Virus record (IMG/VR): IMGVR_UViG_3300042914_003164
Coordinates: 32,001 to 96,000 of that record
Strand: one strand, 5' to 3'
Length of the DNA stretch: 64,000 nt
Origin: a virus
A program made the position numbers and the translations under genes. The notes beneath the pieces are model-generated. The model saw nothing but the letters and a program-made list of their open reading frames with translations. It had not been told where the DNA came from and did not search any database. Position 1 is the first letter of the stretch, and each line of letters starts with the position of its first letter. Below, piece after piece: positions 1-64,000 of this stretch.

Positions 1-144
1 AATATCAATCGCGTCTTGTGTCGGTGGAAAGCGCCGATTGAGGTTCGGTCTCCATCTGGTGTCAAGATTGGCTCCCCTCTTGAGCTGTTGGCGTTTGGGA
101 GGTTTCACAACCTGAAACTTAGAATTGACGGGAAAGGTCGCGCC

Positions 145-279
145 ATGTCGGAAAAACACAAAAAAGCTTTTGAGAAGCTGCAGAGAAGGCTTGACTATGT
201 TAATGACAGTGTGAAGATTGCACTTTATGAGTTGCAGAACTTCACTGTCTTACCTCCAGACGATTACGAGACTCTGTGA
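145..279 (+). CDS. hypothetical protein
   Basis: ATG at 145 within ORF 16..279; no recognisable motif. Confidence 0.4.
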   Translation: MSEKHKKAFEKLQRRLDYVNDSVKIALYELQNFTVLPPDDYETL

Positions 280-350
280 GACTGTAAAAGGGTTGCAAAG
301 GGTCCGTGGATCTGTTATCTTGGCCTTGCCTAAACATTTAACATCGCGCC

Positions 351-692
351 ATGATTGACACAGGCGGCCCTCGGCCAAACACGGATGAACTTCTCAAGGG
401 TCTGAGAAAGCAAAAAAGTACCAAAGTTGCTATTACGGCAGCTGCTGGCTGGTCCTCCATTATCGCCTTGCTTGCGCTATTTGGTGGCGTGGTTCTGCAA
501 AACAGAACTCTAGCCCTTTCTTCTTTGTGCTGGCTGTCTAGTGGCGCTCTTGCGGTAGCGGCATCAAAAGAGACGGAGGAACGAAACGAGATCGAAAGGA
601 GAATCGAATTTTTGCTGAGAGCATCTGCGCTCAAGAAAGAGGTTGACGCTGTTGCTGGCATGTCTAGTGCTGGCAGGATCGGCCTTAACTGA
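351..692 (+). CDS. hypothetical membrane protein (2 TM)
   Basis: Two hydrophobic segments (WSSIIALLALFGGVVL; LALSSLCWLSSGALAVA) then a coiled-coil-like tail. Confidence 0.6.
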   Translation: MIDTGGPRPNTDELLKGLRKQKSTKVAITAAAGWSSIIALLALFGGVVLQNRTLALSSLCWLSSGALAVAASKETEERNEIERRIEFLLRASALKKEVDAVAGMSSAGRIGLN

Positions 693-700
693 AGATCGCA

Positions 701-967
701 ATGGAGCCCTTATCTCTTTCGACTTCTCAAAGGTTTGAAATCGAAAGGATGGGTAGAGCGATTGATCAGGTTTCAGACATTGCAGAGCTTCGGGGTCTGT
801 GCAAGCAGCTCCTGCAAGCCTGGATGTCTCAAAAAGCTGCAACAGCCTGGGTTATGCGACAACAGCCATCAGCACCGCCAACGATTAGAATCAGGGATGA
901 CCAACCATGGCAGACTACTGGATCACGGTCCAGATTGACCCTCAGCGAACTCGTGACATTCGTGTAG
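701..967 (+). CDS. nblA: NblA-like phycobilisome degradation adaptor (picocyanobacterial type)
   Basis: LSLSTSQRFEIERMGRAID...LRGLCKQLLQAWMSQKAATAWVM fits the LS-x-x-Q-x-F helix-loop-helix pattern of NblA. Confidence 0.7.
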   Translation: MEPLSLSTSQRFEIERMGRAIDQVSDIAELRGLCKQLLQAWMSQKAATAWVMRQQPSAPPTIRIRDDQPWQTTGSRSRLTLSELVTFV

Positions 968-1068
968 ATGCGAATAGTTACATGGAGTTCGTAAGGGGAA
1001 CAAGGGAAAAACGCTACAAAGTGATAGCCGTCAGACCCTGCAACAAAGACCACTCACCCACCAACTAA
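907..1068 (+). CDS. small hypothetical protein (53 aa, MADYWITVQIDPQRTRDIRV...)
   Basis: ATG 907 to TAA 1068, read by hand; fills the gap before 1075 and overlaps the nblA 3' end. Confidence 0.5.
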   Translation: MADYWITVQIDPQRTRDIRVDANSYMEFVRGTREKRYKVIAVRPCNKDHSPTN

Positions 1069-1074
1069 AAATCA

Positions 1075-1614
1075 ATGCAAGCCTTTAGAGTTGATCCCAT
1101 CGAGCAACAGCCCTTTATTGTTATCGCAGAAGAGGGTCAAGACTTTTCTGATCTCGTCAGGAATCCCTTGTGCTTTTCTCCAGCCAACTTCAGAATCAAA
1201 GAAGTTTCCGTAGGGCAGCTAAACAGGGAGGGCGACCACCTAAAGATTCTCCTTGCTGGCGAAAACGCCAACCTCAAGGAAATTACAAAAAGTCACGCCC
1301 TTGACATTGTGGCCTCAAGTAACCAAGACGACGGCGACTACCTTGAGGGTTGCGTAGCTGGCCTTGTTGAAGCGATGCAAGAGCTTGGAATGGCCGCACC
1401 TGTATCCATTCAACTTGAGGACCAGGGGGAGGCATTAAAGATGCTTTCTGTTTTTGCCGAAAAGCTCAAAGCTGAAAGCTTTCACACCATTAAGGAGATG
1501 ATTGAGCGAGGCAGGCTTGATCACATAACTGTCAGCGGAGTTGATTTCTACTGGGAGTTCGATGGGCCGATTCCGATCACATCCGCTTTGCGTAAGCTTC
1601 TTTTTGCCGCCTAA
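1075..1614 (+). CDS. hypothetical protein
   Basis: 179-aa ORF co-directional with neighbours. Confidence 0.7.
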   Translation: MQAFRVDPIEQQPFIVIAEEGQDFSDLVRNPLCFSPANFRIKEVSVGQLNREGDHLKILLAGENANLKEITKSHALDIVASSNQDDGDYLEGCVAGLVEAMQELGMAAPVSIQLEDQGEALKMLSVFAEKLKAESFHTIKEMIERGRLDHITVSGVDFYWEFDGPIPITSALRKLLFAA

Positions 1615-1710
1615 CAAGCCTCCTATATTAAGGTAGCTTTCTCGGAGTCCTTAGCCCTAGCGATGCTGGGGCTTTGTATTTTATTGCTATCTTTGATCCC
1701 GAGGGTTTAC

Positions 1711-2028
1711 ATGAGAAGCCTGTCAGATGAAATTGTTTACAGGATTTTGACGGAGACGTGCAACAACTCTGAAATGGCAAGGAGGGTTGGCACTACAAGG
1801 CAAACGGTTCAGCAGATAAGGACTGGAAAAATCTATTCAAGTCTTTTTCCAGAAATACCCAGAAATACAGGCACTGGTAACATGAGTTGCTATAAGTGTT
1901 ATCACAGAAGGAAAAATGTTTCGGAAGGGGATCCGAATCCATGCTCCTTTGATTTTCCAGAGCCACTTATAGTTGGAGTTTTTTATGCCAGGGAGTGCAA
2001 TCTTTTTCAGTCCTCTTCTGCTGGCTAG
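1711..2028 (+). CDS. HTH plus Cys-rich DNA-binding protein
   Basis: NSEMARRVGTTRQTVQQIRTG (HTH-like) followed by CxxC..C..C; directly upstream of terL. Confidence 0.55.
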   Translation: MRSLSDEIVYRILTETCNNSEMARRVGTTRQTVQQIRTGKIYSSLFPEIPRNTGTGNMSCYKCYHRRKNVSEGDPNPCSFDFPEPLIVGVFYARECNLFQSSSAG

Positions 2029-2052
2029 AATGCGCTATCTGTTTCCCTTGAA

Positions 2053-3456
2053 GTGCCGGGAAGAACGAGGGCGAACGCTTACATAGACAGGGCCGCAGTG
2101 AGAGGTCTTGGCCTACTTTCCGATCCAACACTGCTGCAGAAGCTAAAGCGGAGGTCGAATACCACATTCGATGTAGATGCGGCAGAAGCTCGCATGGTTA
2201 ATAACCTACTTCCCTATCAGAAAGATTTTGTATGTGACTTTGATCATAAGTATGTAGGTTTCTGTGGGGGCTATGGCTCAGGTAAGAGCTATTCCCTTGT
2301 TGTAAAACAATTACTTTTATGTTTCCGGTCTCAGGGTTTTACACATCTCTTTCTTGAGCCGACCATTCCACTGATTGATGACGTAGCGCTTCCGACTTGG
2401 AATCTTGTACTTGAGAAGTACGGGATTCCCCACTCGTTCAGGGTGTCTCCGCGTCCGGTCTTCACTCTACATCTTCCCGGCGGGGAAACCCCTGTGCTCT
2501 TGCGCTCGATGGAGAACTTTGAGCGCCTGATTGGTGTGAACGCCGCATCTATTGCATCAGACGAGACAGATACTACAAGGGCGGAAATTGCCGAAAAGGC
2601 GATGATCAAACTGCAGGGTCGTGTTCGTGTTGGCAACTGCCCTCAAATTGTAGCTGCATCTACGCCAGAAGGATATGGCTGGATGTACTCGTTTTTTGAA
2701 GAACAAAAAGCTGACAACAAAAAGCTTTACAGGGGCAAGTCTGAGGACAACCCATACCTAGATCCAGGATTCGTGGAGGATCTCAAAACGAAGTATCATC
2801 CGCAGCTGATTAAGGCGTACCTGAATGGAGAGTTTGTCAATCTTGAGTCGGCAACTGTGTTTTATGAGTTCAACCGCGAACTCCATACGACTGGTGTTTT
2901 TCTTCCAGAAAAGGGCGAAAGAATTGTATTTGGAGTTGACTTCAACGTTGGTCAGTGCCACGCTGTTTACGGAGTTGTAAGGCCGGGGCAAAAGGGTCAG
3001 CAGCTCCATTGCTTTGCGGAATCGAAAGTCGCGGACACTTTTGCTCTGGTCGCACATTTGCAAAAGACATACCCATTCCATCTGTCAAGAGGGAAAATCA
3101 CCTGCTACCCAGATGCCAGTGGATCCCACGATTCAACATCCTCTACCCAGAGTGATCATGAAATTCTCAGATCCGCTGGTATCCAGGTGGTGACTGAGCG
3201 CAGGAATCCGCCCATCGCGGAAACACTTGCACATGCCAATGTTCACATGCACCGTGGACTGGTTTTGATCAACCCGACGACATGCCAGAGCACCATAAGC
3301 GCGACCGAGCGATGGTCTTACGATTCTAAAACGCTCAAGCCCGCAAAGGGTGGTGCTACTGATTACTCACACCCAGGAGATGCTCTTAGGTATCTGATTT
3401 GGCAAGTATTCCTACGGGCTGGTGCAAGAGCTGGTCACGGTGGTCGCTGGCGTTGA
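2053..3456 (+). CDS. terL: terminase large subunit
   Basis: Q motif LLPYQ, Walker A GGYGSGKS, Walker B ASDE, coupling motif STPEG, nuclease GVDFN...PDASG...HPGDALRY. Confidence 0.95.
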   Translation: MPGRTRANAYIDRAAVRGLGLLSDPTLLQKLKRRSNTTFDVDAAEARMVNNLLPYQKDFVCDFDHKYVGFCGGYGSGKSYSLVVKQLLLCFRSQGFTHLFLEPTIPLIDDVALPTWNLVLEKYGIPHSFRVSPRPVFTLHLPGGETPVLLRSMENFERLIGVNAASIASDETDTTRAEIAEKAMIKLQGRVRVGNCPQIVAASTPEGYGWMYSFFEEQKADNKKLYRGKSEDNPYLDPGFVEDLKTKYHPQLIKAYLNGEFVNLESATVFYEFNRELHTTGVFLPEKGERIVFGVDFNVGQCHAVYGVVRPGQKGQQLHCFAESKVADTFALVAHLQKTYPFHLSRGKITCYPDASGSHDSTSSTQSDHEILRSAGIQVVTERRNPPIAETLAHANVHMHRGLVLINPTTCQSTISATERWSYDSKTLKPAKGGATDYSHPGDALRYLIWQVFLRAGARAGHGGRWR

Positions 3457-3516
3457 TAGAATTTTGCTGCACCAGCGGTTCAACCTGGGGCGGGGGCCGA
3501 CGACGCGAACCGCTGT

Positions 3517-3544
3517 AAAGCCTTCCGAGAAATCGGGGGGCTTT
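3517..3544 (+). terminator. hairpin/terminator-like element
   Basis: AAAGCC-TTCCGA-GAAA-TCGGGG-GGCTTT. Confidence 0.5.
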
Positions 3545-3593
3545 GTGCTGCGGTCTGTCGCTACAATCACCGCAAGGCTTTTGGACAACTTTC

Positions 3594-5276
3594 GTGATTG
3601 ACGTTCCAAATTCTATTGTCCTAAGCGCGGATGATCTGCCGGTCCCCTTCGACCGGCGTGATCCTAATACGGAAAGTGTCTACTCGTCAGTCACAGATGT
3701 AGACGCATACTCGATTGATCAGGCCGAACAGATTTCAAGAGTCCTGCCAATCAAGTTTTGCGTGCTGCCAGAGTTTTACCTGGATGAAGCTATCAGCGAT
3801 AGCATACCGCAGGATTTTAGGGAGCACAACGACAGCTACAACGTTCGGAAGACAAGGGCGCTTTCGTGTTTTGAATCCTTCTATTCTCACTATGTTGACA
3901 TCGTTGTTGGTACTGCTCTTCGCAAAGGTGTTATCACGCCGCCAGAGGTTCCAGCTACCTGGGAGAAATTTTTCAAGAATGTAAATCTTGAAGGTAAGTC
4001 GATAACCTCTTTTACCAAGACTCTTTTCACCGAAGCCCTTAATGGTGGCATTGCCGGTTTGATGGCGGACTACCCCCGCGTTACAGATCAGGATCGGGCG
4101 GCACAGCGAAGAATGAATCTTCGGCCATATTTTACTGTTATTAAAGTAGATGACATTCTTGACTGTCGCCACGAAAATGGTCCGGTAACAATTAACGGCG
4201 TAACCTCTTACGAAACAAAAGTTATTTACCTGAGAATCAAATCAGAGATTAGACGTGCCAGCGCAACTAACGAACACTTTGAGGAGGTTGTGCCAACGGT
4301 TGTCGTCTATGACATTCCAGAACCAGAGTCAGAAGAGATTCCAAAAAGAGTTCGTGTAAGAATTTACGAAAAAAAGCTATCAAGCAATACAAATGAGTAC
4401 ATTCTTCCTCAGGAGAATATCGGTTTTCTTTCTATTGAGTATATCCCCTTTGTACCTTGTTACGGAGGGAAGGAAGAGGCTTTCTGTCGAGCGAGGCCGC
4501 TTCTATTTGACATTGCACGCCTCAATCTTCATCACTGGGCAACGTGTGCGGACCTGTCTGAAACGATTCACCTTAACGCTTCGCCAATGCTTACAGGTAC
4601 TGGTGTTAAACCAGAAGAAGAGATTTACTCTGGATCTGGTCGCAGCCTGTTCAGTCAAGACCCAAATGCAAGATTTGGTATGTTGAGACCCGGCATGGAG
4701 GGTGCCGAGACGACCCTGAAAGAGCTTGCGCGTATTGAAAGCGCAATGGACAGGCTTGCAGCAATCGCAATTGCCCCTGGTAAAACTCAGGTTGAATCCG
4801 GCTTTGCAAAGTTACTTGACAGATCGCAGTCGGATTCGCAGCTCGCTGTTCTCGTGGGCTCTTTGCAGGACTGCCTGAACCGCGCCCTTTGGTATGCCTC
4901 TGGTTACAGACCAGATGACTACCCAATCGTTGAAATCATTATTAGCAAAAACTTTATCCCTGCTAAGCTACACAGCCAACAGGTAATGGCAGTAAGCTCT
5001 CTCTATAGGGATTCTGGGGCTATCCCGATTAGGGAGTTTCTTGAAATACTGGAAGCTGGCGAAATGTTTGAAGGTATTCACGGTTTCAATGTTCCTAAGC
5101 TTCTTGAGCGCATGGGGCTGACAGGTGATGAGCGCTACGTCGAGGCGTCCCCCGAGCCCGCACGGGAGCCGACTCGCAATCCGACCATCAGGGTCCAAAA
5201 CCTGATGGAGGAGTCTGCCGGTAATTCGCTGGAAGGGGAATCGGCTGAAGGGGCCGTAGAAAATCCTGAAGGGTGA
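3594..5276 (+). CDS. portal protein (DUF4055-like)
   Basis: Follows terL; IPFVPCY, PLLFDIARLNLHHW, LHxxxxPML motifs; GTG 3594 preferred as start. Confidence 0.85.
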   Translation: MIDVPNSIVLSADDLPVPFDRRDPNTESVYSSVTDVDAYSIDQAEQISRVLPIKFCVLPEFYLDEAISDSIPQDFREHNDSYNVRKTRALSCFESFYSHYVDIVVGTALRKGVITPPEVPATWEKFFKNVNLEGKSITSFTKTLFTEALNGGIAGLMADYPRVTDQDRAAQRRMNLRPYFTVIKVDDILDCRHENGPVTINGVTSYETKVIYLRIKSEIRRASATNEHFEEVVPTVVVYDIPEPESEEIPKRVRVRIYEKKLSSNTNEYILPQENIGFLSIEYIPFVPCYGGKEEAFCRARPLLFDIARLNLHHWATCADLSETIHLNASPMLTGTGVKPEEEIYSGSGRSLFSQDPNARFGMLRPGMEGAETTLKELARIESAMDRLAAIAIAPGKTQVESGFAKLLDRSQSDSQLAVLVGSLQDCLNRALWYASGYRPDDYPIVEIIISKNFIPAKLHSQQVMAVSSLYRDSGAIPIREFLEILEAGEMFEGIHGFNVPKLLERMGLTGDERYVEASPEPAREPTRNPTIRVQNLMEESAGNSLEGESAEGAVENPEG

Positions 5277-5307
5277 GCTATAGTCTCAATAGTCTCGTTT
5301 TGACTTT

Positions 5308-6147
5308 GTGGAACTGACCCCGGAACAGGCGCTTGCCAGGCTTCAGGAAACTGAGGCCAGGCTGCAAGAGAGCCAGACCAAGCTTGAGGCTCTGGAGCGG
5401 ACGAAGACCGGCCTTCTTAACGACCTGACCAAGCGCAAAAGCGTTGAGCGGCTGGTGAGGGCTGCCGGTATCGACCTTGAGGCCGATAACCTTGAGGATC
5501 AGGTTGCCGAGGTTCTTGGTAAGCGCCCTGCTGCGCCCCCCGCTGCGCCACCGACCCCTCCCTCTGGCGATGGAGCGAATCCCGAACCGCCTGCGCCTGG
5601 CGGCAACAGCAGCGAAGAGGCGCTGAAGGCGCGTCTCGCCACGATGGAGCGAATGCTGGAGAAGATGTCGGACAAGCTTCAGCAGACGGAGAAGGAGAAG
5701 CAGCAAGAGCGCAAAGCGCGACTTGAGGAATATCAGAGGTCGGTTGTTGTTCAAGAGCTTGAAAAAGTTGGTTGCAAGCGCCCTCACCATCTCTATGAGC
5801 TGCAGAAAAGAAACTTTCGCATACTGGAGGGACCGGATGGAACCCATGAAGTGGTCTTCGGCACCGAAGAAAACCCGGTGAACGTTGCAGGTGCCGTCTC
5901 GGACTTTGAAAAGGATGACGAGTATTCGATCTACTTTCCGAGTATTGTTGCAAGTGGATCGGGACTCCCCACATCCCGCTCTTCCATGCCTGCCAGCTCC
6001 AATCCATTCACCAAGACTGGCAGCAACGGAACTGAAGCATCACGGATTATGGCAAGCGACATGGCCCTGGCCCGCAAGCTTGCACGCGAAGCTCGTGGAC
6101 GTGGTGACTTCGATCCCATCCTTTGCGGAACCGTTGACAAGCGCTGA
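5308..6147 (+). CDS. capsid scaffolding protein
   Basis: Coiled-coil, Pro-rich linker, C-terminal ASGSG...NPF motif; lies between portal and capsid genes. Confidence 0.75.
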
Positions 6148-6173
6148 GCGTTCAGCTGCACCATCTTGCATTC

Positions 6174-6195
6174 GGCCCCGAAAGGGGCCTTTTTT
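6174..6195 (+). terminator. Rho-independent terminator
   Basis: GGCCCC-GAAA-GGGGCC-TTTTTT. Confidence 0.9.
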
Positions 6196-6232
6196 ATGGC
6201 CTACCCTTGGGGCAGCGATGCCCAGACAGACC

Positions 6233-6406
6233 ATGCCAATGAAAAAGGGCAAATCCCAGAAGACTATTTCTAAGAACGTCTCTACTCTCAGGAAAGAAGG
6301 CTATCCCGAAAAACAGGCCGTAGCAATTGCTATGAACAAGGCCGGCATGAACAAGAAAAAGCCAAAGCCAAAGGGAAAGGGTAAGAAATACGGTAAAGCA
6401 AGGTGA
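6233..6406 (+). CDS. small Lys-rich basic protein
   Basis: [34 protein letters not shown]...; QAVAIA-type small phage protein. Confidence 0.75.
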
Positions 6407-6573
6407 AAAGGAACATCCCCACTGACAAGGCTTTGTATGCTCGGGTCAAGGCTGAAGCAAAAAGAAAATTTAAGGTCTATCCGAGTGTTTATGCAAATTC
6501 TTGGCTTGTTCGTGAGTACAAGAAACGCGGCGGCGGCTACAGAAGCCGAGAGGTGAAAGGTGGCAAAAAGTAG
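6403..6573 (+). CDS. small basic protein (56 aa; not in ORF track)
   Basis: GTG 6403 overlaps the previous TGA; ...[39 protein letters not shown]... Confidence 0.75.
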
Positions 6574-6823
6574 AAAGCCGAGGGGCGGCCTTGGTCGCTG
6601 GTTTGCCGAAAAGTGGATTGACGTAAAAACCGGAAAGCCATGCGGTAGACAGGCTGGCGAAAAACGCCGAAGCTACCCAGCCTGTCGGCCATCAAAGCGG
6701 GTTTCAGTCGATACCCCAAAAACAGCCGGAGAGCTATCGAAAAAAGAGAAAGAAAAGTTCAAGCGCGAAAAGACAGGCTCCAAGCGAATTGGCTATCAGC
6801 ATAAGCGCAAAAAGCGGTCCTAG
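6560..6823 (+). CDS. small basic protein (DUF5872-like)
   Basis: GLGRWFAEKWIDV...CGR...YPACRPSKRV..DTPKT motif; family name recalled, not searched. Confidence 0.7.
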   Translation: MAKSRKPRGGLGRWFAEKWIDVKTGKPCGRQAGEKRRSYPACRPSKRVSVDTPKTAGELSKKEKEKFKREKTGSKRIGYQHKRKKRS

Positions 6824-6846
6824 CATTAGCTGGAGGCACGAGAGAA

Positions 6847-7149
6847 ATGGCCCCTCGCCCTGTCAAAAACAAGCGCCGCACTGCGGCTTACTATGCGGCT
6901 AACCCGGAAGCTCGCAAAAAGAAAGCTGCCTATGATAAGAAGTATCACTCTACGCCGGAGCGCAGAAAGTATAGAGCGGCCTTGTCTGCAGAGCGCAGGG
7001 CGAGGGGTATTGATGGCAAGGGCGGCGGTGATCTGAGTCACACAACTGGCGGGGGGTTTAAGCGAGAGAACCCGTCAACCAATCGCGCAAGAAATGGCCA
7101 TGGTGGCAGGCGCAGATTGGCCAAGAGTGGTCGCAGGCCGCGCCGCTAA
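6847..7149 (+). CDS. Arg/Lys-rich protein with degenerate HNH-like motif
   Basis: DLSHTTGG...NRARNG. Confidence 0.65.
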   Translation: MAPRPVKNKRRTAAYYAANPEARKKKAAYDKKYHSTPERRKYRAALSAERRARGIDGKGGGDLSHTTGGGFKRENPSTNRARNGHGGRRRLAKSGRRPRR

Positions 7150-7173
7150 CCTTGCGAAAAAGGAAGCAGAACC

Positions 7174-7506
7174 ATGGCAGTTCCAGAGCGCGTCAAAAGC
7201 AAAATGAAAGAGCTTGTGCTTTCTGGTGTAAACAAGCCAAAGAAAACCCCAGGCCACAAGACCAAATCACATGTTGTAATGGCCAAGGAGGGCGAGAAGT
7301 ACAAGCTGATTCGGTTTGGTCAGCAAGGAGTTGTTGGAGCTGGCAAAAAGCCAAAAACAAAAGCTGAAAAAATGCGCCGCAGACTTTACTATGAGCGCCA
7401 TAACGCTCAAGACCCAAATCCATCAAAGCTTTCGGCTCGCTACTGGAGCAATGTTACAAAATGGGCAGTTATCTTATGTTTAGCCGCCAGCCAAGTTACT
7501 ACATGA
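7174..7506 (+). CDS. basic viral protein (KLIRFGQQG...SARYW family)
   Basis: KSHVVMAKEG..KLIRFGQQG..RH..KLSARYWS..KW. Confidence 0.7.
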   Translation: MAVPERVKSKMKELVLSGVNKPKKTPGHKTKSHVVMAKEGEKYKLIRFGQQGVVGAGKKPKTKAEKMRRRLYYERHNAQDPNPSKLSARYWSNVTKWAVILCLAASQVTT

Positions 7507-7561
7507 GTGCTGATTGACCGAAGATGATCACTAGAATAAAGGCGTTCCGTTTTTTCTTCAA

Positions 7562-7783
7562 ATGGCTGTCATCCTTACCGGCTCCAGCGACTCCTGCCTT
7601 GAAATCGCAAAGCGAATTGGACTTGAAGGGGTTGACCATATTTCCAGCTTTTCAATTCACTTTGACGCTGATAGCGCAGTCTATGTGAAGGCTACTTACT
7701 ACCCGGACAAGGAACAGGTCGAGGCCCTTGCTGATTTTATCGCTGAACGAAAGTTCAGGGTTTTGGAGGAGGCTGCTGAGTAA
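7562..7783 (+). CDS. hypothetical protein
   Basis: 73-aa ORF preceded by a CTAGAAT box. Confidence 0.6.
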   Translation: MAVILTGSSDSCLEIAKRIGLEGVDHISSFSIHFDADSAVYVKATYYPDKEQVEALADFIAERKFRVLEEAAE

Positions 7784-7805
7784 AGAAACAGGATGGCGGC
7801 AGGTT

Positions 7806-8009
7806 TCACGCATGGTCAGAATTCTCCTGACTCTTAATCCACTCTTTCAATTCAGTTACATATCTGCGAAGCTCTGCCGCTTTCAGGACGTGCCATTTCT
7901 CCCCGGTCTTAAAATACAGGGAGTTATGTAAATCTATTGCCTTCAGGCAATGATGAATTATGGGATTCCATCCCTCACGCACGGGGGTATCCCAAGTTCG
8001 CCTTTCCAT
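7806..8009 (-). CDS. hypothetical protein
   Basis: 67-aa ORF with its own minus-strand CTAGACT box (8031-8037). Confidence 0.6.
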   Translation of the reverse strand: MERRTWDTPVREGWNPIIHHCLKAIDLHNSLYFKTGEKWHVLKAAELRRYVTELKEWIKSQENSDHA

Positions 8010-8097
8010 TGCCTTAGTGTTTACGGCCCAAGTCTAGGTGGGCAGAGGGGTTCCCACCAGCGCCCTAGACTTCGACCAGAGCCAACCCCTTGATCCA

Positions 8098-8403
8098 ATG
8101 ACCGTCTCTGGCGTTCTCCGCACTACCACCAACATGCGTGGTATGCAGTCTGCTTCCGCAGTTGATGAGATCCTGTCTGCAATCACACTTTGCACTCGGG
8201 GCATGAAAAACTGGACTTTTGTTTTGCCCGACGCCTTTACTGCTGCTCAGTTGAATCAGCTCCTGGCTTCCGCCCCCACCGTGGCCGCGTCGCCCGCCAA
8301 GACGATCACCGCCGCTGGCACCGCTGGGTGGGCCGCCTTGTCTGCCGGTGAAAAGACCGCGATGACTGCCGCCTTCCTTGCAAAGGGTTACACCCAGAAC
8401 TAA
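8098..8403 (+). CDS. putative head decoration/structural protein
   Basis: Ala/Thr-rich, capsid-like codon usage, upstream of MCP. Confidence 0.55.
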   Translation: MTVSGVLRTTTNMRGMQSASAVDEILSAITLCTRGMKNWTFVLPDAFTAAQLNQLLASAPTVAASPAKTITAAGTAGWAALSAGEKTAMTAAFLAKGYTQN

Positions 8404-8500
8404 GCGAATGTATTCCTTGACACAGTGAGTTTTGCTGGTCTGCAAACATTTCTTGTTTTCAGGTTCAGAAGAATTTAACTTATCACTGTCATGAGAGTTT

Positions 8501-8530
8501 GGCTGGGGGTGAGACCCCGGCCTTTTTCTT
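8501..8530 (+). terminator. Rho-independent terminator
   Basis: GGCTGGGGG-TGAGA-CCCCGGCC-TTTTTCTT. Confidence 0.75.
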
Positions 8531-8531
8531 T

Positions 8532-8540
8532 GGCTACTAT
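8532..8540 (+). promoter_or_regulatory. putative late promoter -10 box GGCTACTAT for major capsid gene
   Basis: Member of the recurrent (G)CTAnnnT motif; directly follows a terminator. Confidence 0.6.
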
Positions 8541-8550
8541 TTGGGGGAGA

Positions 8551-8598
8551 GAGGCAGTGCCTCGCAGCAAGGGCCTGAACGGTCCAGCAGCAGTGCTG
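8551..8598 (+). promoter_or_regulatory. leader hairpins with GC-AGT-GC loop
   Basis: GAGGC-AGT-GCCTC (8551-8563) and CAGC-AGT-GCTG (8588-8598); same motif at 12088. Confidence 0.5.
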
Positions 8599-8653
8599 TG
8601 AAGCTGAATCAACGGCGGCCTAGCCGCAGATTTATCCCCTCGCTTTCAAAACA

Positions 8654-9646
8654 ATGCTTCTCGCAGGTGTTCCCCTTATCCCTGAGCTTTTCCTTGGCTA
8701 TCAGCAGGAAGAGATCAAGGACAAAAACGCTCTCGTGACCTCTGGCCTCATGGTCACGAACGGCGCCATCCAAGAAGAATTCCAGAAAGGTGGCAAGACT
8801 ATTGACCTTCCTTTCTTCGGTGATCTCGGCGGTGATTCGGAGATTGACTCTGACACCGTGCCTTCCGTGCCCGAGGACATTGCCGGTGATCTCCAGGTTG
8901 GCGTGCGCCTGATGCGCCGGAAATCCTGGAAGTCCAGCGACCTTGCTGCTGATCTGTCCGGTTCTGACCCTGCTCAGGCAATCGCCCGTAGCACTGGTCG
9001 CTACTGGATCCGTGACATGCAGAAGAGCTGCACCAGCATCCTGCGCGGTGTGTTCGGAAGCGGCGGCCCCCTGGTCACAAGCCACTCTGTTGGCGGCACA
9101 GGCGAAGCTCTTTCGCAAAGTCTGATGGTTGCTGGTATCGCCAAGCTTGGTGACGCTGGTGATGAGCTGACCGGCGTGATGATGCACTCTCAGGTCTTCT
9201 ATGCCCTGATGAATCTGGATCTGATCGTTCCCGCCAGCCAGACCTCTCAGATCGACACCCGCCTGTCTGCTGAGGCTCTGGAGCGCCCCACCTACCTGGG
9301 CCGCCCGGTGTTTGTGGATGACAAGCTGCCCTTCGACCTGAGTGCTGGCACTGGTGGTGGTAGCGGTAAGACCGTGTATCACACCTACTTCTTCGGCCCC
9401 GGCGCTTTCGCCTATGCAACCGCTCCGGCCAAGAATCCGGTTGAAACCGATCGGGACAAGTTCCTTGGGATTGACTTCCTGATCAATCGCACCCACTACT
9501 TGGTACATCCCAACGGGATCTCTTGGACCGGCAACGCAGCCGCCAACGCTCCGAGCAACGCCGAACTGCAAACTTCTGCCAACTGGAAGAAGGTGTTCGA
9601 CGACGACCGCAACATTCGGATCACCCGAATGCTCTGCTACGTCTGA
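8654..9646 (+). CDS. major capsid protein
   Basis: 330 aa; GGKTIDLPFFGDL, DLAADLSGSDP, MHSQVF, YLGRPVFVDD, HPNGISW; strong codon bias. Confidence 0.92.
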   Translation: MLLAGVPLIPELFLGYQQEEIKDKNALVTSGLMVTNGAIQEEFQKGGKTIDLPFFGDLGGDSEIDSDTVPSVPEDIAGDLQVGVRLMRRKSWKSSDLAADLSGSDPAQAIARSTGRYWIRDMQKSCTSILRGVFGSGGPLVTSHSVGGTGEALSQSLMVAGIAKLGDAGDELTGVMMHSQVFYALMNLDLIVPASQTSQIDTRLSAEALERPTYLGRPVFVDDKLPFDLSAGTGGGSGKTVYHTYFFGPGAFAYATAPAKNPVETDRDKFLGIDFLINRTHYLVHPNGISWTGNAAANAPSNAELQTSANWKKVFDDDRNIRITRMLCYV

Positions 9647-9666
9647 TTGGTCACTGAAGTTCAAAT

Positions 9667-9690
9667 GCCCCGGTTCGCCGGGGCTTCAAT
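9667..9690 (+). terminator. hairpin after MCP (weak T tail, possible attenuator)
   Basis: GCCCCGG-TTCG-CCGGGGC. Confidence 0.6.
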
Positions 9691-9708
9691 CTTTCTGAGG
9701 ATTCAACC

Positions 9709-9981
9709 ATGAGTGCTGGTACTTTCAGGATGCGACGCGAGGCCGCCGAGCGTGCTGCTGCTGAGCGTGCTGCCCAAGAGGCCGCTTCCGCCCCCGAGCC
9801 CGCCCCCGAGCCCGCCCCGGAGCCCGCCCCGGAGACCGACGAGGAGACCGACGAGGAGGCTGCCGCTCCTGCTGCCGCTTCCGCGCCCGAGCCCGCCCAG
9901 GGGGCCGCCGCAGAGCCGAAGGCGAAACCCGCAGCTACGGTTGCCAAAGCGAAGCCGAGTACCGCTTCTCGGCCCGCCTGA
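9709..9981 (+). CDS. Ala/Pro/Glu low-complexity protein
   Basis: APEP repeats; position directly after MCP. Confidence 0.65.
   Translation: MSAGTFRMRREAAERAAAERAAQEAASAPEPAPEPAPEPAPETDEETDEEAAAPAAASAPEPAQGAAAEPKAKPAATVAKAKPSTASRPA
9790..9858 (+). repeat. 12-bp tandem repeats (GCCCCCGAGCCC-type about 4 copies; GAGACCGACGAG x2)
   Basis: Visible directly; encode APEP and ETDE. Confidence 0.8.
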
Positions 9982-9989
9982 GGTGAGCC

Positions 9990-10646
9990 ATGGCCTTTGT
10001 CTCGACACTGGGGGCGACTGACGCCAACTCCTACCTGTCGGTAGCAGAGGCCATCGAGCTGCTTGAGGTCTTGCCTCAGAGTTTTGGTGTTGCTGCCTGG
10101 CTGGACTTCACGGAAGAGCAGCAGGAGCAAACGCTGGTAGCTGCAACGATGGCGATCAACCCTTTGCATTGGAAGGGTCAGCCATCCTCTACCGAGCAGA
10201 GTCTTGCGTGGCCCAGGCGCGTCATTGCGGACCACTACTTTGTGGCCGATGACGAGCTGCCGATTGATTTTAAGACTGCCGTTGCCTACATGGCAGCATT
10301 TCTTGGTATCAATGGTGGCTACACAGGAATCGCTAACGCAGACGGCGGCTCTAAGAGGTATCGCAATAGCGAGTATGAAGAGGTTGAGCTTGGCCGAAGT
10401 GATCTAAGGGTCAAGTTTGATAAGAGTGGGGCGCTGCAGACTGGCGCCCTCTTCATACCGCCTTTTTGCATGGACATCTTTGCGCGATACATGATTCGCG
10501 GAGAATTTAACCAGCCCAGGGTCAGAAGGGAATCGAACGCAAGGATTGGTTACAGGGGATTCGTGGCCAGGCAGAAGGCTTCTGGCGTGCGATACATCAA
10601 TGGGCAGCTCTGGCCCTATGGCGGCACCTGGAGCAATAGGTTCTGA
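9990..10646 (+). CDS. head-tail adaptor (DnaT-like family)
   Basis: ANSYLSVAEA...LVAAT..WKG....QSLAWPR. Confidence 0.8.
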   Translation: MAFVSTLGATDANSYLSVAEAIELLEVLPQSFGVAAWLDFTEEQQEQTLVAATMAINPLHWKGQPSSTEQSLAWPRRVIADHYFVADDELPIDFKTAVAYMAAFLGINGGYTGIANADGGSKRYRNSEYEEVELGRSDLRVKFDKSGALQTGALFIPPFCMDIFARYMIRGEFNQPRVRRESNARIGYRGFVARQKASGVRYINGQLWPYGGTWSNRF

Positions 10647-10648
10647 TC

Positions 10649-11035
10649 ATGTCTCTTGTAGATGACATTTTTGGTGACTTACCTGGCCCGTTAATTGATG
10701 AGTGGGGGATTCCTGGCGTCTACGTCAAGAAGCCTCTTGAGCCTGAGTACGATCCTGATCTGGGGACGTTTGCTGCGACAACCGCGCCTGATGCCAGGGT
10801 GAATGTGAGCATCCTGCCCTTGCAGATTCAGCCCGAAGAGGCAAAGGGTGAGGTTCAGCTTACGGACGTAAAAATCCTGATTGCTGCTGAAAAGCTTGGT
10901 GACTACTACCCCAAGGTTGCAGACTGGATTGAATACTCTCAGGCTGGTGTCACACGAGTCGCCAAAATTGTTGCGCCTACGTCCTACCGTGGAACGGGTC
11001 CAATTCTTCATGCTGTATTTGCGAGGTTGACGTAA
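10649..11035 (+). CDS. head closure/head-tail joining protein
   Basis: Synteny; YDP..G and D.KILI motifs. Confidence 0.6.
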   Translation: MSLVDDIFGDLPGPLIDEWGIPGVYVKKPLEPEYDPDLGTFAATTAPDARVNVSILPLQIQPEEAKGEVQLTDVKILIAAEKLGDYYPKVADWIEYSQAGVTRVAKIVAPTSYRGTGPILHAVFARLT

Positions 11036-11631
11036 TGCAAAGAGCGAATCGACCAACACCAAGAGAGTCTGACCTAAGGCGCAGGGGTAGAGGTGGCTGG
11101 GGCTCGGTTTCTGAAAGAATTAAGAATCGAGTCAACCTTGCAGCCAGACAAGCGGCAGCGAACGTAATGAACGACCTTGCCGAGGCTGGCCCCGCCTATA
11201 GCGGCAAGTTTCGTGATAGTTGGCAGGCTCGTGCGATTGCCACTGGTGCAACTTCAGCCGGTGGCTATCCATACACAACTCGCAGGATTCCTATGCTGCC
11301 GACTACAGCAAGGGAGATGGATCGTGTTGCCGTATTTGAGATTGCAAATACATCTCCTTACGCTCTCTATGCTATGGATTTAATCCCTGGCACATGGAGA
11401 AAACCAAAAGGCGTTGAGCCGCTCGGTGGTATTGATTTTGGCGTCAAATACGGCGATAGAGAAAAAGGAACAACGTTCCGCTGGGAGGTGCAACCCGGAG
11501 ATGGCGATAACGTATCAACTGCGGCGCAGGATTGGTACTCAAACTATGTTCGCGGTGGCGGACTTTCGGATGGCGTGAAAAGAGCCGTGAAGCTTGCCTT
11601 TGGTGCTGGCCCCGGCGTTAACATCAGATAG
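11035..11631 (+). CDS. tail completion protein (HK97 gp10-like)
   Basis: GPAYSGKFRDSW...IANTSPYA. Confidence 0.65.
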   Translation: MQRANRPTPRESDLRRRGRGGWGSVSERIKNRVNLAARQAAANVMNDLAEAGPAYSGKFRDSWQARAIATGATSAGGYPYTTRRIPMLPTTAREMDRVAVFEIANTSPYALYAMDLIPGTWRKPKGVEPLGGIDFGVKYGDREKGTTFRWEVQPGDGDNVSTAAQDWYSNYVRGGGLSDGVKRAVKLAFGAGPGVNIR

Positions 11632-11644
11632 TTGAGGCAGTGAA

Positions 11645-12076
11645 ATGGATCACCAAAAGATATGCGCAGCGATTGAGAAACCATTTAACACCGCCTTCAA
11701 AGCGCTGACACCACCTGTCAAGATTTACTTTGATAATGTTACGGCAATGCCGCCTGATGCCCCCGGCGAGTATGTCAGGATCAATATCACATTTGGGATG
11801 ACAAGTGAAGACGCCCTTGGCTGCCTGCTTGATCGAGCAAGGGGTGCCATCATTGCCAGGATTTTTACGCCCAAGAATGCTGGCGCCGCTCGCGCAAGAC
11901 AACTTGCGACTAGCGCAAGAACTGTTCTGGAGGACCTGGCAAAGGGGCCAAAGGGTGTGTCTGGGATATTCCTAAGAACAAGAGATGTAGAGGGGCCAGC
12001 TTTCTTTGCTGATAATACCGAACCTCACTTTATGGCCCGCCTTGAGGCGACATGGCAGGCCAGTGATCTTGGCTAG
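11645..12076 (+). CDS. tail terminator protein
   Basis: IYFDNV...GAIIARIFTPKNAG; precedes the tail tube gene. Confidence 0.7.
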   Translation: MDHQKICAAIEKPFNTAFKALTPPVKIYFDNVTAMPPDAPGEYVRINITFGMTSEDALGCLLDRARGAIIARIFTPKNAGAARARQLATSARTVLEDLAKGPKGVSGIFLRTRDVEGPAFFADNTEPHFMARLEATWQASDLG

Positions 12077-12100
12077 GATTGTGACATCGGGCAGTGCCCG
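12071..12100 (+). promoter_or_regulatory. putative late promoter GGCTAGGAT plus leader hairpin CGGGC-AGT-GCCCG
   Basis: Same architecture as upstream of MCP. Confidence 0.55.
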
Positions 12101-12126
12101 CACTGCTGTTCTCCGCACCAAGGTCC

Positions 12127-12882
12127 ATGTCCTGTGAAACCACGGTACTGACCGGCTCTTCGGGCGCTTTTTGGTATAAACCTGCCAACACCGAAGCCTG
12201 TCTCACCGCCGCCGCTTTTCCCACAACTGGCGCAAACATTACGGGTCCAGCTTTCTTGGGCTTCCGTGTCAATGATCCTGTAACCCTTGCCTACCCTGTT
12301 GGTGCAACTGTCACCGGGGCAATCGCTGCTGGCAACTACTTCATCAAAACCTACGATGCTCCAACCGGGGTGATAACGCTCAGCTCCACCGCTGGTGGCA
12401 CTGCCGTTACCGCAACCGCCGCTCCCACCGGCTTTGGTGATTCGCTGGCCACCATTGTCTATCGGAGCTTTGCCCCTGTTGCTCAGACTCGGGATTGGAG
12501 CTTTGAGGTTACTCTTTCCGAGATTGATGTAACTACCATCGGTGTTCCTGCTGGTCAGTTTGCGCCTTTCCGGCGCTACCAAACCTCTTACGCTGATGGC
12601 ACTGGCACCGCAACCATCTACTTCACCGAAGATGATAGCGCCCTGGCCAACCGCCTCATTACTGACGTGATGCAGCGTAAGCAAAAGGGTGCTGCGGTGA
12701 AGCTCTACATTGATACCGTTTCATCTGGCGGCACTGTCAGTGACATCCTCAGCCGCTACATCGAAGCGCCCGTGGTGCTCACGTCCGCCAACTTCGCGGC
12801 AAACCCCGACGACGCTCTCGCTATCACCGTCAATTTCCGACCCAGCGGTAACGTGACTCTCGACTTCCTGCAGAGCGCCTGA
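12127..12882 (+). CDS. major tail (tube) protein
   Basis: RDWSFEVTLSEIDVTTIG...DGTGTATIYF; capsid-like codon bias; followed by terminator and chaperone. Confidence 0.85.
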   Translation: MSCETTVLTGSSGAFWYKPANTEACLTAAAFPTTGANITGPAFLGFRVNDPVTLAYPVGATVTGAIAAGNYFIKTYDAPTGVITLSSTAGGTAVTATAAPTGFGDSLATIVYRSFAPVAQTRDWSFEVTLSEIDVTTIGVPAGQFAPFRRYQTSYADGTGTATIYFTEDDSALANRLITDVMQRKQKGAAVKLYIDTVSSGGTVSDILSRYIEAPVVLTSANFAANPDDALAITVNFRPSGNVTLDFLQSA

Positions 12883-12906
12883 TTCAGCTCTCTCGATGGT
12901 CCCATG

Positions 12907-12932
12907 GCCTCCGGTTATCCGGGGGCTTTTTT
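12907..12932 (+). terminator. Rho-independent terminator
   Basis: GCCTCCGG-TTAT-CCGGGGGC-TTTTTT. Confidence 0.85.
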
Positions 12933-12965
12933 GTTGCTATAGTAGATGGGCCTCCGATTATTCAC

Positions 12966-13382
12966 ATGGCCTCCCCGAATGCGCCGATGGGCTTTGGTGC
13001 CGCTCTTGAGAAGCTCAAGAAAGTAGCGAACCTTGAGCCTGTCCGCAAGGACATCCACCTGAACGATGGTGTTACGACCCTGACAATGTATGTGACCCCC
13101 TTGGTGGCCGCAGAGCGTGATCGTGCTCGCGCAAACGCCAAGAAGGCTTCCAAGTCCGATGACGACAGCAACTGGCTAATGCACCTCTTGGTGCTGAAGG
13201 CCAAAGATGAAGACGGCAATCCGATGTTCACTTCTGGTGAAATCGAGGAGCTGAAGCGCGAAGTGCGTGACGAAGACCTGCAAAAGCTTCAGCTTGCTGT
13301 GCTTGGCAGTGACGATGACAGCATTGAAACCTCGTCAAAAAAATCGCAGACGAACTCCGGCAAGACCGCTGGACCTACCTGA
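12966..13382 (+). CDS. tail assembly chaperone (gpG-like)
   Basis: Between tail tube and tape measure; KAKDEDG.PMF motif; slippery site near 3' end. Confidence 0.8.
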   Translation: MASPNAPMGFGAALEKLKKVANLEPVRKDIHLNDGVTTLTMYVTPLVAAERDRARANAKKASKSDDDSNWLMHLLVLKAKDEDGNPMFTSGEIEELKREVRDEDLQKLQLAVLGSDDDSIETSSKKSQTNSGKTAGPT

Positions 13383-13531
13383 AGATGGTGGTTGCCGAGA
13401 CCCTCGGCAAGTTCTATGTTGAAGTCAATTCAACGATTACGGACGAAGAACTCTTGATGTGGTCTGGATACTTTCAGATCAAGAAAGAGGATCAAGACGA
13501 GTCGATGAAGAAGGCAAAGAGGGGGCGCTAG
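13337..13531 (+). CDS. tail assembly chaperone gpGT extension via -1 frameshift
   Basis: A_AAA_AAA at 13337-13343; -1 frame reads IADELRQDRWTYLKMVVAETLGKFYVEVNSTITDEELLMWSGYF...GR to TAG 13531. Confidence 0.8.
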   Translation, partial: KKIADELRQDRWTYLKMVVAETLGKFYVEVNSTITDEELLMWSGYFQIKKEDQDESMKKAKRGR

Positions 13532-13544
13532 GCCCCCCTTTTTC
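13517..13544 (+). terminator. terminator-like hairpin over the gpGT stop
   Basis: GGGGGC-GCTAG-GCCCCC-C-TTTTT. Confidence 0.6.
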
Positions 13545-13581
13545 TTGGCTACGCTGGTGCTACTTGGGTCGATAGTGCGCC

Positions 13582-16500
13582 GTGGCGGTCAACAGAGAAA
13601 CGATTCAGATTCAAATATCCGGTGGCGATAGAATAAGGGATCTTGACAGGGCGCTAAGGGACGCCGCTCGTGGAGTTGACGAGCTAAATCAAAGTCTCGC
13701 TGGCGCGGAAGAGAGACTTCAAGCCCTTGGTGCAGAGCAAAGAGCATTTACACAGGGTACTCGCAGGCTTGGCACACAAGCAAGGAGAGCGCGTCAGCTG
13801 GAGATGGATCTTGGCTCTGGGGCTGGTGCGAGCCAGGCCGAGACAGCCGCAACAAGAAGCAGTCTCAGGTTAAGAGCTACGGCAATTCGCCGCGAACTGC
13901 GCGAAAGAGCCACAGAAAGGCGGCGGCTTGAGCAGAGAACTCGATCCGCAATGGAGCAAAGTGGAGTAGAGGAAACTCGCCGCACTGAACTTCGACGGCA
14001 ATTCGACAATCTTATTGACGCTCAGGGTGATTACGCGGATCAGATTCGCCAAAACGCCAATGAAATGGCGCGTCAGCTCAGGCAAACACGAAACAGGTCA
14101 GCAATAAGAACGACAAATACAAGGCGAGCTAGGTACGAAGAAGCGATAGAAAGACTTGGCACCGGGGCTGAATTTGGTGACAGGCCCACGTCTGGATTAA
14201 GGCAAAGGTTTGCCGAAATTCGCCAATCGGCTTCGCTCAGGTCTGTCGAGTTGGACAGACTTGAGGAGGCTGAGGCGGCTGTGCGTTCGGGAGCCGCTGC
14301 GCGAATAAGAATGCTGCGCGGTGAGCTTGCCTCTAGGAGAATAATGGGAGAGGTGGGCTCAGGGCGCCAAGAACCAGAGGCGCGTGCAGTCAGGGACCAG
14401 ATTAACGACATACTCAATGAAGTTGCCGCTAGATCGGGCGGCTTTCAGACGACAAGGGCCAGGCTGGTTACAGAGCAAGGCAGCCTTGCGGAGAGGTTGC
14501 GGGAGGCTCTCAGGACTGGTAGGGGTCGCAGGGAGGGATTCGATTTTTCTCGCAGGCTTGGTGAGCGACGGGATCGACTTGTAGCAGAACAAGCGATTGA
14601 ACCAAGAACCCTTGATAGGGTTAATTCTGCCCTGGAAAGGGCCGGGGCACTAAGAGATGCCGGAGACATAGAAACAGCAAAGGAGGTGTTAAAGGGTGCT
14701 GAAAGAACGATTGCCGCAAGAGAAAGAGAATTAAAACTGCAGAGAAACATCACAAGAGAGAGAGAGGGCGGACTTGACGCCGAAGTTGACAGAACCAACA
14801 AACTCAACAGCCTGCAAAGAAAGCTCAATGAGCTTCGCGGCGGCGGCGCCCGTGGCTTTGCGATTCAACGTGCTGAGGGCCTGGTGGCGAGGCTGCCTGA
14901 GCTTGAGCAAGCTGGCAATTTTGGTGAATTTAATCGCGTCAGCAAGCAGGCTTCGGATCTACTTTCTGCTACTAGCTCTGCGCTGACACGACAAAACAAA
15001 AGCACGGCGACCATCTCTCGCTTTCAGAAGGGAATCGCCAAGATTGAAGGTAAAATCGCCCAAAACAAGCAAATTACACTTGAGGAGGCTAGTCGCCTAC
15101 AAGCGTTCAACGAGGCCCAGCGTCGTGAACGCGGCCTTGGCCCTGCTCAGCTTGCTCTGCCCTCTGGCGACCCCTCTCTGCCTCGATTCAGGGGCGGCGC
15201 AAGACCCGCTGGCGAGGGCATGATTGGCAGAACCGCCGAAGAAGCATCTACCGCTCTGCGCGAGATCCAATCCGACTTCATCAAGAAGGCCGCCAAGCCC
15301 GTTGGTCAGAAGTTTGTTGAAGCACTGGCAGAGGCGAGTACAAGTGCCATCACGGGCAGGGGCATATTTGAAGCCTTCCAGGGCTTTGCCAAAGGATTTG
15401 GAAAGCTCGCTACATCACAGGGCGCTGGCGGCAAGGCTGCTACTGGGGCAATTGACCCCGCAGAGGCCCAGACTCGATTCAATAAGGCACTCAACTCCAG
15501 TCGAGCGCTTACGGAGCAACTTAACACGCTTGAGGTCGAAGGAGTCAATGTAGCGCAAGAAAGGATCAAACTGGAAGCCGCCCTCAAGGCTACCAGGAAA
15601 ACCAATTTTGAGCTGAACAGGAGTAGCCTAGAGGCGATTGAGGATCAACTTAGCAATACCCGCTCCTTTGTGAGCGCGGAAAGAGCGGTAATTACACAAG
15701 TAGCGAAGCGCAACAAGCTTGAGCAAGATGCTCTTGACGGCCAAACGGCTAGAACCAATAAACTCCTGGGCCTACAAAGAAAGCTTGGGGAGCTGACAGC
15801 CGCTGGCGTAGGCGGACCAGCCCTGCAACGCGCTCAAGGTCTCATCGGAAAACTTCCCGGCCTTGAGCAGGGCGGCAATCTAGGCGAGTTCGACCGTGTT
15901 GCTGCGCGAGCCTCTGCCTCCCTCCTTGACGCTGCCTCTGCCTCCAGGCTTCAAGCTTCGGCATCGAGAGATGTTGCCGCCGCCGACAAAGCAAGGGCCG
16001 CTGCAACCAAGGGCGCACAGGATGCCGAATTCAAGCTTCGCCAGCTCACGACAAAAGGTGTTGATCCTCGCCAGCTCGCAGCTCCTGTAGGCGGAAAAAC
16101 AACCTCCCTCCAGAAGATCATCAACCGAGCCTCCTCTGAGGCAGCTTTTGGCGACCCCGCAAGAGCCAGTGAACTGTTGGATATTGCCAATAGGCGGGTT
16201 GAGGTGCTTGGTCGAGAGCTTGGCCTTGCTAAGTCAGTTGAATCGCAGGAGAAAAAGAGAGTAAATGCCTCCAAAGCTGTTACAAGGGAAAATGAAAAGC
16301 AGAGCAAAGCAGCGGTTGCCCTTGCCTCCCAGAGGGAAGATGCGCTCGATGCGGAAGTCAGCAGAACTCTCAAGCTCGAAAAACTAGAAAGGCAGCTCAA
16401 CGAGCTTCGCGCTGCTGGAGCCAAGGGTGTCAGCTTCCAGCGGGCCGAGATGTTTATTGGCAGACTGCCCGCCCTTGAGCAGGCTGGCAATTTCCGTGAA

Positions 16501-19500
16501 TTTGAGCGTGCCGCGAAAGTGAGCGCAGAGGCGCTGGCGGCTACAAGGGCTGGAATGGCTGCCAGCAAGAAGGCTGCGGGCGGCGCAATTGACCCGGCAG
16601 AGGCTCAGACCCGACTAAGCAAGGCGCTCAATTCCAGTCGAGTGCTTCAGGAGCAGCTTAACACTCTTGAGCTGAAGGGTGTCAATGTAGCACAAACCAA
16701 GGCAAACCTGCAAAATGCGATAAACAATGCCAAACAGTCTACTTTCCAGCTTACAAGAGATAATCTGCAAGAGCTTGAGCGCGAGCTTGAGGCCGTTCGT
16801 TCCTTGGTTGCAGCCGAAAAATCTGTAACAGCAGAGCAGGAAAAGCAGTCAAAGCTCAGAAAGATTTCCGGCGAGAATCTTCCACGTATCAGGCGGGACA
16901 CTCTCTCTGGTCTTCTTGGCGATATTCGAGAGTCTGGCGGTGCCGGTCGCGTGCTGATGGGCGGCAGGAGTGCCGAAGGCGCAATTGAGCAAATCGTTCA
17001 GACCTTCAACCGCAGCGTTGGCACTGGAGCTACGGCTGGCAAGGCCGGTCAACAACTGGGCCTAAATGATCTTGCGAAAGTCTCCAAGGCTTCTACAAGA
17101 GAGCTTGAGCTGCTATCGGAAACTCTGACAATGGTTCGCGCTGGAATGCGGACTACTGACAAAGGCTTCGATCAGATCGGTGACACGATTGCTCGGGTCA
17201 ATCGCCAGATCCAAAGAACTGATCCCGATGCCGACTTCCTGACCCGCCGGTTAGGCGTCAGGGGCGGCAGGGCGGCCAGTGAGGGCCTGATTGGTGGTGC
17301 GTTCCCCCTCCTGTTCGGGCAGGGCATTGGAGCGGCTGCTGGTGGTGCTGCTGGTGGTGCTCTTGGCGGTGCTGCTGGCGGGATGCTGGGCTTCGGCCTG
17401 TCCCTGACTGGCACGGCGATTGGCACGGCGGCTGACAACTTGATGCAGGCGGCTCAGGACACGGGGGACATGCTCCGCGACCTGACGGGGAACTTTGATC
17501 AGATCAAGGAAGCTGGACTGCTTGCAAGTCGGACTCAGGAGAAGCTGGTTGAAAGCCTGATTCAAGGTGGCGAGAAAACCGCTGCATATTCGATCATTCA
17601 GGCGGAGCTGAATAGAAAACTTGGCGGAGAAGGTGTTTCCAGGCTTCGCGCCGCAGCTGACGCTGGTGATCGCATGAAGCGTGCAATGGCTGAGCTTGGT
17701 ATTCAAATCCAAGAAGCTGTTTCCGGCCCTCTTGCAGCACTGCTCAACTGGGTTTCTGGAGTTGTCGAAGAGGGCAACAAGGTCAACAGATATGGGCTCT
17801 TGTTACAGCAGCTGCCGCCAGAGAGGGCTCAACAACTTCGTCAAGAGACTCTGGGGGCTGTCGCTCAAGCAGGGCAACTCAATCCCTTCCGTGTAAGGTC
17901 TCCTCTGCTTGGCACTCAAAATCTTGAGCCAGACGAGGGAGAAGTTGCCCGCATTGCCACACTTGGCCAGCTCTCCGCAATTCTTGCCAAGTTTGAGGCT
18001 TTTGTCCCATCTACTCCCCAGACAGAGGAGGAGAAGAGGTCGGCTGCGATAAGGGAGGCCGAAGTTGAGGTCTCTCGCGCCCAGCGCGATCTCCAGGCTG
18101 TCTCCAGAGAGCTTGAAAGCATTGACATCCTGAAAGGCTTTGAGCAGCGCATTGTTGCTGCCAAGAGAGAGCAGGAAGATATTGATCGCCAAGCTTTTGA
18201 AGCCCGCCGTGACTACGAGCGTCAGATTGCGGACATTCGTGAAAGCGTAGAGAATAGGGTCTCTCAGATCAATCAAGAAAATAAGCAGAAAGAGATTGAC
18301 CTGATCGTTAAGCAGGGCGAGATCCGTCAGGCTCAATTCAGGAATGCTGCTCTTGCGATTCAGGGCGAGCTTGCTGGTGACGAGCTTGCATCCAGCCTTG
18401 CTGATGCTGTTAGCACCTATCTCGGTGCTCAGCTTTCCGCGCAAGACCAGATTGAGCAGCGCCGCGCACAGTTTGAGCTTGACCTTGCTAACCAAGAGAT
18501 TGAGATTGGTAAGTTCAAAATTGACATTGCCAAGAGTGTGTCAAGGTTAAATCTTGATACAAACGAGAAAATTCAGGCTATCAATCTGAACATCGCCAGG
18601 AGAAACGAGGACGCGGCAAAGAACACTTTTGAATTTGAGAAGAAGATTGCCTCGCTTAAGTTAAAGGCAACTACCAGGGAGCTTGTTCTTTCGCGGAGTC
18701 AGGATGAAATCGACCTTGAGGCGCTGAGAACGCGCAACGCTTCCCTGCCGAGCAACCCGGTGCTAGATGCGCAAGTAAAGGTGCTGGAAACGAGAGTTGC
18801 GGAGACCAGGAAAGCGACTGACGAAATCCTGGGCATGATCAAGGAGGTGGAGGCCATGCCCCCTCCTGCGCAAATTCGCCCTGTTGCGCCAATTTCAGCT
18901 AAATCCGTAAGCACTGCTGGCGTTGATAGGGCCTTCGCAAGGGGTGTCGCTCTTAGCAGGCAATTCCAAGAGCTTGAAGACCAGCTTGTTGCCCTAGTGA
19001 AAGCTGGGGATGCCCAAGAGTTAGTCAATCAACTTGACAGAATTGCGCTCACCGCTGGCAGGCAGCTCGCCACATCACTGTCTGATGCAGTCAAGGAATA
19101 TGGAGTGGCGGTCGGAGACCTGAAACCGATCATTGATGGCGTTGACCAATCCTACGAAGAACTTCGCAATTCCTTTGCTCGACAAAAGCGCCCAGTTACC
19201 CCAGAGCTGGAGAAGCTGCTTGAGGGATACCGCAAGGCACAGATTGCACTAGAGGAACTTGCCCCTACGCAAAGGTTCTACAACGATGCCATAAGTGGCT
19301 ACACAGGTGAGATTGATCAGCTCAAAGGCTCGATTAACGATCTCCTTGGCCCCACGTCAGCTTATGAAAAAGAACTTCAGCGTATCAATGAGTCTGGTGG
19401 CATCCAAGTCAATCCAGAACTGAATACCAGGCTTCTTGAGGCTGCGGCAAATACTGACAGGCTTAGGGAGAAGCTTGAGGCGCTCAACGCCTTGAACGAT

Positions 19501-21615
19501 CTTGCAGCTGGCTGGACTGATTCGTTCATTAGCTTCAACAAAGAGCTTCTCAAGGGTGAGGGCTTGATCAAGTCTCTTAAGACCTTCTTGGAGAGCACGG
19601 CGGATAGGGCTCTTGACTTGATCCTTGAATTTACCCTGCGTCCAATGCAGGAAAAAATGTTCAAGGACATGGCGAAGTTTCTTGGCTTTGAGGCCGAAAA
19701 GAATCCACTGCTGAAGCCCCTTGATTCAATCAACAACCTTAACGAGAAGATTTACACTGACCTCAAGGCGATAAAAGACCACTTCCTCAAGAATGCCCCA
19801 GCCGCTCTACCTGTTCAGCCGCAGGCTGCTAATGGCATCGTGCCGGGACCTGGACTAAGCGGAATTCCCGCTTCTCAGCAGATTACCCAATTCAGCAATC
19901 TCTCTCCTGTAAGCCCGGTAGGCCCCCAGAGCAGCGGTTTGCCGCCCAACTGGAACGAGGGGCTTGGTGCTGGACGTGGACATCAAGGGCGGGACGTTGG
20001 GGTGGACGTTGGCACCACGATTCACGCAATGGAGGCTGCTGTAGTCGAAAGCATTATTAGGGGCTTCGGCAAAGCTGGCGATGCAGTTGTTCTTCGTTAC
20101 GCCAACAGCGACAGGCTGGGAGTCTATGGACACATGACCCCTGGCGTAGAAGCCGGTCAGTCTGTTGCGGCTGGTCAGCAAATTGGCGTCATAACCCCTG
20201 ATATTCGGCCAGGTGGCGGGAATAACAGCCATCTTCATTATGAATGGTGGAAGCAGCAAAGAGGTCCCGCAGGAAACCTGCTCGACCCAAGCGACAGACT
20301 GCGCAAAGCGATATACGGTTCGCCTGCTTCAATGAACAGAGGTCCTCAGTCTTCCCTCCCCGGCGCCTTCACCGGGATGGGCGGACCCGATGAACTGTTT
20401 GCCGTTGAGCAGGTGCAGGGGATCCTTCCACAGGTCGTGAAGGGTGCCGTTGAGAACTACGAAAGATTTAAGGTCGCTGTCGAGAAAGACCTTAATTCGC
20501 TGAATTCACTAAAAGAGGTGGAGGGTTTTGGACTTGACGCACTGGATTGGGTCAAGAATAAAGCCCCACTGGGCGCAGTTGGACCCGCAGCAGACAAGGC
20601 AATGCGCTCTGACATGAGCGAAATTCTTGTGGAACTTGTCAACAATCGCATGAGCCAGCTTTCTACTGCTCAGCAATCCATGCCCAGCGGTGAAGGTTCG
20701 CCCCTCAACGGGATACTCAAATATGAGGGGCAGCTTAGCGAGCTTGGCTTTACGACGATTGATCTAAATGGCCAATTCTCCAAGGTTGGAGAATCTGTTT
20801 ATCAGCTCGACCAGAAGCTTCTTAGCGCATCCCAGTCCACTGAAATGTGGAATGCAAGCCTTGGCCAAAGCGCCAGCACACAGGAAAGGGCCGGATCGAC
20901 TGCGGAGAGGACAGCCAATCAAGAGTCCGAAAGGCTGAAGAAGATTGGCCAGTTCGCTGGCGCAAGCATCCAAACCCTAAGCGGTGTTGCGATGGGTATT
21001 GGCGGCGCCCAGATGATCGGCAAGGGTGGCACCTACAACACCCTGATGGGCATCGCCTCCATCTTTGGTGGCATCTCCAGCGTCGCTTCTGGCATAGGCG
21101 GCTTTGGTAACATGTTTGGCTTGAAAGGTTTTGCGGATGGTGGCAGACCTACCCCCAACGAGCCAGCCTGGATCGGGGAAGAGGGAATGGAGCTGTGGGT
21201 TCCTGATAAGCCGGGGACGATCATCTCAAACGATGACCTAGATGATCTATATGTCCCAGGACTTGATGACAAAAACAGTCCTCCGGTTCCTGCTGGCAGG
21301 TACTCTCGCAAGGAGTCTGGCGGGTTCTCTTCGGAGTCTGACTACGATCAATCTGGCGCACCTCTGTCCTATGGCCGATCCGTGCCATACCAGCGCAGTG
21401 AGACCACAAGGGAGATTGATCGCCTTGAGCGGGTCGCCGCAAACCCACGCGAGCTGCCCCCGATCAAGTATGAAACCCAGCGAGTCAATCAGTATGAGTT
21501 TGTCACCCCTGACCAGCTTGAGGAGTCCAACGCAAGGACCGCGAAGGCTGCGAGGGCGCAGACAATCCGCGAACTTGCTGATAGCCTGAAGACCCGTAAG
21601 CGCATCGGACTCTGA
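13582..21615 (+). CDS. tail tape measure protein with internal M23 peptidase domain
   Basis: 2677 aa, helical; GGAFPLLFG Gly-rich segment; HQGRD...HLHYE (about 19981-20244); C-terminal FADGG..GEEG.EL.VP. Confidence 0.92.
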   Translation: MAVNRETIQIQISGGDRIRDLDRALRDAARGVDELNQSLAGAEERLQALGAEQRAFTQGTRRLGTQARRARQLEMDLGSGAGASQAETAATRSSLRLRATAIRRELRERATERRRLEQRTRSAMEQSGVEETRRTELRRQFDNLIDAQGDYADQIRQNANEMARQLRQTRNRSAIRTTNTRRARYEEAIERLGTGAEFGDRPTSGLRQRFAEIRQSASLRSVELDRLEEAEAAVRSGAAARIRMLRGELASRRIMGEVGSGRQEPEARAVRDQINDILNEVAARSGGFQTTRARLVTEQGSLAERLREALRTGRGRREGFDFSRRLGERRDRLVAEQAIEPRTLDRVNSALERAGALRDAGDIETAKEVLKGAERTIAARERELKLQRNITREREGGLDAEVDRTNKLNSLQRKLNELRGGGARGFAIQRAEGLVARLPELEQAGNFGEFNRVSKQASDLLSATSSALTRQNKSTATISRFQKGIAKIEGKIAQNKQITLEEASRLQAFNEAQRRERGLGPAQLALPSGDPSLPRFRGGARPAGEGMIGRTAEEASTALREIQSDFIKKAAKPVGQKFVEALAEASTSAITGRGIFEAFQGFAKGFGKLATSQGAGGKAATGAIDPAEAQTRFNKALNSSRALTEQLNTLEVEGVNVAQERIKLEAALKATRKTNFELNRSSLEAIEDQLSNTRSFVSAERAVITQVAKRNKLEQDALDGQTARTNKLLGLQRKLGELTAAGVGGPALQRAQGLIGKLPGLEQGGNLGEFDRVAARASASLLDAASASRLQASASRDVAAADKARAAATKGAQDAEFKLRQLTTKGVDPRQLAAPVGGKTTSLQKIINRASSEAAFGDPARASELLDIANRRVEVLGRELGLAKSVESQEKKRVNASKAVTRENEKQSKAAVALASQREDALDAEVSRTLKLEKLERQLNELRAAGAKGVSFQRAEMFIGRLPALEQAGNFREFERAAKVSAEALAATRAGMAASKKAAGGAIDPAEAQTRLSKALNSSRVLQEQLNTLELKGVNVAQTKANLQNAINNAKQSTFQLTRDNLQELERELEAVRSLVAAEKSVTAEQEKQSKLRKISGENLPRIRRDTLSGLLGDIRESGGAGRVLMGGRSAEGAIEQIVQTFNRSVGTGATAGKAGQQLGLNDLAKVSKASTRELELLSETLTMVRAGMRTTDKGFDQIGDTIARVNRQIQRTDPDADFLTRRLGVRGGRAASEGLIGGAFPLLFGQGIGAAAGGAAGGALGGAAGGMLGFGLSLTGTAIGTAADNLMQAAQDTGDMLRDLTGNFDQIKEAGLLASRTQEKLVESLIQGGEKTAAYSIIQAELNRKLGGEGVSRLRAAADAGDRMKRAMAELGIQIQEAVSGPLAALLNWVSGVVEEGNKVNRYGLLLQQLPPERAQQLRQETLGAVAQAGQLNPFRVRSPLLGTQNLEPDEGEVARIATLGQLSAILAKFEAFVPSTPQTEEEKRSAAIREAEVEVSRAQRDLQAVSRELESIDILKGFEQRIVAAKREQEDIDRQAFEARRDYERQIADIRESVENRVSQINQENKQKEIDLIVKQGEIRQAQFRNAALAIQGELAGDELASSLADAVSTYLGAQLSAQDQIEQRRAQFELDLANQEIEIGKFKIDIAKSVSRLNLDTNEKIQAINLNIARRNEDAAKNTFEFEKKIASLKLKATTRELVLSRSQDEIDLEALRTRNASLPSNPVLDAQVKVLETRVAETRKATDEILGMIKEVEAMPPPAQIRPVAPISAKSVSTAGVDRAFARGVALSRQFQELEDQLVALVKAGDAQELVNQLDRIALTAGRQLATSLSDAVKEYGVAVGDLKPIIDGVDQSYEELRNSFARQKRPVTPELEKLLEGYRKAQIALEELAPTQRFYNDAISGYTGEIDQLKGSINDLLGPTSAYEKELQRINESGGIQVNPELNTRLLEAAANTDRLREKLEALNALNDLAAGWTDSFISFNKELLKGEGLIKSLKTFLESTADRALDLILEFTLRPMQEKMFKDMAKFLGFEAEKNPLLKPLDSINNLNEKIYTDLKAIKDHFLKNAPAALPVQPQAANGIVPGPGLSGIPASQQITQFSNLSPVSPVGPQSSGLPPNWNEGLGAGRGHQGRDVGVDVGTTIHAMEAAVVESIIRGFGKAGDAVVLRYANSDRLGVYGHMTPGVEAGQSVAAGQQIGVITPDIRPGGGNNSHLHYEWWKQQRGPAGNLLDPSDRLRKAIYGSPASMNRGPQSSLPGAFTGMGGPDELFAVEQVQGILPQVVKGAVENYERFKVAVEKDLNSLNSLKEVEGFGLDALDWVKNKAPLGAVGPAADKAMRSDMSEILVELVNNRMSQLSTAQQSMPSGEGSPLNGILKYEGQLSELGFTTIDLNGQFSKVGESVYQLDQKLLSASQSTEMWNASLGQSASTQERAGSTAERTANQESERLKKIGQFAGASIQTLSGVAMGIGGAQMIGKGGTYNTLMGIASIFGGISSVASGIGGFGNMFGLKGFADGGRPTPNEPAWIGEEGMELWVPDKPGTIISNDDLDDLYVPGLDDKNSPPVPAGRYSRKESGGFSSESDYDQSGAPLSYGRSVPYQRSETTREIDRLERVAANPRELPPIKYETQRVNQYEFVTPDQLEESNARTAKAARAQTIRELADSLKTRKRIGL

Positions 21616-21616
21616 A

Positions 21617-22105
21617 GTGAAAAGTGATTTTGCAATTGTTAGTTACATTCGCTTCAAGGAGCGTCGTGGAGGCCCTTATCTGCCATTCGCCTACCAGAAC
21701 TATTACATCAACGAAACAAGACAGTACCAAGGTGTAGATTACAATTTTGCCCCGCTTGGTGTCTCAGGCGGTGGCGGCAGGCAAGGGGGCGAGCGTGGCA
21801 GAGGTGCAATTGTCTGCCCCTCTAACACCCTTGTTCAGAACATTTTTTGGGAAGCGGACTCAAATAGGTGGCTGGTGGAAATCGCCTCAGTTGAGGTTGA
21901 TACACAGAGCGATCAAGAACTTGCACTGATAACCAAGCAGTTTTGGTCCTGCCGCATTGAAGGCAACATTGAAATTGGCAAGCCTGGGTATTCCGTTTTA
22001 CAGCTGTCGAGCCCTCTTGACACGGCTAATGCTATAGTTGGCGGCAGACCTCTTTCTCAGTTTATGGTTGGAGCACTGCCAACAAGCGGGACCATTAGCG
22101 TATGA
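21617..22105 (+). CDS. tail tip protein (gpL-like)
   Basis: Synteny after TMP; YQNY...YNFAP, LSSPLD..VG.LP motifs. Confidence 0.55.
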   Translation: MKSDFAIVSYIRFKERRGGPYLPFAYQNYYINETRQYQGVDYNFAPLGVSGGGGRQGGERGRGAIVCPSNTLVQNIFWEADSNRWLVEIASVEVDTQSDQELALITKQFWSCRIEGNIEIGKPGYSVLQLSSPLDTANAIVGGRPLSQFMVGALPTSGTISV

Positions 22106-22509
22106 GCCTGCATGACTACCTTGGGCTCAAACATGGATTTGGAGCTGACCCAAGAGACGGTAAAGCCGCAGATTGCCTCCTCCTTTGTTTTGCACTTCTT
22201 GAAGAGGGTGGTGCTTTTGCCCCAAAGCTTGACCCAAGCTGGATTGAGATGGCAAGAGCTGGCCTCTGGGGCTCTCTTGAGGCAATCTGGAACAGAATGA
22301 CGGTTGCTGTTGATGGCCCTGAGCCATTTGCAGTTACCCTCCACCGCAACAAGCCAAGACCCGATCACCCAAGACTTGGCGTTTCAACACTGATTGAAAC
22401 AGGCGGATCGCTGGGCATTGTTATGATTCATGCAAGAAAGGGTGTGATCTGGCTACCGCTATCTACACCCGGACTGCCAAAGTTTCAATTCAGGAAGTTC
22501 AAGCAGTGA
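22102..22509 (+). CDS. NlpC/P60-like tail protein (gpK-like)
   Basis: YLGLKHGFGADP....ADC motif; synteny. Confidence 0.6.
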   Translation: MSLHDYLGLKHGFGADPRDGKAADCLLLCFALLEEGGAFAPKLDPSWIEMARAGLWGSLEAIWNRMTVAVDGPEPFAVTLHRNKPRPDHPRLGVSTLIETGGSLGIVMIHARKGVIWLPLSTPGLPKFQFRKFKQ

Positions 22510-25500
22510 AGCCACATCTTCTGCCCATGCACTACCGGCTGGGGCGCCTGCTGGGCATGAGGCCGGAGGATGTCAAGCGCTTCTACTGGGAGGCCGCCAA
22601 GAAGGCCGCCGAGGGGCCTCAACCCGCTGTCGTGGCAGGCACTGGTGCCGAGACCCTGGCGATCATCGCTCTGGTCTCCTCTGCCATCAGCGTTGGCCTG
22701 ACCATCGTTGCCCAGTTCTTCCGGCCCAGTGATGCCGCTCCTGGGCGCCTGAAGCCGGTCGCCAGGGAGGGGAAGACGATCAGCGATGGCCGCCGGTATG
22801 CCCCGAGGGACGGCTTTGACGCGCTACAGGATGTTGCGCCGATTGGCGAGCGAATGCCGATTGTTTTTGCATTGCGCGAAACGATTGGTGGTGTCACTTA
22901 TGGCGGTATCAGGGTAAACACGCCGCTTCTTTGGAGCCAGATACAAACCATAAATGGCAGGCAGCTTCTTAGGCTGATTTTTCTGATTAGCGATGGGGGT
23001 GTTAGCGAAGTTGATCCAAATGGTTTTGCTATTGGCAATAACCTATTGAACGCTTACAACCTTGGCGATGGGACGCAGCTCGGTGCCTCCTATTCCGCTT
23101 ATCTGAGAGCGAATGGTGGTCGCATAAAGTCGGTCAATCGTATTGCAGGCAGGCAAGCAAACCTTGATCCAGGCAACGCTCAGAACCAAGGTGGCGGGGA
23201 TGTTTTTGAAGTTCGATCAATTGATGGTGTCCTTGCCCCCGACTTCTGCTCTGTAAGCAGGCCAGGGACAAACACGGCTTTTGGTGTTCACTCGCCAATT
23301 GGCAATAATCTTGGCTACAGAGTTAACCCTGTAATTAAGCCGAAGTACCAGGCGCAACTGGTGCCCAAGGGTGATGACGGCGATTCTAGGGTAAAATGCC
23401 AAGTCGATGAAGTTGCTGCGGCTCAAAGGCGAAAAGCAAAAGCATTCTTTTCCACTCGCTCTGGTTTTATTAGTGGCAATGCAAACGCTATTGGTAATAC
23501 GCTAACCTATGTTCTTGACAGGTCGAGCGATGTAGAAACTGACTTTGGTAAAGCCCTTGACCCTGGCGCGTGGAGTGTCGATGTTGAAGTTCAGCGTTTA
23601 TCTGGCAGTGCTACAACTGGTGTCGATTACAGTTCAACATCTTCTTCATCTTCTCTTTCTTTCGGTGCAGACGTACCGACCATAAATCAGTCTGCACTTA
23701 TTGGTGGAATTCAGTGGCTGAATGCGAGCGATAATGTTGTTTCTAGTCCAGTTGTTACAATCACTAATGTATCAAGCAGAAAGGTAGAACTTAGCACAAA
23801 ACTTCAGTACAGCGCATCAGGGTTGACAGACGCAGAAAAAGCCCAGCTCCTTTATTCAAGATTTAAGCTTACTTTTGTAAATAGCGCGGTTGATAACGAT
23901 GACGAGCCATCTGTTTTCTACAGGGTTGGCGTAAAGCAAAACAAAAATATCCCGATAAACTACGACATTGACTTTGGCAATGAAACATTTTCACTTGACT
24001 ACGGCTCAAGCACGACAGCCTATCAAGTTCAGTCCTCAGTGGATTCAAGGAAAACCGTAACCGCTCGTATCAACAAAAGCGAACTGATCAGTGAGCTGGC
24101 CGCTGACGTTGCATCTACAATTGCTGGCAAGCAAGAGCAGTGGGACGACTCTATACAACTCGGCGCTCTCTATAAATTTGGCACAGCCCTCCTTGTTTGC
24201 AGCTCTCGCAGCCCCGATGGTGAGGTTTTCTACAGCGAAGCCGGTTTTGAACAGCCGAGCGAAGAAGATCCCCCTCCAGGGCAAAGCATTACAGCAACCT
24301 TCACCGTCGTCAGGCCAGGGGTTGTCGCACTGACGAATCTTGCTGATCTTCGTGTTGATGGAAATGAAGACCAGCAGCCACAAAGATATGTGGGCACAAA
24401 CTTCCCGCATCTGTTCAGAATTGATATTGCAACTATCACAACTAATCGCCCAACGGAACTTGTTGAGCTTATTGTAAGGAGTAACCTTGGGATTAGAATC
24501 AACGGTCTTTGCAACTTCAGGGATACAATATCTTATGGAGCCGCTGACGACAAGGCTTGTCTTGACTACAAAGGAGACACAGTTTCCCCTGGTGCAACAT
24601 TAAAGCAGTATATCTATACATCGGGTGCCGTAACAACCTCTCAAATGAGGTACTCGTTTTTCAGGGTTCGCGTCCGCATTAGCGGCTCCAATGACCCATG
24701 GATTGAATTTCAGCAGTGCTACTGCTTCCGTGGCATTAGCCAGCAAAATCAGTTCAACACTATTCGCTTGCAGTTTCCGAGTGTGGCCCAATGGGAGATT
24801 GAGCTAGAGCCCCTCTCTGGCTGGGAAATCAGATCAGGCAACGCCAGCGGAACTTATGTCTTGATTGATGGGAAGCAGGAATCAAACTCAACCCTGATCA
24901 CCAAAACTCGGAACGGGGTAACGCTTCAGGTTTACGGTAGGGAGGGCAGCGGCGCTGATATTGGTGTTGGGCCGGGGAATGAGCCTTTCAGGCTTCCTGC
25001 TGTCCGCAAGGCACCAAGCCAGGGATACGGAGATTTGGGCTATGGATACACCGATGACGACGGTGATAACAGAACTCAGTTTGTGGACGTTTTTGGCGCA
25101 CTCGCTGAGACCTTTGTCTTTTCTGAAGTGACATCAACCGCTGAGGGCGGCCCCGAGCACGAGATTGTTGCAATAAATGAGATTGTCGAAAATACCACGA
25201 CTCCGCTTTATCCCGATATAGCAACAGGCGGGCTCAACATTCTTCCTGGAAATACTTTTCAGCAGCTTGGCCAGCACTCCGCTTACGTCAACGCTGGATT
25301 CCCAGACTGCAGGCGCTTAAGGAATAATTTGACACTTGGCCCCAGCCACCTATTGCCAGATATAGCGCTAGAGCTTTTAACAAATTCTATCTATGGAACT
25401 GGTGAAGACGTAAGCGATGACCAAATAGATTTTGACTCCTTCAAGGAGGCCGCAGACTGGTGCCATGCTAACAGGTATTTCTGCGACATCGGCTACACAC

Positions 25501-26381
25501 CACAAAATGTCATCGAATGGATCAGTCAAACAGCCGAACAACACCTTCTGCTGTTCCTTGAGATCGACGGAAAATTTGTGCTTAAGCCGCTTTTTCCCTA
25601 TACACCGGGTAACTACACAGACTGGAGCCAAAAAGTTGACATCAAAGGGATGTTTGGCCTGCTGCAGATCAAGTCTTTCTCGTTCGCTGCTGTTGAAGAA
25701 GAGGCTCGCAGGCCAATTCAAGCTTCGGGCAAGTGGAGAGAGGAAAGAAAGGTCAGCAACGTAACAAATCCTGGCATATTCCCGAACGAAAGAGAAGTTC
25801 TGGTCAGGGAGGCGGATCCGAAGTCTTCCGATTCCGATCCAATTCAATCGTTTGACCTTTCAGACTTCGCTACAAACGAAAAGCATTTAATTGACTATCT
25901 CAAGTACAAAGCAAGAGTTCGTCGCCTTTCAACTCATGGCTGCACGATTGAGCTTACACAGGATTCTCTTCTTTCTCCGCTTAGGCCAGGGGATTATGTT
26001 CAAATCCCCGTAGAAATGACTTTCTATAGCGAGTTTAAGACTGGAATCATCAGGAGTGACGGTGTTCTAGTTGCAACTCAAGACATAGGGCCTGGCACGT
26101 ATCCGGCCCTGGTTTGGAGTGGAACAGCCGAAGACAGCCCAGCGGAGGGAAGCATTGTTGTAGCGACTGATGGAACAGCGCAGCCAGAGGGGACTATTTT
26201 TTCCATAAAGGAAACCAGCTCAGACCTTAAAACTTACAGGATTACTGACATAAATCCCAGCGAAAACGCTGGCTTCACCCTTGATCTTATTGAATCGCCA
26301 ATTGATAGCTCGGGCAGGCTGGTTCTGTCCCAGAATTGGGGAGGGACATCATCCAACGCCAACTGGGAGATCTTAAAATGA
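22506..26381 (+). CDS. central tail tip/baseplate hub protein (gpI/J-like)
   Basis: 1291 aa; PIVF...GGIRVNTPLLWSQ; LL.N..YG.G, ID.DSF..AA.WC, LRPGDYV motifs. Confidence 0.8.
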   Translation: MKPHLLPMHYRLGRLLGMRPEDVKRFYWEAAKKAAEGPQPAVVAGTGAETLAIIALVSSAISVGLTIVAQFFRPSDAAPGRLKPVAREGKTISDGRRYAPRDGFDALQDVAPIGERMPIVFALRETIGGVTYGGIRVNTPLLWSQIQTINGRQLLRLIFLISDGGVSEVDPNGFAIGNNLLNAYNLGDGTQLGASYSAYLRANGGRIKSVNRIAGRQANLDPGNAQNQGGGDVFEVRSIDGVLAPDFCSVSRPGTNTAFGVHSPIGNNLGYRVNPVIKPKYQAQLVPKGDDGDSRVKCQVDEVAAAQRRKAKAFFSTRSGFISGNANAIGNTLTYVLDRSSDVETDFGKALDPGAWSVDVEVQRLSGSATTGVDYSSTSSSSSLSFGADVPTINQSALIGGIQWLNASDNVVSSPVVTITNVSSRKVELSTKLQYSASGLTDAEKAQLLYSRFKLTFVNSAVDNDDEPSVFYRVGVKQNKNIPINYDIDFGNETFSLDYGSSTTAYQVQSSVDSRKTVTARINKSELISELAADVASTIAGKQEQWDDSIQLGALYKFGTALLVCSSRSPDGEVFYSEAGFEQPSEEDPPPGQSITATFTVVRPGVVALTNLADLRVDGNEDQQPQRYVGTNFPHLFRIDIATITTNRPTELVELIVRSNLGIRINGLCNFRDTISYGAADDKACLDYKGDTVSPGATLKQYIYTSGAVTTSQMRYSFFRVRVRISGSNDPWIEFQQCYCFRGISQQNQFNTIRLQFPSVAQWEIELEPLSGWEIRSGNASGTYVLIDGKQESNSTLITKTRNGVTLQVYGREGSGADIGVGPGNEPFRLPAVRKAPSQGYGDLGYGYTDDDGDNRTQFVDVFGALAETFVFSEVTSTAEGGPEHEIVAINEIVENTTTPLYPDIATGGLNILPGNTFQQLGQHSAYVNAGFPDCRRLRNNLTLGPSHLLPDIALELLTNSIYGTGEDVSDDQIDFDSFKEAADWCHANRYFCDIGYTPQNVIEWISQTAEQHLLLFLEIDGKFVLKPLFPYTPGNYTDWSQKVDIKGMFGLLQIKSFSFAAVEEEARRPIQASGKWREERKVSNVTNPGIFPNEREVLVREADPKSSDSDPIQSFDLSDFATNEKHLIDYLKYKARVRRLSTHGCTIELTQDSLLSPLRPGDYVQIPVEMTFYSEFKTGIIRSDGVLVATQDIGPGTYPALVWSGTAEDSPAEGSIVVATDGTAQPEGTIFSIKETSSDLKTYRITDINPSENAGFTLDLIESPIDSSGRLVLSQNWGGTSSNANWEILK

Positions 26382-26788
26382 GCACCGTTGACTTTCCGTT
26401 GATAATTCCGTCATCCATGGAGTTTTCGCCTCCAGAATTTCCAATAGGCGAAGATGTAAGCATTGGAGGTGTCTATACAAGGCGCAGGTTTGGCAATCGC
26501 CCATCAGAGGGTAGACTTCAGACCGAGTTCAGTAATGTCGCAAATTCAATTGCCGCTTCTGTGCTAAAAAGTCATCTGGACTCAGGCGGCCTTGCCTCAA
26601 TCAACTTTGACTCCTCCTTTTTCTCGGGTGCGGGAGTGGAATTGCTGGTCTACTTAAACAATAGCGCCTATCAAGGGCTTTCCTGGTACTTTGCCAAGGG
26701 GTCGCCGCCACGTATCAACAGGGTAGAGGGTGGCGGGCAGCTATCAAATATGTCCATTGAGTTCGTTGCTAGGCTGGTCGCAGGCTAG
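26378..26788 (+). CDS. distal tail-like protein
   Basis: ATGA overlap; FP.I.PS, RRRFGN motifs. Confidence 0.55.
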   Translation: MSTVDFPLIIPSSMEFSPPEFPIGEDVSIGGVYTRRRFGNRPSEGRLQTEFSNVANSIAASVLKSHLDSGGLASINFDSSFFSGAGVELLVYLNNSAYQGLSWYFAKGSPPRINRVEGGGQLSNMSIEFVARLVAG

Positions 26789-26813
26789 TACGCTCTTTTC
26801 CGCTGTTTCAGTC

Positions 26814-27215
26814 ATGGGTATCGCAACCGGCGCAGACGCCTATGTTTACTGGAATGGCTTCCATGTAGGAAGCTTTATCTCTGCGGAGCAGCCGACTGAA
26901 AAGCCTGCTCTTGAGACGACTCCGCTTGGTGTCTCGGACAGAACCTATGTCAGTAGCAGGCTGAGAAACAACACCTTCTCTGGCACCCTTTTCTACGATC
27001 CTCAAGACTCAACCGCTAACTCACTGATTAACGCGATTGATCAAAATAACGCAGTTGATGGCGTAATGAAGGTCGAATGGATCAAGAACACGTCTGATGG
27101 AGCCAGGGAAGGAAGTGCCATTGTTACGTCTCGCGGTGCATCGGTTTCCGTTGGGGACTTGATGCGTGTCAACATATCTATTCAGTTTACCGGAGCCGTT
27201 ACTGGCAGCTTCTAA
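26814..27215 (+). CDS. tail tube-like protein
   Basis: LETTPLG..DRTYV..FSGTLFYD...ISIQFTG tube-fold pattern. Confidence 0.6.
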   Translation: MGIATGADAYVYWNGFHVGSFISAEQPTEKPALETTPLGVSDRTYVSSRLRNNTFSGTLFYDPQDSTANSLINAIDQNNAVDGVMKVEWIKNTSDGAREGSAIVTSRGASVSVGDLMRVNISIQFTGAVTGSF

Positions 27216-28264
27216 TGTCTGTAATCCTTGGTGCTGGCGGCGCAATTGAGTTCAGTCGTGAGTGGCCTGATCCCACTGCGCTTCCACAGTCCGCTGCCAA
27301 GCAATCCTCAATCCTTTGCCGTGAGCCAGGCTTTTGGACTGGTCAGCGAGTTTTGATCTATTCGCATCTTGGCGTCCCCCTAAAAATAAATGGCGCAGCA
27401 TACGCTCCATGTCCAGACGGCCACAGGTTCTGGGGTGACAAGGGCGTGGCTGGCCCCAGAACCCTGCACAGAGGGTCGGATTCAAAGCCCTTTTGGCGCC
27501 TCAGCGACTCTTCGTGCTTCTGGGAGGATGAATCATCGGTCGGTCTCGTAAGACTCGTTTCTGCGTATATCCATAGGAATCAAATTGATCAGATAACTTT
27601 TTATACTTCCGAGTCGCACGCTGTTAGCAAAAACCCTGCAGGCTTGGTCCCCTTCTCTCCTGTTCACTATCAAAGTCTTTTGATAGCTCCATACGATTCG
27701 TCAAACGCTTACCAGCTCAGTGTCGAAGCTCTTGGGCTTGCGCTGTTTGGAGCAGGCATAGACAAAGAAGTGCCATCCACAAATCTATTTGAAACGCCGG
27801 AGCCAATTCAAAAATCTTACGACGACCCCGAGAGAAGAGGTTGGCACTTTTTAGCAGAATGCCGTGACTGGGCGCTGCAAACTGACCCGTCCGTTCTCGA
27901 TTCAACCGCAATTGGCGAGGATTTTGGTGATAGCGTCAAGGATGTTGTGAGGGGGTCTGGCAGCTTCAACTGCTATATCCCTGTCGGCTTAAGTAGCTCT
28001 GGCAAGGTGGATGCAAAGAGCTTTGTAAGGCTTTCCTTGATGACCGAGACCGGATCCAAAGCCAGAGCGAGATTCAGGGTGCAGGAGGAGGCTTTGGGAA
28101 CCTGCGAACCGGAAGAGACCGTCTGGTTTGAATGTGACATGCTGCTTGGCCCAGGGGAAATATCTGCGTCTTTTGATGGCGCGGTGAACTACAGCGCTCA
28201 ATTCGTCGTCGTCAAAGATAAAGATGGCATGGGCATCAAGCCTGTAATAGGCGTTTTCTCCTAG
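27215..28264 (+). CDS. virion protein with C-terminal tail tube-like domain
   Basis: RDWALQTD...LDSTAIG...GSGSF resembles the major tail protein motif. Confidence 0.55.
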   Translation: MSVILGAGGAIEFSREWPDPTALPQSAAKQSSILCREPGFWTGQRVLIYSHLGVPLKINGAAYAPCPDGHRFWGDKGVAGPRTLHRGSDSKPFWRLSDSSCFWEDESSVGLVRLVSAYIHRNQIDQITFYTSESHAVSKNPAGLVPFSPVHYQSLLIAPYDSSNAYQLSVEALGLALFGAGIDKEVPSTNLFETPEPIQKSYDDPERRGWHFLAECRDWALQTDPSVLDSTAIGEDFGDSVKDVVRGSGSFNCYIPVGLSSSGKVDAKSFVRLSLMTETGSKARARFRVQEEALGTCEPEETVWFECDMLLGPGEISASFDGAVNYSAQFVVVKDKDGMGIKPVIGVFS

Positions 28265-28319
28265 CCGAATCAGTCCAGAACGGCTTGGCTAGGCTAGTGG
28301 CACGCTGTTGGGATAAAAC

Positions 28320-31300
28320 GTGCCTGCTCTCGCCCCGTCCGACTCAAGCGGTTTCATAAACGACGCCGAAGACCAAGGAGCGGTTAAAGAGCAGCTTGGC
28401 GTACTGGTTGATATGCTGCGCCAAATTGGCGGAAACGCCAATGTAGTTGCTGGTGCTCTTGAGCAAGCCGACCCCCTTTCCTCGCCTTTCACTCTTTACG
28501 TCAACCCATATATCGGCTCAGACAATTTTGTAGGCGGATCTTACAACAGCTTTGAGGCTGGCTCGACCGACGAAGAGATTATTGCGAGCAAGCTCAAAAG
28601 AATTGAAAAGCAAAGGCTTGAGTGCGGCTATACCCCATATAGACCGTTCAAGAGTATCAACAGGGCCGCAATTGAAGCAGCGATCATTACGAGCAAGGAA
28701 TGGTACACCTATTCCGATCCGAAGGCTCATGTTGACTGCGTAACGATTGTTTTAAGCGGTGGCGTTCACATTGTCTACAACAATCCCAGCAGCAGCCCTA
28801 CGGGTCTGGCGAGCTGGGGGGAGTCAAAGACACCAACGATTGAAGAGCTGATAGCTTTCAACCCTGTTACAGGTGGTGTACTTCTTCCTCGTGGCTGCTC
28901 GATGTATGGGCAGGATCTACGCAAAACAACCATTCGCCCCAACTGGGTTCCAGCTGCTGTAGACGAAGCCGCAGACTACAGCAATCGCAGGGCGATTCTG
29001 AAGGTAAGCGGAACCGGATTCTTTTTCAATGCTACCGCCATGGACAAGGTGGGGCATACGGAATCCGTTCACCTGCTTGATGTATTCCAGCCGGGGAGCA
29101 AAGCAGAGCTTGATGCCTTCTACCTGAAGATTGCATCCGCTGTTGGCTCTGGCGCTGATCTTGCAAACGGGCTTCTTGTTACCCGCCCAAGCGAGCACGA
29201 AATCGTAGGCCCCATCAATCAGGCACAAGCGCCCACCTCCAGCTGGGATACCACTGCTGGTGCATCGCCTTACATTTTCAATTTCTCTGTTCGTTCTGAG
29301 TATGGAATGGGCGGTGCATTCTGGGATGGTGACAAGATAAGCGGCTTAAAGTCAATGGTTTGCGCTAACTTCACCGGCACAAACCAGCAAAAAGACCTGA
29401 GGTGCTGGCAAGTTTACGAAGGTGGCAACTGGGTTACTCTGACAAATTCCAGCCAAGATTACCAAAAATACATTGATACTTCACCGGACAATTTAAGAAG
29501 GAATCCAGCTCGTACGACCCGTCATATCTCCGCTATCAATGATGCCTATATCCAGAAGGTATCCATCTTTGGGATTGGCCAAGGCGAAGTCACGCTGGCT
29601 GACAACGGTGGCGAGATTACAGATAACGGAGGCAATTCTACCTTTGGTGGCTGCAGCGCCATTGCCAAGGGTTACAAGCGTGCAGCTTTTGCAAAAGATA
29701 AAAACTGGACCGTAGGCCGTATCAGGGTCCCCCTTAACCTGAGCGAGAAGCTGGGGAATCTTCGCAGGATATATCTTGGTGTTGTCGCCAGCGTAAGTAG
29801 TTCGGGGATCACCCTTACCAGTGGTCTTGCAATCGACGCCAGTTCAGCGACGACCCCGGCTGTCCTGCTTGCCGATGGCTACACCCTGGCCAGTGGCTCT
29901 CGAATCTGGATCGACAACCCCAACGGCCCGGACTGGAGGGCCACGCTGACCGGCTCTGCCTGGAGCAGCTCGACGCCTGCGGTGATCAACACCACCGGAG
30001 AGCCCCTTCAGGCCACCACGAACGCCCCTGCGGGCACTGCCGCTGTTGGCAGGCGGGTCTACATTCGCCGGGTCGTTGACACCCGTTCAGTGGCCGAGCG
30101 GAGGGTGTCCCTCCTACTGAACAACACCGCCAGCGCTCGACTGCCCCAGCGCGATTCGGTGCTCCAGACGGATCCCGCTCGATCTGGTGGTGCGATCAGC
30201 CGCGTCCTCGCACCTGGCGGCGAGGAGGTTCTGATTGTTTCTGGCGTTGGCGTTGGCGAAACCCCTGGCAGCGGGGTTGCGAAAACGGCTGAGATAACAA
30301 TTCGTCGCGGCGCTCCCAGCAAAGCCTATGATACAAATGCAACTTTTTACCGGCAAGGGACTGTAGTTCGCCACCAAGGTAAGCACTGGCAAGCAAAGAA
30401 CGATCTGATCAGTTCTGGTGCATCGCCTGATCCGCGATTCTGGGGTGAAGTGTTTGTTCACATGCCAAGCGCCTTCAACCCAGAGGATCCGATCAGTCAA
30501 GAAACTCCGATTTTGGTACTCGACACAGATACCAGCGACAGCGAAGATTCGACAACCCTTGGTATCAACTGGACAACCGCATGGACGGCTGCGGGTCCAA
30601 TCCGTGACCAGTATCGGGCAAGTACCGACTACCTCGGGGCGTACGCTCTTTTGCGTGCCCTCGGCTTTACAGAATCTGCGGCGCACAACGCACTTGTGCC
30701 AAAGGTTCAGCAAGTCCGTGAGCTGGATCCCTCCAGTTCGCTTGATTTTCCTGTCGCTCCCGCTGGTGGAGCTACTACTGGACTTGGCAGCTGGGCGGTG
30801 GAGTTTAGAAGGCCGTCAACAATCCGCCTCTACAACCATCAATGGGAGTGGGCTGGATACGGAAACTACTCAAAAGCAATGCCTGCCGTCCAGCAGGACA
30901 TGAGTGAATTCAACAAATTCACCTATTACTTTACAAACGCTTTTGGCGGCAGAGTAGTTCCAAAAGGCAGTAACGAAGACGGCTACGAGGTTTCGCCGCG
31001 TGGCCTCGAAGATATTGCGACCGGATCAACCATCAGCCCAGAGGATCTTGGCGGTCTTGGTATTGACGATGCCCAAAGAACTGACTTCCCAAATGGCATC
31101 CAGGTCGGCGCAACGGCCTTAGTGCAGGATCTTGAGATAAGCGGTCTTGTAACTTATTCCGATCAATCGCTTGCGAAGACCACCAGGAATGGTGCTGTTC
31201 AGCTTGCCAGCTACGAGGAGCTAACGGAGACCACCGACATCCCCATTGCAGGCAGCGATGCCTCGATTGAGGCACTGCCTCATGTTGTGACAATTGGCGG

Positions 31301-32954
31301 CCTTAATCGTTGGACAATTACTCAAAGCCTGATCAATGCCAGCACCGATGTAATTCCTGTTTACGTTCGGCAGGGAGCGACTAACAGAAACCTTGACCAG
31401 ATGCTGGAAAATCCGCCAACTGACAAGGCATTCGCTGTTCCAACCTTGGCTAGGGCGGCTGAGTACGCCAACGCCATAATCGGAAGCGGGAATCGCACCG
31501 CAGAGATCAGGATTGCAGCCGGCCTTTACAGTCCTGGGTCGGTCTGGGAATGCAATGTCAAGTTTGTAGCATGGAACGCAGACCACACTGCGGTCAAATG
31601 GGCAAGCAACAGCCTTGGCACCAATAGTACGCCAAACAACTATTTTGATGGCACTGGTTACTACGATTTAGATGGATTCGACGACTTTACTTGTGTAAAC
31701 TTCCACTCTTTTGCGATTAGTCTTGATTCCAACTCGGAATCCGGTGGCTCGCTTCAGGTAAACTGCATTCCGCTTAACATGCGATTCGCTCGGGGTTTTG
31801 ACTTTGAGGGCGGATTTCACTTTCTTGGCCTACCGCACGTCATCCGTGCGGTAGCCGAAGGTAGGCTGGCGGCTACCGATCTTGTTTACAATTCTACTGG
31901 ATTTGTCTATCCGCCGACAAGTTCTTACACGACAAACACAACCACAAACGTAGACACCTTGCTCAATGAAATATGTAAGGCAAACAATAGGAATCCCGAC
32001 TACCGACCTTATACTGCAAGCCACCTGTTTGTAATTCTTGGTGGCAAATCTGATACCTGCGTTATCAGGGATTGTGTATTTGGCCCCGGCCTGCCAAGCC
32101 GAAAAGATTCGCTCGGGGGGACCCGTGGGGCACTGATCGCTATCTATGGTGACAGCGAGCCAAGTATCAGAAATATCTACATCGCTGGCGCAACCAAGGT
32201 CACAACAGCTGGAATGTTTGCCGGTGTAGCGGGAACCCCGGCACCCCTGCCGCAGGCTGGAAATGCTCACTATGGCGCATCGTCTGTAACACAGCCATGG
32301 GAGTGGCGACAAAGCTACCACACCTTTATTGGTGTCGATCCAGGCGAATATGGTGATATTAGCCTACGCCTTGGCGGCGGGACAAGTCTTCGATACAATC
32401 TCGGAAGCTCTTTTAATACTTTCTCCTACTATCGGGATGGAACTGGCAAGCTTCTGCCAAACCACATTCACCTAGTAAGCAACCCCTACTTTGATCAGTT
32501 CATACATGCTCCAGCCAACTTCAACACAAAAGGGGTGTGGCAGAGCGTTGGTGAAACGACCAGCACCCCAGGCCCACGGCTTCAGGGCTTTGTGGGGAGT
32601 TTTGGGGCGAACTCCTACAACTCTACCAAGACTCGTGGTGTGCTTGGCGGAAACATTGGTGTTGAAACGCCGGAGACGGGATTTACTTTTAGCCTTTCCC
32701 CCGGTTCCGCCGCCAACAGCGGAAAGAGTATTTTCCAGGTTGCCGGGATCGCCCAAGCTGCAGCCGACTCGACCGCCAGGCCAGATTTCGACTCTGTGAA
32801 TGCGACTGCTCCGGGCGAGGGCTATCCAACTGGCGACAATCCCGTGATAACGTCCGATGGCAGCAAGGGTATCAATGTTGCTCTGCGCAGCTACAGGCTC
32901 GGCATTAGCGTGAACCGCGCTATTACCATTCCGTCCTTCAACACCGTTCTTTGA
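28320..32954 (+). CDS. large tail fibre/tailspike protein
   Basis: 1544 aa; LYVNP.IGSD, PFKSINRA, LPRGCS..G.DLRKT.IRP beta-helix-type motifs. Confidence 0.75.
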   Translation: MPALAPSDSSGFINDAEDQGAVKEQLGVLVDMLRQIGGNANVVAGALEQADPLSSPFTLYVNPYIGSDNFVGGSYNSFEAGSTDEEIIASKLKRIEKQRLECGYTPYRPFKSINRAAIEAAIITSKEWYTYSDPKAHVDCVTIVLSGGVHIVYNNPSSSPTGLASWGESKTPTIEELIAFNPVTGGVLLPRGCSMYGQDLRKTTIRPNWVPAAVDEAADYSNRRAILKVSGTGFFFNATAMDKVGHTESVHLLDVFQPGSKAELDAFYLKIASAVGSGADLANGLLVTRPSEHEIVGPINQAQAPTSSWDTTAGASPYIFNFSVRSEYGMGGAFWDGDKISGLKSMVCANFTGTNQQKDLRCWQVYEGGNWVTLTNSSQDYQKYIDTSPDNLRRNPARTTRHISAINDAYIQKVSIFGIGQGEVTLADNGGEITDNGGNSTFGGCSAIAKGYKRAAFAKDKNWTVGRIRVPLNLSEKLGNLRRIYLGVVASVSSSGITLTSGLAIDASSATTPAVLLADGYTLASGSRIWIDNPNGPDWRATLTGSAWSSSTPAVINTTGEPLQATTNAPAGTAAVGRRVYIRRVVDTRSVAERRVSLLLNNTASARLPQRDSVLQTDPARSGGAISRVLAPGGEEVLIVSGVGVGETPGSGVAKTAEITIRRGAPSKAYDTNATFYRQGTVVRHQGKHWQAKNDLISSGASPDPRFWGEVFVHMPSAFNPEDPISQETPILVLDTDTSDSEDSTTLGINWTTAWTAAGPIRDQYRASTDYLGAYALLRALGFTESAAHNALVPKVQQVRELDPSSSLDFPVAPAGGATTGLGSWAVEFRRPSTIRLYNHQWEWAGYGNYSKAMPAVQQDMSEFNKFTYYFTNAFGGRVVPKGSNEDGYEVSPRGLEDIATGSTISPEDLGGLGIDDAQRTDFPNGIQVGATALVQDLEISGLVTYSDQSLAKTTRNGAVQLASYEELTETTDIPIAGSDASIEALPHVVTIGGLNRWTITQSLINASTDVIPVYVRQGATNRNLDQMLENPPTDKAFAVPTLARAAEYANAIIGSGNRTAEIRIAAGLYSPGSVWECNVKFVAWNADHTAVKWASNSLGTNSTPNNYFDGTGYYDLDGFDDFTCVNFHSFAISLDSNSESGGSLQVNCIPLNMRFARGFDFEGGFHFLGLPHVIRAVAEGRLAATDLVYNSTGFVYPPTSSYTTNTTTNVDTLLNEICKANNRNPDYRPYTASHLFVILGGKSDTCVIRDCVFGPGLPSRKDSLGGTRGALIAIYGDSEPSIRNIYIAGATKVTTAGMFAGVAGTPAPLPQAGNAHYGASSVTQPWEWRQSYHTFIGVDPGEYGDISLRLGGGTSLRYNLGSSFNTFSYYRDGTGKLLPNHIHLVSNPYFDQFIHAPANFNTKGVWQSVGETTSTPGPRLQGFVGSFGANSYNSTKTRGVLGGNIGVETPETGFTFSLSPGSAANSGKSIFQVAGIAQAAADSTARPDFDSVNATAPGEGYPTGDNPVITSDGSKGINVALRSYRLGISVNRAITIPSFNTVL

Positions 32955-32957
32955 GCC

Positions 32958-33137
32958 ATGCTTCCATCTGATCCAAATTACGTTCCCCTCGGAACCAGTC
33001 CCGAAGCACTTGCATCGCCGCTTTACGCTTCTCTTCTCGCTCAGGGTATCGACCCCTATGCAAGTCACTCCATCGACCAATCGTTGATTGATGCAATCGA
33101 GAAGGATGGCGGCAGCGCTCTTGCTGTATCGGGGTAA
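32958..33137 (+). CDS. small hypothetical protein (59 aa; not in ORF track)
   Basis: ATG 32958 to TAA 33137, MLPSDPNYVPLG... Confidence 0.5.
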   Translation: MLPSDPNYVPLGTSPEALASPLYASLLAQGIDPYASHSIDQSLIDAIEKDGGSALAVSG

Positions 33138-33196
33138 TGGCCATGGTTCCGACCCTCAGCCAGAGCTAAGCTTATCTGCATCAGGAGCCCAAGGCA

Positions 33197-33829
33197 GTGA
33201 TTTACCCAGCAACCCTCAACATTGAGATACTGCAAAACTCTACCTTCAAGGTGGTGTTCAGGGTTCTTGAGCGGTATCAACCAGTAAAGCTTCTTGATAT
33301 TGTTGGCGGGAACCCATTCTTCAGTGTTCCATGTCACAAGCTGACTGCTAACACTAAGGTCGTCTTTGTTCCAATTGGCTCTGGATCTGCCAACCTGCTT
33401 TCCGACTCCCTCGATCCAGATATACCCTGCGGGATCAACCTTAATTCCGTCTATTTTGTCAGCTCAACGGGCTTGACAGGTGATGTTTTCACCGTATCAG
33501 CGACAAGTGGTGGTTCGCCAATTACGGTATCTGAAGAATGTTGCGAAAACCCCGCTATATGGGTTGGGCAGCCAAGTAATCTAACAGGTTATACACTTGA
33601 CGCTGACCTCGTTGATCCTGTCACCGGGACACAGGCGGCAACATTCACCTGCACGCTTGAGGATGCGGCGAATGGTCTTGGCAGTGCATCTATGACGCCA
33701 GCCGTGACTTCACCACTGCAAGTGAAAGACTACGTGTGGGACCTCTCGCTAACAAATACCAGTGGTGAAAGGTACTATTATCTCACTGGCGCAGCACCAA
33801 TACGACGGACGTACTCCCGTAACACCTGA
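33197..33829 (+). CDS. virion structural protein (BppU-like Ig fold)
   Basis: PATLNI.I.Q.STF...NLTGY...YVWDL..YYLTG. Confidence 0.6.
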   Translation: MIYPATLNIEILQNSTFKVVFRVLERYQPVKLLDIVGGNPFFSVPCHKLTANTKVVFVPIGSGSANLLSDSLDPDIPCGINLNSVYFVSSTGLTGDVFTVSATSGGSPITVSEECCENPAIWVGQPSNLTGYTLDADLVDPVTGTQAATFTCTLEDAANGLGSASMTPAVTSPLQVKDYVWDLSLTNTSGERYYYLTGAAPIRRTYSRNT

Positions 33830-35118
33830 TGACAGCTATTGCACTTACAGAGATTGTTCAGCCGCTTATAGCAGCAAATGAGGCTGCAAGTGCTGAGACA
33901 GCAACCGTCAACGGCGAGTCTGTAGCGACTGTTGCCAACGCTTCATCGGTAGCCCAGCTTTCCGTCTCTCCAGAAGGCAATCAGATTGACGTTACCACCG
34001 AAGGAGCTTCGGAAGTTGCTGTTTCGGTGGCAAATGTAGAAGACGCTGCAATGGCGGCATTGGCACCATCCAAGATGGTCGTCGTTGCGATGAAGGGGGG
34101 TATCGGGGCTGACGGCGGCGATCAATCAATTAGCCTGCAGACCCTTGAGTACACTACCGCGAGTTTATCACCCGGCAGCACAGAAGATTTTATCCTAGAG
34201 TCAAGTCCGCTATTTGATCTTCTGACGGTATTTTCAGCTTACCCGGCATGGATTCGTGTTTACGGCACGAGCGCTGCCAGGGCAGCTGATACACGAACCA
34301 GCCCAGGCGGAACACCGCCAGCAGCCGGAACAGATTTCTACGCGGAGGTTGTAACAACACAATCGCGCAAGACCATTCGACTCTCTCCAATTCCTATGAT
34401 ACAGGGAACGAATGGTCAAGTTTTTCTTCGCGTAGCTAATTTGGACACCCAAAACAGGGAAATTTCACTCACCCTAAATACCTTGCAGTATAGCATACCT
34501 AGTGGGCCGCCGGAGCCGCCGGAGCCGTCATCTGCTTTTTATTGGGATGAGTTCCTAGTGGAGTCCACGGGGAATGAAAACGTAGTGGGCGCAGCGGAAG
34601 ACGCTACGGCAACGACCCTTCTGGGGCAGCCAAGCGTATCCGCAGAGCAGGTGCAAGTATATATAGAAGAAGGACTAATTGAATCCGGTCAAGGCTCTGA
34701 TTTTACTTACGAATGGTTTGTGTCTGGTATTGACTCGCTTAATTCAGCGCAAGAAGAATATGTGCGCATTGCTGTACGAAATAGCGACAACAGCCAGGCA
34801 AGCGAACTGGGAGTCGCAGGAAGCAAAGCAATAGCGGGAAAATCGCAACCGGGATCCTACGATGAATCATCAATCCAGATGGACCTAACCGGGATGGTTC
34901 ATTTGTGCATACAAAGAGTCGGCAATATGTATTATTTGCAAGCCAAGGGCCAGCTTGTTGATTCTTTTTCTAACACAATTTCAGGCTTTTCCTTGTCTGC
35001 GTTTTATAGCTCGGCCACCAACGCTGCAACTTTTGGCCAAGGCCGTTTTACCTCTGGCGCCGCCCTCTACGGCACCGGCAACTTCACCCCGCCCACCGAG
35101 GCGTTCTACTCCCCCTGA
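33829..35118 (+). CDS. virion protein with C-terminal LamG/ConA-like domain
   Basis: PEPPEP linker; HLCIQR.G...RFTSG.ALY..NFTPPT. Confidence 0.6.
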   Translation: MTAIALTEIVQPLIAANEAASAETATVNGESVATVANASSVAQLSVSPEGNQIDVTTEGASEVAVSVANVEDAAMAALAPSKMVVVAMKGGIGADGGDQSISLQTLEYTTASLSPGSTEDFILESSPLFDLLTVFSAYPAWIRVYGTSAARAADTRTSPGGTPPAAGTDFYAEVVTTQSRKTIRLSPIPMIQGTNGQVFLRVANLDTQNREISLTLNTLQYSIPSGPPEPPEPSSAFYWDEFLVESTGNENVVGAAEDATATTLLGQPSVSAEQVQVYIEEGLIESGQGSDFTYEWFVSGIDSLNSAQEEYVRIAVRNSDNSQASELGVAGSKAIAGKSQPGSYDESSIQMDLTGMVHLCIQRVGNMYYLQAKGQLVDSFSNTISGFSLSAFYSSATNAATFGQGRFTSGAALYGTGNFTPPTEAFYSP

Positions 35119-35123
35119 TCATC

Positions 35124-36185
35124 ATGGCCTGCACCAAGGAAACCTACACCGCTACAGCAACCTGGACTGTATCGCAACTGGCCGATTTGTTCCGCGATGC
35201 GTTTATTGATGCTGGGCTGATGACAGCATGGTTCGATTCGTTCCTGAGCGACAGCATCGAGAATCGGATTCTGGAAGTCACCTACGACGGGACCAAGACG
35301 TATGGCAAAACTTACTACTGGTTCATGTTTGCCACTACTGGCGTGTGGTTGCATGTGGCGACAGGGTGGAATGCTGCGACGGATCAGCCAACTGGCACGC
35401 AGTATCTGGACTTCTTCGCCACCACGACAAACGCAACAGCCAACCACTGGCAGATGCTCGCTGCTGCTACGACCAACACCGTGGAGCTGGTGCGCTACAC
35501 CAGTGGCGTGGATGCGGATCAGAGCTGGTTTGTGCTTAAGACTAGCGCAACCAGATTCTGTTTTACCATTGTGAATGACGCCATGACAGTGCAGCCGTGG
35601 ATGGATTTGGCGAAGGGATTTTTTGCTGGGTTTAGTTGGGTTCTCCCCTACTGCGCTGGCCCTTCAGCAACAAATCGCAGATTCGGAACATTGACCTTTG
35701 TACGAGGCCCCGGCCTCAGGAGGGATTTGACTGCTGGCACGTTTTTGAATGGGGTCACTGACGCAAGCGCTTACAGCTTGCAAACTGCACGCATAGGTAC
35801 AATTTGTTATGGAGCGGTTGGCAACCAATCAAACCAATTTACATTGAACAGCGACGCCTTTGACACGACCGGCGCTAGTGCAATAAGCGCTTCCTTCGGA
35901 GCCCGCCCCGGCGCCATCATCCTCCCCAATAACTTTAGCGGCACCAATCCCGCCTTCACCAGCAACAGCAATCCTGTATTTCACAGTATGCCGTTCATGC
36001 CATACATCTCTGAATCGCTGCCCGCTGATTTTGGCCTGACCTTCCACTACGCCACCAACTCATTTAGCCAAGGCGACACGTTCGTGGTCAGCGCTAGCAC
36101 TGAGGAATGGGAGGTGCTGGACTTTGCCGCTAACGGCTCTGCTGTGACCGGCGCCTCTCCGCTGTTCCTCGCCCGGATGGTCTGA
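35124..36185 (+). CDS. putative virion structural protein
   Basis: Thr/aromatic-rich beta protein in the fibre cluster. Confidence 0.6.
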   Translation: MACTKETYTATATWTVSQLADLFRDAFIDAGLMTAWFDSFLSDSIENRILEVTYDGTKTYGKTYYWFMFATTGVWLHVATGWNAATDQPTGTQYLDFFATTTNATANHWQMLAAATTNTVELVRYTSGVDADQSWFVLKTSATRFCFTIVNDAMTVQPWMDLAKGFFAGFSWVLPYCAGPSATNRRFGTLTFVRGPGLRRDLTAGTFLNGVTDASAYSLQTARIGTICYGAVGNQSNQFTLNSDAFDTTGASAISASFGARPGAIILPNNFSGTNPAFTSNSNPVFHSMPFMPYISESLPADFGLTFHYATNSFSQGDTFVVSASTEEWEVLDFAANGSAVTGASPLFLARMV

Positions 36186-36412
36186 TGGCGACGATTAACC
36201 AATCCCCTGCAGGTCAGGCCAGCGTCACACTCTCGGGGATCAGCTTCAACGGCATCACGGCCACCGCTACGCCGGTTCGCACTGGCCTGCGGCTCGCTGT
36301 TCAAGGCGGGAGCTTTGCGGTCAATCTTGGCTGTTCACCCCAACCACCCGGCCCAACTATTCCCACCACAGGCCAGATTTGGCCTTTGGGTATCCCTGTT
36401 GTAACTGCTTGA
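36185..36412 (+). CDS. small structural protein
   Basis: Stop/start overlap; ends P.TGQIWP. Confidence 0.55.
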   Translation: MATINQSPAGQASVTLSGISFNGITATATPVRTGLRLAVQGGSFAVNLGCSPQPPGPTIPTTGQIWPLGIPVVTA

Positions 36413-36454
36413 AAATTGGCACGGCTATGATTGACCTATCTATGGCAGGGCGCC

Positions 36455-36973
36455 ATGAGACTTCTCGGTTCAATTCTTGAATCCCCACTGCTAGGCTCCA
36501 TTGCCAACAGTGGAAGCCCTGCAATGAAACGGCAACCGAGCCTTGCCCCAACTTTCCTTGGCGGTGGCCTGCTCGCTGGCGTAACAGCATTCTTAATCGG
36601 AGGCTACAAAGTTGTTGACTGCGTTCGCTACCAAACAGCTCCCGGCCAATGCGATAAAGCCATTGATGCAAATGCTCCTGCCATAATCGGCGGTGCTGCT
36701 GCAATCTTCACTGGTTGGGGAGGCTTCAATACTTACAACAGAAAGCTACATGAAGATGATCCCGTAGCACCAGTGGTAGATAGACGAAGCCTTGCAACTG
36801 ATACGCCCGAGTCTGAGCCACTACAAAGCGAGCTACCAAGCAAAGAAAGCATCGAGAACTACATGGCGCTTGGTGCGACTCAAGAAGAGGCGGCCAGATT
36901 CTTTAGAACCACCAGATACCAGATTCGCAAAATCTTAAACAAAGAAAAATCTACCAGGGACCGGGGCCGATGA
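36455..36973 (+). CDS. membrane protein (holin-like) with C-terminal HTH-like motif
   Basis: Two hydrophobic segments; TQEEAARFFRTTRYQIRKIL; alternative start at 36524. Confidence 0.5.
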   Translation: MRLLGSILESPLLGSIANSGSPAMKRQPSLAPTFLGGGLLAGVTAFLIGGYKVVDCVRYQTAPGQCDKAIDANAPAIIGGAAAIFTGWGGFNTYNRKLHEDDPVAPVVDRRSLATDTPESEPLQSELPSKESIENYMALGATQEEAARFFRTTRYQIRKILNKEKSTRDRGR

Positions 36974-37284
36974 TTACTAAAGCATCAGAATTCTTAGCCG
37001 CTGGAACCATCGCATTTATCTGGCTGGGCCTACAGGAAGCGCTTATCAAACCTGCGGCCAAGAAGTTTTTCAAGCGAAAAGTCATCAAGTATGCACCTGT
37101 TGCGATGCAGTTCCTTGATGAGCAGATGCCGAGAATGATTGTCCAAAACGACGGCAAAACCATGGAGAGGTCTCTAATGGAAAGACTTGAATCAATCACA
37201 GGCGAAAGCTGGAAAAAGTCGGAGATTGATGAGTTTTTCTCGATCTATGATGCTCGTATCACAGCCGACAAACATCCGTCGTGA
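36970..37284 (+). CDS. hypothetical protein with N-terminal TM (lysis module)
   Basis: FLAAGTIAFIWLGL; coupled to endolysin. Confidence 0.55.
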   Translation: MITKASEFLAAGTIAFIWLGLQEALIKPAAKKFFKRKVIKYAPVAMQFLDEQMPRMIVQNDGKTMERSLMERLESITGESWKKSEIDEFFSIYDARITADKHPS

Positions 37285-38489
37285 CGAGCAAGATACCCAC
37301 CAACAACTACGTCAACCATTACGACAAGTATAAGGCTCATCACCGAGCCTTCTTCCAAGCAGTTCTCGACCGTGTTGCCGAACTGGACCCTGAAGCCCTT
37401 CAGCCTGGGGGCGACCTGAGGGACATCTGGGTAGCCGCTGTCGAGGCGAAGGCCCCATCACCCACCCCGAACGACATAGCGCCCGCTGGCAGCCCCCCTG
37501 GGGCTCCCGTGACGTGGGAGAGCATGATCGAGCTGGCCAGGGTAGCTGGAGCCCGCTACCCGGAGCTTGTGGCGGCTCAGGGGGCTCTGGAGTCGGACTG
37601 GTACAGAAAGCCCTCTGGCACGCACAACTACTTCGGCCTCAAGGGTTCTGGAACCACAAAGTCAACACAGGAGTTCATTGACGGCAAGTGGATCACAATC
37701 AAAGATGGCTTCCTCAACTTTGGCAGCCCTAAAGAGGCTGTTGAATACCTTGTCAGCAGGTGGTACAAAAACTTTAAGGACTACAAAGGCGTAAACAATG
37801 CGCCGACAAGAGAAGATGCCGCAAAGATGTTGAGGACGGAAGGGTACGCAACAGATCCTGAATACGACAAGAGCCTCGTTCGCATTATGAATGAAAGGGC
37901 TCCCGCTGCAAAGCCTGTTACAACAGCTCCTGTCAAGCAGGGCAGCTCCCAGCTTATCGTCATCCCAGGTGCCGATGGGCCAAAGAAAACACCAGCCGAT
38001 TTCGGCTTCAAGCCTGGCGATTTCCATGTTGTTGTCAATGATATAAAACAGGAGGCCACGGCTTTCGATCATCAAGGCAAACAGCTATGGAACGTGAAAG
38101 CACTGGCAAGAGGGGCTGGATCCGATTACGAATATCGCCACAAGAACACTGATACGCCTCCCGGCATTTATAGGATCGGCCAGGTCTATAAAGATTATGA
38201 ACAGGCTGGTGAAAAGCCCGCCTTCAATCAAACCCTAATGTCTTACGGGTGGTACAGCTTTGACCTTGTAGAGCTTGAGAATCAAGAGGCTAAATATGGT
38301 AGAGCTGGAATCATGATTCACGGTGGCGGAAGTGCTTGTGGCTGGCCCGGTGCTTGGGCTCCGATGCAGCAGCTCTTCTCCACTCACGGCTGTATTCGGA
38401 TGCACAACCTTGATCTCCGTGATAAGCTCCTGCCGCTCACTAAAAGCGGAGCCGTATTTGTAAGCGTCTTCCAGGAGAAGCTTGGCTAG
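37281..38489 (+). CDS. endolysin: GH73 glucosaminidase plus L,D-transpeptidase (YkuD)-like domain
   Basis: AQGALES, NYFGLKG, GYATDPEY (GH73); DTPPG, IMIHGG...THGCIRM (YkuD). Confidence 0.85.
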   Translation: MTSKIPTNNYVNHYDKYKAHHRAFFQAVLDRVAELDPEALQPGGDLRDIWVAAVEAKAPSPTPNDIAPAGSPPGAPVTWESMIELARVAGARYPELVAAQGALESDWYRKPSGTHNYFGLKGSGTTKSTQEFIDGKWITIKDGFLNFGSPKEAVEYLVSRWYKNFKDYKGVNNAPTREDAAKMLRTEGYATDPEYDKSLVRIMNERAPAAKPVTTAPVKQGSSQLIVIPGADGPKKTPADFGFKPGDFHVVVNDIKQEATAFDHQGKQLWNVKALARGAGSDYEYRHKNTDTPPGIYRIGQVYKDYEQAGEKPAFNQTLMSYGWYSFDLVELENQEAKYGRAGIMIHGGGSACGWPGAWAPMQQLFSTHGCIRMHNLDLRDKLLPLTKSGAVFVSVFQEKLG

Positions 38490-38544
38490 GGAAAGTCGCC
38501 TCGGCTGGCCTGGCTAGGATCGGGGTGTTTACGCCTCGACTCCC

Positions 38545-39528
38545 ATGCCGGGCTCATTTCTGATTGGGAGGGGACCCAACGGTTCGGATATTCCTGTCGC
38601 CGTTGACGCAGAGGGGAACTTCGTAATTGCTATTGATGGAGATGTTGAGGTCAACGCAGACCTTGGGACACTCGAAGCCGGTGTAGCCTCTATTGATGGC
38701 AAGCTTCCGGCACTTGTAGATGGCAGTCAGCCTGTAACGCCTGCTGGAATTGTTGATACTGGCAATAGCACTACTGTCAATCTAAATGCTGGCGCTACTT
38801 TTACTGGTACGGGGATTGAGGTTTCGCCCAAATATGGCACGATCTCCGTTTGCATTCTCTCTTCTCATGCCAGTGCCACCAACGGCCTGAAGCTTCAAGC
38901 TTCTCTTGATAACGTCAGCTGGGAAACAATTGAAGAGTACACATATCTTGCTGGCAGCGGCTTAGACTCCTACAGCTTTGCCCCAAGCGGTCGTTATTTC
39001 AGGCTGACCTACACAAACGGTGGCACGACAACCACCAAGCTTGCGATCTTCACCGTTTTGAGGACTGGCTACACCAAGTCCTCTAGCCATCGCATTGGCG
39101 ATGTGATCAACGCGGAGAAAGATGCGGAACTGGTGAAAGCGGTTCTGGCCGCCATGAAACCGAATGGCGATTTTACCGATATTCACTGCACGGCAGGCGG
39201 GAATCTCAAGGTTTCGGTCGAAGAAACAGAAGGTCCAATCGAGACCGCCGTACCCGTTCGCACTCCCACCACAACCAGTGTGGCCAGCAGCGCCAGCAAC
39301 GTAACGATCCTTGCGGCAAACGCCAACCGCAAAGGATTCTCGATCAGCAATATCAGCACTAGCAAGCTGTATTTGAGCTTTACCAATCCGGCAACAACAG
39401 CAAACTGCTTTATCGAAGTACCTGCCGGGGCCTTCTTGCTGCTCGATCAGCAGTGCATTGTTCCGAATGCTATCTACGGCATCTGGGCCAGCGCTAATGG
39501 CGCTGCTCAAGTCACGGAGTACGTCTGA
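38545..39528 (+). CDS. virion structural/fibre protein
   Basis: Beta-rich; RYFRLTYTNG and ILAANANRKG..I.N motifs. Confidence 0.6.
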   Translation: MPGSFLIGRGPNGSDIPVAVDAEGNFVIAIDGDVEVNADLGTLEAGVASIDGKLPALVDGSQPVTPAGIVDTGNSTTVNLNAGATFTGTGIEVSPKYGTISVCILSSHASATNGLKLQASLDNVSWETIEEYTYLAGSGLDSYSFAPSGRYFRLTYTNGGTTTTKLAIFTVLRTGYTKSSSHRIGDVINAEKDAELVKAVLAAMKPNGDFTDIHCTAGGNLKVSVEETEGPIETAVPVRTPTTTSVASSASNVTILAANANRKGFSISNISTSKLYLSFTNPATTANCFIEVPAGAFLLLDQQCIVPNAIYGIWASANGAAQVTEYV

Positions 39529-39995
39529 TGGCTGTTTTACTGACTCCCGGCGCCGCCCCGACCAATGCCGCCCCGCAGCCACTGGCGGCTACTGCAACGA
39601 TCGGTAGCGGCACGGACTACGCCTTGGGGAACCACCGGCACCAGCGTGATACGGATCAGCTGGTGGTCAACCTGAGCGGCAGCAAGTTCGATCCGACTGC
39701 AGAGAACGGGATTGAAACCTATACGTTCCAGTGGCCTGCGCAGATCCTGGCGTCGGCGCTCAGTGCGGATACTGCAGCATCAGGATCGGCGTTTCAGGTC
39801 AACGCCCGGCTGAATGCCAGCTCGATCTACAGCGTCCGCCCACAGATCGAGGTGGGAAGCACCACGGGCAGCAGCGGCACGCTGGCGATCACGACAGCAG
39901 CGGCTGGCGACGTTCTGCGATTTGACATTTCACAGGCCGGTGGCGGGTGTCGGCTGGCCAAGCTGTACCTCACCGTGCGAAGGAACGACGCATGA
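39528..39995 (+). CDS. virion structural protein
   Basis: Coupled; H.H motif, AAGDVLRFDI. Confidence 0.55.
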   Translation: MAVLLTPGAAPTNAAPQPLAATATIGSGTDYALGNHRHQRDTDQLVVNLSGSKFDPTAENGIETYTFQWPAQILASALSADTAASGSAFQVNARLNASSIYSVRPQIEVGSTTGSSGTLAITTAAAGDVLRFDISQAGGGCRLAKLYLTVRRNDA

Positions 39996-40663
39996 CGACT
40001 CGAAACTTCGTGCTGCTCGACCAGCAGACCGGGGCGATCCGAAACTATCCGAGGGTTGATGACGACCCAGTACAGGGCCTCGACCCCCGCTACGCAGTGC
40101 TCCGTGTGGTGCGCGAGCCCGCCCCCGAGATTCTCCCCGGCCAGCAGGCCAACCAGACCCGCACGGTGGACCTGGAGGCTGGCGAATGGCGCTGGGGCTG
40201 GAGCGTGGTGGACATCCCGGAGCCGGCGCCAGTTGCTGACTGGAGGACGTTTAAGCGCACTCTGCTGAGCCACCCCGCGATCAATGCGTTGCTGGGCGGC
40301 GGGGTGAGCACAGCCCCGGCTGCAGCGCTCAGCCTGCCTGCCACCCTGCTGGCCGCTGCCGGTGGCGGCGACGTGGACGATTTTCGGGCAGCCTGGCTGG
40401 GCCTACGCCGGCTGGGGCTGGTGTCCGCCGAGCTGCTGCAGGAGGTGCGCGGGCTGGCGATTGCCCTCCACCTGCCCGATGGATTCGTGGCGGCACTGGG
40501 CGGCTCACTGCGGCCTGCTGCAGTGAGCGTGGGTCAGGAGTGGGTGGATGCTGCCGGCGATCTGTGGGTGGTGACGCAATCCCGTGGCGAGGGCGGGCAG
40601 TTCCTGCCGGATGATCCCGCAACCCCTGAACGGGAATCGCTGATCTGGGAGAGGGTGGACTGA
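39992..40663 (+). CDS. fibre-associated hypothetical protein
   Basis: ATGA overlap; high GC. Confidence 0.6.
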   Translation: MTTRNFVLLDQQTGAIRNYPRVDDDPVQGLDPRYAVLRVVREPAPEILPGQQANQTRTVDLEAGEWRWGWSVVDIPEPAPVADWRTFKRTLLSHPAINALLGGGVSTAPAAALSLPATLLAAAGGGDVDDFRAAWLGLRRLGLVSAELLQEVRGLAIALHLPDGFVAALGGSLRPAAVSVGQEWVDAAGDLWVVTQSRGEGGQFLPDDPATPERESLIWERVD

Positions 40664-40854
40664 TGGTGATTATCTGGGTTGGGACGGGGAGGTTTAGCGC
40701 CTACATTGAAGGATTTAGCAGCTTAACTTTTGGTGGGCCTTTTTTCTTCGGCGGCTGGTCTATCGGCACTGCGGGTGAAAATCCGTTTGGTGTCGGGATC
40801 AGAGGCGCTGGTGTAGACGAACCAATCCACGACTCATCCGGGAGCATCATGTAA
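40663..40854 (+). CDS. small hypothetical protein
   Basis: Coupled at both ends; shares IG.AG...FGVG with the next protein. Confidence 0.55.
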   Translation: MVIIWVGTGRFSAYIEGFSSLTFGGPFFFGGWSIGTAGENPFGVGIRGAGVDEPIHDSSGSIM

Positions 40855-42374
40855 TGACAATCTCACCACTTCTCAAGGTCAAAGAACGCATCGTCGGCCC
40901 CTCTGGGATCTACAACATCCAAAATGAATGGTACGGCTACGCCGACGAGTTCAGATACACGATTGGCCTGGCTGGTCTGATGGGGTTCGGCGTGGGCTGC
41001 TGCCCGCCTGAGCTGCTGCCGGATGACATGGCGCCAATGCCAGGCACAAAGGATCGCTTCAGCCCGAACTACGGCACCTATATCCACCTGCCTTCGGCCA
41101 GTATCATGTGCTTCCTGCCAAAGCACTTTATTGATATTCAAGGCGGCGCCAATACTAATGCCCCGACTTACGGGCAGCCCATCGTCATCAGCAATGGCCA
41201 GACGGGCAACGCGGTGCTGGCACGATCTTTTAGGGACGGCGGTAGCGAACTAGCTGGTGTGTTCATTGACAAGTACCACCCGAGTAATTGCCGCCCTGAC
41301 GGCTCTGGGCTGCCAAATCGCGCTGACGCTTCGCCTGGCGGCTATCCAGATAGCGGTGGAGTGGCTGCTTCTAGACCCCTTCATTGGCCTGTATCGACGA
41401 ACTTGGGCGGCATCCTTAGGAGCCCGTTCAGCCTGTGCAATAGCACCGTGCTAAATCCTGCGGCCACCACGCCAGCAAACAATCTTGGCGGCTGCTGGGC
41501 ATTGGCACGAAGCCGTGGCGCAGATTTCAACCCCGTGCCGATTTGGGTGTATTCGCAGTTGGCGTATCTGAGCCTCGCCCATGCACAGGCTTTGTTAGGC
41601 ACCGACGGCCTGCCCATCAGTGGTGCGACCAGTAATGCTGCATGGATGGATGTTGCGCCTTATGCGCCTAAGGGCAGCAACAATAACAACTGCGCTGATG
41701 TCGACAAAGCCTCGCTGCGGTTTGATCGCACTGACATTACAGGCAACGTCAACAGTGGTCGTGCTGGCGAAGACCACCGCGTCTTCACTGGTGCCGCGTG
41801 GATTGGCAGTGTGTCAACCCCTGCGCTCGCAGACACAACACACAACGGACAGCTCAGTGGCATTGTTGACCTCAATGGCAACCATTGGGAATGCGCTCCG
41901 GGGCTGACCAATACTGGAGGCAATAACGCTGGATATCGAATGTTGGCGGATTCAGTGGGCTGGAATACTATCAACAGCAATGCCAACATTTTATCAGCAA
42001 GCACAGTAAGCCTGATTGCAAATGTCAGTGACAACGGAGTTTGGTGGACCGATGCCAATGCATGGATTTACATGATCCCGGCGATTGGCGGAACGTACCA
42101 CCCGGCCAGCTCGTGGAGCGGTGAGGCAACTAGGCAAGCTATGACCGAGTGCTTGCTGCCCCGTGAACCAGGAACCAGTACGACGCAGACGAGAACCAAC
42201 CGCTTTGGAGGTGATGGCTTGGTCCGGCGTCATCTAAACGACTTGCTGCCTCTTACCGGTGGTGCCTGGGCCAGCGGCGCCGCCGCAGGATTGTTTACAG
42301 TCATTCTGAACACCAGATCCGGCGACGGCGACGGCGGCTTCGGTGCCCGTTGCCTGCGCCTTCTGTCCGCGTGA
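40854..42374 (+). CDS. receptor-binding protein with C-type-lectin (FGE/Mtd-like) fold; DGR-target-like
   Basis: GVFIDKY, HNG..SGIVDLNGNHWE, C-terminal GGAW.SG..AG......FGAR. Confidence 0.75.
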   Translation: MTISPLLKVKERIVGPSGIYNIQNEWYGYADEFRYTIGLAGLMGFGVGCCPPELLPDDMAPMPGTKDRFSPNYGTYIHLPSASIMCFLPKHFIDIQGGANTNAPTYGQPIVISNGQTGNAVLARSFRDGGSELAGVFIDKYHPSNCRPDGSGLPNRADASPGGYPDSGGVAASRPLHWPVSTNLGGILRSPFSLCNSTVLNPAATTPANNLGGCWALARSRGADFNPVPIWVYSQLAYLSLAHAQALLGTDGLPISGATSNAAWMDVAPYAPKGSNNNNCADVDKASLRFDRTDITGNVNSGRAGEDHRVFTGAAWIGSVSTPALADTTHNGQLSGIVDLNGNHWECAPGLTNTGGNNAGYRMLADSVGWNTINSNANILSASTVSLIANVSDNGVWWTDANAWIYMIPAIGGTYHPASSWSGEATRQAMTECLLPREPGTSTTQTRTNRFGGDGLVRRHLNDLLPLTGGAWASGAAAGLFTVILNTRSGDGDGGFGARCLRLLSA

Positions 42375-42381
42375 GCGGACA
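42364..42381 (+). promoter_or_regulatory. 7-bp hairpin with 4-nt loop at the end of the VR-like region
   Basis: TGTCCGC-GTGA-GCGGACA. Confidence 0.55.
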
Positions 42382-42635
42382 TGCAATGACCACCCTGCTT
42401 CAGATCCTCGAACAGATCAGAATCGTATGCCCTACATAATCCGCTTCACCGCTGGAGTTGCGCTGAAAATCCTCAAGGTCACACCACGAGAGGCCATCGG
42501 CTACGGCCTCAGCAAGGAAGACGCACAGCGGCTGGAGGCAATCGCCACGTAAGGTGTGTGCAGCCCTTGAAGCGGAGAGTTAGGCGTCCCCGACTACCAG
42601 GCCCCATAATTCCCCAACAATCCACCACCACCTCA

Positions 42636-42666
42636 CCGGGCGCCGCGCTAACGGCCCCGGTTTTTT
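42636..42666 (+). terminator. terminator ending the structural region
   Basis: CCGGG(C)GCCG...CGGCCCCGG-TTTTTT between convergent genes. Confidence 0.7.
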
Positions 42667-42685
42667 GTGTAACAGAGTGACTCCG

Positions 42686-43603
42686 CTAAAAAACTATAGG
42701 TGACGCGATTCTGTCAATAAAAGCACGATCTCCCGCAAGACTCGCCTGATCACGCAAAAAGGTCCCCCTGAAGCCCGCCATAAGCAGGATGTCATGCCCC
42801 TGTTTCACTGCTGCTTGCAGACCCTGAACATTGCTGTTGAGTGGCCATGAGTGATCGGTGTCGAGTATTACAGCCTCTTTGGTATTTCTGAACTGCCCTT
42901 GATTGATTGCCGTGGCAGTAGGGCCAAACCAATCAGCCCCCGTTCTTTTCATCCATCTGGCCTCATTTTGCCCCCTAGATGCGCGGATCCCGCGTGCATA
43001 ACTAACACCAATGAGTTTATCACTCCATTTTTTCACCCATTTAACAACCTGACCCTGAAACCATCTAGTGGATGACGCCATGAGTTCATTGCCCACCTCA
43101 AAAACTACGTTGTCTCGATTGGCAAGTGTTTCCACACTACGCCTTACGTGCGCACGTTGATACCTGTTCCACCTGCCTTTTGTGTGAACTTGATCGTGGC
43201 TCTTTGGCCCGAGACCGTTGAAAGCATGGGTCTCCCAAGCCTTTGGAAAAATATCAGGAATGGATCCCTCAAAAAGGCTTACAACGGCAACTATGTTGCG
43301 CCTTTCTGCCGCTGCAACAGCTTTGTCTAGGCGGTGATAGTATGCGCCATTAAGCGAACCATCCTTCTTCCACGGCAAATCTTTAACCATTATCGTTCCG
43401 CGTGAATTTGAGCCCCACAGGCTACCATCAGCAATCATTGCTTTATTCTCAACAGTCCATAGCTTGGTGACATTGCCGGTGATCCTGTCAATACCAACAG
43501 TCTCTCCGTTCATCCTCTGAACAGTGTTCCATGTGTGGTCGCCAGCCAAGCGGATTGGCTTGCCTTTCCAGCGAAAACCTGAATTTTTTATGGACAAGGC
43601 CAT
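42686..43603 (-). CDS. glycoside hydrolase-like TIM barrel (GH5/clan A-like)
   Basis: Y..RLD..V..A..R.IV..VSLF, NVVFEVGNE acid/base motif, ILDTDH. Confidence 0.6.
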   Translation of the reverse strand: MALSIKNSGFRWKGKPIRLAGDHTWNTVQRMNGETVGIDRITGNVTKLWTVENKAMIADGSLWGSNSRGTIMVKDLPWKKDGSLNGAYYHRLDKAVAAAERRNIVAVVSLFEGSIPDIFPKAWETHAFNGLGPKSHDQVHTKGRWNRYQRAHVRRSVETLANRDNVVFEVGNELMASSTRWFQGQVVKWVKKWSDKLIGVSYARGIRASRGQNEARWMKRTGADWFGPTATAINQGQFRNTKEAVILDTDHSWPLNSNVQGLQAAVKQGHDILLMAGFRGTFLRDQASLAGDRAFIDRIASPIVF

Positions 43604-43643
43604 GGTTAGCAGTCATACAACCAACACCGTAGGCGATTAAGCC

Positions 43644-44582
43644 TCAAACTGCAGTAATTGAAAAGCTTTTTACAATAAATCTAAGCTTGTTAGTGATGAT
43701 CTGCAGTTTTTCCCTTACCGCTTGAGGAGTGCATCCAATTTGCTCAGCTATTTCTTTTGTGGAGAGCTGGTCTTCGCCTATTCCATACTTTTGCTTTATT
43801 ATTTGTTGCTCTGACTTCGTTAAAGCATTTATCGTCATCAATAGAAAGTTAATCTTTTCGCAGGTATCCTCGTTTTCTCTTATCTCAGACTCAACGTCAG
43901 CGCTAATAATATCTGCCAGCGAGCAGGTGTCTCTGAGGTTTGCCCTTCCGCCACTTGGTTTGAGGTCAAAAGAGATTATTACGGGATTCAAGGCCACTGC
44001 TGTTTGTATCTTCTCCGGGCTCTCTTCGTTAATAGCTTCGGCTATCTCAGTAAAAGATGGCTCTCGCATCAGCTCTGCGGAAAGCCTCGCTTTTGCCTCT
44101 TTCGCTTGCTTGATAGTCCTCTGTATATGCGCTGGGACCTTGATAGCACCTTCTTGTGATTCAATTGCTCTTGTTATGGCCTGTCTGATCCACCAGTAAG
44201 CGTATGTACTGAACTTGTAGCCCCTGCTTGGCTCAAACTTTTCCGCTGCTCTTGCCAAGCCTATAGCACCCTCCTGCATTAAATCCTGCAAAGTCATGTG
44301 AACTTGCCTTGCCTGAGACTTTTTTGCAATCGTGACTACAAGCCGCATGTTGGCCGAAATCATGCGATTTCTGGCTTTCAGTCCCCTCCTGGCAATTCTT
44401 CTTGACTGCGGATCAAGAGCCTTTAGCGATTCAGCAAGATTTGCGTCTGATACCTGATCAGCAATTTGATTCTCCCTCAAAAGCCTCATCATCTCCTGAA
44501 CCTGCGTACCAAGGATTATCTCTTCGTCGCAAGTCAGAAGAGGGACTCGCGCTACATCACGCATGTAGTCCTCGAAGCTCAT
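43644..44582 (-). CDS. phage sigma-70 family sigma factor (group 2/RpoS-like)
   Basis: Region 1.2 YM.DV.RVPLL..EE; region 2 NMRLVV.IAK, DLMQEG.IGL, GYKFSTYAYWWIRQAITR; regions 3 and 4. Confidence 0.93.
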   Translation of the reverse strand: MSFEDYMRDVARVPLLTCDEEIILGTQVQEMMRLLRENQIADQVSDANLAESLKALDPQSRRIARRGLKARNRMISANMRLVVTIAKKSQARQVHMTLQDLMQEGAIGLARAAEKFEPSRGYKFSTYAYWWIRQAITRAIESQEGAIKVPAHIQRTIKQAKEAKARLSAELMREPSFTEIAEAINEESPEKIQTAVALNPVIISFDLKPSGGRANLRDTCSLADIISADVESEIRENEDTCEKINFLLMTINALTKSEQQIIKQKYGIGEDQLSTKEIAEQIGCTPQAVREKLQIITNKLRFIVKSFSITAV

Positions 44583-45325
44583 GGCGCCAACCTTGCTTTC
44601 GAGTAGCGATGCTTTTCATACCATCCAGCAAGCTCTGGCATCCAATCACGAAACTCTTCCATTAAGAGTTCGCATAGCTGTCGAATCTCAAGCTGGGCGT
44701 CAAGTTTGCTCCTTAGATCAAAGAAGTGCATCAATGACCGAGCATTGAAGCTAACAACAAAGTGCTGCCTTGTATCAAATGGGATAATGGATCGCGCTTG
44801 CTCCTCCGGGCTGCCAGCTCTAATTCGCCTTGCATAAAGAATTGCAGAAATAAGGCAATGCTCTAGGTCTGCATCACGGTCTATTTTGTCATAAATGTAC
44901 CTTTTGCCATTGCGATCTCTGTACTCTCCCACTGGCCTAAGATAGAAGACTTCCTCCAGTCCTCTTGTTCCATTAGCCACATCACAGATGCGCTTGCCGG
45001 AGTACCTAAAAGATTGCACGTCCCAGGAAGTTGATACCCTGTGAGTGCGACCTTGTTGCATCACGGAATGTGGAAACCATCCCACACTAAACGTGATCTG
45101 GGGATGCTCGTAAGGCCCCATGTGACCCTTTTCGCCAGCAAGTAGATTCCTCACGCAAATCTCTGCAGCTTTTCCTTCCTCCGGCGGCTCCTCGTCTCCA
45201 ACAAAATCCTCGCTGTAGTCTTGGTGCATTGCGTACCAGACCACTTGATTTGGATTTGGAGTTCTTGTGAGAGTCTTTACCTTGAAAAATGGATCCACGG
45301 CGGGGTCGTGGCTGGGGGCAGCCAA
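44579..45325 (-). CDS. thyX: FAD-dependent thymidylate synthase
   Basis: H.GP.EH, RTHRV..WDVQSFRY, EQAR.IIP, N.RSLMHF.DLR, AQLEIR; start may be GTG 45298. Confidence 0.93.
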   Translation of the reverse strand: MAAPSHDPAVDPFFKVKTLTRTPNPNQVVWYAMHQDYSEDFVGDEEPPEEGKAAEICVRNLLAGEKGHMGPYEHPQITFSVGWFPHSVMQQGRTHRVSTSWDVQSFRYSGKRICDVANGTRGLEEVFYLRPVGEYRDRNGKRYIYDKIDRDADLEHCLISAILYARRIRAGSPEEQARSIIPFDTRQHFVVSFNARSLMHFFDLRSKLDAQLEIRQLCELLMEEFRDWMPELAGWYEKHRYSKARLAP

Positions 45326-45355
45326 ACCCTACTGACGGGCAAACGCAACTGTCAA
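45326..45355 (-). promoter_or_regulatory. sigma70-type promoter for thyX-sigma
   Basis: Minus strand TTGACA-N18-TAGGGT. Confidence 0.5.
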
Positions 45356-45368
45356 CACCGAGACCGGC

Positions 45369-45710
45369 CTAAGGCGTCCCAGTCTGCTGGTCGTTGTTTT
45401 GATGGACGGCGTAAATCGCCACCGATATACTGCCCGCGCCAACCAGCAGGGAGATGATCAGAGGGAGTGCCCAGCTGGCCAGTGAGAACCCGCCTGACTG
45501 CCTGCTGTAGTTGGTCTCCAGTGCCTGGATGCGATCGGTCAGCCGGTCGGTCCTTTCGGACTCTTTGTCGATCCGCGAGGACTGCAGGTTCAGGCGATCC
45601 AAGGTGGCTGCCGCCCCAACTTCAATAGCTTGGTGGACAGATGTGAGCTGGCCCTTCAGCTCGCCCAGGAGGACCCAGATCCTCTCGTTTTGATCGCTTG
45701 CTGAATCCAC
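45369..45710 (-). CDS. coiled-coil protein with C-terminal TM
   Basis: Heptad pattern then WALPLIISLLVGAGSISVAIYAV. Confidence 0.6.
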   Translation of the reverse strand: MDSASDQNERIWVLLGELKGQLTSVHQAIEVGAAATLDRLNLQSSRIDKESERTDRLTDRIQALETNYSRQSGGFSLASWALPLIISLLVGAGSISVAIYAVHQNNDQQTGTP

Positions 45711-45790
45711 GAGGCCGGTGCCGACACAGCACTGTATCGAGCCGTCCAGACCAGTTCACGAAAAGTAACAATAAACGGCAATGTATCAGG

Positions 45791-46381
45791 CTACACCTTT
45801 GCAAAGGTCACGAATTCGGGCTGATTTTGGTACTTGCCATGCCTATCGCTGTAAGATGTCAAACAGTCCTCACCCTCAAAAAACAAAAGCTGGCAAACTC
45901 CTTCGTCAACGTAAAGCCTACAATCGGCGCTCGATGCGTTACTGAACTCAAGCGTGAGGTGCCCTTCCCACTCGGCTTCTGCTGGTGTTGTATTTGCGAT
46001 AATCCCAAGTCTTGCGTAAGTGCTTTTGCCGAGGCACACTACTGTGATATTCCTCGGTACTCTTAGCTTTTCAACCGCAACTCCAAGTCCGTAAGAATGA
46101 GCTGGCAGGACAAAGAAAGTGCCATTAGCGTCAGAATGTAAATGTGCAAGCTCAAGGTTTGCAGTGTTGAAGTTTTTGGGGTCGATGACTGTTCCTGGGA
46201 TGTGCCGGAAGATCCTAAAGTCATTGGAAGAGAGCCTGATGTCGTAGCCATAGGAGCCTGTTCCATAGGACAGCAAACCAAGTGAACGACTTTCATCGAA
46301 ACGGACCATCCCCTTTTCAAAGGGGGAGATCATGCCGTTGTTAACTGACTGCTCAATAATCCACTTATCACTCTTTAGCAT
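45791..46381 (-). CDS. dcd: dCTP deaminase
   Basis: SYG..SYGYDIRL, GKSTYAR.G, TP.E.EWEGHLTLE, EG.CQLLF, KYQ.Q. Confidence 0.95.
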   Translation of the reverse strand: MLKSDKWIIEQSVNNGMISPFEKGMVRFDESRSLGLLSYGTGSYGYDIRLSSNDFRIFRHIPGTVIDPKNFNTANLELAHLHSDANGTFFVLPAHSYGLGVAVEKLRVPRNITVVCLGKSTYARLGIIANTTPAEAEWEGHLTLEFSNASSADCRLYVDEGVCQLLFFEGEDCLTSYSDRHGKYQNQPEFVTFAKV

Positions 46382-46645
46382 TTAACCAGGGATCCTAAGT
46401 TGACGATGGTTTCCGCTTCCAGTATCGCTTGCCAGTGGCCTAGTTGACAAGTGGGGCAAGCAAAACTCAAGCTGCTCGTTACCAAGTACACATCCATACA
46501 CATCACAGGAAAACGTGTAAATATTTCCAGAGGGAAACTTTGATGTCTTTGTTGTTGTTTCGATGTAATTGATTGTCATGCCTTTGTCACCAAAATATCT
46601 TGGGTAAACCGTTTGACCGACTTTCGGGGGAGATGGCTTCAGCAT
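46382..46645 (-). CDS. hypothetical protein
   Basis: ATG 46645 abutting dcd. Confidence 0.55.
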   Translation of the reverse strand: MLKPSPPKVGQTVYPRYFGDKGMTINYIETTTKTSKFPSGNIYTFSCDVYGCVLGNEQLEFCLPHLSTRPLASDTGSGNHRQLRIPG

Positions 46646-47049
46646 TGTTGCTATTTGGCTGTTGGGCGGGCCGAATGGGTTGAAATGCTCAGGTTTGCAT
46701 CGGCTACAGACATGGTAGCGCGACAACAAACAAAATTCCACGCCCTGCCCGCTCAAATCCGCTGCAGCGTGCAGCAGGGATGCTCAGCCTGGCCCCAAGG
46801 GCTCGCCATTGGCGCCCAGGAGCCCGAGGCAGACCCCTTGACCGGCCCGAGGGGGGATTGACCGCTCGACTCGCCCTAGGAGCCCGCGCAGCCGGAGATA
46901 ACTGGAGGTGACAGCCTGCCAGTTATCTCTCTATGGCCGGGGTGTTTTAACTCGCCTATGAGGATCCCCATGCCCAATCTACCACGTAATTCCGGCAGGG
47001 CGCGACTGCAGCCATTTCCGCTCGACCCCCTTGGGGCGCCCTGAGGGGC

Positions 47050-47078
47050 TTGACAACCTGCAAAGAAGGTAATACCCT
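47050..47078 (+). promoter_or_regulatory. sigma70-type promoter of the replication operon
   Basis: TTGACA-N17-TACCCT. Confidence 0.6.
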
Positions 47079-47100
47079 CAAATAGCCAGTCTATCGGTTT

Positions 47101-47265
47101 ATGGCCAGAACAACTATTTACATTCCCGACAAAATTTATCTTGATCTGGTCAAGGAGCAACAAAATGAAAGATTGACTTTTTCGGGAGTTTGCTCGGAAG
47201 CCTTCAAAACTTATTTGAGGCAAAAACGCAAAAAAGCGGAATCTGCAATGTTGAATGAACAATAA
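47101..47265 (+). CDS. ribbon-helix-helix (CopG/Arc-like) regulator, 54 aa (not in ORF track)
   Basis: MARTTIYIPDKIYLDLVKEQQNERLTFSGVCSEAFKTYL: beta strand plus two helices. Confidence 0.7.
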   Translation: MARTTIYIPDKIYLDLVKEQQNERLTFSGVCSEAFKTYLRQKRKKAESAMLNEQ

Positions 47266-47354
47266 AAAGCCCCCGCTGGCAAGGCAGGGGCTTATCTCTT
47301 TACCCAGCCAGATCGTAGCGCACCACCGATCAAAAGGCAAGCACTTCAACCCAA

Positions 47355-48422
47355 ATGGCAACCCAGGAAAAGACTGTTGTTTTTAGGTCCTTATCAGCTC
47401 GTGACAGATTCACCCTTGTAGCTAATGCAGCTTTAAGGGATCCGCGTATCAGCTACAGGGCCAAGGGAATTCTTGCAACATGCTTGTCGCTCCCTCAAGA
47501 TTTTGAATTTACAAGAAAGTGGATTGAAGAGCATGGCACGGAAGGTCGTGATTCAATTATTGCAGCGCTAAAAGAACTTAGAGGCTACGGCTACTTAGAA
47601 AACATTAAAGAAAAAGATTCGCGAGGTCGAATTTTGGGTGAATTTTACAGGTTCTCCGATGAGCCAGCCCCGGCCCAGGCACCCGAAAAGCCCCCCTTCG
47701 AGCCCTCTGACCGGCGCCCTGAAAAACCGGCGTCCGGGTTTCCAGTACGCCGGTCCCCCGATGAGGCCCCAAAAAACTCTGTCACAGTACCGTTATGTCC
47801 CAAATCGACTGCGGCAACAGATGATTTGCGCGATTCTGAAGGGATTGTGAACGAAGGGGTTGACAGGGTGGGTAGATTACCCGCGTACCGTGTCGGTGCG
47901 GGAAACATCAGTAACGGAAGAACGGAGTCAGGCATCTCCTGCCTTCCAAGCAACCCCGGCCTTCAGGGTTCAGGAAGCTCTCAGCCAGAGAGGCAAGGAA
48001 GCCTCCAGCTAGAGAGGCAACCTGGCTTAAGTGTCTTAAAAACCCCCACGGTTGGGGAAGGTGTCGGGAAGGAGTCTGAGGAAACCCCTAGGAAACCCCT
48101 TGTAATTTCGGATTCTCTTCACATTCCCGCTTGGCTTCAGCCATATAAGCCTTACTTGCTGAAATGGCTGGAGAACAGGAAAAAGAAGCATAAGCTGGAT
48201 CCAGAATTTACAAAGTTCACGTTAAACGGATTAACGTATGCAAGGGATCTTGGTGTTCTTGCTGAGTATTGTGAGTATTCTGCTGAAATGAACTGGAGGT
48301 CTCTTGGTTTTGCAGGCCATAAAGAGTTAATACAGAAGCTTGCAAAAGAACACGGCAAAGCCATAAAACCAGAAAAGCCTGTCATGGCTGATATTGTCTA
48401 TACCCTTGGCGTTAACAAATGA
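47355..48422 (+). CDS. phage replication initiator protein
   Basis: FTLVAN.ALRD.RISYRAKG.L...ALKEL...GYL winged-HTH; upstream of DnaB. Confidence 0.8.
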   Translation: MATQEKTVVFRSLSARDRFTLVANAALRDPRISYRAKGILATCLSLPQDFEFTRKWIEEHGTEGRDSIIAALKELRGYGYLENIKEKDSRGRILGEFYRFSDEPAPAQAPEKPPFEPSDRRPEKPASGFPVRRSPDEAPKNSVTVPLCPKSTAATDDLRDSEGIVNEGVDRVGRLPAYRVGAGNISNGRTESGISCLPSNPGLQGSGSSQPERQGSLQLERQPGLSVLKTPTVGEGVGKESEETPRKPLVISDSLHIPAWLQPYKPYLLKWLENRKKKHKLDPEFTKFTLNGLTYARDLGVLAEYCEYSAEMNWRSLGFAGHKELIQKLAKEHGKAIKPEKPVMADIVYTLGVNK

Positions 48423-49855
48423 AAGCGGCAGAAGCCTCTCAAGTTATCTCCCAGATGAGAACCTGGGATACATCAGAAGTTGAAGACTCTTTTCTTGCTT
48501 CTTGTGTGTATTTTCTTGAAAATCAAATTGGCTCAGCCGATCAACTTTGTGAAATAGTTGCAAGCGTTAACAAGGAATGGTTTAGCCATGCTCACAAGAA
48601 AGCTGTCTTCTATGTTGTAAGGAGAATTGTTCTAGGATCTGGAGATACCGCCTTTGTCATTCCTGGCAGTATTGCCATGATGGCAGAAAAGATTCTTGTT
48701 GCTGGTGGTCATGTAAAAGAATGTGAGCATATTCAATCTGTTACCAACTGTCCTTCCCTATTTTTTGACGTTCAATCGCTTGCTAGTATTATTCCGCTCT
48801 GGCGTATAAAGCTAATAAGAAGACAGCTAAGGGACAACGCAGAACAGATTATTGACTTGCTTGATGCAGATCCAGATCCAGAGGTATTTGAAAATCAAAT
48901 TCCAAATCTTATAGAAGCTCAGCAAGAAACCTGGCACAACGCTTCTGTGTCAGGTCAGAGCGGTGCAAGCTGGGAGGAAACAATCGAGAATGTGCTAATG
49001 CCCTTGCCAGATGACATTTCCATGTCAACTGGTTTGAAGGTTTTAGACGAGGAGATACAGGGTGGAATCGCAAAAAGATACTCTGTCTACTCGGGCAGGC
49101 TAATAGTTATCGCAGCTAGGCCGTCTATGGGTAAAACAGCTGTCTCTGTTTGCATTGCAACAAGTCTTGCGCGGTATTCTGGTGATGTTGCCTTTTTCAG
49201 TCTTGAGATGTCAACTGAGCAGGTTCGTTACAGGGCGATAGCCTGCTATGACTACCTTACTCTTAAAGATAATTCTAATTTGACAAATCCAATTAGGCTC
49301 GGGAATCTGCGCCACAGGTCATACACGCCAGATCAGCGCCAAAGACTTCAAGCTATTGGGGGATCCGGTTTTATACAAAGATTTCATATCTTTGATATAC
49401 CAGAAAGCCTTAGTACCATTGCTGCAAAGATTAAGCTCTTGTGCAAAACAAGGAAAAATCTTTCCGCTATCTTTATTGATTACCTTCAGTTGATTGATGG
49501 CTGCTCCGGCGATGCAACAAACTCTGAAGCATCAAAAATTGGTGACGTAACAAAAGCCCTTAAGCGACTTGCAAGGTCTTTTGGCATAGACATTATTCTC
49601 TTAAGTCAGCTCAACCGAGGAGTTGAAAACAGAAATGACAAGATGCCAAACCTTGCTGATCTTAGAGCGTCTGGCCGCATTGAAGAGGACTCCGATATTG
49701 TTATGTTCCTACTTCGACCATACTATTACGACAAAGAAAAGGATCCCTATGAACTTGCTATTGGTGTAGCAAAGAACCGCGAGGGAAATTGCGGCGTTTT
49801 ACAGTGCAGTATTGAGGTTCAGAGTTCCGTCGTTTTTGACCGTACATTTCGATGA
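48419..49855 (+). CDS. dnaB: replicative DNA helicase
   Basis: AARPSMGKT, FSLEM, IDYLQL, LSQLNR, DLR.SG.IE.D.D, KNREG. Confidence 0.95.
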   Translation: MKAAEASQVISQMRTWDTSEVEDSFLASCVYFLENQIGSADQLCEIVASVNKEWFSHAHKKAVFYVVRRIVLGSGDTAFVIPGSIAMMAEKILVAGGHVKECEHIQSVTNCPSLFFDVQSLASIIPLWRIKLIRRQLRDNAEQIIDLLDADPDPEVFENQIPNLIEAQQETWHNASVSGQSGASWEETIENVLMPLPDDISMSTGLKVLDEEIQGGIAKRYSVYSGRLIVIAARPSMGKTAVSVCIATSLARYSGDVAFFSLEMSTEQVRYRAIACYDYLTLKDNSNLTNPIRLGNLRHRSYTPDQRQRLQAIGGSGFIQRFHIFDIPESLSTIAAKIKLLCKTRKNLSAIFIDYLQLIDGCSGDATNSEASKIGDVTKALKRLARSFGIDIILLSQLNRGVENRNDKMPNLADLRASGRIEEDSDIVMFLLRPYYYDKEKDPYELAIGVAKNREGNCGVLQCSIEVQSSVVFDRTFR

Positions 49856-50061
49856 AAAAAGTTCAAATCTCCTCTGCGCCTGACTGGGCGGCAATCTTTG
49901 CTAAACGCCCGGACCTTGAGGCACCTGGCTACCAAGAAATTCTTGCTCAAGTTAGGTCAAAACAGCCTGATTACGAGGCCCAGAGAATCAGGGAAAAAAT
50001 GCAGCAAATCCACAAGGAAAAAACCAGCGCTAAAAACAGAAATAAGAACAGAAAGAAATAG
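49852..50061 (+). CDS. hypothetical protein
   Basis: ATGA overlap; PDLEAPGY motif. Confidence 0.6.
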   Translation: MKKVQISSAPDWAAIFAKRPDLEAPGYQEILAQVRSKQPDYEAQRIREKMQQIHKEKTSAKNRNKNRKK

Positions 50062-50065
50062 ACTA

Positions 50066-50227
50066 TCAGTGTTGCCAAATGGCGTTGATTCTGTTTTCTG
50101 CGTCAATGATTGCTGGGGCGAGAGCTGGCAGGCATTGCGGCGCATTGAGCAAAATCGTCTGCCTAATTTCAGCCATGTCCTTCAACAGCGCATGGATATT
50201 CGCTGGAATCTTCACGGAAGTTTCCAT
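50066..50227 (-). CDS. small hypothetical protein (53 aa, METSVKIPAN...)
   Basis: Read by hand; ATG 50227 to TGA 50066. Confidence 0.45.
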   Translation of the reverse strand: METSVKIPANIHALLKDMAEIRQTILLNAPQCLPALAPAIIDAENRINAIWQH

Positions 50228-50305
50228 GTGATTTGTTCTGTTGTGGTGCCACTCCAGCTACTCGCCTGGCCGGGAGAGGCGTTTGCCTGTCAAGCCTAGC
50301 CTCGC

Positions 50306-50662
50306 CTACCACTCCGGCTCTGGCATGTCGTCATCGTCGCTGGCTGGCAACTCCAGCATCTCCTCCAGTCTTTCGATCTGGACCGCTTGGAAGTCGATTG
50401 GCGGCATAGGCATCCTCCTGAGGTTGCGCTTGCTGTTCGTTGATTGTTCGATGCCGTTCACGTCGCAGTACCGCTCGTACCAGTCCCTTACCATGCTTGG
50501 GGTCACGAAACCCTGAAGCAGGTTGGCAACCGATGGCACGTCCTCCCCCTTTTCAAAGAGCAGCTTTGCGGTGATCCGCAGAATCCGGTTCAGGCTGGTT
50601 GCGCCTTTTGTGCTCATGGGTGGCTTTGCACTCGTAAATATGGTAGGATCAGAGGCGTACAT
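50306..50662 (-). CDS. hypothetical protein
   Basis: Probable start 50617 after a CTACCAT box. Confidence 0.6.
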   Translation of the reverse strand: MYASDPTIFTSAKPPMSTKGATSLNRILRITAKLLFEKGEDVPSVANLLQGFVTPSMVRDWYERYCDVNGIEQSTNSKRNLRRMPMPPIDFQAVQIERLEEMLELPASDDDDMPEPEW

Positions 50663-50688
50663 CAGTTTGGGGTGCGACCCCGCGATTC

Positions 50689-51462
50689 GTGAACATCAAC
50701 GCTTTTACAGAGAAGCAGATCCAAGAGCTTAACCAGACTCTCTCTGGTGCCGCTGTCAAACAAAGGGAGCAATCTGGTCGCAAGCTTTCCTACATTGAAG
50801 GCTGGTGGGCGATTCGTGAGGCAAATCGCATTTTTGGCTTTGGCGCTTGGGACCAGAAACTGGTTGACATCAAGTGCGTTGCCGAGAAAGAAAGGAAGAT
50901 TGGCCGTGACAAAAGGGATGGGTGGGGTGTTTCCTACATCGCAACCGTTTGTGTCGAAGTTGCAGGCGTTATTCGTGAAGGCGTTGGCGCTGGTCACGGC
51001 ATTGACGTTGACCTTGGCCTAGCTCACGAGTCTGCTATCAAAGAGGCTGCCACTGATGCAATGAAACGTGCTTTCATGACATTTGGCAATCAGTTTGGCC
51101 TTGCTTTGTATGATAAGGATCAGCAAAGTGTTGAAGATAAGCCGCTCTCCACGGAAAGCGTTTCTTCTGAGGCTGACAAGGTAAATCAGGCGTTCATGGA
51201 CAAGCTCATGAACAAAATGCAAGAATGTGGAATCGACTCAAACGGCATCAGGACCCTTAAGCATATTCTGAGGGTTGAAGATTTCGATCAAGTCAAGGAG
51301 CCCATCCGTGACAAGCTGATCGCAAACCTTACCCCGGCTTATGCTGAAAAGCTGAACCTTGGCCAAAACAGCAAGGGCGATCAGGTGATCGAGATCATCG
51401 CAAAAAAGCTTGAAGAGTCAACCGCGAGCCTCCAACAAGCGGCAGACGACGCTTTCGGTTGA
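50689..51462 (+). CDS. Sak/Rad52-family single-strand annealing protein
   Basis: LSYIEG..AIREAN.IFGF..W, AIKEAATDAMKRA..FG..FGL.LY. Confidence 0.9.
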   Translation: MNINAFTEKQIQELNQTLSGAAVKQREQSGRKLSYIEGWWAIREANRIFGFGAWDQKLVDIKCVAEKERKIGRDKRDGWGVSYIATVCVEVAGVIREGVGAGHGIDVDLGLAHESAIKEAATDAMKRAFMTFGNQFGLALYDKDQQSVEDKPLSTESVSSEADKVNQAFMDKLMNKMQECGIDSNGIRTLKHILRVEDFDQVKEPIRDKLIANLTPAYAEKLNLGQNSKGDQVIEIIAKKLEESTASLQQAADDAFG

Positions 51463-51496
51463 TCACACAAAAACTTAAACCTTACTCTTTATTCAA

Positions 51497-52384
51497 GTGA
51501 CAGAAAACACTTCGGCAATCCAAGCAAAAACCCAAGGCGAAACACAGGCGCTATCGAGGTGGGATGCGCTTGCTGCAGAAATTGCTATCGCCACCGAAGA
51601 GTCTCAGTTAAAAGCGTTTGACTATGAAGATAAATCTGAAAACAAGGAAGCACGTTCTTGGGTCTTTTCGTTGCGCAAACTTAAAACGAAAGTTGAGCAA
51701 GCCAGGAAAGACGCAAAAGCGGTTCACCTTGAAAGGGGTAGGCGAGTTGATGATGCAGCAAAGCTGTTGCAGTCTGCAGTTCAGTCCTTGATTGAGCCTC
51801 ATGAAAACGAGATCAAGGCAATTGAGGCACGAGAGCAGGCAAGGATTGACGCTCACAAGGCTGTGCTTGATCGCATTGCTTCACTTTCCGATGGAGTGAC
51901 TACTGCTGACGAAGCTCAGGCGAGACTCATTGAACTTAGCGCAATTGATATTGAAGGCTTAGAAGAGTTCTCCAAGGCTGGAGCAAATCGACGGCTTGAG
52001 ACGGCCGAAATGCTCAAGTCAATATGGAATCGCCTTGTCATTGAGGAGGCTGAGCGTGCAGAGCTGGAGGCACTCCGAGCCGAAAAAGCCAAGCTTGAGA
52101 AGGAGCTTGAGCGTCAGCAAATCAGGGAAGAGGTTCTTGCTGAGCATGGTGTATCGCCTGCTGGGCAAGCTCCGGTTGTTCAGGCATCAAGAAAGCCTGT
52201 AAGCACGGAAGGGGGGCAGCGAAAGAGCCCGAAAGACCTACTTGTAGGGGCGCTTATCATTAAAATGTCTGGCAAAACGGTTAGCGAGATCGCGCATCTT
52301 ATCGCATCTGATCGGCTTCACCCAGCAGTCAGCGTAGACCTGTCAAAAGTAAAACCCGCCGAAAACGATGAGGTTGACTGGTAG
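51497..52384 (+). CDS. coiled-coil recombination-module protein (DUF1351-like)
   Basis: RK..KA..L..GRRVD..AK motif. Confidence 0.55.
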   Translation: MTENTSAIQAKTQGETQALSRWDALAAEIAIATEESQLKAFDYEDKSENKEARSWVFSLRKLKTKVEQARKDAKAVHLERGRRVDDAAKLLQSAVQSLIEPHENEIKAIEAREQARIDAHKAVLDRIASLSDGVTTADEAQARLIELSAIDIEGLEEFSKAGANRRLETAEMLKSIWNRLVIEEAERAELEALRAEKAKLEKELERQQIREEVLAEHGVSPAGQAPVVQASRKPVSTEGGQRKSPKDLLVGALIIKMSGKTVSEIAHLIASDRLHPAVSVDLSKVKPAENDEVDW

Positions 52385-52388
52385 CTAA

Positions 52389-53156
52389 ATGCCTGACGAC
52401 CGCGAATTTTACGAAAGAGATGGCATTGAGTATGCAAGGGTTTCCACAATCCTTGGCAAGACAATGCCACTTTTCCACCCTGCTAAGCACAAAGCTCTTT
52501 GTGACTGGGCCGAGCGTGAGCCGGATTCAGCGGAAATTCTCGCAAGAGGGCAAAGGCGTGGAACATTGATTCATGCCCAAATTGAGCACTACTTGCTGGA
52601 TGGTCGAATTGAATCCGGCAGAGAGCAGCCTTCGCTGGAGGAGCTTGTCTATCACAATGTTCCTGGTTACATGCACTATGTAACACCACTGCTTGAGAAG
52701 ATAAAGGAAGAGAATGGACCTTGCTCCTTGTGGCCTGGGCTGCAAAAAAGTAGTCTCATGCTTGAGCAGGAGCTTTACTGTGGGCATGGATTTGCCGGAA
52801 AACCAGACAAAAGATGCTGGTTTGAAGGTAAGTACACCACCTGGGACTGGAAATCAGCAAGATCCATCCTTGAGAAGGGCGTAAAAAAGAAACCTCGCCC
52901 TATATCGAGATATTCCGAGGCTAAAGTCCAAATCGGAACTTATTCACTTGGCCATAATGTGGAGCTTTACAAGAAGACTGGAGACTACCCGCCAATCGAG
53001 CAAGGCGCAATCTGCATCCTGTATGATTGGCGAGAGCCCCATCTGCACTTGATGTCAATCAAAGAGCTTAAAGACTCTGCAAATGAGTTTATTGAGCGAT
53101 TCAATGTTTACCAAGAGCTTGAGGGCTCAATCTTTCCACGTCCGCTAAACCGATGA
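52389..53156 (+). CDS. PD-(D/E)XK exonuclease
   Basis: RVSTIL, RGT.IH, E...FAG.PD, DWKS, Q...Y. Confidence 0.85.
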   Translation: MPDDREFYERDGIEYARVSTILGKTMPLFHPAKHKALCDWAEREPDSAEILARGQRRGTLIHAQIEHYLLDGRIESGREQPSLEELVYHNVPGYMHYVTPLLEKIKEENGPCSLWPGLQKSSLMLEQELYCGHGFAGKPDKRCWFEGKYTTWDWKSARSILEKGVKKKPRPISRYSEAKVQIGTYSLGHNVELYKKTGDYPPIEQGAICILYDWREPHLHLMSIKELKDSANEFIERFNVYQELEGSIFPRPLNR

Positions 53157-53554
53157 TTACAGTATGCGCCGATGGCTACGTCACAAAAGAGCCAAAGCTT
53201 GAGGAAGGTGACTATGGCAAGTTCATAGAACTCACCATTCGGGTTGCTACACCTGGGAGAGAGGTTCACTACATAAGTGGCAGGTTCTACGGTCGTAAAA
53301 TACGCCCAGTTGAAGAATTTATACATGGTGGTGACTATATTACCATGTCAGGTGCTATTACAAATATGTATCCCAGGGAAAAGGAGGGAGGCGAGAAATA
53401 CATACAAATCTATCTTAAGGATTGCTTTTACACACTGCCTCCCAAAATTGTTGGTGAGGCCGCCTTCCGTCGATCCCTCCCCGCCAGTCAAGAATCCTCA
53501 CCATCCGAGCTTGACGATTTCGGCCTTGAGGAGGATAATGAACCAGAGTTCTAA
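53153..53554 (+). CDS. divergent SSB-like OB-fold protein
   Basis: GYVTKEP...GD.I.MSG; acidic tail ending EF. Confidence 0.65.
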   Translation: MITVCADGYVTKEPKLEEGDYGKFIELTIRVATPGREVHYISGRFYGRKIRPVEEFIHGGDYITMSGAITNMYPREKEGGEKYIQIYLKDCFYTLPPKIVGEAAFRRSLPASQESSPSELDDFGLEEDNEPEF

Positions 53555-53578
53555 CCTCAACCAACCCCTTCACAACAA

Positions 53579-53998
53579 ATGACATCTTTCAACAGCTGCA
53601 CCTTTACAGGCCACGTAGGCAGGGATCCCGAGGCCAGGTATTTTGAGACAGGCTCTTCCGTTGCGGAATTCACAATTGCCATCTCATACCCCAAGCGCAA
53701 GAACGGAGAGGAGAAGCAGGCCCTCTGGCTGAGCGTCAAGGTCTGGGGCAAACAAGTTGAAACGGTTACTAACTACGTCAAAAAAGGCACTCAGATCATT
53801 GTTCAGGGAGAGCTTGAGCAGGAGACTTGGGAGAAAGATGGAGTGCAAAAGAGCAAGTTTGTGCTGAATTGTCGTAATTTCCAGCTTCTTAGCCAGCCCT
53901 CAGCCGGGGGTGGCAAGTCTGGCGGTTCTAAGTCCTCCGGCACGGCAAAGAGTAAGCCCCCTCAGCCGCCGGTCAATGAGGATGACATTCCGTTCTAA
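53579..53998 (+). CDS. ssb: single-stranded DNA-binding protein
   Basis: G.VGRDPE, WGKQ.E..YVKKG..V.GEL, DDIPF. Confidence 0.95.
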   Translation: MTSFNSCTFTGHVGRDPEARYFETGSSVAEFTIAISYPKRKNGEEKQALWLSVKVWGKQVETVTNYVKKGTQIIVQGELEQETWEKDGVQKSKFVLNCRNFQLLSQPSAGGGKSGGSKSSGTAKSKPPQPPVNEDDIPF

Positions 53999-54014
53999 AT
54001 GTGTTAGGCTTGCA

Positions 54015-54065
54015 GGGATCCACGGCTAAAGCCTTGGCTTGCTATCGCCACGCCTTGTGGATCCC
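54015..54065 (+). ncRNA. candidate small structured RNA (three-way junction)
   Basis: GGGATCCAC/GTGGATCCC outer stem, two inner hairpins, TAGGCT box just upstream. Confidence 0.35.
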
Positions 54066-54102
54066 GTAATACCCCTGAACCCAAAAGGGAAGCAATTATC
54101 TT

Positions 54103-54351
54103 ATGGCTGTCACTATCAAACCCTGTAGGCACTTGGATCACGATTCAAGTCGCTACCCAAGTTGCGAGCTTCTGGATTGCGCTCCGCACTTTCCAGATGT
54201 TAAATACTGGAGTCGCAAAGACCCAGACGGAAATCCTCAAAAAGTTCAATTTTGTAAAAGGATCGGTCGCGTTCCCGGTATTTTTCAGTGCTACCAGCAG
54301 GGCGAGATGCACTGCTACTGCCCCTCCGGCGAGCAGGAGGAGTGCCAGTGA
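54103..54351 (+). CDS. Cys-rich hypothetical protein
   Basis: Multiple Cys/His residues. Confidence 0.55.
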   Translation: MAVTIKPCRHLDHDSSRYPSCELLDCAPHFPDVKYWSRKDPDGNPQKVQFCKRIGRVPGIFQCYQQGEMHCYCPSGEQEECQ

Positions 54352-54382
54352 CCGACCAGCACCGCGCCCGCCGTTTCACGCC

Positions 54383-54700
54383 ATGACTTCTTCACTAGAT
54401 CCGACAACGCAGCTGATCAAGCTTGTTTCGGTTGTTGCTGTTACTGCTTTTGTTGGCGCATTCACCATCCCCATTGGTTGCAACATTTTCGTTGCTTTGT
54501 TGCGCTGCTTTATTCGCCGTCGCCGTAAGCGAGAGGCCATTTGCTTTATCACTAGCGTTTTATTTGCCGTTGGCTCCGTACTGGTGCCCATCTTGTTTTG
54601 GTATGCAGTCCCCAATCCGCTCTTCCTCGTTTCCGCATCACTTTTCTCTCTTTTGATTGGCTCTTATTTAGCGCAAGGGCTAGATCCTCACCGAGTCTAA
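54383..54700 (+). CDS. membrane protein (3 TM)
   Basis: Hydrophobic segments around an RRRRKR patch. Confidence 0.55.
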   Translation: MTSSLDPTTQLIKLVSVVAVTAFVGAFTIPIGCNIFVALLRCFIRRRRKREAICFITSVLFAVGSVLVPILFWYAVPNPLFLVSASLFSLLIGSYLAQGLDPHRV

Positions 54701-54740
54701 TCCCTTTCTCCACTCACAGCCTTCTATTTTTTTTATTGCC

Positions 54741-54924
54741 ATGACCACGATTTTCTGCACCTTTTTGGTGCTGCTGTTATTGCCCGCGCTGTTCCTGTTG
54801 TGGCTGACGGAATCCCGACCAGCAACGCGCCCGCCGCTGGCGCCGCGATGGGCTCACGTACCGCGCCATTGCGGAGCGGTTGGGCTGCTCACAGACCACC
54901 GCTCGCCGGTTGGTGGCGGCCTGA
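54741..54924 (+). pseudogene. frameshifted membrane-anchored HTH protein
   Basis: TM N-terminus in frame 0; skipping one base near 54819 gives QQRARRWRRDGLTYRAIAERLGCSQTTARRLVAA*. Confidence 0.65.
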
Positions 54925-54947
54925 TCACTCGCTAGGGAGACACAGCC

Positions 54948-55574
54948 ATGACAACGCATCAATGGATAACAGATCGCCGGCCAACCGCAAAAGATGCAGA
55001 CAAAAATGGCGCAGTAATGATATTGGTGAACGATTCGAGAGGTGATGCCGGTGAACTAACGGCGCCCTGGCAGCAGGTCGGTCTTGGTACTTTGTGGCAA
55101 AATACTATGCACAACCAAGGCGACCTACAATTCCCGCCCACCGCTCGCTGGTTGATTAAGGGAGGCATTCTTGGCCGGCTGCTCTCATGCCGCCTGCACC
55201 CACGAAACAATGGAGGCACCATGACCGACCAACACCGCGCCACGCCTGAAGATTGGGGTCTCGCAAAAAGCGAAGCCGAAGATGGCTCTCATGCCGACTC
55301 CTGCCTACTCGAACTCCGCGCCCGCGTCGCAGCGCTAGAGGCAGCTCAGGTCAACACCCCGCCAACCTCGCCAGCACCACTCTCCCAAACTTTAGTGGCG
55401 AGGATCCATCGACGATGCGGAGGTGGAGAACAGGCTGTTCGAATCGCGATTTGTGAAGTAGCAGATTGGCTGCAGTTTATTTCTAGTTTCCATGAAAATA
55501 AAGACGCACTTTTTCAAGCAGCGTTGTTAATTCGCAAGCAAGCCCGCCTTACGCAATCCGACTCGCAGCCATGA
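54948..55574 (+). CDS. hypothetical protein (probable fusion; second start at 55221 with GGAGG)
   Basis: WITDRRPT..DAD N-terminus; MTDQHRATPE module paralogous to the next gene. Confidence 0.55.
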   Translation: MTTHQWITDRRPTAKDADKNGAVMILVNDSRGDAGELTAPWQQVGLGTLWQNTMHNQGDLQFPPTARWLIKGGILGRLLSCRLHPRNNGGTMTDQHRATPEDWGLAKSEAEDGSHADSCLLELRARVAALEAAQVNTPPTSPAPLSQTLVARIHRRCGGGEQAVRIAICEVADWLQFISSFHENKDALFQAALLIRKQARLTQSDSQP

Positions 55575-56200
55575 CCGACCAACACCGCGCCGCGCCTGAG
55601 CAGTGGGACTATGTGGATGTGTGGGGAGTGGTCCACGACTGTGCACCCAGTTCCTGCATCCTCGAACTCCGCGACCGCATCGAAGCCCTAGAAGCCGCCC
55701 AGCTGGAGCAGGCCGAGAGCCACAGGTTCTGCACTGATGCCATCGTTCGGCGGGTGGAGGCGCTGGAGGCATTTGATCACCACCCACTGCTTGCTGCCGT
55801 TCGGGCACAGTCCAAGGCCGTCGCTCATTTCGGCAATCGCCTGGAGGCGCTGGAGGCCGCCCAGCGCTACCAATTTCGTAGCGCCACGGAAAAGGTGCCC
55901 ACGACCCGTCTCTACAGCTACAGCGTCGGCCCGGCCAAGCCTCTGGATGAGTTGGGCCAGGGGCACACATTGGCAAGCCCTGAGCCCGCCAGCGCCGAGG
56001 CCCAGTCTGGGAGGCTGGTGGAGAGGGTGACGGCCCGGATTGAGTTCGGCATCAATGCCGAACTGGACCCGGAAGGCATCGCCCGCGCCGCAATCCGTGA
56101 GGTGACGGCGGCGGCAAAAGAGCGAATCGCTCCTTTCAATCCGTGGCTGAGATGGAACGACGTTGCTCAGTGGCTTGAACAGGAGGCCGACCGTGGCTGA
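55571..56200 (+). CDS. hypothetical protein with R.EALEA repeats
   Basis: ATGA overlap; paralogous N-terminus. Confidence 0.6.
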   Translation: MTDQHRAAPEQWDYVDVWGVVHDCAPSSCILELRDRIEALEAAQLEQAESHRFCTDAIVRRVEALEAFDHHPLLAAVRAQSKAVAHFGNRLEALEAAQRYQFRSATEKVPTTRLYSYSVGPAKPLDELGQGHTLASPEPASAEAQSGRLVERVTARIEFGINAELDPEGIARAAIREVTAAAKERIAPFNPWLRWNDVAQWLEQEADRG

Positions 56201-56909
56201 CCAATTTCCTGGCCCCCACAAAAATGGTCCTCACCCCAGCGGCCGGATTCTTAAAACAGAGAGCAAAGTTATGAGTAAAAAGAAAAACCTAGCTGGTCTG
56301 TTTTTTGGTAAGATTGAGATAATCAAAGAAGCGGACCCATGCTTTGTAGGAACAAAAAGAGATCGCCGCACTCGCTGGCTGTGTCGTTGCGTATGCGGCA
56401 AGGAGTGGCTTGTCCGCACATCAAATCTTACTGCGGGCAACATTGTTAGTTGTGGGTGCATAAGTCGAACAAAGCATGGTCTGCACAAGTCCCCAGAGTA
56501 TTCTGCATGGCGCGACATGATCAAGCGTTGTACAAACCCCAACTGCAAAGTGTTCAAGCATTACGGCGGCAGAGGTATAAGCGTTTGCGACTCTTGGCAG
56601 AAATTTGAGAATTTTTATCGCGATATGGGATCGCGACCATCAGGCAGTCACACGCTTGACAGGATTGATAACGAAAAAGGCTATGAGCCATGTAATTGCC
56701 GCTGGGCAACGATGTTAGTCCAATCAAGAAACACTAGGCGTTGCGTTCGCATTCTGTACGCGGGGCGCGAAATGGCACTTTCGGAAGCGATTTCCATGTC
56801 TGGCCTCAAAGAATCAACGGTTAGGGGGCGCATAAGTTCTGGCTGGCCCGAAGATTCGTGGTTTTTACCCTGCGGATCAAAACGCCCTCTTTTACCTTCG
56901 GAACAGTGA
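56193..56909 (+). mobile_element. HNH-type homing endonuclease-like gene
   Basis: WLCRCVCG, SCGC, W..M..RC, YGGRGI.VC..W, TLDRIDN..GYEP.NCRWAT; lower GC than flanks. Confidence 0.8.
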
Positions 56910-57154
56910 CTGAACATTCATTATCCCCCGCGGCTCAGGCGGTGCTGGATGCGGTGCTGGATGAAACAGCGCCTTTATCTGAGCAACACCAAACGCGAGC
57001 AGATGCCGCCGCCGCCCTCCGCGCTGCTGTGGATCAAAGAAAGCTCGGACCCGACGAATGGGAAGGCTCGCAACCCGATGACTACGAACGAGGTTGGAAC
57101 GCTGCACTCCGCAGCATTACCGCCCTCGCCACCGAACTGGATCCCATTCAATGA
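56906..57154 (+). CDS. hypothetical protein (LSPAAQAVLDA family)
   Basis: GTGA overlap. Confidence 0.6.
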   Translation: MTEHSLSPAAQAVLDAVLDETAPLSEQHQTRADAAAALRAAVDQRKLGPDEWEGSQPDDYERGWNAALRSITALATELDPIQ

Positions 57155-57396
57155 TCACACCCCTATTCACCGCCCTAGCCCGTAACGCCACCGCCAGGGC
57201 TCACCTTGTTGGCGCCGAAGTTGCCGCTTTAGAACGGCTCGAAATGCAGCACCTTTCTGATATGGATTACAAAGCTGCGGCTAATGCTTACATTCAAAAG
57301 CGGGATACGCGCACATGGTACTGGCGCGAGCTGGCTACCGCCGCCCACCTACTGGGCAGCCCATGGTGTGATGCTGAGCGCTTGGGGGGTCGGTGA
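57151..57396 (+). CDS. hypothetical protein, paralogue of 60126
   Basis: ARAHL.G.E...YWRE.A.AA.LLG.PW..AERLG.R. Confidence 0.65.
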   Translation: MITPLFTALARNATARAHLVGAEVAALERLEMQHLSDMDYKAAANAYIQKRDTRTWYWRELATAAHLLGSPWCDAERLGGR

Positions 57397-57614
57397 TGCC
57401 GCGCCAGCCCTCGCAAGAGCGCGGCTGCGACGGCAAGGCCAATCTAGGCCGCCGCTACCAGGCCAACGCCAACCGGCTGGCTCTGCGTCATGGCAAGTGC
57501 TACGGCGTCTACCGCTGCCCGCATTGTGGAGGCACACACCTGACCACCAAGCTCGACAACGCCGAGCAGTACCAACCGCTCCTGTACGTCACCCCATGCC
57601 CCGCTTCTACCTAA
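57393..57614 (+). CDS. small Zn-ribbon protein
   Basis: C.GK...YRCPHCGGTHLT. Confidence 0.6.
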   Translation: MMPRQPSQERGCDGKANLGRRYQANANRLALRHGKCYGVYRCPHCGGTHLTTKLDNAEQYQPLLYVTPCPAST

Positions 57615-57714
57615 TTCACACCACCGCGGCCCTTGCCTGTGTTGCAGTGCTTGCCGCCTTTGGGTATGATCGTGATGCTGTTCAGTTCATTTTATCCACT
57701 CATCTCGCGCTAAC

Positions 57715-58020
57715 ATGAGCTGCGTTTCCAACGTCATACTGCTGACCTTTATTGAAGACCCAGGAATCAAAGATGTACAGTTGTGGCTGTCAGGTGCTGG
57801 TGCGTTTCCTTTGAACCAGATTGACGGGTTTGCAGGCGGAACAAAAGCCGTGGAGCACGAGATTTGGGCGGGAGCTTACAACTGGCTTGATGTTCCCGAG
57901 TTTGTTAAAGCTGTAAAAAGCGCAAACTGGGCGTTTCCGTCCGATGTGCAGCTTTTGATCAAGGAAGAGGGCGGCGAGTTGTTTTCATTGCGTGCTGGCA
58001 CCATGCCAGTGGTTTGCTAA
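57715..58020 (+). CDS. hypothetical protein
   Basis: GGTK..E...GAYN.LD, W..P..VQL.IK motifs. Confidence 0.65.
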   Translation: MSCVSNVILLTFIEDPGIKDVQLWLSGAGAFPLNQIDGFAGGTKAVEHEIWAGAYNWLDVPEFVKAVKSANWAFPSDVQLLIKEEGGELFSLRAGTMPVVC

Positions 58021-58053
58021 ACCCCTCATTCTATCCACTCACTCAAACCCACC

Positions 58054-58326
58054 ATGCTTGAAGACTTTCGCGACATGCTCAACGAGACTGAAGGTCGGAT
58101 TTTCTTAGTAATCGCCTTAGTCGCAATCGCAATAATGACATTTGCTGTGGCCGGAGCACTTGAAGAAGGAAAGCAATGGCAGCAATTTGCCGCTGACCAT
58201 GATTGCGTCAAGGTTGAACAAATAAAAGGCAACGTTTTAATTGGTATGGGAACAGTTGTGACTACGACAGTGGAACCTGACAAGATCGGCTGGCGCTGCA
58301 ATGATGGCGTCACTTACTGGCGCTGA
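58054..58326 (+). CDS. membrane-anchored small protein
   Basis: N-terminal TM; W..F...HDC...W.CNDGVTYWR. Confidence 0.65.
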   Translation: MLEDFRDMLNETEGRIFLVIALVAIAIMTFAVAGALEEGKQWQQFAADHDCVKVEQIKGNVLIGMGTVVTTTVEPDKIGWRCNDGVTYWR

Positions 58327-58414
58327 TCAAATCCCGGCTCATCACACTCCGAAGGCCCGCGCACCGGACAACACTCCCCAACCCTCCCAGCGACCACCAC
58401 TTCCCTACTTCAAA

Positions 58415-59011
58415 ATGACAAATCAACTATCTGACCACGAAGATCACTTCATGCGCATTGCGCACGCTAGGCCATTTACGGACTTGCAGCTCAACATTGC
58501 CCAGATTCTTGCACGCGGGCTTGAAGGGTTGCCTGAAAATGATGGCAGCCGGGATTGGATGGAAAACGTTGTAGGCATCTGCCTAGAGGCCATTGCTGAG
58601 GCTGTCCAGCCCGAGCCGGAGGGGGTGGGGGTGACGGATTTCAAAGAGGAGTTGATGGCCGCCTGGGACAAAGCGATCTTGCTGCCTCGAACGGGAAGGC
58701 TGGCGGAATACAGAGCTTGGCTTGCTCACGTACTGGCTCTTGTGTGGGCCGTTGGGCGTCGCCCCACCACCAAGCCGGTGCCGGTGAGCGAGCGGCTGCC
58801 GGGGCGGGAGGATTGCGCACCGTGGCCAGGCGAACCGGATGCGACACATTGGGCCTGGGCTGGAAAGTGTGTTGACGGTGGCTGGGAGTGGTCTCAGCTC
58901 AGCATGTTGGGCCTGGGATCAAACACCTTGGGCCGCATCATTGCTGGCGGTGGATGGACTCACTGGCTCCCCCACCACGCCCTGCCGGTGCCCGGCGCGG
59001 AGGTGGGGTGA
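58415..59011 (+). CDS. hypothetical mosaic protein with PVSERLP...THWLP (DUF551-like) end
   Basis: Motifs read in translation. Confidence 0.55.
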   Translation: MTNQLSDHEDHFMRIAHARPFTDLQLNIAQILARGLEGLPENDGSRDWMENVVGICLEAIAEAVQPEPEGVGVTDFKEELMAAWDKAILLPRTGRLAEYRAWLAHVLALVWAVGRRPTTKPVPVSERLPGREDCAPWPGEPDATHWAWAGKCVDGGWEWSQLSMLGLGSNTLGRIIAGGGWTHWLPHHALPVPGAEVG

Positions 59012-59346
59012 TGACGGCTCTCCGTTACACGCCAGACAGAAACCATCCCTACTGGTGTTACTCCCCCGAGGGCGACGGATTCACATTCTGGGCTACAGCT
59101 AAAGAGCGTGACGACTATGCCGAGCAGGAAATACGCACATACCTGGACGACAGTGAATGGTCTGAGGAAGTAGAAGGTGTCATGGCGGGCGTCGTCACTG
59201 ATGTTGCGACTGCAGTTGATATTCAGCGACCGGCTGGAGAAATTGACGAGGAAGGCTACGACGAAAGCGACGAGGGGCCATGGGAAGACAAAGACCAGAT
59301 CAGGTGCAACTACCAACTCAGGCCATTGACCGAATCTCAACCATGA
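59011..59346 (+). CDS. acidic hypothetical protein
   Basis: Stop/start overlap. Confidence 0.6.
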   Translation: MTALRYTPDRNHPYWCYSPEGDGFTFWATAKERDDYAEQEIRTYLDDSEWSEEVEGVMAGVVTDVATAVDIQRPAGEIDEEGYDESDEGPWEDKDQIRCNYQLRPLTESQP

Positions 59347-59540
59347 CCACCCCACCCCCACCCCTATCCCCAGCATTGGAAGAACTGCAAGCGGCAGCAA
59401 GGCCGCTCATGGATTACCTGAAGAAGCGACATCATCCGCACCTCAAAGCAATCGTTGATAGCGATAGCGCGGAAATTGTTGAAGGCATCGCGTGCGTGCG
59501 TGCCCTCGCCACCGAGCTGCGGCAGGAGGGGCGGGAGTGA
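59343..59540 (+). CDS. hypothetical protein
   Basis: AARPLM.YL...HHPH...IVD...AE..EG. Confidence 0.6.
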   Translation: MTTPPPPLSPALEELQAAARPLMDYLKKRHHPHLKAIVDSDSAEIVEGIACVRALATELRQEGRE

Positions 59541-59752
59541 GCGCTATCTATCACAGGATCAGGTATATGTCCCCGTCATCGGAGTCTTTTGAGTCTGTGC
59601 GCGAGGCCGTGTGTGCAGCCCTGTGGGAGTCCGCTAACTGCTACGCTTCTCCCAGGAAAATCACGCAAAACAGACAAACCCTATGGGATTCAGAATTGCA
59701 AGACTTGGATGATTTTGCGGAATCTATTGGCGTCAACCCAGACCTTTACTAG
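59537..59752 (+). CDS. hypothetical protein
   Basis: GTGA overlap. Confidence 0.5.
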   Translation: MSAIYHRIRYMSPSSESFESVREAVCAALWESANCYASPRKITQNRQTLWDSELQDLDDFAESIGVNPDLY

Positions 59753-59758
59753 GCATGG

Positions 59759-60076
59759 GTGCCCGAGCCTAAAAACAACCACAAATATAGGCTTATGGCT
59801 GGATTTCAAGATCAGTATTTACAGCGCCCGCCCGAGCAGGACCCCAGAATCGCAGAACTGGCTGAGCGCTACCATCACGAAACCGAAGCCTATGATCGCA
59901 CTGTTTGCAGTGGACCGATCTTGCACGGCCTGGTAATGCCAGCCAATGGCCGCGAATTTGTGCTTATCAACAAAAACGCTCGTCTCGTTCTCCGACAGGT
60001 CTTGGCCGAGGCCGCTCAAGCGGGTATTCCCCGACTGGACATGCAACGCGCTATCAGCAGGCATGTCAACCGCTAG
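59759..60076 (+). CDS. hypothetical protein
   Basis: 105-aa ORF. Confidence 0.5.
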   Translation: MPEPKNNHKYRLMAGFQDQYLQRPPEQDPRIAELAERYHHETEAYDRTVCSGPILHGLVMPANGREFVLINKNARLVLRQVLAEAAQAGIPRLDMQRAISRHVNR

Positions 60077-60125
60077 ACAGCGACACTGAAGATCGAGTAA
60101 CATCAATGTTCGCCCACGAAACTCC

Positions 60126-60365
60126 GTGAATCCCTCCGCTTTCTTTGCAGCTCTCGCGGTTTGCGCCATTGCCCGAGCCCATCTCGCAGGAGATGAGGCG
60201 AGCAAGCTTCGTAACGCTGGCAACCTTGTCGCCACAGATGTTGCTATGCGCCGGTACTGGCGGGAGGAGGCGGCTGCCGCCACTTTGCTGGGCCAGCCCT
60301 GGCCCGAGGCCGAACGCCTAGGGGATCGCCTAATTCCCGTGGAGGGCGGGTGTTATGCCTTCTGA
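60126..60365 (+). CDS. hypothetical protein, paralogue of 57151
   Basis: Shared motifs. Confidence 0.65.
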   Translation: MNPSAFFAALAVCAIARAHLAGDEASKLRNAGNLVATDVAMRRYWREEAAAATLLGQPWPEAERLGDRLIPVEGGCYAF

Positions 60366-60437
60366 TAACTGTCTCAGTCTGTTGCAGTAGATTATTGCAG
60401 TCTGTCAATTTTTGCTTCTAGCCAAGCAGTTGCTTCC

Positions 60438-61178
60438 ATGCTCAACAAAAAAGACCCATACTATGGGGCTCTGCTCATAGAAGAGGCGAAGCTTCATCTT
60501 GGTACTGTTATGGCGGGCCAAGACTCGGAGCCGTTTTTTTCTGCAATGCTTCAAATTGTTGAAGATCGAATTTATCTTAAATACACAACACTCCGAAACA
60601 AAGAAGTAGAACTCAAAGGCATCAAAGACTTTTTGCAAAGCGTTTACTATGGCCTTGGCATTAAAGACATGGAAACGTTCTTGTGCAATGTTGTCAAGTC
60701 TGCCTTAAAGGAAAGGTCAAGAAATAAATACGCCCATAGATTTATTGAATGGCTCAGGGATCAGGATCCCTCTTTTCAGTTTCCCGACTCTTACTTTGAG
60801 TTTAGGCGTGTAATGAGAATGATATATTACAACAAGCAAATGCCAAGACCGAAAAAGGGGCTTGCCTACAAAACGGCTAGATTCCTTTACAATCAAGATC
60901 CAGAGATTCTGCAGCACATAGGCTACGGTAGAAGATACCTTACCGTTGAAAGCTGCTACTACGGAGAGGGCTACGAGGAAAAGCGCAAAACCCTTAAGCC
61001 TATCAAGCTTTACCAAAATCCAACGCTGCACCAGCTTGAAGAAGTCGCAGAAGCGCTTTTCGGGAGGTTTGGCCATTTCAAAGCGGAGCGCCTCGCTGCT
61101 ATGCTGACTGAGCGCTGCGAGCTTTCTAAGGCGCTAAAACAAAGTCAAGAGGATGAACAACTTGCAGACGGCAACTAG
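60438..61178 (+). CDS. hypothetical protein
   Basis: 246-aa ORF overlapping ruvC. Confidence 0.7.
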   Translation: MLNKKDPYYGALLIEEAKLHLGTVMAGQDSEPFFSAMLQIVEDRIYLKYTTLRNKEVELKGIKDFLQSVYYGLGIKDMETFLCNVVKSALKERSRNKYAHRFIEWLRDQDPSFQFPDSYFEFRRVMRMIYYNKQMPRPKKGLAYKTARFLYNQDPEILQHIGYGRRYLTVESCYYGEGYEEKRKTLKPIKLYQNPTLHQLEEVAEALFGRFGHFKAERLAAMLTERCELSKALKQSQEDEQLADGN

Positions 61179-61659
61179 ATCAATCGGTGTTGACCCTGGT
61201 GTTTCCGGTGCAATAGCGATACTGGAAGGCGACAGGCTGATCCATGTATTCGATATGCCTGTTGTCGAAACAATGTCAGGAAAAAAGAAAAAGCGCAGGA
61301 TCTCACCTGAAATACTGGTGGCAGAGCTTAAGCAGTATGTAGATGGTGTTAAAACAGTTTACATTGAAGATGTTCATGCAATGCCCGGTCAAGGCGTAAC
61401 GTCGATGTTCTCTTTTGGTGAGGCTGCGGGGCTGGCGAGAGGCGTTATGGCTGGCCTCGGCCTTCCCGTCCAGATGGTTTCCCCTACCCACTGGAAGCGT
61501 GGTCTTCGCCTTCCTCAGGGCAAGGATGCCTCTCGCGCTATGGCCGCCCGACTCTGGCCGCTGGAGGCCGCCCACTTTTGCCGAGTGCGTGATGATGGCC
61601 GCGCCGAGGCGGCCCTTATAGCTCTCTGGGGCATGACCAGTGCCAGGTCGGCCAGCTGA
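61153..61659 (+). CDS. RuvC-like Holliday junction resolvase
   Basis: IGVDPG.SGAIA, IEDV, SMFSFG, P..WK, DGRAEAALIA. Confidence 0.9.
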   Translation: MNNLQTATRSIGVDPGVSGAIAILEGDRLIHVFDMPVVETMSGKKKKRRISPEILVAELKQYVDGVKTVYIEDVHAMPGQGVTSMFSFGEAAGLARGVMAGLGLPVQMVSPTHWKRGLRLPQGKDASRAMAARLWPLEAAHFCRVRDDGRAEAALIALWGMTSARSAS

Positions 61660-61703
61660 ACACCTGGCTGCCTGATCCGTTGCAGAAAAATGGTCCGATC
61701 CCC

Positions 61704-61732
61704 TTGCGTTTGGGCGACCTACAGGCTATGAT
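61704..61732 (+). promoter_or_regulatory. promoter TTGCGT-N17-TATGAT (also a GGCTATGAT box)
   Basis: Canonical spacing upstream of the AbrB-like gene. Confidence 0.6.
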
Positions 61733-61830
61733 TTCTTGGTCGTCAACGATTTTCCACGTTGCCCCGCCCCAAAAGGACAGCCAGCGAGGCTGTCGAAACC
61801 CAACCCCCTACAACTGATACCACCGCTCAA

Positions 61831-62328
61831 ATGACCGAAGCCACCGCCGAAAAGAAAGTGTCCGCTACCACCAGCAAGAAGGGCACCCCCGTCGAACCCG
61901 CAGAAGTTCTGCGCATTGCCTCTGAAATGGAGGGTCAGCCCGCAGACGTGGTAGCCAAGGAATGTGGCTATTACACTGAAACGACCAATAACGCCACTGG
62001 CGAAGTTGAAGTTCGTGTAACCGCTGCTGATACCTCGGCCTTTCTTGCCGCTCTGCTGTCGGCCAAGGGTGTGAACCTGGCTCCCCCGGTTCGCGCAGCC
62101 CGTCGCTCCAACCGCTCGCCCATCGTCAAGATCGGCAAGACCGGCACCATCGTTGTTGGCGGTCGTCACGCCACCGTGGCCGGTTTTGAGTTCGGTGAAG
62201 GTGTTGACAGCCGCGTGCGTATCGAGTCCGAAAAGGGCAAGATCACCATTTTTGCCGCCACTCCTGACGAGTATGCGGCTGATGATGCCGAGCCCGCTGC
62301 TACCGAGGAAGACGACCTGGATCTCTGA
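61831..62328 (+). CDS. cyanobacterial AbrB-like transcription regulator
   Basis: AKECGYY, F..ALL.AKG..L, G.IVVG...RI....GKITI; acidic tail; alternative start 61759. Confidence 0.7.
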   Translation: MTEATAEKKVSATTSKKGTPVEPAEVLRIASEMEGQPADVVAKECGYYTETTNNATGEVEVRVTAADTSAFLAALLSAKGVNLAPPVRAARRSNRSPIVKIGKTGTIVVGGRHATVAGFEFGEGVDSRVRIESEKGKITIFAATPDEYAADDAEPAATEEDDLDL

Positions 62329-62356
62329 TCCATTCCTGCATCCAGCAAACAAAAGC

Positions 62357-62380
62357 GCCCTGGGAAACCGGGGCTTTTTT
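62357..62380 (+). terminator. Rho-independent terminator
   Basis: GCCCTGG-GAAA-CCGGGGC-TTTTTT. Confidence 0.8.
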
Positions 62381-62388
62381 ATTTACCA

Positions 62389-62811
62389 ATGTCACACATT
62401 CAACAGGCCAAAGAGTTTCGCATTGTTTTCGGCCATCCAAATGTTCCGGGCAGGGAAAAACGATTTCCTGTGGACTTGGAAGAGAAGCTAAGGATGCAAC
62501 TCTCGCTCGTCAAAGAGGAGGGTGACGAGTTCAACGAAGCGCTTGAGGAGTGGCTTTCGATTTCAAAGTTCTCTACCGAAGATGCTGCCGCGTTTGCCAA
62601 GAAACACGTTCTCAAGGAGCTTGCTGACCTGACATACGTTTGCTACCAGATGGCAGCCTTTCTCAGTGTTGATCTTGATGTTGCGCTGGATCGTGTACAT
62701 CAGTCAAATATGAGCAAGCTTGGCGAAGACGGCAAACCGATTTACAGGGCAGATGGCAAAGTGTTGAAAGGTCCTTTTTACAAAAAGCCGCATCTTGGGG
62801 ATCTTATTTAG
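62389..62811 (+). CDS. MazG-like NTP pyrophosphohydrolase (DR2231/PRA-PH type, probable dUTPase)
   Basis: EE..E...KELADL.YV, VH.SNMSK, GKP..R.DGKVLK. Confidence 0.85.
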   Translation: MSHIQQAKEFRIVFGHPNVPGREKRFPVDLEEKLRMQLSLVKEEGDEFNEALEEWLSISKFSTEDAAAFAKKHVLKELADLTYVCYQMAAFLSVDLDVALDRVHQSNMSKLGEDGKPIYRADGKVLKGPFYKKPHLGDLI

Positions 62812-63095
62812 GCTTGCTGGGCTGAGGGTTGCGCCTCAGCTTTGAACTCCCTTCCCTCTAGCCCAGTTTTTTCCATTTGGACCTTCCTTACTTTTATCAA
62901 GAAAGCTGCACTGTCGGCCATTTCCAGCTCCTTCGTTATCTCAGCGATGCACTCTTTGTCAATGCTTGCCGCTGTTACGCCAAGAAGGTCAAGCAACTCC
63001 TTGAGGCACTTGGCACACACAGCCGCCGATTTTACGGCTTTTCTGTGAGCTTCGGAAATTGCCTGACTCTCTGCTTGACTGAGTGGTAGTTTCAT
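62808..63095 (-). CDS. hypothetical protein
   Basis: ATG 63095; convergent with the MazG-like gene. Confidence 0.5.
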   Translation of the reverse strand: MKLPLSQAESQAISEAHRKAVKSAAVCAKCLKELLDLLGVTAASIDKECIAEITKELEMADSAAFLIKVRKVQMEKTGLEGREFKAEAQPSAQQA

Positions 63096-63249
63096 TGGCT
63101 TTCTGGATGGTGATCTGGGTCCAGTCTGGGTACTGCTTCTCAAGGTGCCTGAGCGCAGCCGCATTCCCCCCGACCCACCCATGTAGGGCGCCAATGACCG
63201 GGATGGCTGAATCCCGAGTAACTAGGAATCGGTAGGAGACTGGTTCCAT
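62989..63249 (-). CDS. hypothetical protein
   Basis: ATG 63249; about 100-nt overlap with the next gene makes it uncertain. Confidence 0.35.
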   Translation of the reverse strand: MEPVSYRFLVTRDSAIPVIGALHGWVGGNAAALRHLEKQYPDWTQITIQKANETTTQSSRESGNFRSSQKSRKIGGCVCQVPQGVA

Positions 63250-63285
63250 CCGACTACTATATCGACTAAGCTCAATTTTCGCAAC

Positions 63286-63780
63286 ATGGCGAGGACGGTC
63301 AAGGGGAAAACCAGATTTCCGTTCAAGATCACCCTTGTCCCCGTTGATCGGCCACAGCCGAAGCCGCCCTGGATCGGCACGCATCAGTGGAAACATCGAG
63401 CAATCTATAACATCAAGATGAAGCTTTCGATTCAGGTTGAAAAGGCATCAAATCGAGCTGGCTGGTGTTGGTATAAATTTTATTCCGTGCGAGGGTATGG
63501 CGCTCCTGGCAGGCTTGAGTTTTTATGTCCGTATTCCGGCATGGTCGCAAAAACTATCTATCAAGAGGAGGCTGCTTCTTTCAGGAGGTACTGGTCAAAC
63601 TGCGCAAAAAAGTCCCAAGAAATACTTGATTGGCTAGAAACTATTGACCCGTCAACTTACACAGTTCAGCTGAACGTTTTTCTTCTTAGGGCGATTGTTG
63701 TTACCTATGGAATTAGAGAAATAAAAAATTACGAGCAAAGCAATCCATTTCAGAGAGCAAAGCCATGGCAAGAGCTGTAA
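63286..63780 (+). CDS. hypothetical protein
   Basis: 164-aa ORF. Confidence 0.55.
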   Translation: MARTVKGKTRFPFKITLVPVDRPQPKPPWIGTHQWKHRAIYNIKMKLSIQVEKASNRAGWCWYKFYSVRGYGAPGRLEFLCPYSGMVAKTIYQEEAASFRRYWSNCAKKSQEILDWLETIDPSTYTVQLNVFLLRAIVVTYGIREIKNYEQSNPFQRAKPWQEL

Positions 63781-63815
63781 AGTATCACGAAAAAAAAACA
63801 AAAGGCGGCTGGCCA

Positions 63816-64000
63816 ATGTTTACCAGTTCGCAAACTGATAACAGGTTTGCTCTCTGCAAAAAAGCTTTATGCCCAGACAGGAGTTTGCTTGTCAGATTCA
63901 AAGATTGCTATCAATCTGAAGAGCATATTCAAGAATTTTGCAGACTGAAATTCCTGTCAGAAGAATACTTTGAGTACAATGTTCGGGACCTTAAGCTACT
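63816..64000 (+). CDS. hypothetical protein, truncated by window end
   Basis: ATG 63816, open to the end. Confidence 0.4.
   Translation, partial: MFTSSQTDNRFALCKKALCPDRSLLVRFKDCYQSEEHIQEFCRLKFLSEEYFEYNVRDLKL

Follow-up and report, generated by a model that had tools for sequence, protein, structure and literature searches.

A stem-loop with a GC-NGU-GC apex conserved in the capsid and tail-tube leaders of uncultured phages, a probable RNA part of a late-expression cassette

Why should the leaders of two genes in a phage genome carry the same small hairpin? Capsid and tail-tube proteins are needed in hundreds of copies, against a few of their neighbors, and this abundance is usually credited to translation efficiency and rarely traced to defined RNA elements. 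To our knowledge, late-gene control in cyanophage-type systems is essentially unknown. In the window analyzed here, a 64,000-nucleotide stretch of a complete virus genome, a preliminary description placed three hairpins, at 8551, 8588, and 12088, in front of the capsid and tail-tube genes, the first of them about 10 nt after a putative -10 box. All three are present as described, and the first hairpin of each leader lies 10 nt (capsid) or 8 nt (tail tube) past its box (Table 1).

Table 1. Features of the capsid and tail-tube loci and the sigma factor gene in the window.
Feature	Position	Strand	Description or basis
Terminator-like hairpin and T-run	8501..8522	+	Terminator scan; directly upstream of capsid promoter box
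-10-like capsid box, GGCTACTAT	8532..8540	+	(G)GCTAnnnT type, no -35; putative late promoter
Hairpin 1, capsid leader	8551..8563	+	GAGGC-AGU-GCCUC, -5.8 kcal/mol
Variable middle hairpin, capsid leader	8571..8585	+	GGGCC-UGAAC-GGUCC, -7.8 kcal/mol
Hairpin 3, capsid leader	8587..8599	+	GCAGC-AGU-GCUGU, -4.2 kcal/mol; second GC-NGU-GC apex copy
Conserved tail, capsid leader, GAAGCUGAA	8600..8608	+	
Fourth GC-rich triloop hairpin, capsid leader	8615..8627	+	GCGGC-CUA-GCCGC, -8.5 kcal/mol
Major capsid protein gene, SPP1-like, HK97 fold family	8654..9646	+	phrog_247, E 4e-73
Terminator-like hairpin and T-rich tail	9667..9696	+	GCCCCGG-UUCG-CCGGGGC; 20 nt past capsid stop codon
-10-like tail-tube box, GGCTAGGAT	12071..12079	+	Overlaps TAG stop of tail-terminator gene
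Tail-tube leader hairpin	12088..12100	+	CGGGC-AGU-GCCCG, -7.0 kcal/mol
Competing hairpin, tail-tube leader	12091..12106	+	GCAGUG-CCCG-CACUGC, clade-specific
Putative tail-tube (major tail) protein gene	12127..12882	+	Synteny and weak fold search
Strong intrinsic terminator, 3' of tail-tube gene	12906..12927	+	Terminator scan
Phage-encoded sigma-70-family factor gene	43644..44582	-	Pfam Sigma70 regions 1.2, 2, 3, 4

The putative tail-tube gene follows the tail terminator gene (11645-12076) and precedes genes for a chaperone (12966-13382) and a 2677-aa tape measure. A weak fold search ranks the siphovirus tail tubes of T1, phiXa, FCWL1, and Mystique at the top, from a poor model (pLDDT 62.6).

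The two leaders are built differently around the shared apex. Hairpin 1 is kept in all capsid leaders, with A-U, G-C, or G-U as its fourth pair, and lies about 90 to 100 nt before the ATG. The core of hairpin 3, CAGC-AGT-GCTG at 8588-8598, is extended by an outer G-U pair to 8587-8599, and its columns are invariant in alignment A1. The middle hairpin retains its stem, varies in loop length, and is missing in some relatives, and the fourth hairpin is optional among relatives and free in loop sequence. The GCUG of the conserved tail may pair with CAGC at 8566-8569, enclosing hairpins 2 and 3 in the three-way junction of an RNAalifold consensus, which we regard as tentative because just one compensatory change bears it out. 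A 36-codon open reading frame across the capsid leader (8491-8601) was rejected because in relatives it stops after two codons. The single hairpin of the tail-tube leader ends 27 nt upstream of the ATG. The competing fold, nearly isoenergetic in its own clade (-8.4 versus -7.5 kcal/mol), was rejected as a conserved structure because it is missing from most tail-tube leaders of the wider family.

Within the genome, the bare heptamer GCAGTGC is not enriched, with 19 copies in the window against 14.9 +/- 3.4 in shuffles. Its hairpin form, NN-GCAGTGC-N'N', has five copies genome-wide where 1.74 are expected, and since 5 of 200 shuffles reach five, such counts are weak evidence; the remaining two copies (6875-6887 and 31268-31282) are antisense and inside open reading frames. 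What is distinctive is the module rather than the heptamer: a (G)GCTAnnnT box, 7 to 10 variable bases, and a 5-bp stem with a GC-NGU-GC apex. Searched with covariance model R1, the complete 109,690-bp genome gives two significant matches (E 1.4e-7 and 3.3e-5; the next at E 0.4), which are the leaders of the major capsid and putative tail-tube genes, and five related near-complete genomes give two significant matches in four (69 to 86 kb) and one in the fifth. These matches bear out the earlier remark that the hairpin is absent before other genes, and the covariance-model check proposed with it returned a signal specific to capsid and tail-tube leaders, here and in the related genomes. Another box and hairpin on the minus strand, at genome position about 16,990, lies within a coding frame and was set aside, as was the idea of an antisense small RNA, for which the sole intergenic GCACTGC (40766) has no convincing RNA-gene features. 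Rfam 15 gave zero matches at gathering score across the 64-kb window, and at E<=10 nothing relevant on the two leaders. A 20-mer of the tail-tube leader matched four sites in 596 Gb of bacterial and archaeal genomes, all in unrelated high-GC genomes without phage homologues and judged to be chance, and no prophage or host copy was found in that collection.

Comparison among relatives lends decisive support to the hairpin as a real element. The module is conserved in hundreds of uncultured phages, both freshwater and marine, and about 90 distinct versions of it were found in IMG/VR relatives whose proteins are 47 to 94% identical. Absence from orthologous leaders had been named beforehand as evidence that would count against the element, and the leaders show the opposite: all 52 distinct capsid leaders hold at least two GC-NGT-GC apexes, and 54 of 59 distinct tail-tube leaders have the NGT hairpin; in another four the 5-bp stem is kept and the loop or closing pair deviates. 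The single tail-tube leader with no hairpin probably reflects a mis-set start.

The stems covary. In 16 leader variants selected on the apex and nothing else, paired cells make up 97.5%, compared with 74.8% in shuffles, and none of 500 shuffles reaches the observed value. Alignment A5 shows 100% pairing, a figure that is circular in part, its modules having been selected for 5/5 pairs. Across the 90 modules, the outer pair is C-G in 43, G-C in 30, U-A in 13, and U-G in 4, and the fourth pair out from the loop, beside it, is G-C in 65, A-U in 24, and G-U in 1. These changes are compensatory, with G-U pairs as intermediate states. The G and U of the loop are constant, as are the two pairs that close it (closing pair C-G in 89, U-A in 1). 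The preliminary description had read the differing outer pairs around an invariant GCAGTGC as covariation; a true hairpin with C-G/U-A/U-G and A-U/G-C/G-U stem changes upholds that reading, but "invariant" was too strict. The loop is NGU in the sense orientation in about 86 of 90 modules. Its first base is A, G, C, or U across copies, even within one genome, and more than half of 39 haplotypes have different bases there in the capsid and tail-tube copies. With this base free, the motif becomes GC-NGU-GC, present two to four times in each capsid leader and once in each tail-tube leader. No cultured isolate was found with it: the capsid leaders of KBS-S-2A and S-H1 have other mini hairpins (GGGC-UGC-GCCC), and KBS-S-2A, S-CBS3, and S-LBS1 have no hairpin upstream of the tail-tube gene. 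The hairpin is a real, uncatalogued leader element.

The hairpin keeps its place relative to the box, not the start codon. In the 90 distinct modules, 7 to 10 nt of variable sequence separate box and hairpin, while the distance to the ATG ranges from about 27 nt (tail tube) to 90 to 100 nt (capsid). The G-C-T-A...T of the box is itself invariant in the 90 modules, GGCTAnnAT boxes are enriched in intergenic DNA, and the tail-tube box is retained where the upstream stop codon sits elsewhere (L005, L010, and L015), all of which is consistent with putative promoters. The GCTAnnnT box also precedes further genes that have no hairpin, which makes the hairpin an extra kept for the two high-copy genes. 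A candidate reader of the boxes is the phage sigma factor, whose nearest isolate relatives are in the cyanosiphoviruses S-CBS3, S-CBS1, KBS-S-2A, and S-LBS1. The cassettes are also bounded by terminators. The terminator-like hairpin and T-run before the capsid box, conserved in relatives with compensatory changes, would end the upstream transcript; an equivalent of the capsid-gene 3' terminator is present in 29 of 35 distinct relatives; and all 50 of the 50 distinct relatives compared have a canonical terminator 18 to 32 nt past the stop codon of the tail-tube gene. In the window, this terminator is immediately followed by a new GCTAnnnT box.

The explanation that we favor, at a probability of about one half, is that the hairpin is the RNA part of a conserved, insulated late-gene cassette, combining 5'-end shielding with a probable recognition mark. 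The order would be a -35-less (G)GCTAnnnT box, a variable spacer of 7 to 10 bases that has a purine near position 7, the stem-loop, a short leader, and the gene with an intrinsic terminator behind it. Host RNA polymerase with the phage sigma factor probably reads the box. Given the box spacing, the stem-loop, and the terminator, capsid and tail-tube mRNAs would start 1 to 4 nt 5' of the stem-loop (3 to 4 nt for hairpin 1, as predicted from its spacing to the box) and have a hairpin at each end. At the 5' end, the stem-loop would most likely shield the mRNA from 5'-end-dependent decay of the RNase E or RNase J type, and the fixed apex, repeated in the capsid leader, is probably also a recognition mark for some factor; its invariance suggests protein binding. 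The best reading of the element is thus an RNA-level role in raising or stabilizing capsid and tail-tube expression, through which it probably raises the output of the two most abundant virion proteins. Some observations count against this explanation. End protection alone would not require a stem-loop to have a fixed sequence, whereas this apex is invariant, and some of its copies in the capsid leader are distant from the predicted 5' end. Moreover, folding energies of single sequences are unexceptional (z -0.1 to +0.7), and the tail-tube hairpin has its near-isoenergetic alternative in its own clade.

The fixed apex could instead mean that a dedicated RNA-binding regulator, of phage or host, acts in trans on the hairpins as operators, binding GC-NGU-GC to set the relative translation or timing of capsid and tail tube, with end protection secondary or absent. 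The loop G and U and two closing pairs that are invariant over about 90 modules and the internal copies speak for such an operator, as do the gene-dependent copy number and a C-NGU-G triloop shaped like the protein-bound pseudo-triloops of the iron-responsive element (IRE) and hepatitis B virus (HBV) epsilon (PMC2175316). However, the hairpin lies clear of the ribosome-binding site at widely varying distances from the ATG, searches of the genome for RRM, cold-shock (CSD), S1, and NusG domains were negative, and the first loop base is unmatched between copies of one genome and so gives no sign that the copies co-evolve with a partner in a phage-specific way; we consider this regulator unlikely. 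Possible, if doubtful, is that a factor reads the two to four capsid-mRNA sites and the one tail-tube site through the triloop and sets the head-to-tail protein ratio; it could possibly be a host protein or one of the very basic small unannotated proteins whose genes lie between those for scaffold and capsid. If true, this would be a dedicated post-transcriptional stoichiometry controller of virion assembly in a large family of uncultured cyanophage-like siphoviruses.

A position fixed just past the promoter box, the small size and conservation of the hairpin, and the abundance of intrinsic terminators in the late region would also suit an antitermination or anti-pausing RNA, comparable to lambda boxB with N or to HK022 put, that lets RNA polymerase pass downstream terminators. 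Yet the terminator past the tail-tube gene is kept in every relative compared, and the new box right after it in the window indicates that termination is apparently meant to work. Moreover, the tail-tube leader holds one triloop hairpin, neither a pentaloop boxB with boxA nor a two-stem put, and no NusG- or LoaP-like gene was found in the genome. We judge this role improbable.

We give even less credence to two further readings. In the first, the element acts as double-stranded DNA, as a palindromic operator or downstream promoter element for a dimeric regulator or a sigma-polymerase complex. The constant distance from the box, stems nearly fixed per gene class (GAGGC in capsid, YGGGC in tail-tube leaders), and an exact reverse-complement loop (ACT or ACC) in two or three tail-tube leaders are compatible with it, but compensatory changes pass through G-U pairs, which are C-A mismatches on the opposite strand; the center lacks symmetry, its G and U being fixed in a single orientation in almost every module; and more copies lie 40 to 130 nt downstream of the box within the capsid leader. 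The DNA operator offered as an option in the preliminary description is disfavored on these grounds. In the second, equally improbable, a long late transcript is cut by an RNase E-type endonuclease at box and spacer, and the hairpin stabilizes the downstream product. RNase E sites are typically single-stranded A/U-containing segments beside stem-loops, and no terminator stands before the tail-tube box, which overlaps the end of the preceding gene. Against this stand the invariant T-A-n-n-n-T, a classic -10 signature, the terminator directly before the capsid box, and the same box upstream of many other genes. An N4-type DNA-hairpin promoter was dismissed because the -10-like box precedes the hairpin (a search for the single-subunit RNA polymerase family had no match in the genome and matched none of the control genomes either), and mimicry of a tRNA-Thr anticodon (NGU) because the loop has 3 nt, not 7, and no U33 equivalent.

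What emerges is a compact module with a specific sequence, in which promoter box, 5' hairpin, gene, and terminator follow one another and which is reserved for capsid and tail-tube genes. It is a candidate for curation as a new RNA family and could be a portable high-expression part, and its loop G/U and stem offer a handle for telling mRNA stabilization from factor binding in cyanophage-type systems.

Several known systems resemble this module in part. T4-type promoter-early stem-loop (PeSL) units and the start-associated sequences of cluster K mycobacteriophages occur before many genes per genome, with functions largely inferred from sequence. Like the module, they combine short conserved motifs, promoters, and stem-loops before gene subsets, but the module stands upstream of capsid and tail-tube genes only. 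The coat protein operators of MS2, Q-beta, and PP7 and the T4 RegA sites overlap the ribosome-binding site or start codon. They too are small loop-specific hairpins controlling structural genes, whereas the hairpin here is set by the promoter box and ends 27 nt (tail tube) or about 90 nt (capsid hairpin 1) before the ATG.

The IRE has a CAGUGN hexaloop with a C1-G5 pair and a bulged sixth base. The pseudo-triloop of HBV epsilon is CUGUGC (PMC2175316). Both share with our element a three-base xGU loop and a C-G closing pair. Here, however, the loop is a true triloop in which the base after the loop-closing G is stem-paired in every copy, leaving no bulged sixth base, and in contrast to both pseudo-triloops there is no consistent C bulge, the first loop base is free, and the context is a bacterial virus. 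The IRE_I and IRE_II models of Rfam had no match on either leader at gathering score or E<=10, and with the defining IRE features lacking as well, the speculative iron/aconitase link of the preliminary description is not supported.

Lambda nut sites combine a boxB with a GNRA-like pentaloop, a boxA partner, and N protein, and HK022 put has two stems in about 70 nt. Our element is likewise a short conserved hairpin soon after a phage promoter, but its loop is 3 nt (NGU) rather than a GNRA-like pentaloop, and in place of put it has a single 13-nt hairpin (tail tube) or several in variable architecture (capsid leader); terminators in the window are followed by new promoter-like boxes, and the tail-tube terminator is conserved in all relatives examined.

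Finally, 5'-terminal stabilizers include the E. coli ompA 5' untranslated region hairpin, the T7 gene 10 leader (phi10 promoter), B. subtilis aprE, and phage SP82. These work by structure alone, whereas our element has an invariant GC-NGU-GC apex and extra copies in the capsid leader, and its 5' end is a predicted one, placed by the 7- to 10-nt box spacing and the purine at about position 7. It resembles them in having a small stem-loop a few nucleotides from what is predicted to be the 5' end of a highly expressed mRNA, and in T7, too, such a stem-loop sits on the capsid mRNA, with a terminator hairpin at the 3' end.

Protein searches of IMG/VR recovered more than 100 relatives of the capsid protein and more than 575 of the tail-tube protein, and we found that a short hairpin with a GC-NGT-GC apex is conserved in the leaders of both genes. 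Two to four such apexes occur in all 52 distinct capsid leaders examined, where about 0.05 per leader is expected by chance, and YGGGC-NGT-GCCCR occurs in 54 of 59 distinct tail-tube leaders, with four more keeping the 5-bp stem but differing in the loop or the closing pair (CAT, ACT, ACC, GT-AGT-AC). The relatives' proteins are only 47-94% identical, and the intergenic sequence flanking the hairpin otherwise varies freely. In two contigs the tail-tube loop is the exact reverse complement (ACT in L134, 1459-1471; ACC in L137, 1262-1274), with NGU retained in each contig's capsid leader, which looks like small loop inversions of the palindrome. The intergenic gap of an unrelated contig with a podovirus-type portal carries an exact 20-mer of the tail-tube leader (L030, 3259-3278); this match may be coincidence, since the same 20-mer arises by chance four times in 596 Gb of bacterial genomes.

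All three hairpins of the preliminary description are present in the genome. The GCAGTGC heptamer is not enriched in the window (19 observed, 14.9 expected), and the hairpin form shows a mild excess (5 copies in the whole genome against 1.74 expected, with 5 of 200 shuffles reaching 5), its remaining two copies being antisense and within ORFs; thus, the claim cannot rest on single-genome counts. A covariance model of the promoter-like box plus hairpin matches the two leaders and nothing else in the complete genome, bearing out the restriction to capsid and tail-tube leaders; in related 69-86-kb genomes, it gives two significant matches in four and one in a fifth. An antisense GCCGC-AGT-GCGGC followed by a T-run (6875-6887, minus strand) lies in the 5' end of ORF 6847-7149 and is kept in relatives L003 and L016, possibly through coding constraint alone.

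The viral record is a single sequence of 109,690 bp, rated complete, of which the window is bases 32001-96000; the part of the window studied here encodes a siphovirus morphogenesis module. The unannotated gene taken as the tail tube is a putative assignment from synteny and a weak fold search on a poor structure model (pLDDT 62.6), in which siphovirus tail tubes fill the top four PDB rows. The nearest isolate relatives of the phage-encoded sigma factor are cyanosiphoviruses, the phage DNA was found in lake metagenomes, and the host is likely a picocyanobacterium. Between scaffold and capsid genes (6215-7506) lies a series of very basic, Lys/Arg-rich small ORFs, speculatively candidate nucleic-acid binders, whose sole family assignment is Pfam DUF5872, divided between two overlapping ORFs (6403-6573 and 6560-6823; profile positions 1-45 and 48-114) that may mark a split gene or a frameshift, programmed or otherwise.

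Genes and leader elements of the morphogenesis region and the sigma factor, in window coordinates
Feature	Position	Remarks
Portal	3543-5276	
Scaffold-like gene	5308-6147	
Capsid-leader hairpins	8551-8563; 8588-8598	
Major capsid protein, SPP1-like	8654-9646	phrog_247, E 4e-73
Adaptor, head-closure and tail-terminator genes	between capsid gene and 12076	
Tail-tube-leader hairpin	12088-12100	
Putative tail tube	12127-12882	251 aa, without annotation
Terminator-box units	12906-12943; 13521-13556	
Chaperone	12966-13382	
Tape-measure gene		2677 aa
Sigma-70-family factor	43644-44582	minus strand, phage-encoded

The hairpin starts 7-10 nt past an invariant G-C-T-A-n-n-n-T box in the two leaders and in all relatives, across a spacer of variable sequence with a purine usual at about position 7. 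Box and spacer have the geometry of a predicted -10 element with its start site; no conserved -35 lies upstream, and intergenic DNA holds many GCTAnnnT boxes. Between hairpin and start codon lie 27 nt at the tail-tube gene versus about 90 nt at the capsid gene, a geometry that makes a translational operator unlikely. Terminators follow the stop codon of the capsid gene in 29 of 35 distinct relatives, and that of the tail-tube gene in 50 of 50. The genes of the two most abundant virion proteins thus each sit in a bounded unit, with a promoter-like box and 5' hairpin at one end and a terminator at the other. The capsid box itself lies directly 3' of a terminator and T-run, and the same succession of terminator hairpin, T-run and GCTAnnnT recurs, lacking the NGU hairpin, before the chaperone and tape-measure genes, so that the late region looks built of insulated terminator-promoter cassettes. 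That the hairpin is an antitermination element is likewise improbable, since conservation of the terminators is high and, within the window, new promoter-like boxes come after them. Upstream of the capsid promoter box, about 100 nt of the non-coding sequence that separates it from the preceding gene is conserved (8404-8530), with a GTCATGAG box at 8488-8495 and a terminator at its end (8501-8522). This stretch gives a weak AniS-like Rfam match (E 0.11) and may represent a 3' UTR or a small RNA.

Among 16 leader variants chosen by apex alone, pairing reaches 97.5% of stem cells, whereas shuffles give 74.8% and every slid control is lower too. Across 90 distinct modules, the outermost pair is C-G in 43, G-C in 30, U-A in 13 and U-G in 4; the fourth pair out from the loop is G-C in 65, A-U in 24 and G-U in 1; and the closing pair is C-G in 89 and U-A in 1. 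Because only fully paired modules entered this alignment, its figure of 100% pairing is circular; the double changes joined through G-U intermediates are the non-circular evidence. The covariation proposed earlier is thus upheld, while the supposed invariance of the whole heptamer is not: the first loop base is free, differing even between copies in one genome, and the motif is therefore GC-NGU-GC rather than GCAGUGC. An RNA element, not duplex DNA, is favoured by the G-U states, by an asymmetric loop fixed in one orientation and by the extra copies deep in the capsid leader, and this covariation pattern makes the DNA operator, offered at first as an alternative, unlikely. An alternative fold, GCAGUG-CCCG-CACUGC (12091-12106; -8.4 versus -7.5 kcal/mol), is open to the tail-tube hairpin in this clade alone and may be a clade-specific switch.

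The best-supported reading is that the late capsid and tail-tube mRNAs would be short and terminator-bounded with a stem-loop at the 5' terminus, which would raise their steady-state level; RNA ends and half-life are here what we infer from sequence. The invariant apex suggests a putative added recognition function. Domain searches of the phage genome found no RRM, cold-shock, S1 or NusG-domain genes, so a candidate binding factor would be host-encoded or novel.

No Rfam family matches the hairpin leaders, and the literature on P-SS2, S-LBS1 and SPP1 mentions no such leader element. The likeness to the IRE goes no further than the C-xGU-G shape, a feature shared by HBV epsilon (PMC2175316); the hairpins lack the defining IRE features, and the speculative link to iron and aconitase finds no support. 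The motif is absent from the cultured cyanosiphoviruses compared. The capsid leaders of the marine cyanosiphoviruses KBS-S-2A (L060, 5900-5960) and S-H1 (L061, 5920-5950) instead carry two mini hairpins of GGGC-TGC-GCCC type, absent from the KBS-S-2A tail-tube leader, an analogous GC-rich triloop motif different from NGU. Thus, we conclude that the promoter-proximal hairpin is a real and conserved RNA motif, uncatalogued so far, and that it joins the class of cis-acting leader stem-loops.

Follow-up and report, generated by a model that had tools for sequence, protein, structure and literature searches.

A primary-like sigma factor of a freshwater phage clade with an RpoS-type basic residue in helix 3.0 and a candidate late promoter class

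Introduction

SPO1 gp28 and gp33/34, T4 gp55 and phiEco32 gp36 are the classical phage late sigma factors. In these cascades an early phage sigma redirects the host core polymerase to late promoters with a consensus of their own. These proteins are highly diverged or truncated and their motifs are unrelated, whereas the factor described here is near-complete and primary-like, with a specificity that seems shifted by a few residues only. Other phage-borne, primary-like factors of about 300 aa are the group 2 sigmas of cyanosiphoviruses (P-SS2 ORF113, S-CBS1/S-CBS3 rpsD4, KBS-S-2A and S-LBS1). As in the present locus, their genes adjoin nucleotide-metabolism genes, with dcd beside the sigma gene in P-SS2. 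To our knowledge, they have been annotated for 15 years without assigned promoters or role. The P-SS2 factor was presumed by its authors to read canonical sigma70 promoters (PMC2784084).

In RpoS, K173 contacts C(-13), and FliZ, with an arginine in the corresponding place of its helix, has the same C(-13) requirement (PMC6719511, PMC3367168). Cyanobacterial type 2 promoters consist of a -10 element only; in vitro, the group 2 sigma SigD uses one of them and SigA, which needs a -35 element, cannot (PMC2758279).

The phage sigma analysed here resembles RpoS by a basic residue at the same position of helix 3.0, and the boxes found before late genes resemble RpoS target promoters, which combine (G/T)-14, C-13 and TAnnnT with little -35 dependence. 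It differs from RpoS in having arginine instead of lysine, in being phage-encoded and in its apparent aim at virion genes. Its nearest cellular relatives are of the cyanobacterial RpoD/SigA type (at most 40% identity). It is RpoS-like at one position without being a member of that group.

Results and discussion

The sigma gene and its genome

We analysed a stretch of 64,000 nucleotides (the window) corresponding to bases 32001-96000 of a 109,690-bp IMG/VR record, estimated complete, of a lake phage. The layout is siphovirus-like, with a tape-measure ORF of 2677 aa and, on the plus strand, a long structural module. The features of the sigma locus are as follows:

43644..44582 (-): sigma-70 family factor, 312 aa, group-2-like, with regions 1.2, 2, 3 and 4 and without region 1.1
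44118..44120 (-): Arg155 codon (AGG on the minus strand), first turn of helix 3.0
43707..43736 (-): region 4.2 recognition helix GCTPQAVREK, residues 283-292 (canonical xSRERVRQx)
44579..45298 (-): thyX, flavin-dependent thymidylate synthase (Pfam Thy1, E=1e-40), likely start GTG 45298
45326..45355 (-): canonical promoter TTGACA-18 nt-TAGGGT before thyX-sigma, with G at -13

This is the only sigma gene detected in the 109.7-kb genome, which was searched for a second one. A search of the same genome for a T7-type polymerase detected none, a weak negative because its control was unable to score.

Pfam models recognize region 2 (PF04542, E=2e-18), region 3 (PF04539, E=3e-8) and region 1.2 (PF00140, E=1e-6), and the r4 and r4_2 models of region 4 stay just below cut-off (18-20 bits). 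In an AlphaFold model built with 43 relatives (mean pLDDT 81), the region 4 HTH is folded (helices 256-266, 275-282 and 286-308, pLDDT 87-89; the C-terminal HTH 275-308 is well folded) and the 3.2 linker is disordered. Foldseek aligned the model over its full length (about 310 columns) to SigA/RpoS chains of holoenzyme structures, the closest solved structures in the PDB being cyanobacterial SigA chains (E=3e-45). Family models placed the protein outside both described types: the best NCBIfam model, cyanobacterial RpoD/SigA TIGR02997, scored 235 bits against a cut-off of 384.5, and the RpoS equivalog TIGR02394 171.7 bits against 378.7, so that the protein is neither a member of the former nor an RpoS orthologue.

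A basic residue in helix 3.0 is fixed in a freshwater phage clade

Residues 147-157 of the phage sigma read IKVPAHIQRTI. Ungapped HMMER alignments place R155 opposite the glutamate of Thermus/Taq SigA (IRIPVHMVETI) and of cyanobacterial SigA (IRLPVHLYETI), which corresponds to E. coli sigma70 E458 and RpoS K173. Translation and alignments thus agree with a reading made from the sequence alone (the sequence-only reading), which had put an arginine at the E458 position. The RpoS trait, a basic residue at the K173 position, is present in the phage sigma as R155, and the C(-13) selection which that reading had ascribed to RpoS K173 has its counterpart in the contact described in the literature (PMC6719511, PMC3367168).

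A protein search over 5.8 billion proteins delimited a phage clade of about 117 cluster representatives with at least 42% identity, all of metagenomic origin. The clade is uncultured and freshwater. The closest relatives are 69-72% identical, one of them on a 94.5-kb contig, and the next matches outside the clade are cyanobacterial RpoD/SigA proteins at 40% identity. Of the 120 proteins listed, 75 have K at residue 155, 41 have R and one has Q, and E occurs in 3, all of them outgroups; K or R is therefore found in 116 of 117 clade members. The best 80 matches among 185,579 species genomes, in comparison, are all cyanobacterial (at most 40% identity) and all carry E at the 155 position and SRE/DRVR in helix 4.2. 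The same glutamate is kept in the many marine viral-contig sigmas examined (canonical HVTENLN and SRDRVR), unlike the phage sigma here, and the cyanosiphovirus group 2 sigmas are only 31-36% identical to it. No prophage with a K/R-type sigma was found in the GTDB genome scan, no close relative in one metagenome scan, and only near-duplicates of one genome (G011, see below) in an alignment-based viral scan. The nearest cellular homologues of the sigma, the sole basis for assigning a host, point to a cyanobacterium.

Region 2.3/2.4 of the protein is canonical (YKFSTYAYWWIRQAITRA) and is invariant or nearly so across the clade. A canonical region 2.3/2.4 reads TAnnnT in the sigma70 family, and recognition of TAnnnT by the phage sigma should therefore be unchanged.

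A -10 motif without a -35 element precedes late genes

The sequence-only reading had reported a C-TAnnnT motif without a -35 box before late genes. We found CTAnnnT 25-35 nt upstream of 12 of the 22 gapped gene starts of the late structural module, compared with 2 of the 77 gene starts outside it (at -25 to -35). The motif stands, and as for a late sigma regulon, a distinct consensus is largely confined to late genes. Shuffled sequences gave 0.81+-0.86 late starts with a box (maximum 5 in 2000 shuffles) and other offsets from late starts gave 0-1. The signal becomes visible only once distances to gene starts are taken into account; the genome as a whole shows no enrichment of CTAnnnT (224 against 276 expected, plus strand). 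The boxes and late-type boxes are as follows:

2025..2031 (+): ggCTAGAAT before terL; C(-13) kept in 8/9 relatives
3561..3567 (+): cgCTACAAT before portal
5278..5284 (+): gagCTATAGT before the scaffold gene; gagCTAnnnT conserved in relatives
6820..6826 (+): CTAGCAT
7146..7152 (+): cgCTAACCT; cgCTAAnnT conserved
7531..7537 (+): CTAGAAT
8031..8037 (-): late-type box CTAGACT, divergent partner of a box at 8065
8534..8540 (+): ttggCTACTAT, after a terminator and before the long leader of the major capsid protein (MCP) gene; GGCTAyTAT conserved
12073..12079 (+): ttggCTAGGAT before a tail-tube-like gene
12937..12943 (+): ttgCTATAGT directly after a terminator
13549..13555 (+): ttggCTACGCT directly after a terminator, before the gene of the tape-measure protein (TMP)
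28289..28295 (+): ttggCTAGGCT before a 1544-aa tail-fibre-like gene
33166..33172 (+): gagCTAAGCT
38514..38520 (+): ctggCTAGGAT
43626..43632 (-): late-type box CTACGGT in the 40-nt gap after the sigma stop, 29 nt before the start at 43603
42686..43603 (-): 305-aa gene behind this late-type box, with weak GH5/cellulase similarity (Pfam Cellulase E=8e-4, below cut-off)

The late-promoter logo built from 18 aligned sites of this genome shows T-16 (9/18), G-14 (11/18), C-13, T-12, A-11 and T-7, with a purine at the predicted +1 in 15/18. No -35 element was found at these 18 sites, where matches to TTGACA at 16-18 nt spacing equal background (mean 2.44/6, against 2.41 at random genomic positions). 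In addition, terminator hairpins and T-runs directly precede four of the boxes, where a -35 hexamer would not fit.

Other motif searches were not informative: gapped k-mers enriched between genes mainly reflected the depletion of stop codons and the heptamer arrays, and an EM motif finder settled on T-rich terminator tails. A 'CC' dinucleotide at -26/-25, present in 12/18 and 14/18 late sites of this genome, was rejected as a new upstream element. It is not conserved in G011, in G001 or in MCP-linked relatives, four of its occurrences come from terminator stems, and we treat it as unexplained. Separately, TATAAT is depleted genome-wide (1 and 3 copies on the two strands, about 6-8 expected) and TTGACA is over-represented (65 and 53 copies, with about 42 and 34 expected).

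C(-13) is enriched at late sites of the Arg-type genomes

Orthologous promoters were compared in 17 viral contigs whose MCP is 70-94% identical. These contigs retain GCTAnnnT upstream of terL, scaffold, g7174, MCP, tail tube, g12966 and TMP, with variable nnn bases and flanks. Of 34 non-redundant orthologous sites, 21 have C at -13, 5 each have G and T, and 3 have A. Occurrence of C(-13) in genomes with known residue 155 is as follows:

This genome (G000), Arg-type sigma: late sites 12/17, other sites 2/15
G011, Arg-type sigma: late sites 10/13, other sites 4/11
G001, G003 and G004 (same structural module), Lys-type sigma: late sites 5/12, other sites 10/32

Pooled, late and other sites differ (Fisher p = 4e-4), the signal coming from the Arg-type genomes. 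Among the Lys-type relatives, some orthologous late promoters have G or T at -13. C(-13) at the late sites of both Arg-type genomes fits a co-variation between residue and base, which the sequence-only reading had suggested as a check. In the Lys type C(-13) is only weakly enriched; the residue-to-base rule is therefore not a simple one. As judged from these sequences, it fits the Arg/His lineage and is ambiguous in the Lys/Asn lineage.

Four complete marine viral genomes with a Glu-type sigma (HVTENLN) provide an outside comparison. Their -10 elements also peak 25-35 nt before starts, with T (41%), A (26%) and C (19%) at -13. The contrast in -13 base between K/R and E genomes (p = 0.001) is confounded by G+C content, as it comes from what are essentially two clades, and is worth roughly a single phylogenetic contrast. 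Intergenic gaps are too scarce in S-CBS3 for this genome to inform the promoter comparison. A further lineage (L129/L130, MCP 72% identical) has mostly T or G at the late -13 position (TTAGACT, GTAAACT, GTATGCT, GTAGGGT) and keeps GGCTAATCT at the tail-tube box; these contigs are too short to show the sigma gene and the lineage represents a natural test case.

The sigma gene lies behind thyX and a host-type promoter

The thyX stop and the sigma ATG overlap by ATGA. The GTG at 45298 is the likely thyX start because an ATG aligns at the same position in G011. Upstream of it, TTGACA (45355-45350), an 18-nt spacer and TAGGGT (45331-45326) form the host-type promoter from which the sequence-only reading had the sigma gene transcribed. 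This promoter is present and has equivalents in both lineages. G011, an 86-kb relative with a sigma of the His152/Arg155 type, carries TTGACG-18-TAGGCT upstream of sigma, with a diverged spacer and a promoter-to-sigma-start distance of 776 nt compared to 773 nt here. The contigs of the Lys-type lineage all carry a pair of canonical promoters before sigma: a proximal one (TTGACC-17-TAnnGT) at about -132 nt and a distal one (TTGACx-17-TAnnAT) at about -450 to -474 nt. Hexamers and spacing are kept and the spacer sequence drifts. Since such a promoter is conserved upstream of sigma across lineages, there is good comparative evidence that the sigma gene would be driven by a -35-dependent promoter of the host type.

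In the Lys-type loci (L005-L016), the distal sigma promoter has C(-13) in most contigs and the proximal one has G. If host and phage sigma could both read a promoter of this kind, positive autoregulation would be possible in the Lys lineage. Between dcd and thyX, the window also carries a 113-aa ORF (45369-45710, minus strand) with a coiled-coil-like N-terminal part and a C-terminal hydrophobic helix, for which Pfam gave no match.

The region 4.2 helix is altered but constrained

As the sequence-only reading had it, GCTPQAVREK (residues 283-292) takes the place of the canonical region 4.2 helix. The set of residues which reads the -35 box in canonical factors (R584, E585, R586, R588 and Q589, E. 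coli numbering) is not retained: P, Q and A stand where R584, E585 and R586 would be, and the equivalent of R588 alone is kept. The clade nevertheless has a consensus of its own, (S/T)(Q/P/E)Q(A/S)(I/V)(R/K)(Q/E/D)(R/K), and among the listed proteins Q287 is found in 98/120 and R/K290 in 115/120. As far as the alignment tells, the helix is altered yet conserved, not decayed, which argues against region 4 having simply gone idle. To judge from this conservation, the helix has changed its function and not simply lost -35 reading, and region 4 probably still does something that the C(-13) model leaves unexplained. The proposal that the altered 4.2 helix accounts for -35-less reading is sustained in part: the -35-reading residues are replaced and the promoters have no -35 element, but the conserved helix speaks against an idle region 4.

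A proposed late switch and its alternatives

The sigma gene with its residues and the promoter class with its restriction to late genes are both conserved clade-wide. In the mechanism that we propose, host RNA polymerase with a host primary-type sigma would start at TTGACA-18-TAGGGT and transcribe thyX and sigma, translation of the latter being coupled to thyX. The phage sigma would then bind the host core polymerase. Its unchanged region 2 (YKFSTYAYWWIRQAITRA) would read TAnnnT, and helix 3.0 with Arg155 in place of glutamate would favour an extended -10 G(-14)C(-13), as does Lys173 in E. coli RpoS. The structural-gene promoters (T)GGCTAnnnT, which have no -35 hexamer and several of which lie directly behind terminators, would thus be opened. 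It would be the phage sigma rather than the host sigma which reads the late promoters, with Arg155 making the C(-13) contact. We lean, with reserve, towards this reading of GGCTAnnnT by the phage sigma with a contribution of R155 to the C(-13) preference. The assignment as a phage late sigma is reasonably supported by these comparisons and an early-to-late genetic switch through it is plausible; the 'complete' switch of the sequence-only reading is an over-statement because no host-sigma inhibitor was identified.

Alternatively, a host sigma of the primary or group 2 type could read the late GCTAnnnT boxes, as strong -10-only promoters of the host type. The phage sigma would then be an auxiliary host-like gene which tops up the sigma supply or redirects some host genes, as the authors of P-SS2 supposed of theirs. 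Such promoters are an established and common class in cyanobacteria (PMC2758279), the group 2 sigma of P-SS2 was assigned by its authors to canonical promoters (PMC2784084), and G or T is accepted at -13 in Lys-type relatives whose structural genes are the same. The parallel with SigD is real in that a primary-like alternative sigma likewise uses -10-only promoters; SigD-type host sigmas, however, keep the glutamate in helix 3.0 and a canonical 4.2 helix, and no C(-13) rule has been described for them. Reading by a host sigma also leaves unexplained the late-only C(-13)/G(-14) within one genome, the K/R fixed in the clade where each of the 80 nearest host-type sigmas has E, and the clade-wide replacement of the -35-reading residues. 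We consider it unlikely, though a serious competitor. That the boxes are another kind of signal, such as an RNA processing site or a protein operator, is hardly credible: they fit the TAnnnT -10 element at a fixed 25-35 nt before start codons, are strand-specific, often follow intrinsic terminators and have a purine at the predicted +1.

The phage sigma might also depend on a second determinant, either a co-activator or the 4.2 helix acting on a non-canonical upstream element, with Arg155/C(-13) being only part of the recognition. The conservation of the altered helix (Q287 and R/K290) would agree with this, as would the weakness of C(-13) alone in Lys-type relatives and the 'CC' at -26/-25 of late sites here. 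The latter, however, is not conserved in relatives and is owed to terminator stems at four sites, about 40 non-redundant late promoters yielded no other upstream motif, and no candidate co-activator was identified, so that we regard this possibility as quite improbable. A bolder proposal, which we put forward as doubtful, is that the phage clade turned a cyanobacterial primary-like sigma into an orthogonal late sigma by few substitutions: helix 3.0 would have exchanged Glu for Arg/Lys, converging on RpoS K173, and the 4.2 helix would have been rebuilt but kept under conservation. Far from idle, the rebuilt helix would have taken on a new job, such as binding a phage partner or an upstream element of non-canonical sequence. 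In the Lys lineage, the distal TTGACx promoters with C(-13) would then permit positive autoregulation.

With our preferred reading, in which the phage sigma opens the late promoters, the locus offers a residue-level hypothesis pairing one residue of helix 3.0 with one promoter base. What appears to be new, from the comparisons made here, is a large clade of freshwater phages in which residue 155 is invariably basic, one member apart, and the 4.2 helix is rebuilt, together with a mapped late regulon matching the predicted specificity and conserved host-type promoters before the sigma gene. If this is true, sigma specificity would have been re-engineered in nature through a few substitutions and the RpoS-type C(-13) rule would have arisen independently a second time; a rule for annotating late genes in a widespread group of uncultured lake phages would follow. 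A sigma/promoter pair that is orthogonal in cyanobacteria would be of practical interest as well.

Other late-type boxes and conserved leaders

The late-type box directly 3' of the sigma gene is not universally conserved in relatives. Another one at 53551-53557, in the context ccagagttCTAAyCTcaacca, precedes a non-structural gene, and the same is found near 10382 in G003, a diverged genome; conservation of this box before a non-structural gene in two diverged genomes indicates that the regulon is not limited to virion genes. On the minus strand (47267-47322), a strong terminator hairpin (AAGCCCCTGCC...GGGGGCTT) with TTTTT behind it lies about 20 nt downstream of a late-type box, gcgCTACGAT. 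This element (47322-47267) could correspond to a small late RNA of about 45 nt or to an attenuator at the divergent junction; the candidate small RNA folds no better than shuffles (z = -0.86).

Two leaders are almost invariant in relatives L118-L134, where their flanks have diverged: the long MCP leader (window 8541-8653, GAGAGAGGCAGTGCCTCGCAGCA ... GCAGCAGTGCTG) and the hairpin of the tail-tube leader (window 12080-12100, GGGCAGTGCCCG). Rfam gave no family match in the window, both leaders included. As judged by their conservation, they are probably conserved 5'-UTR structures.
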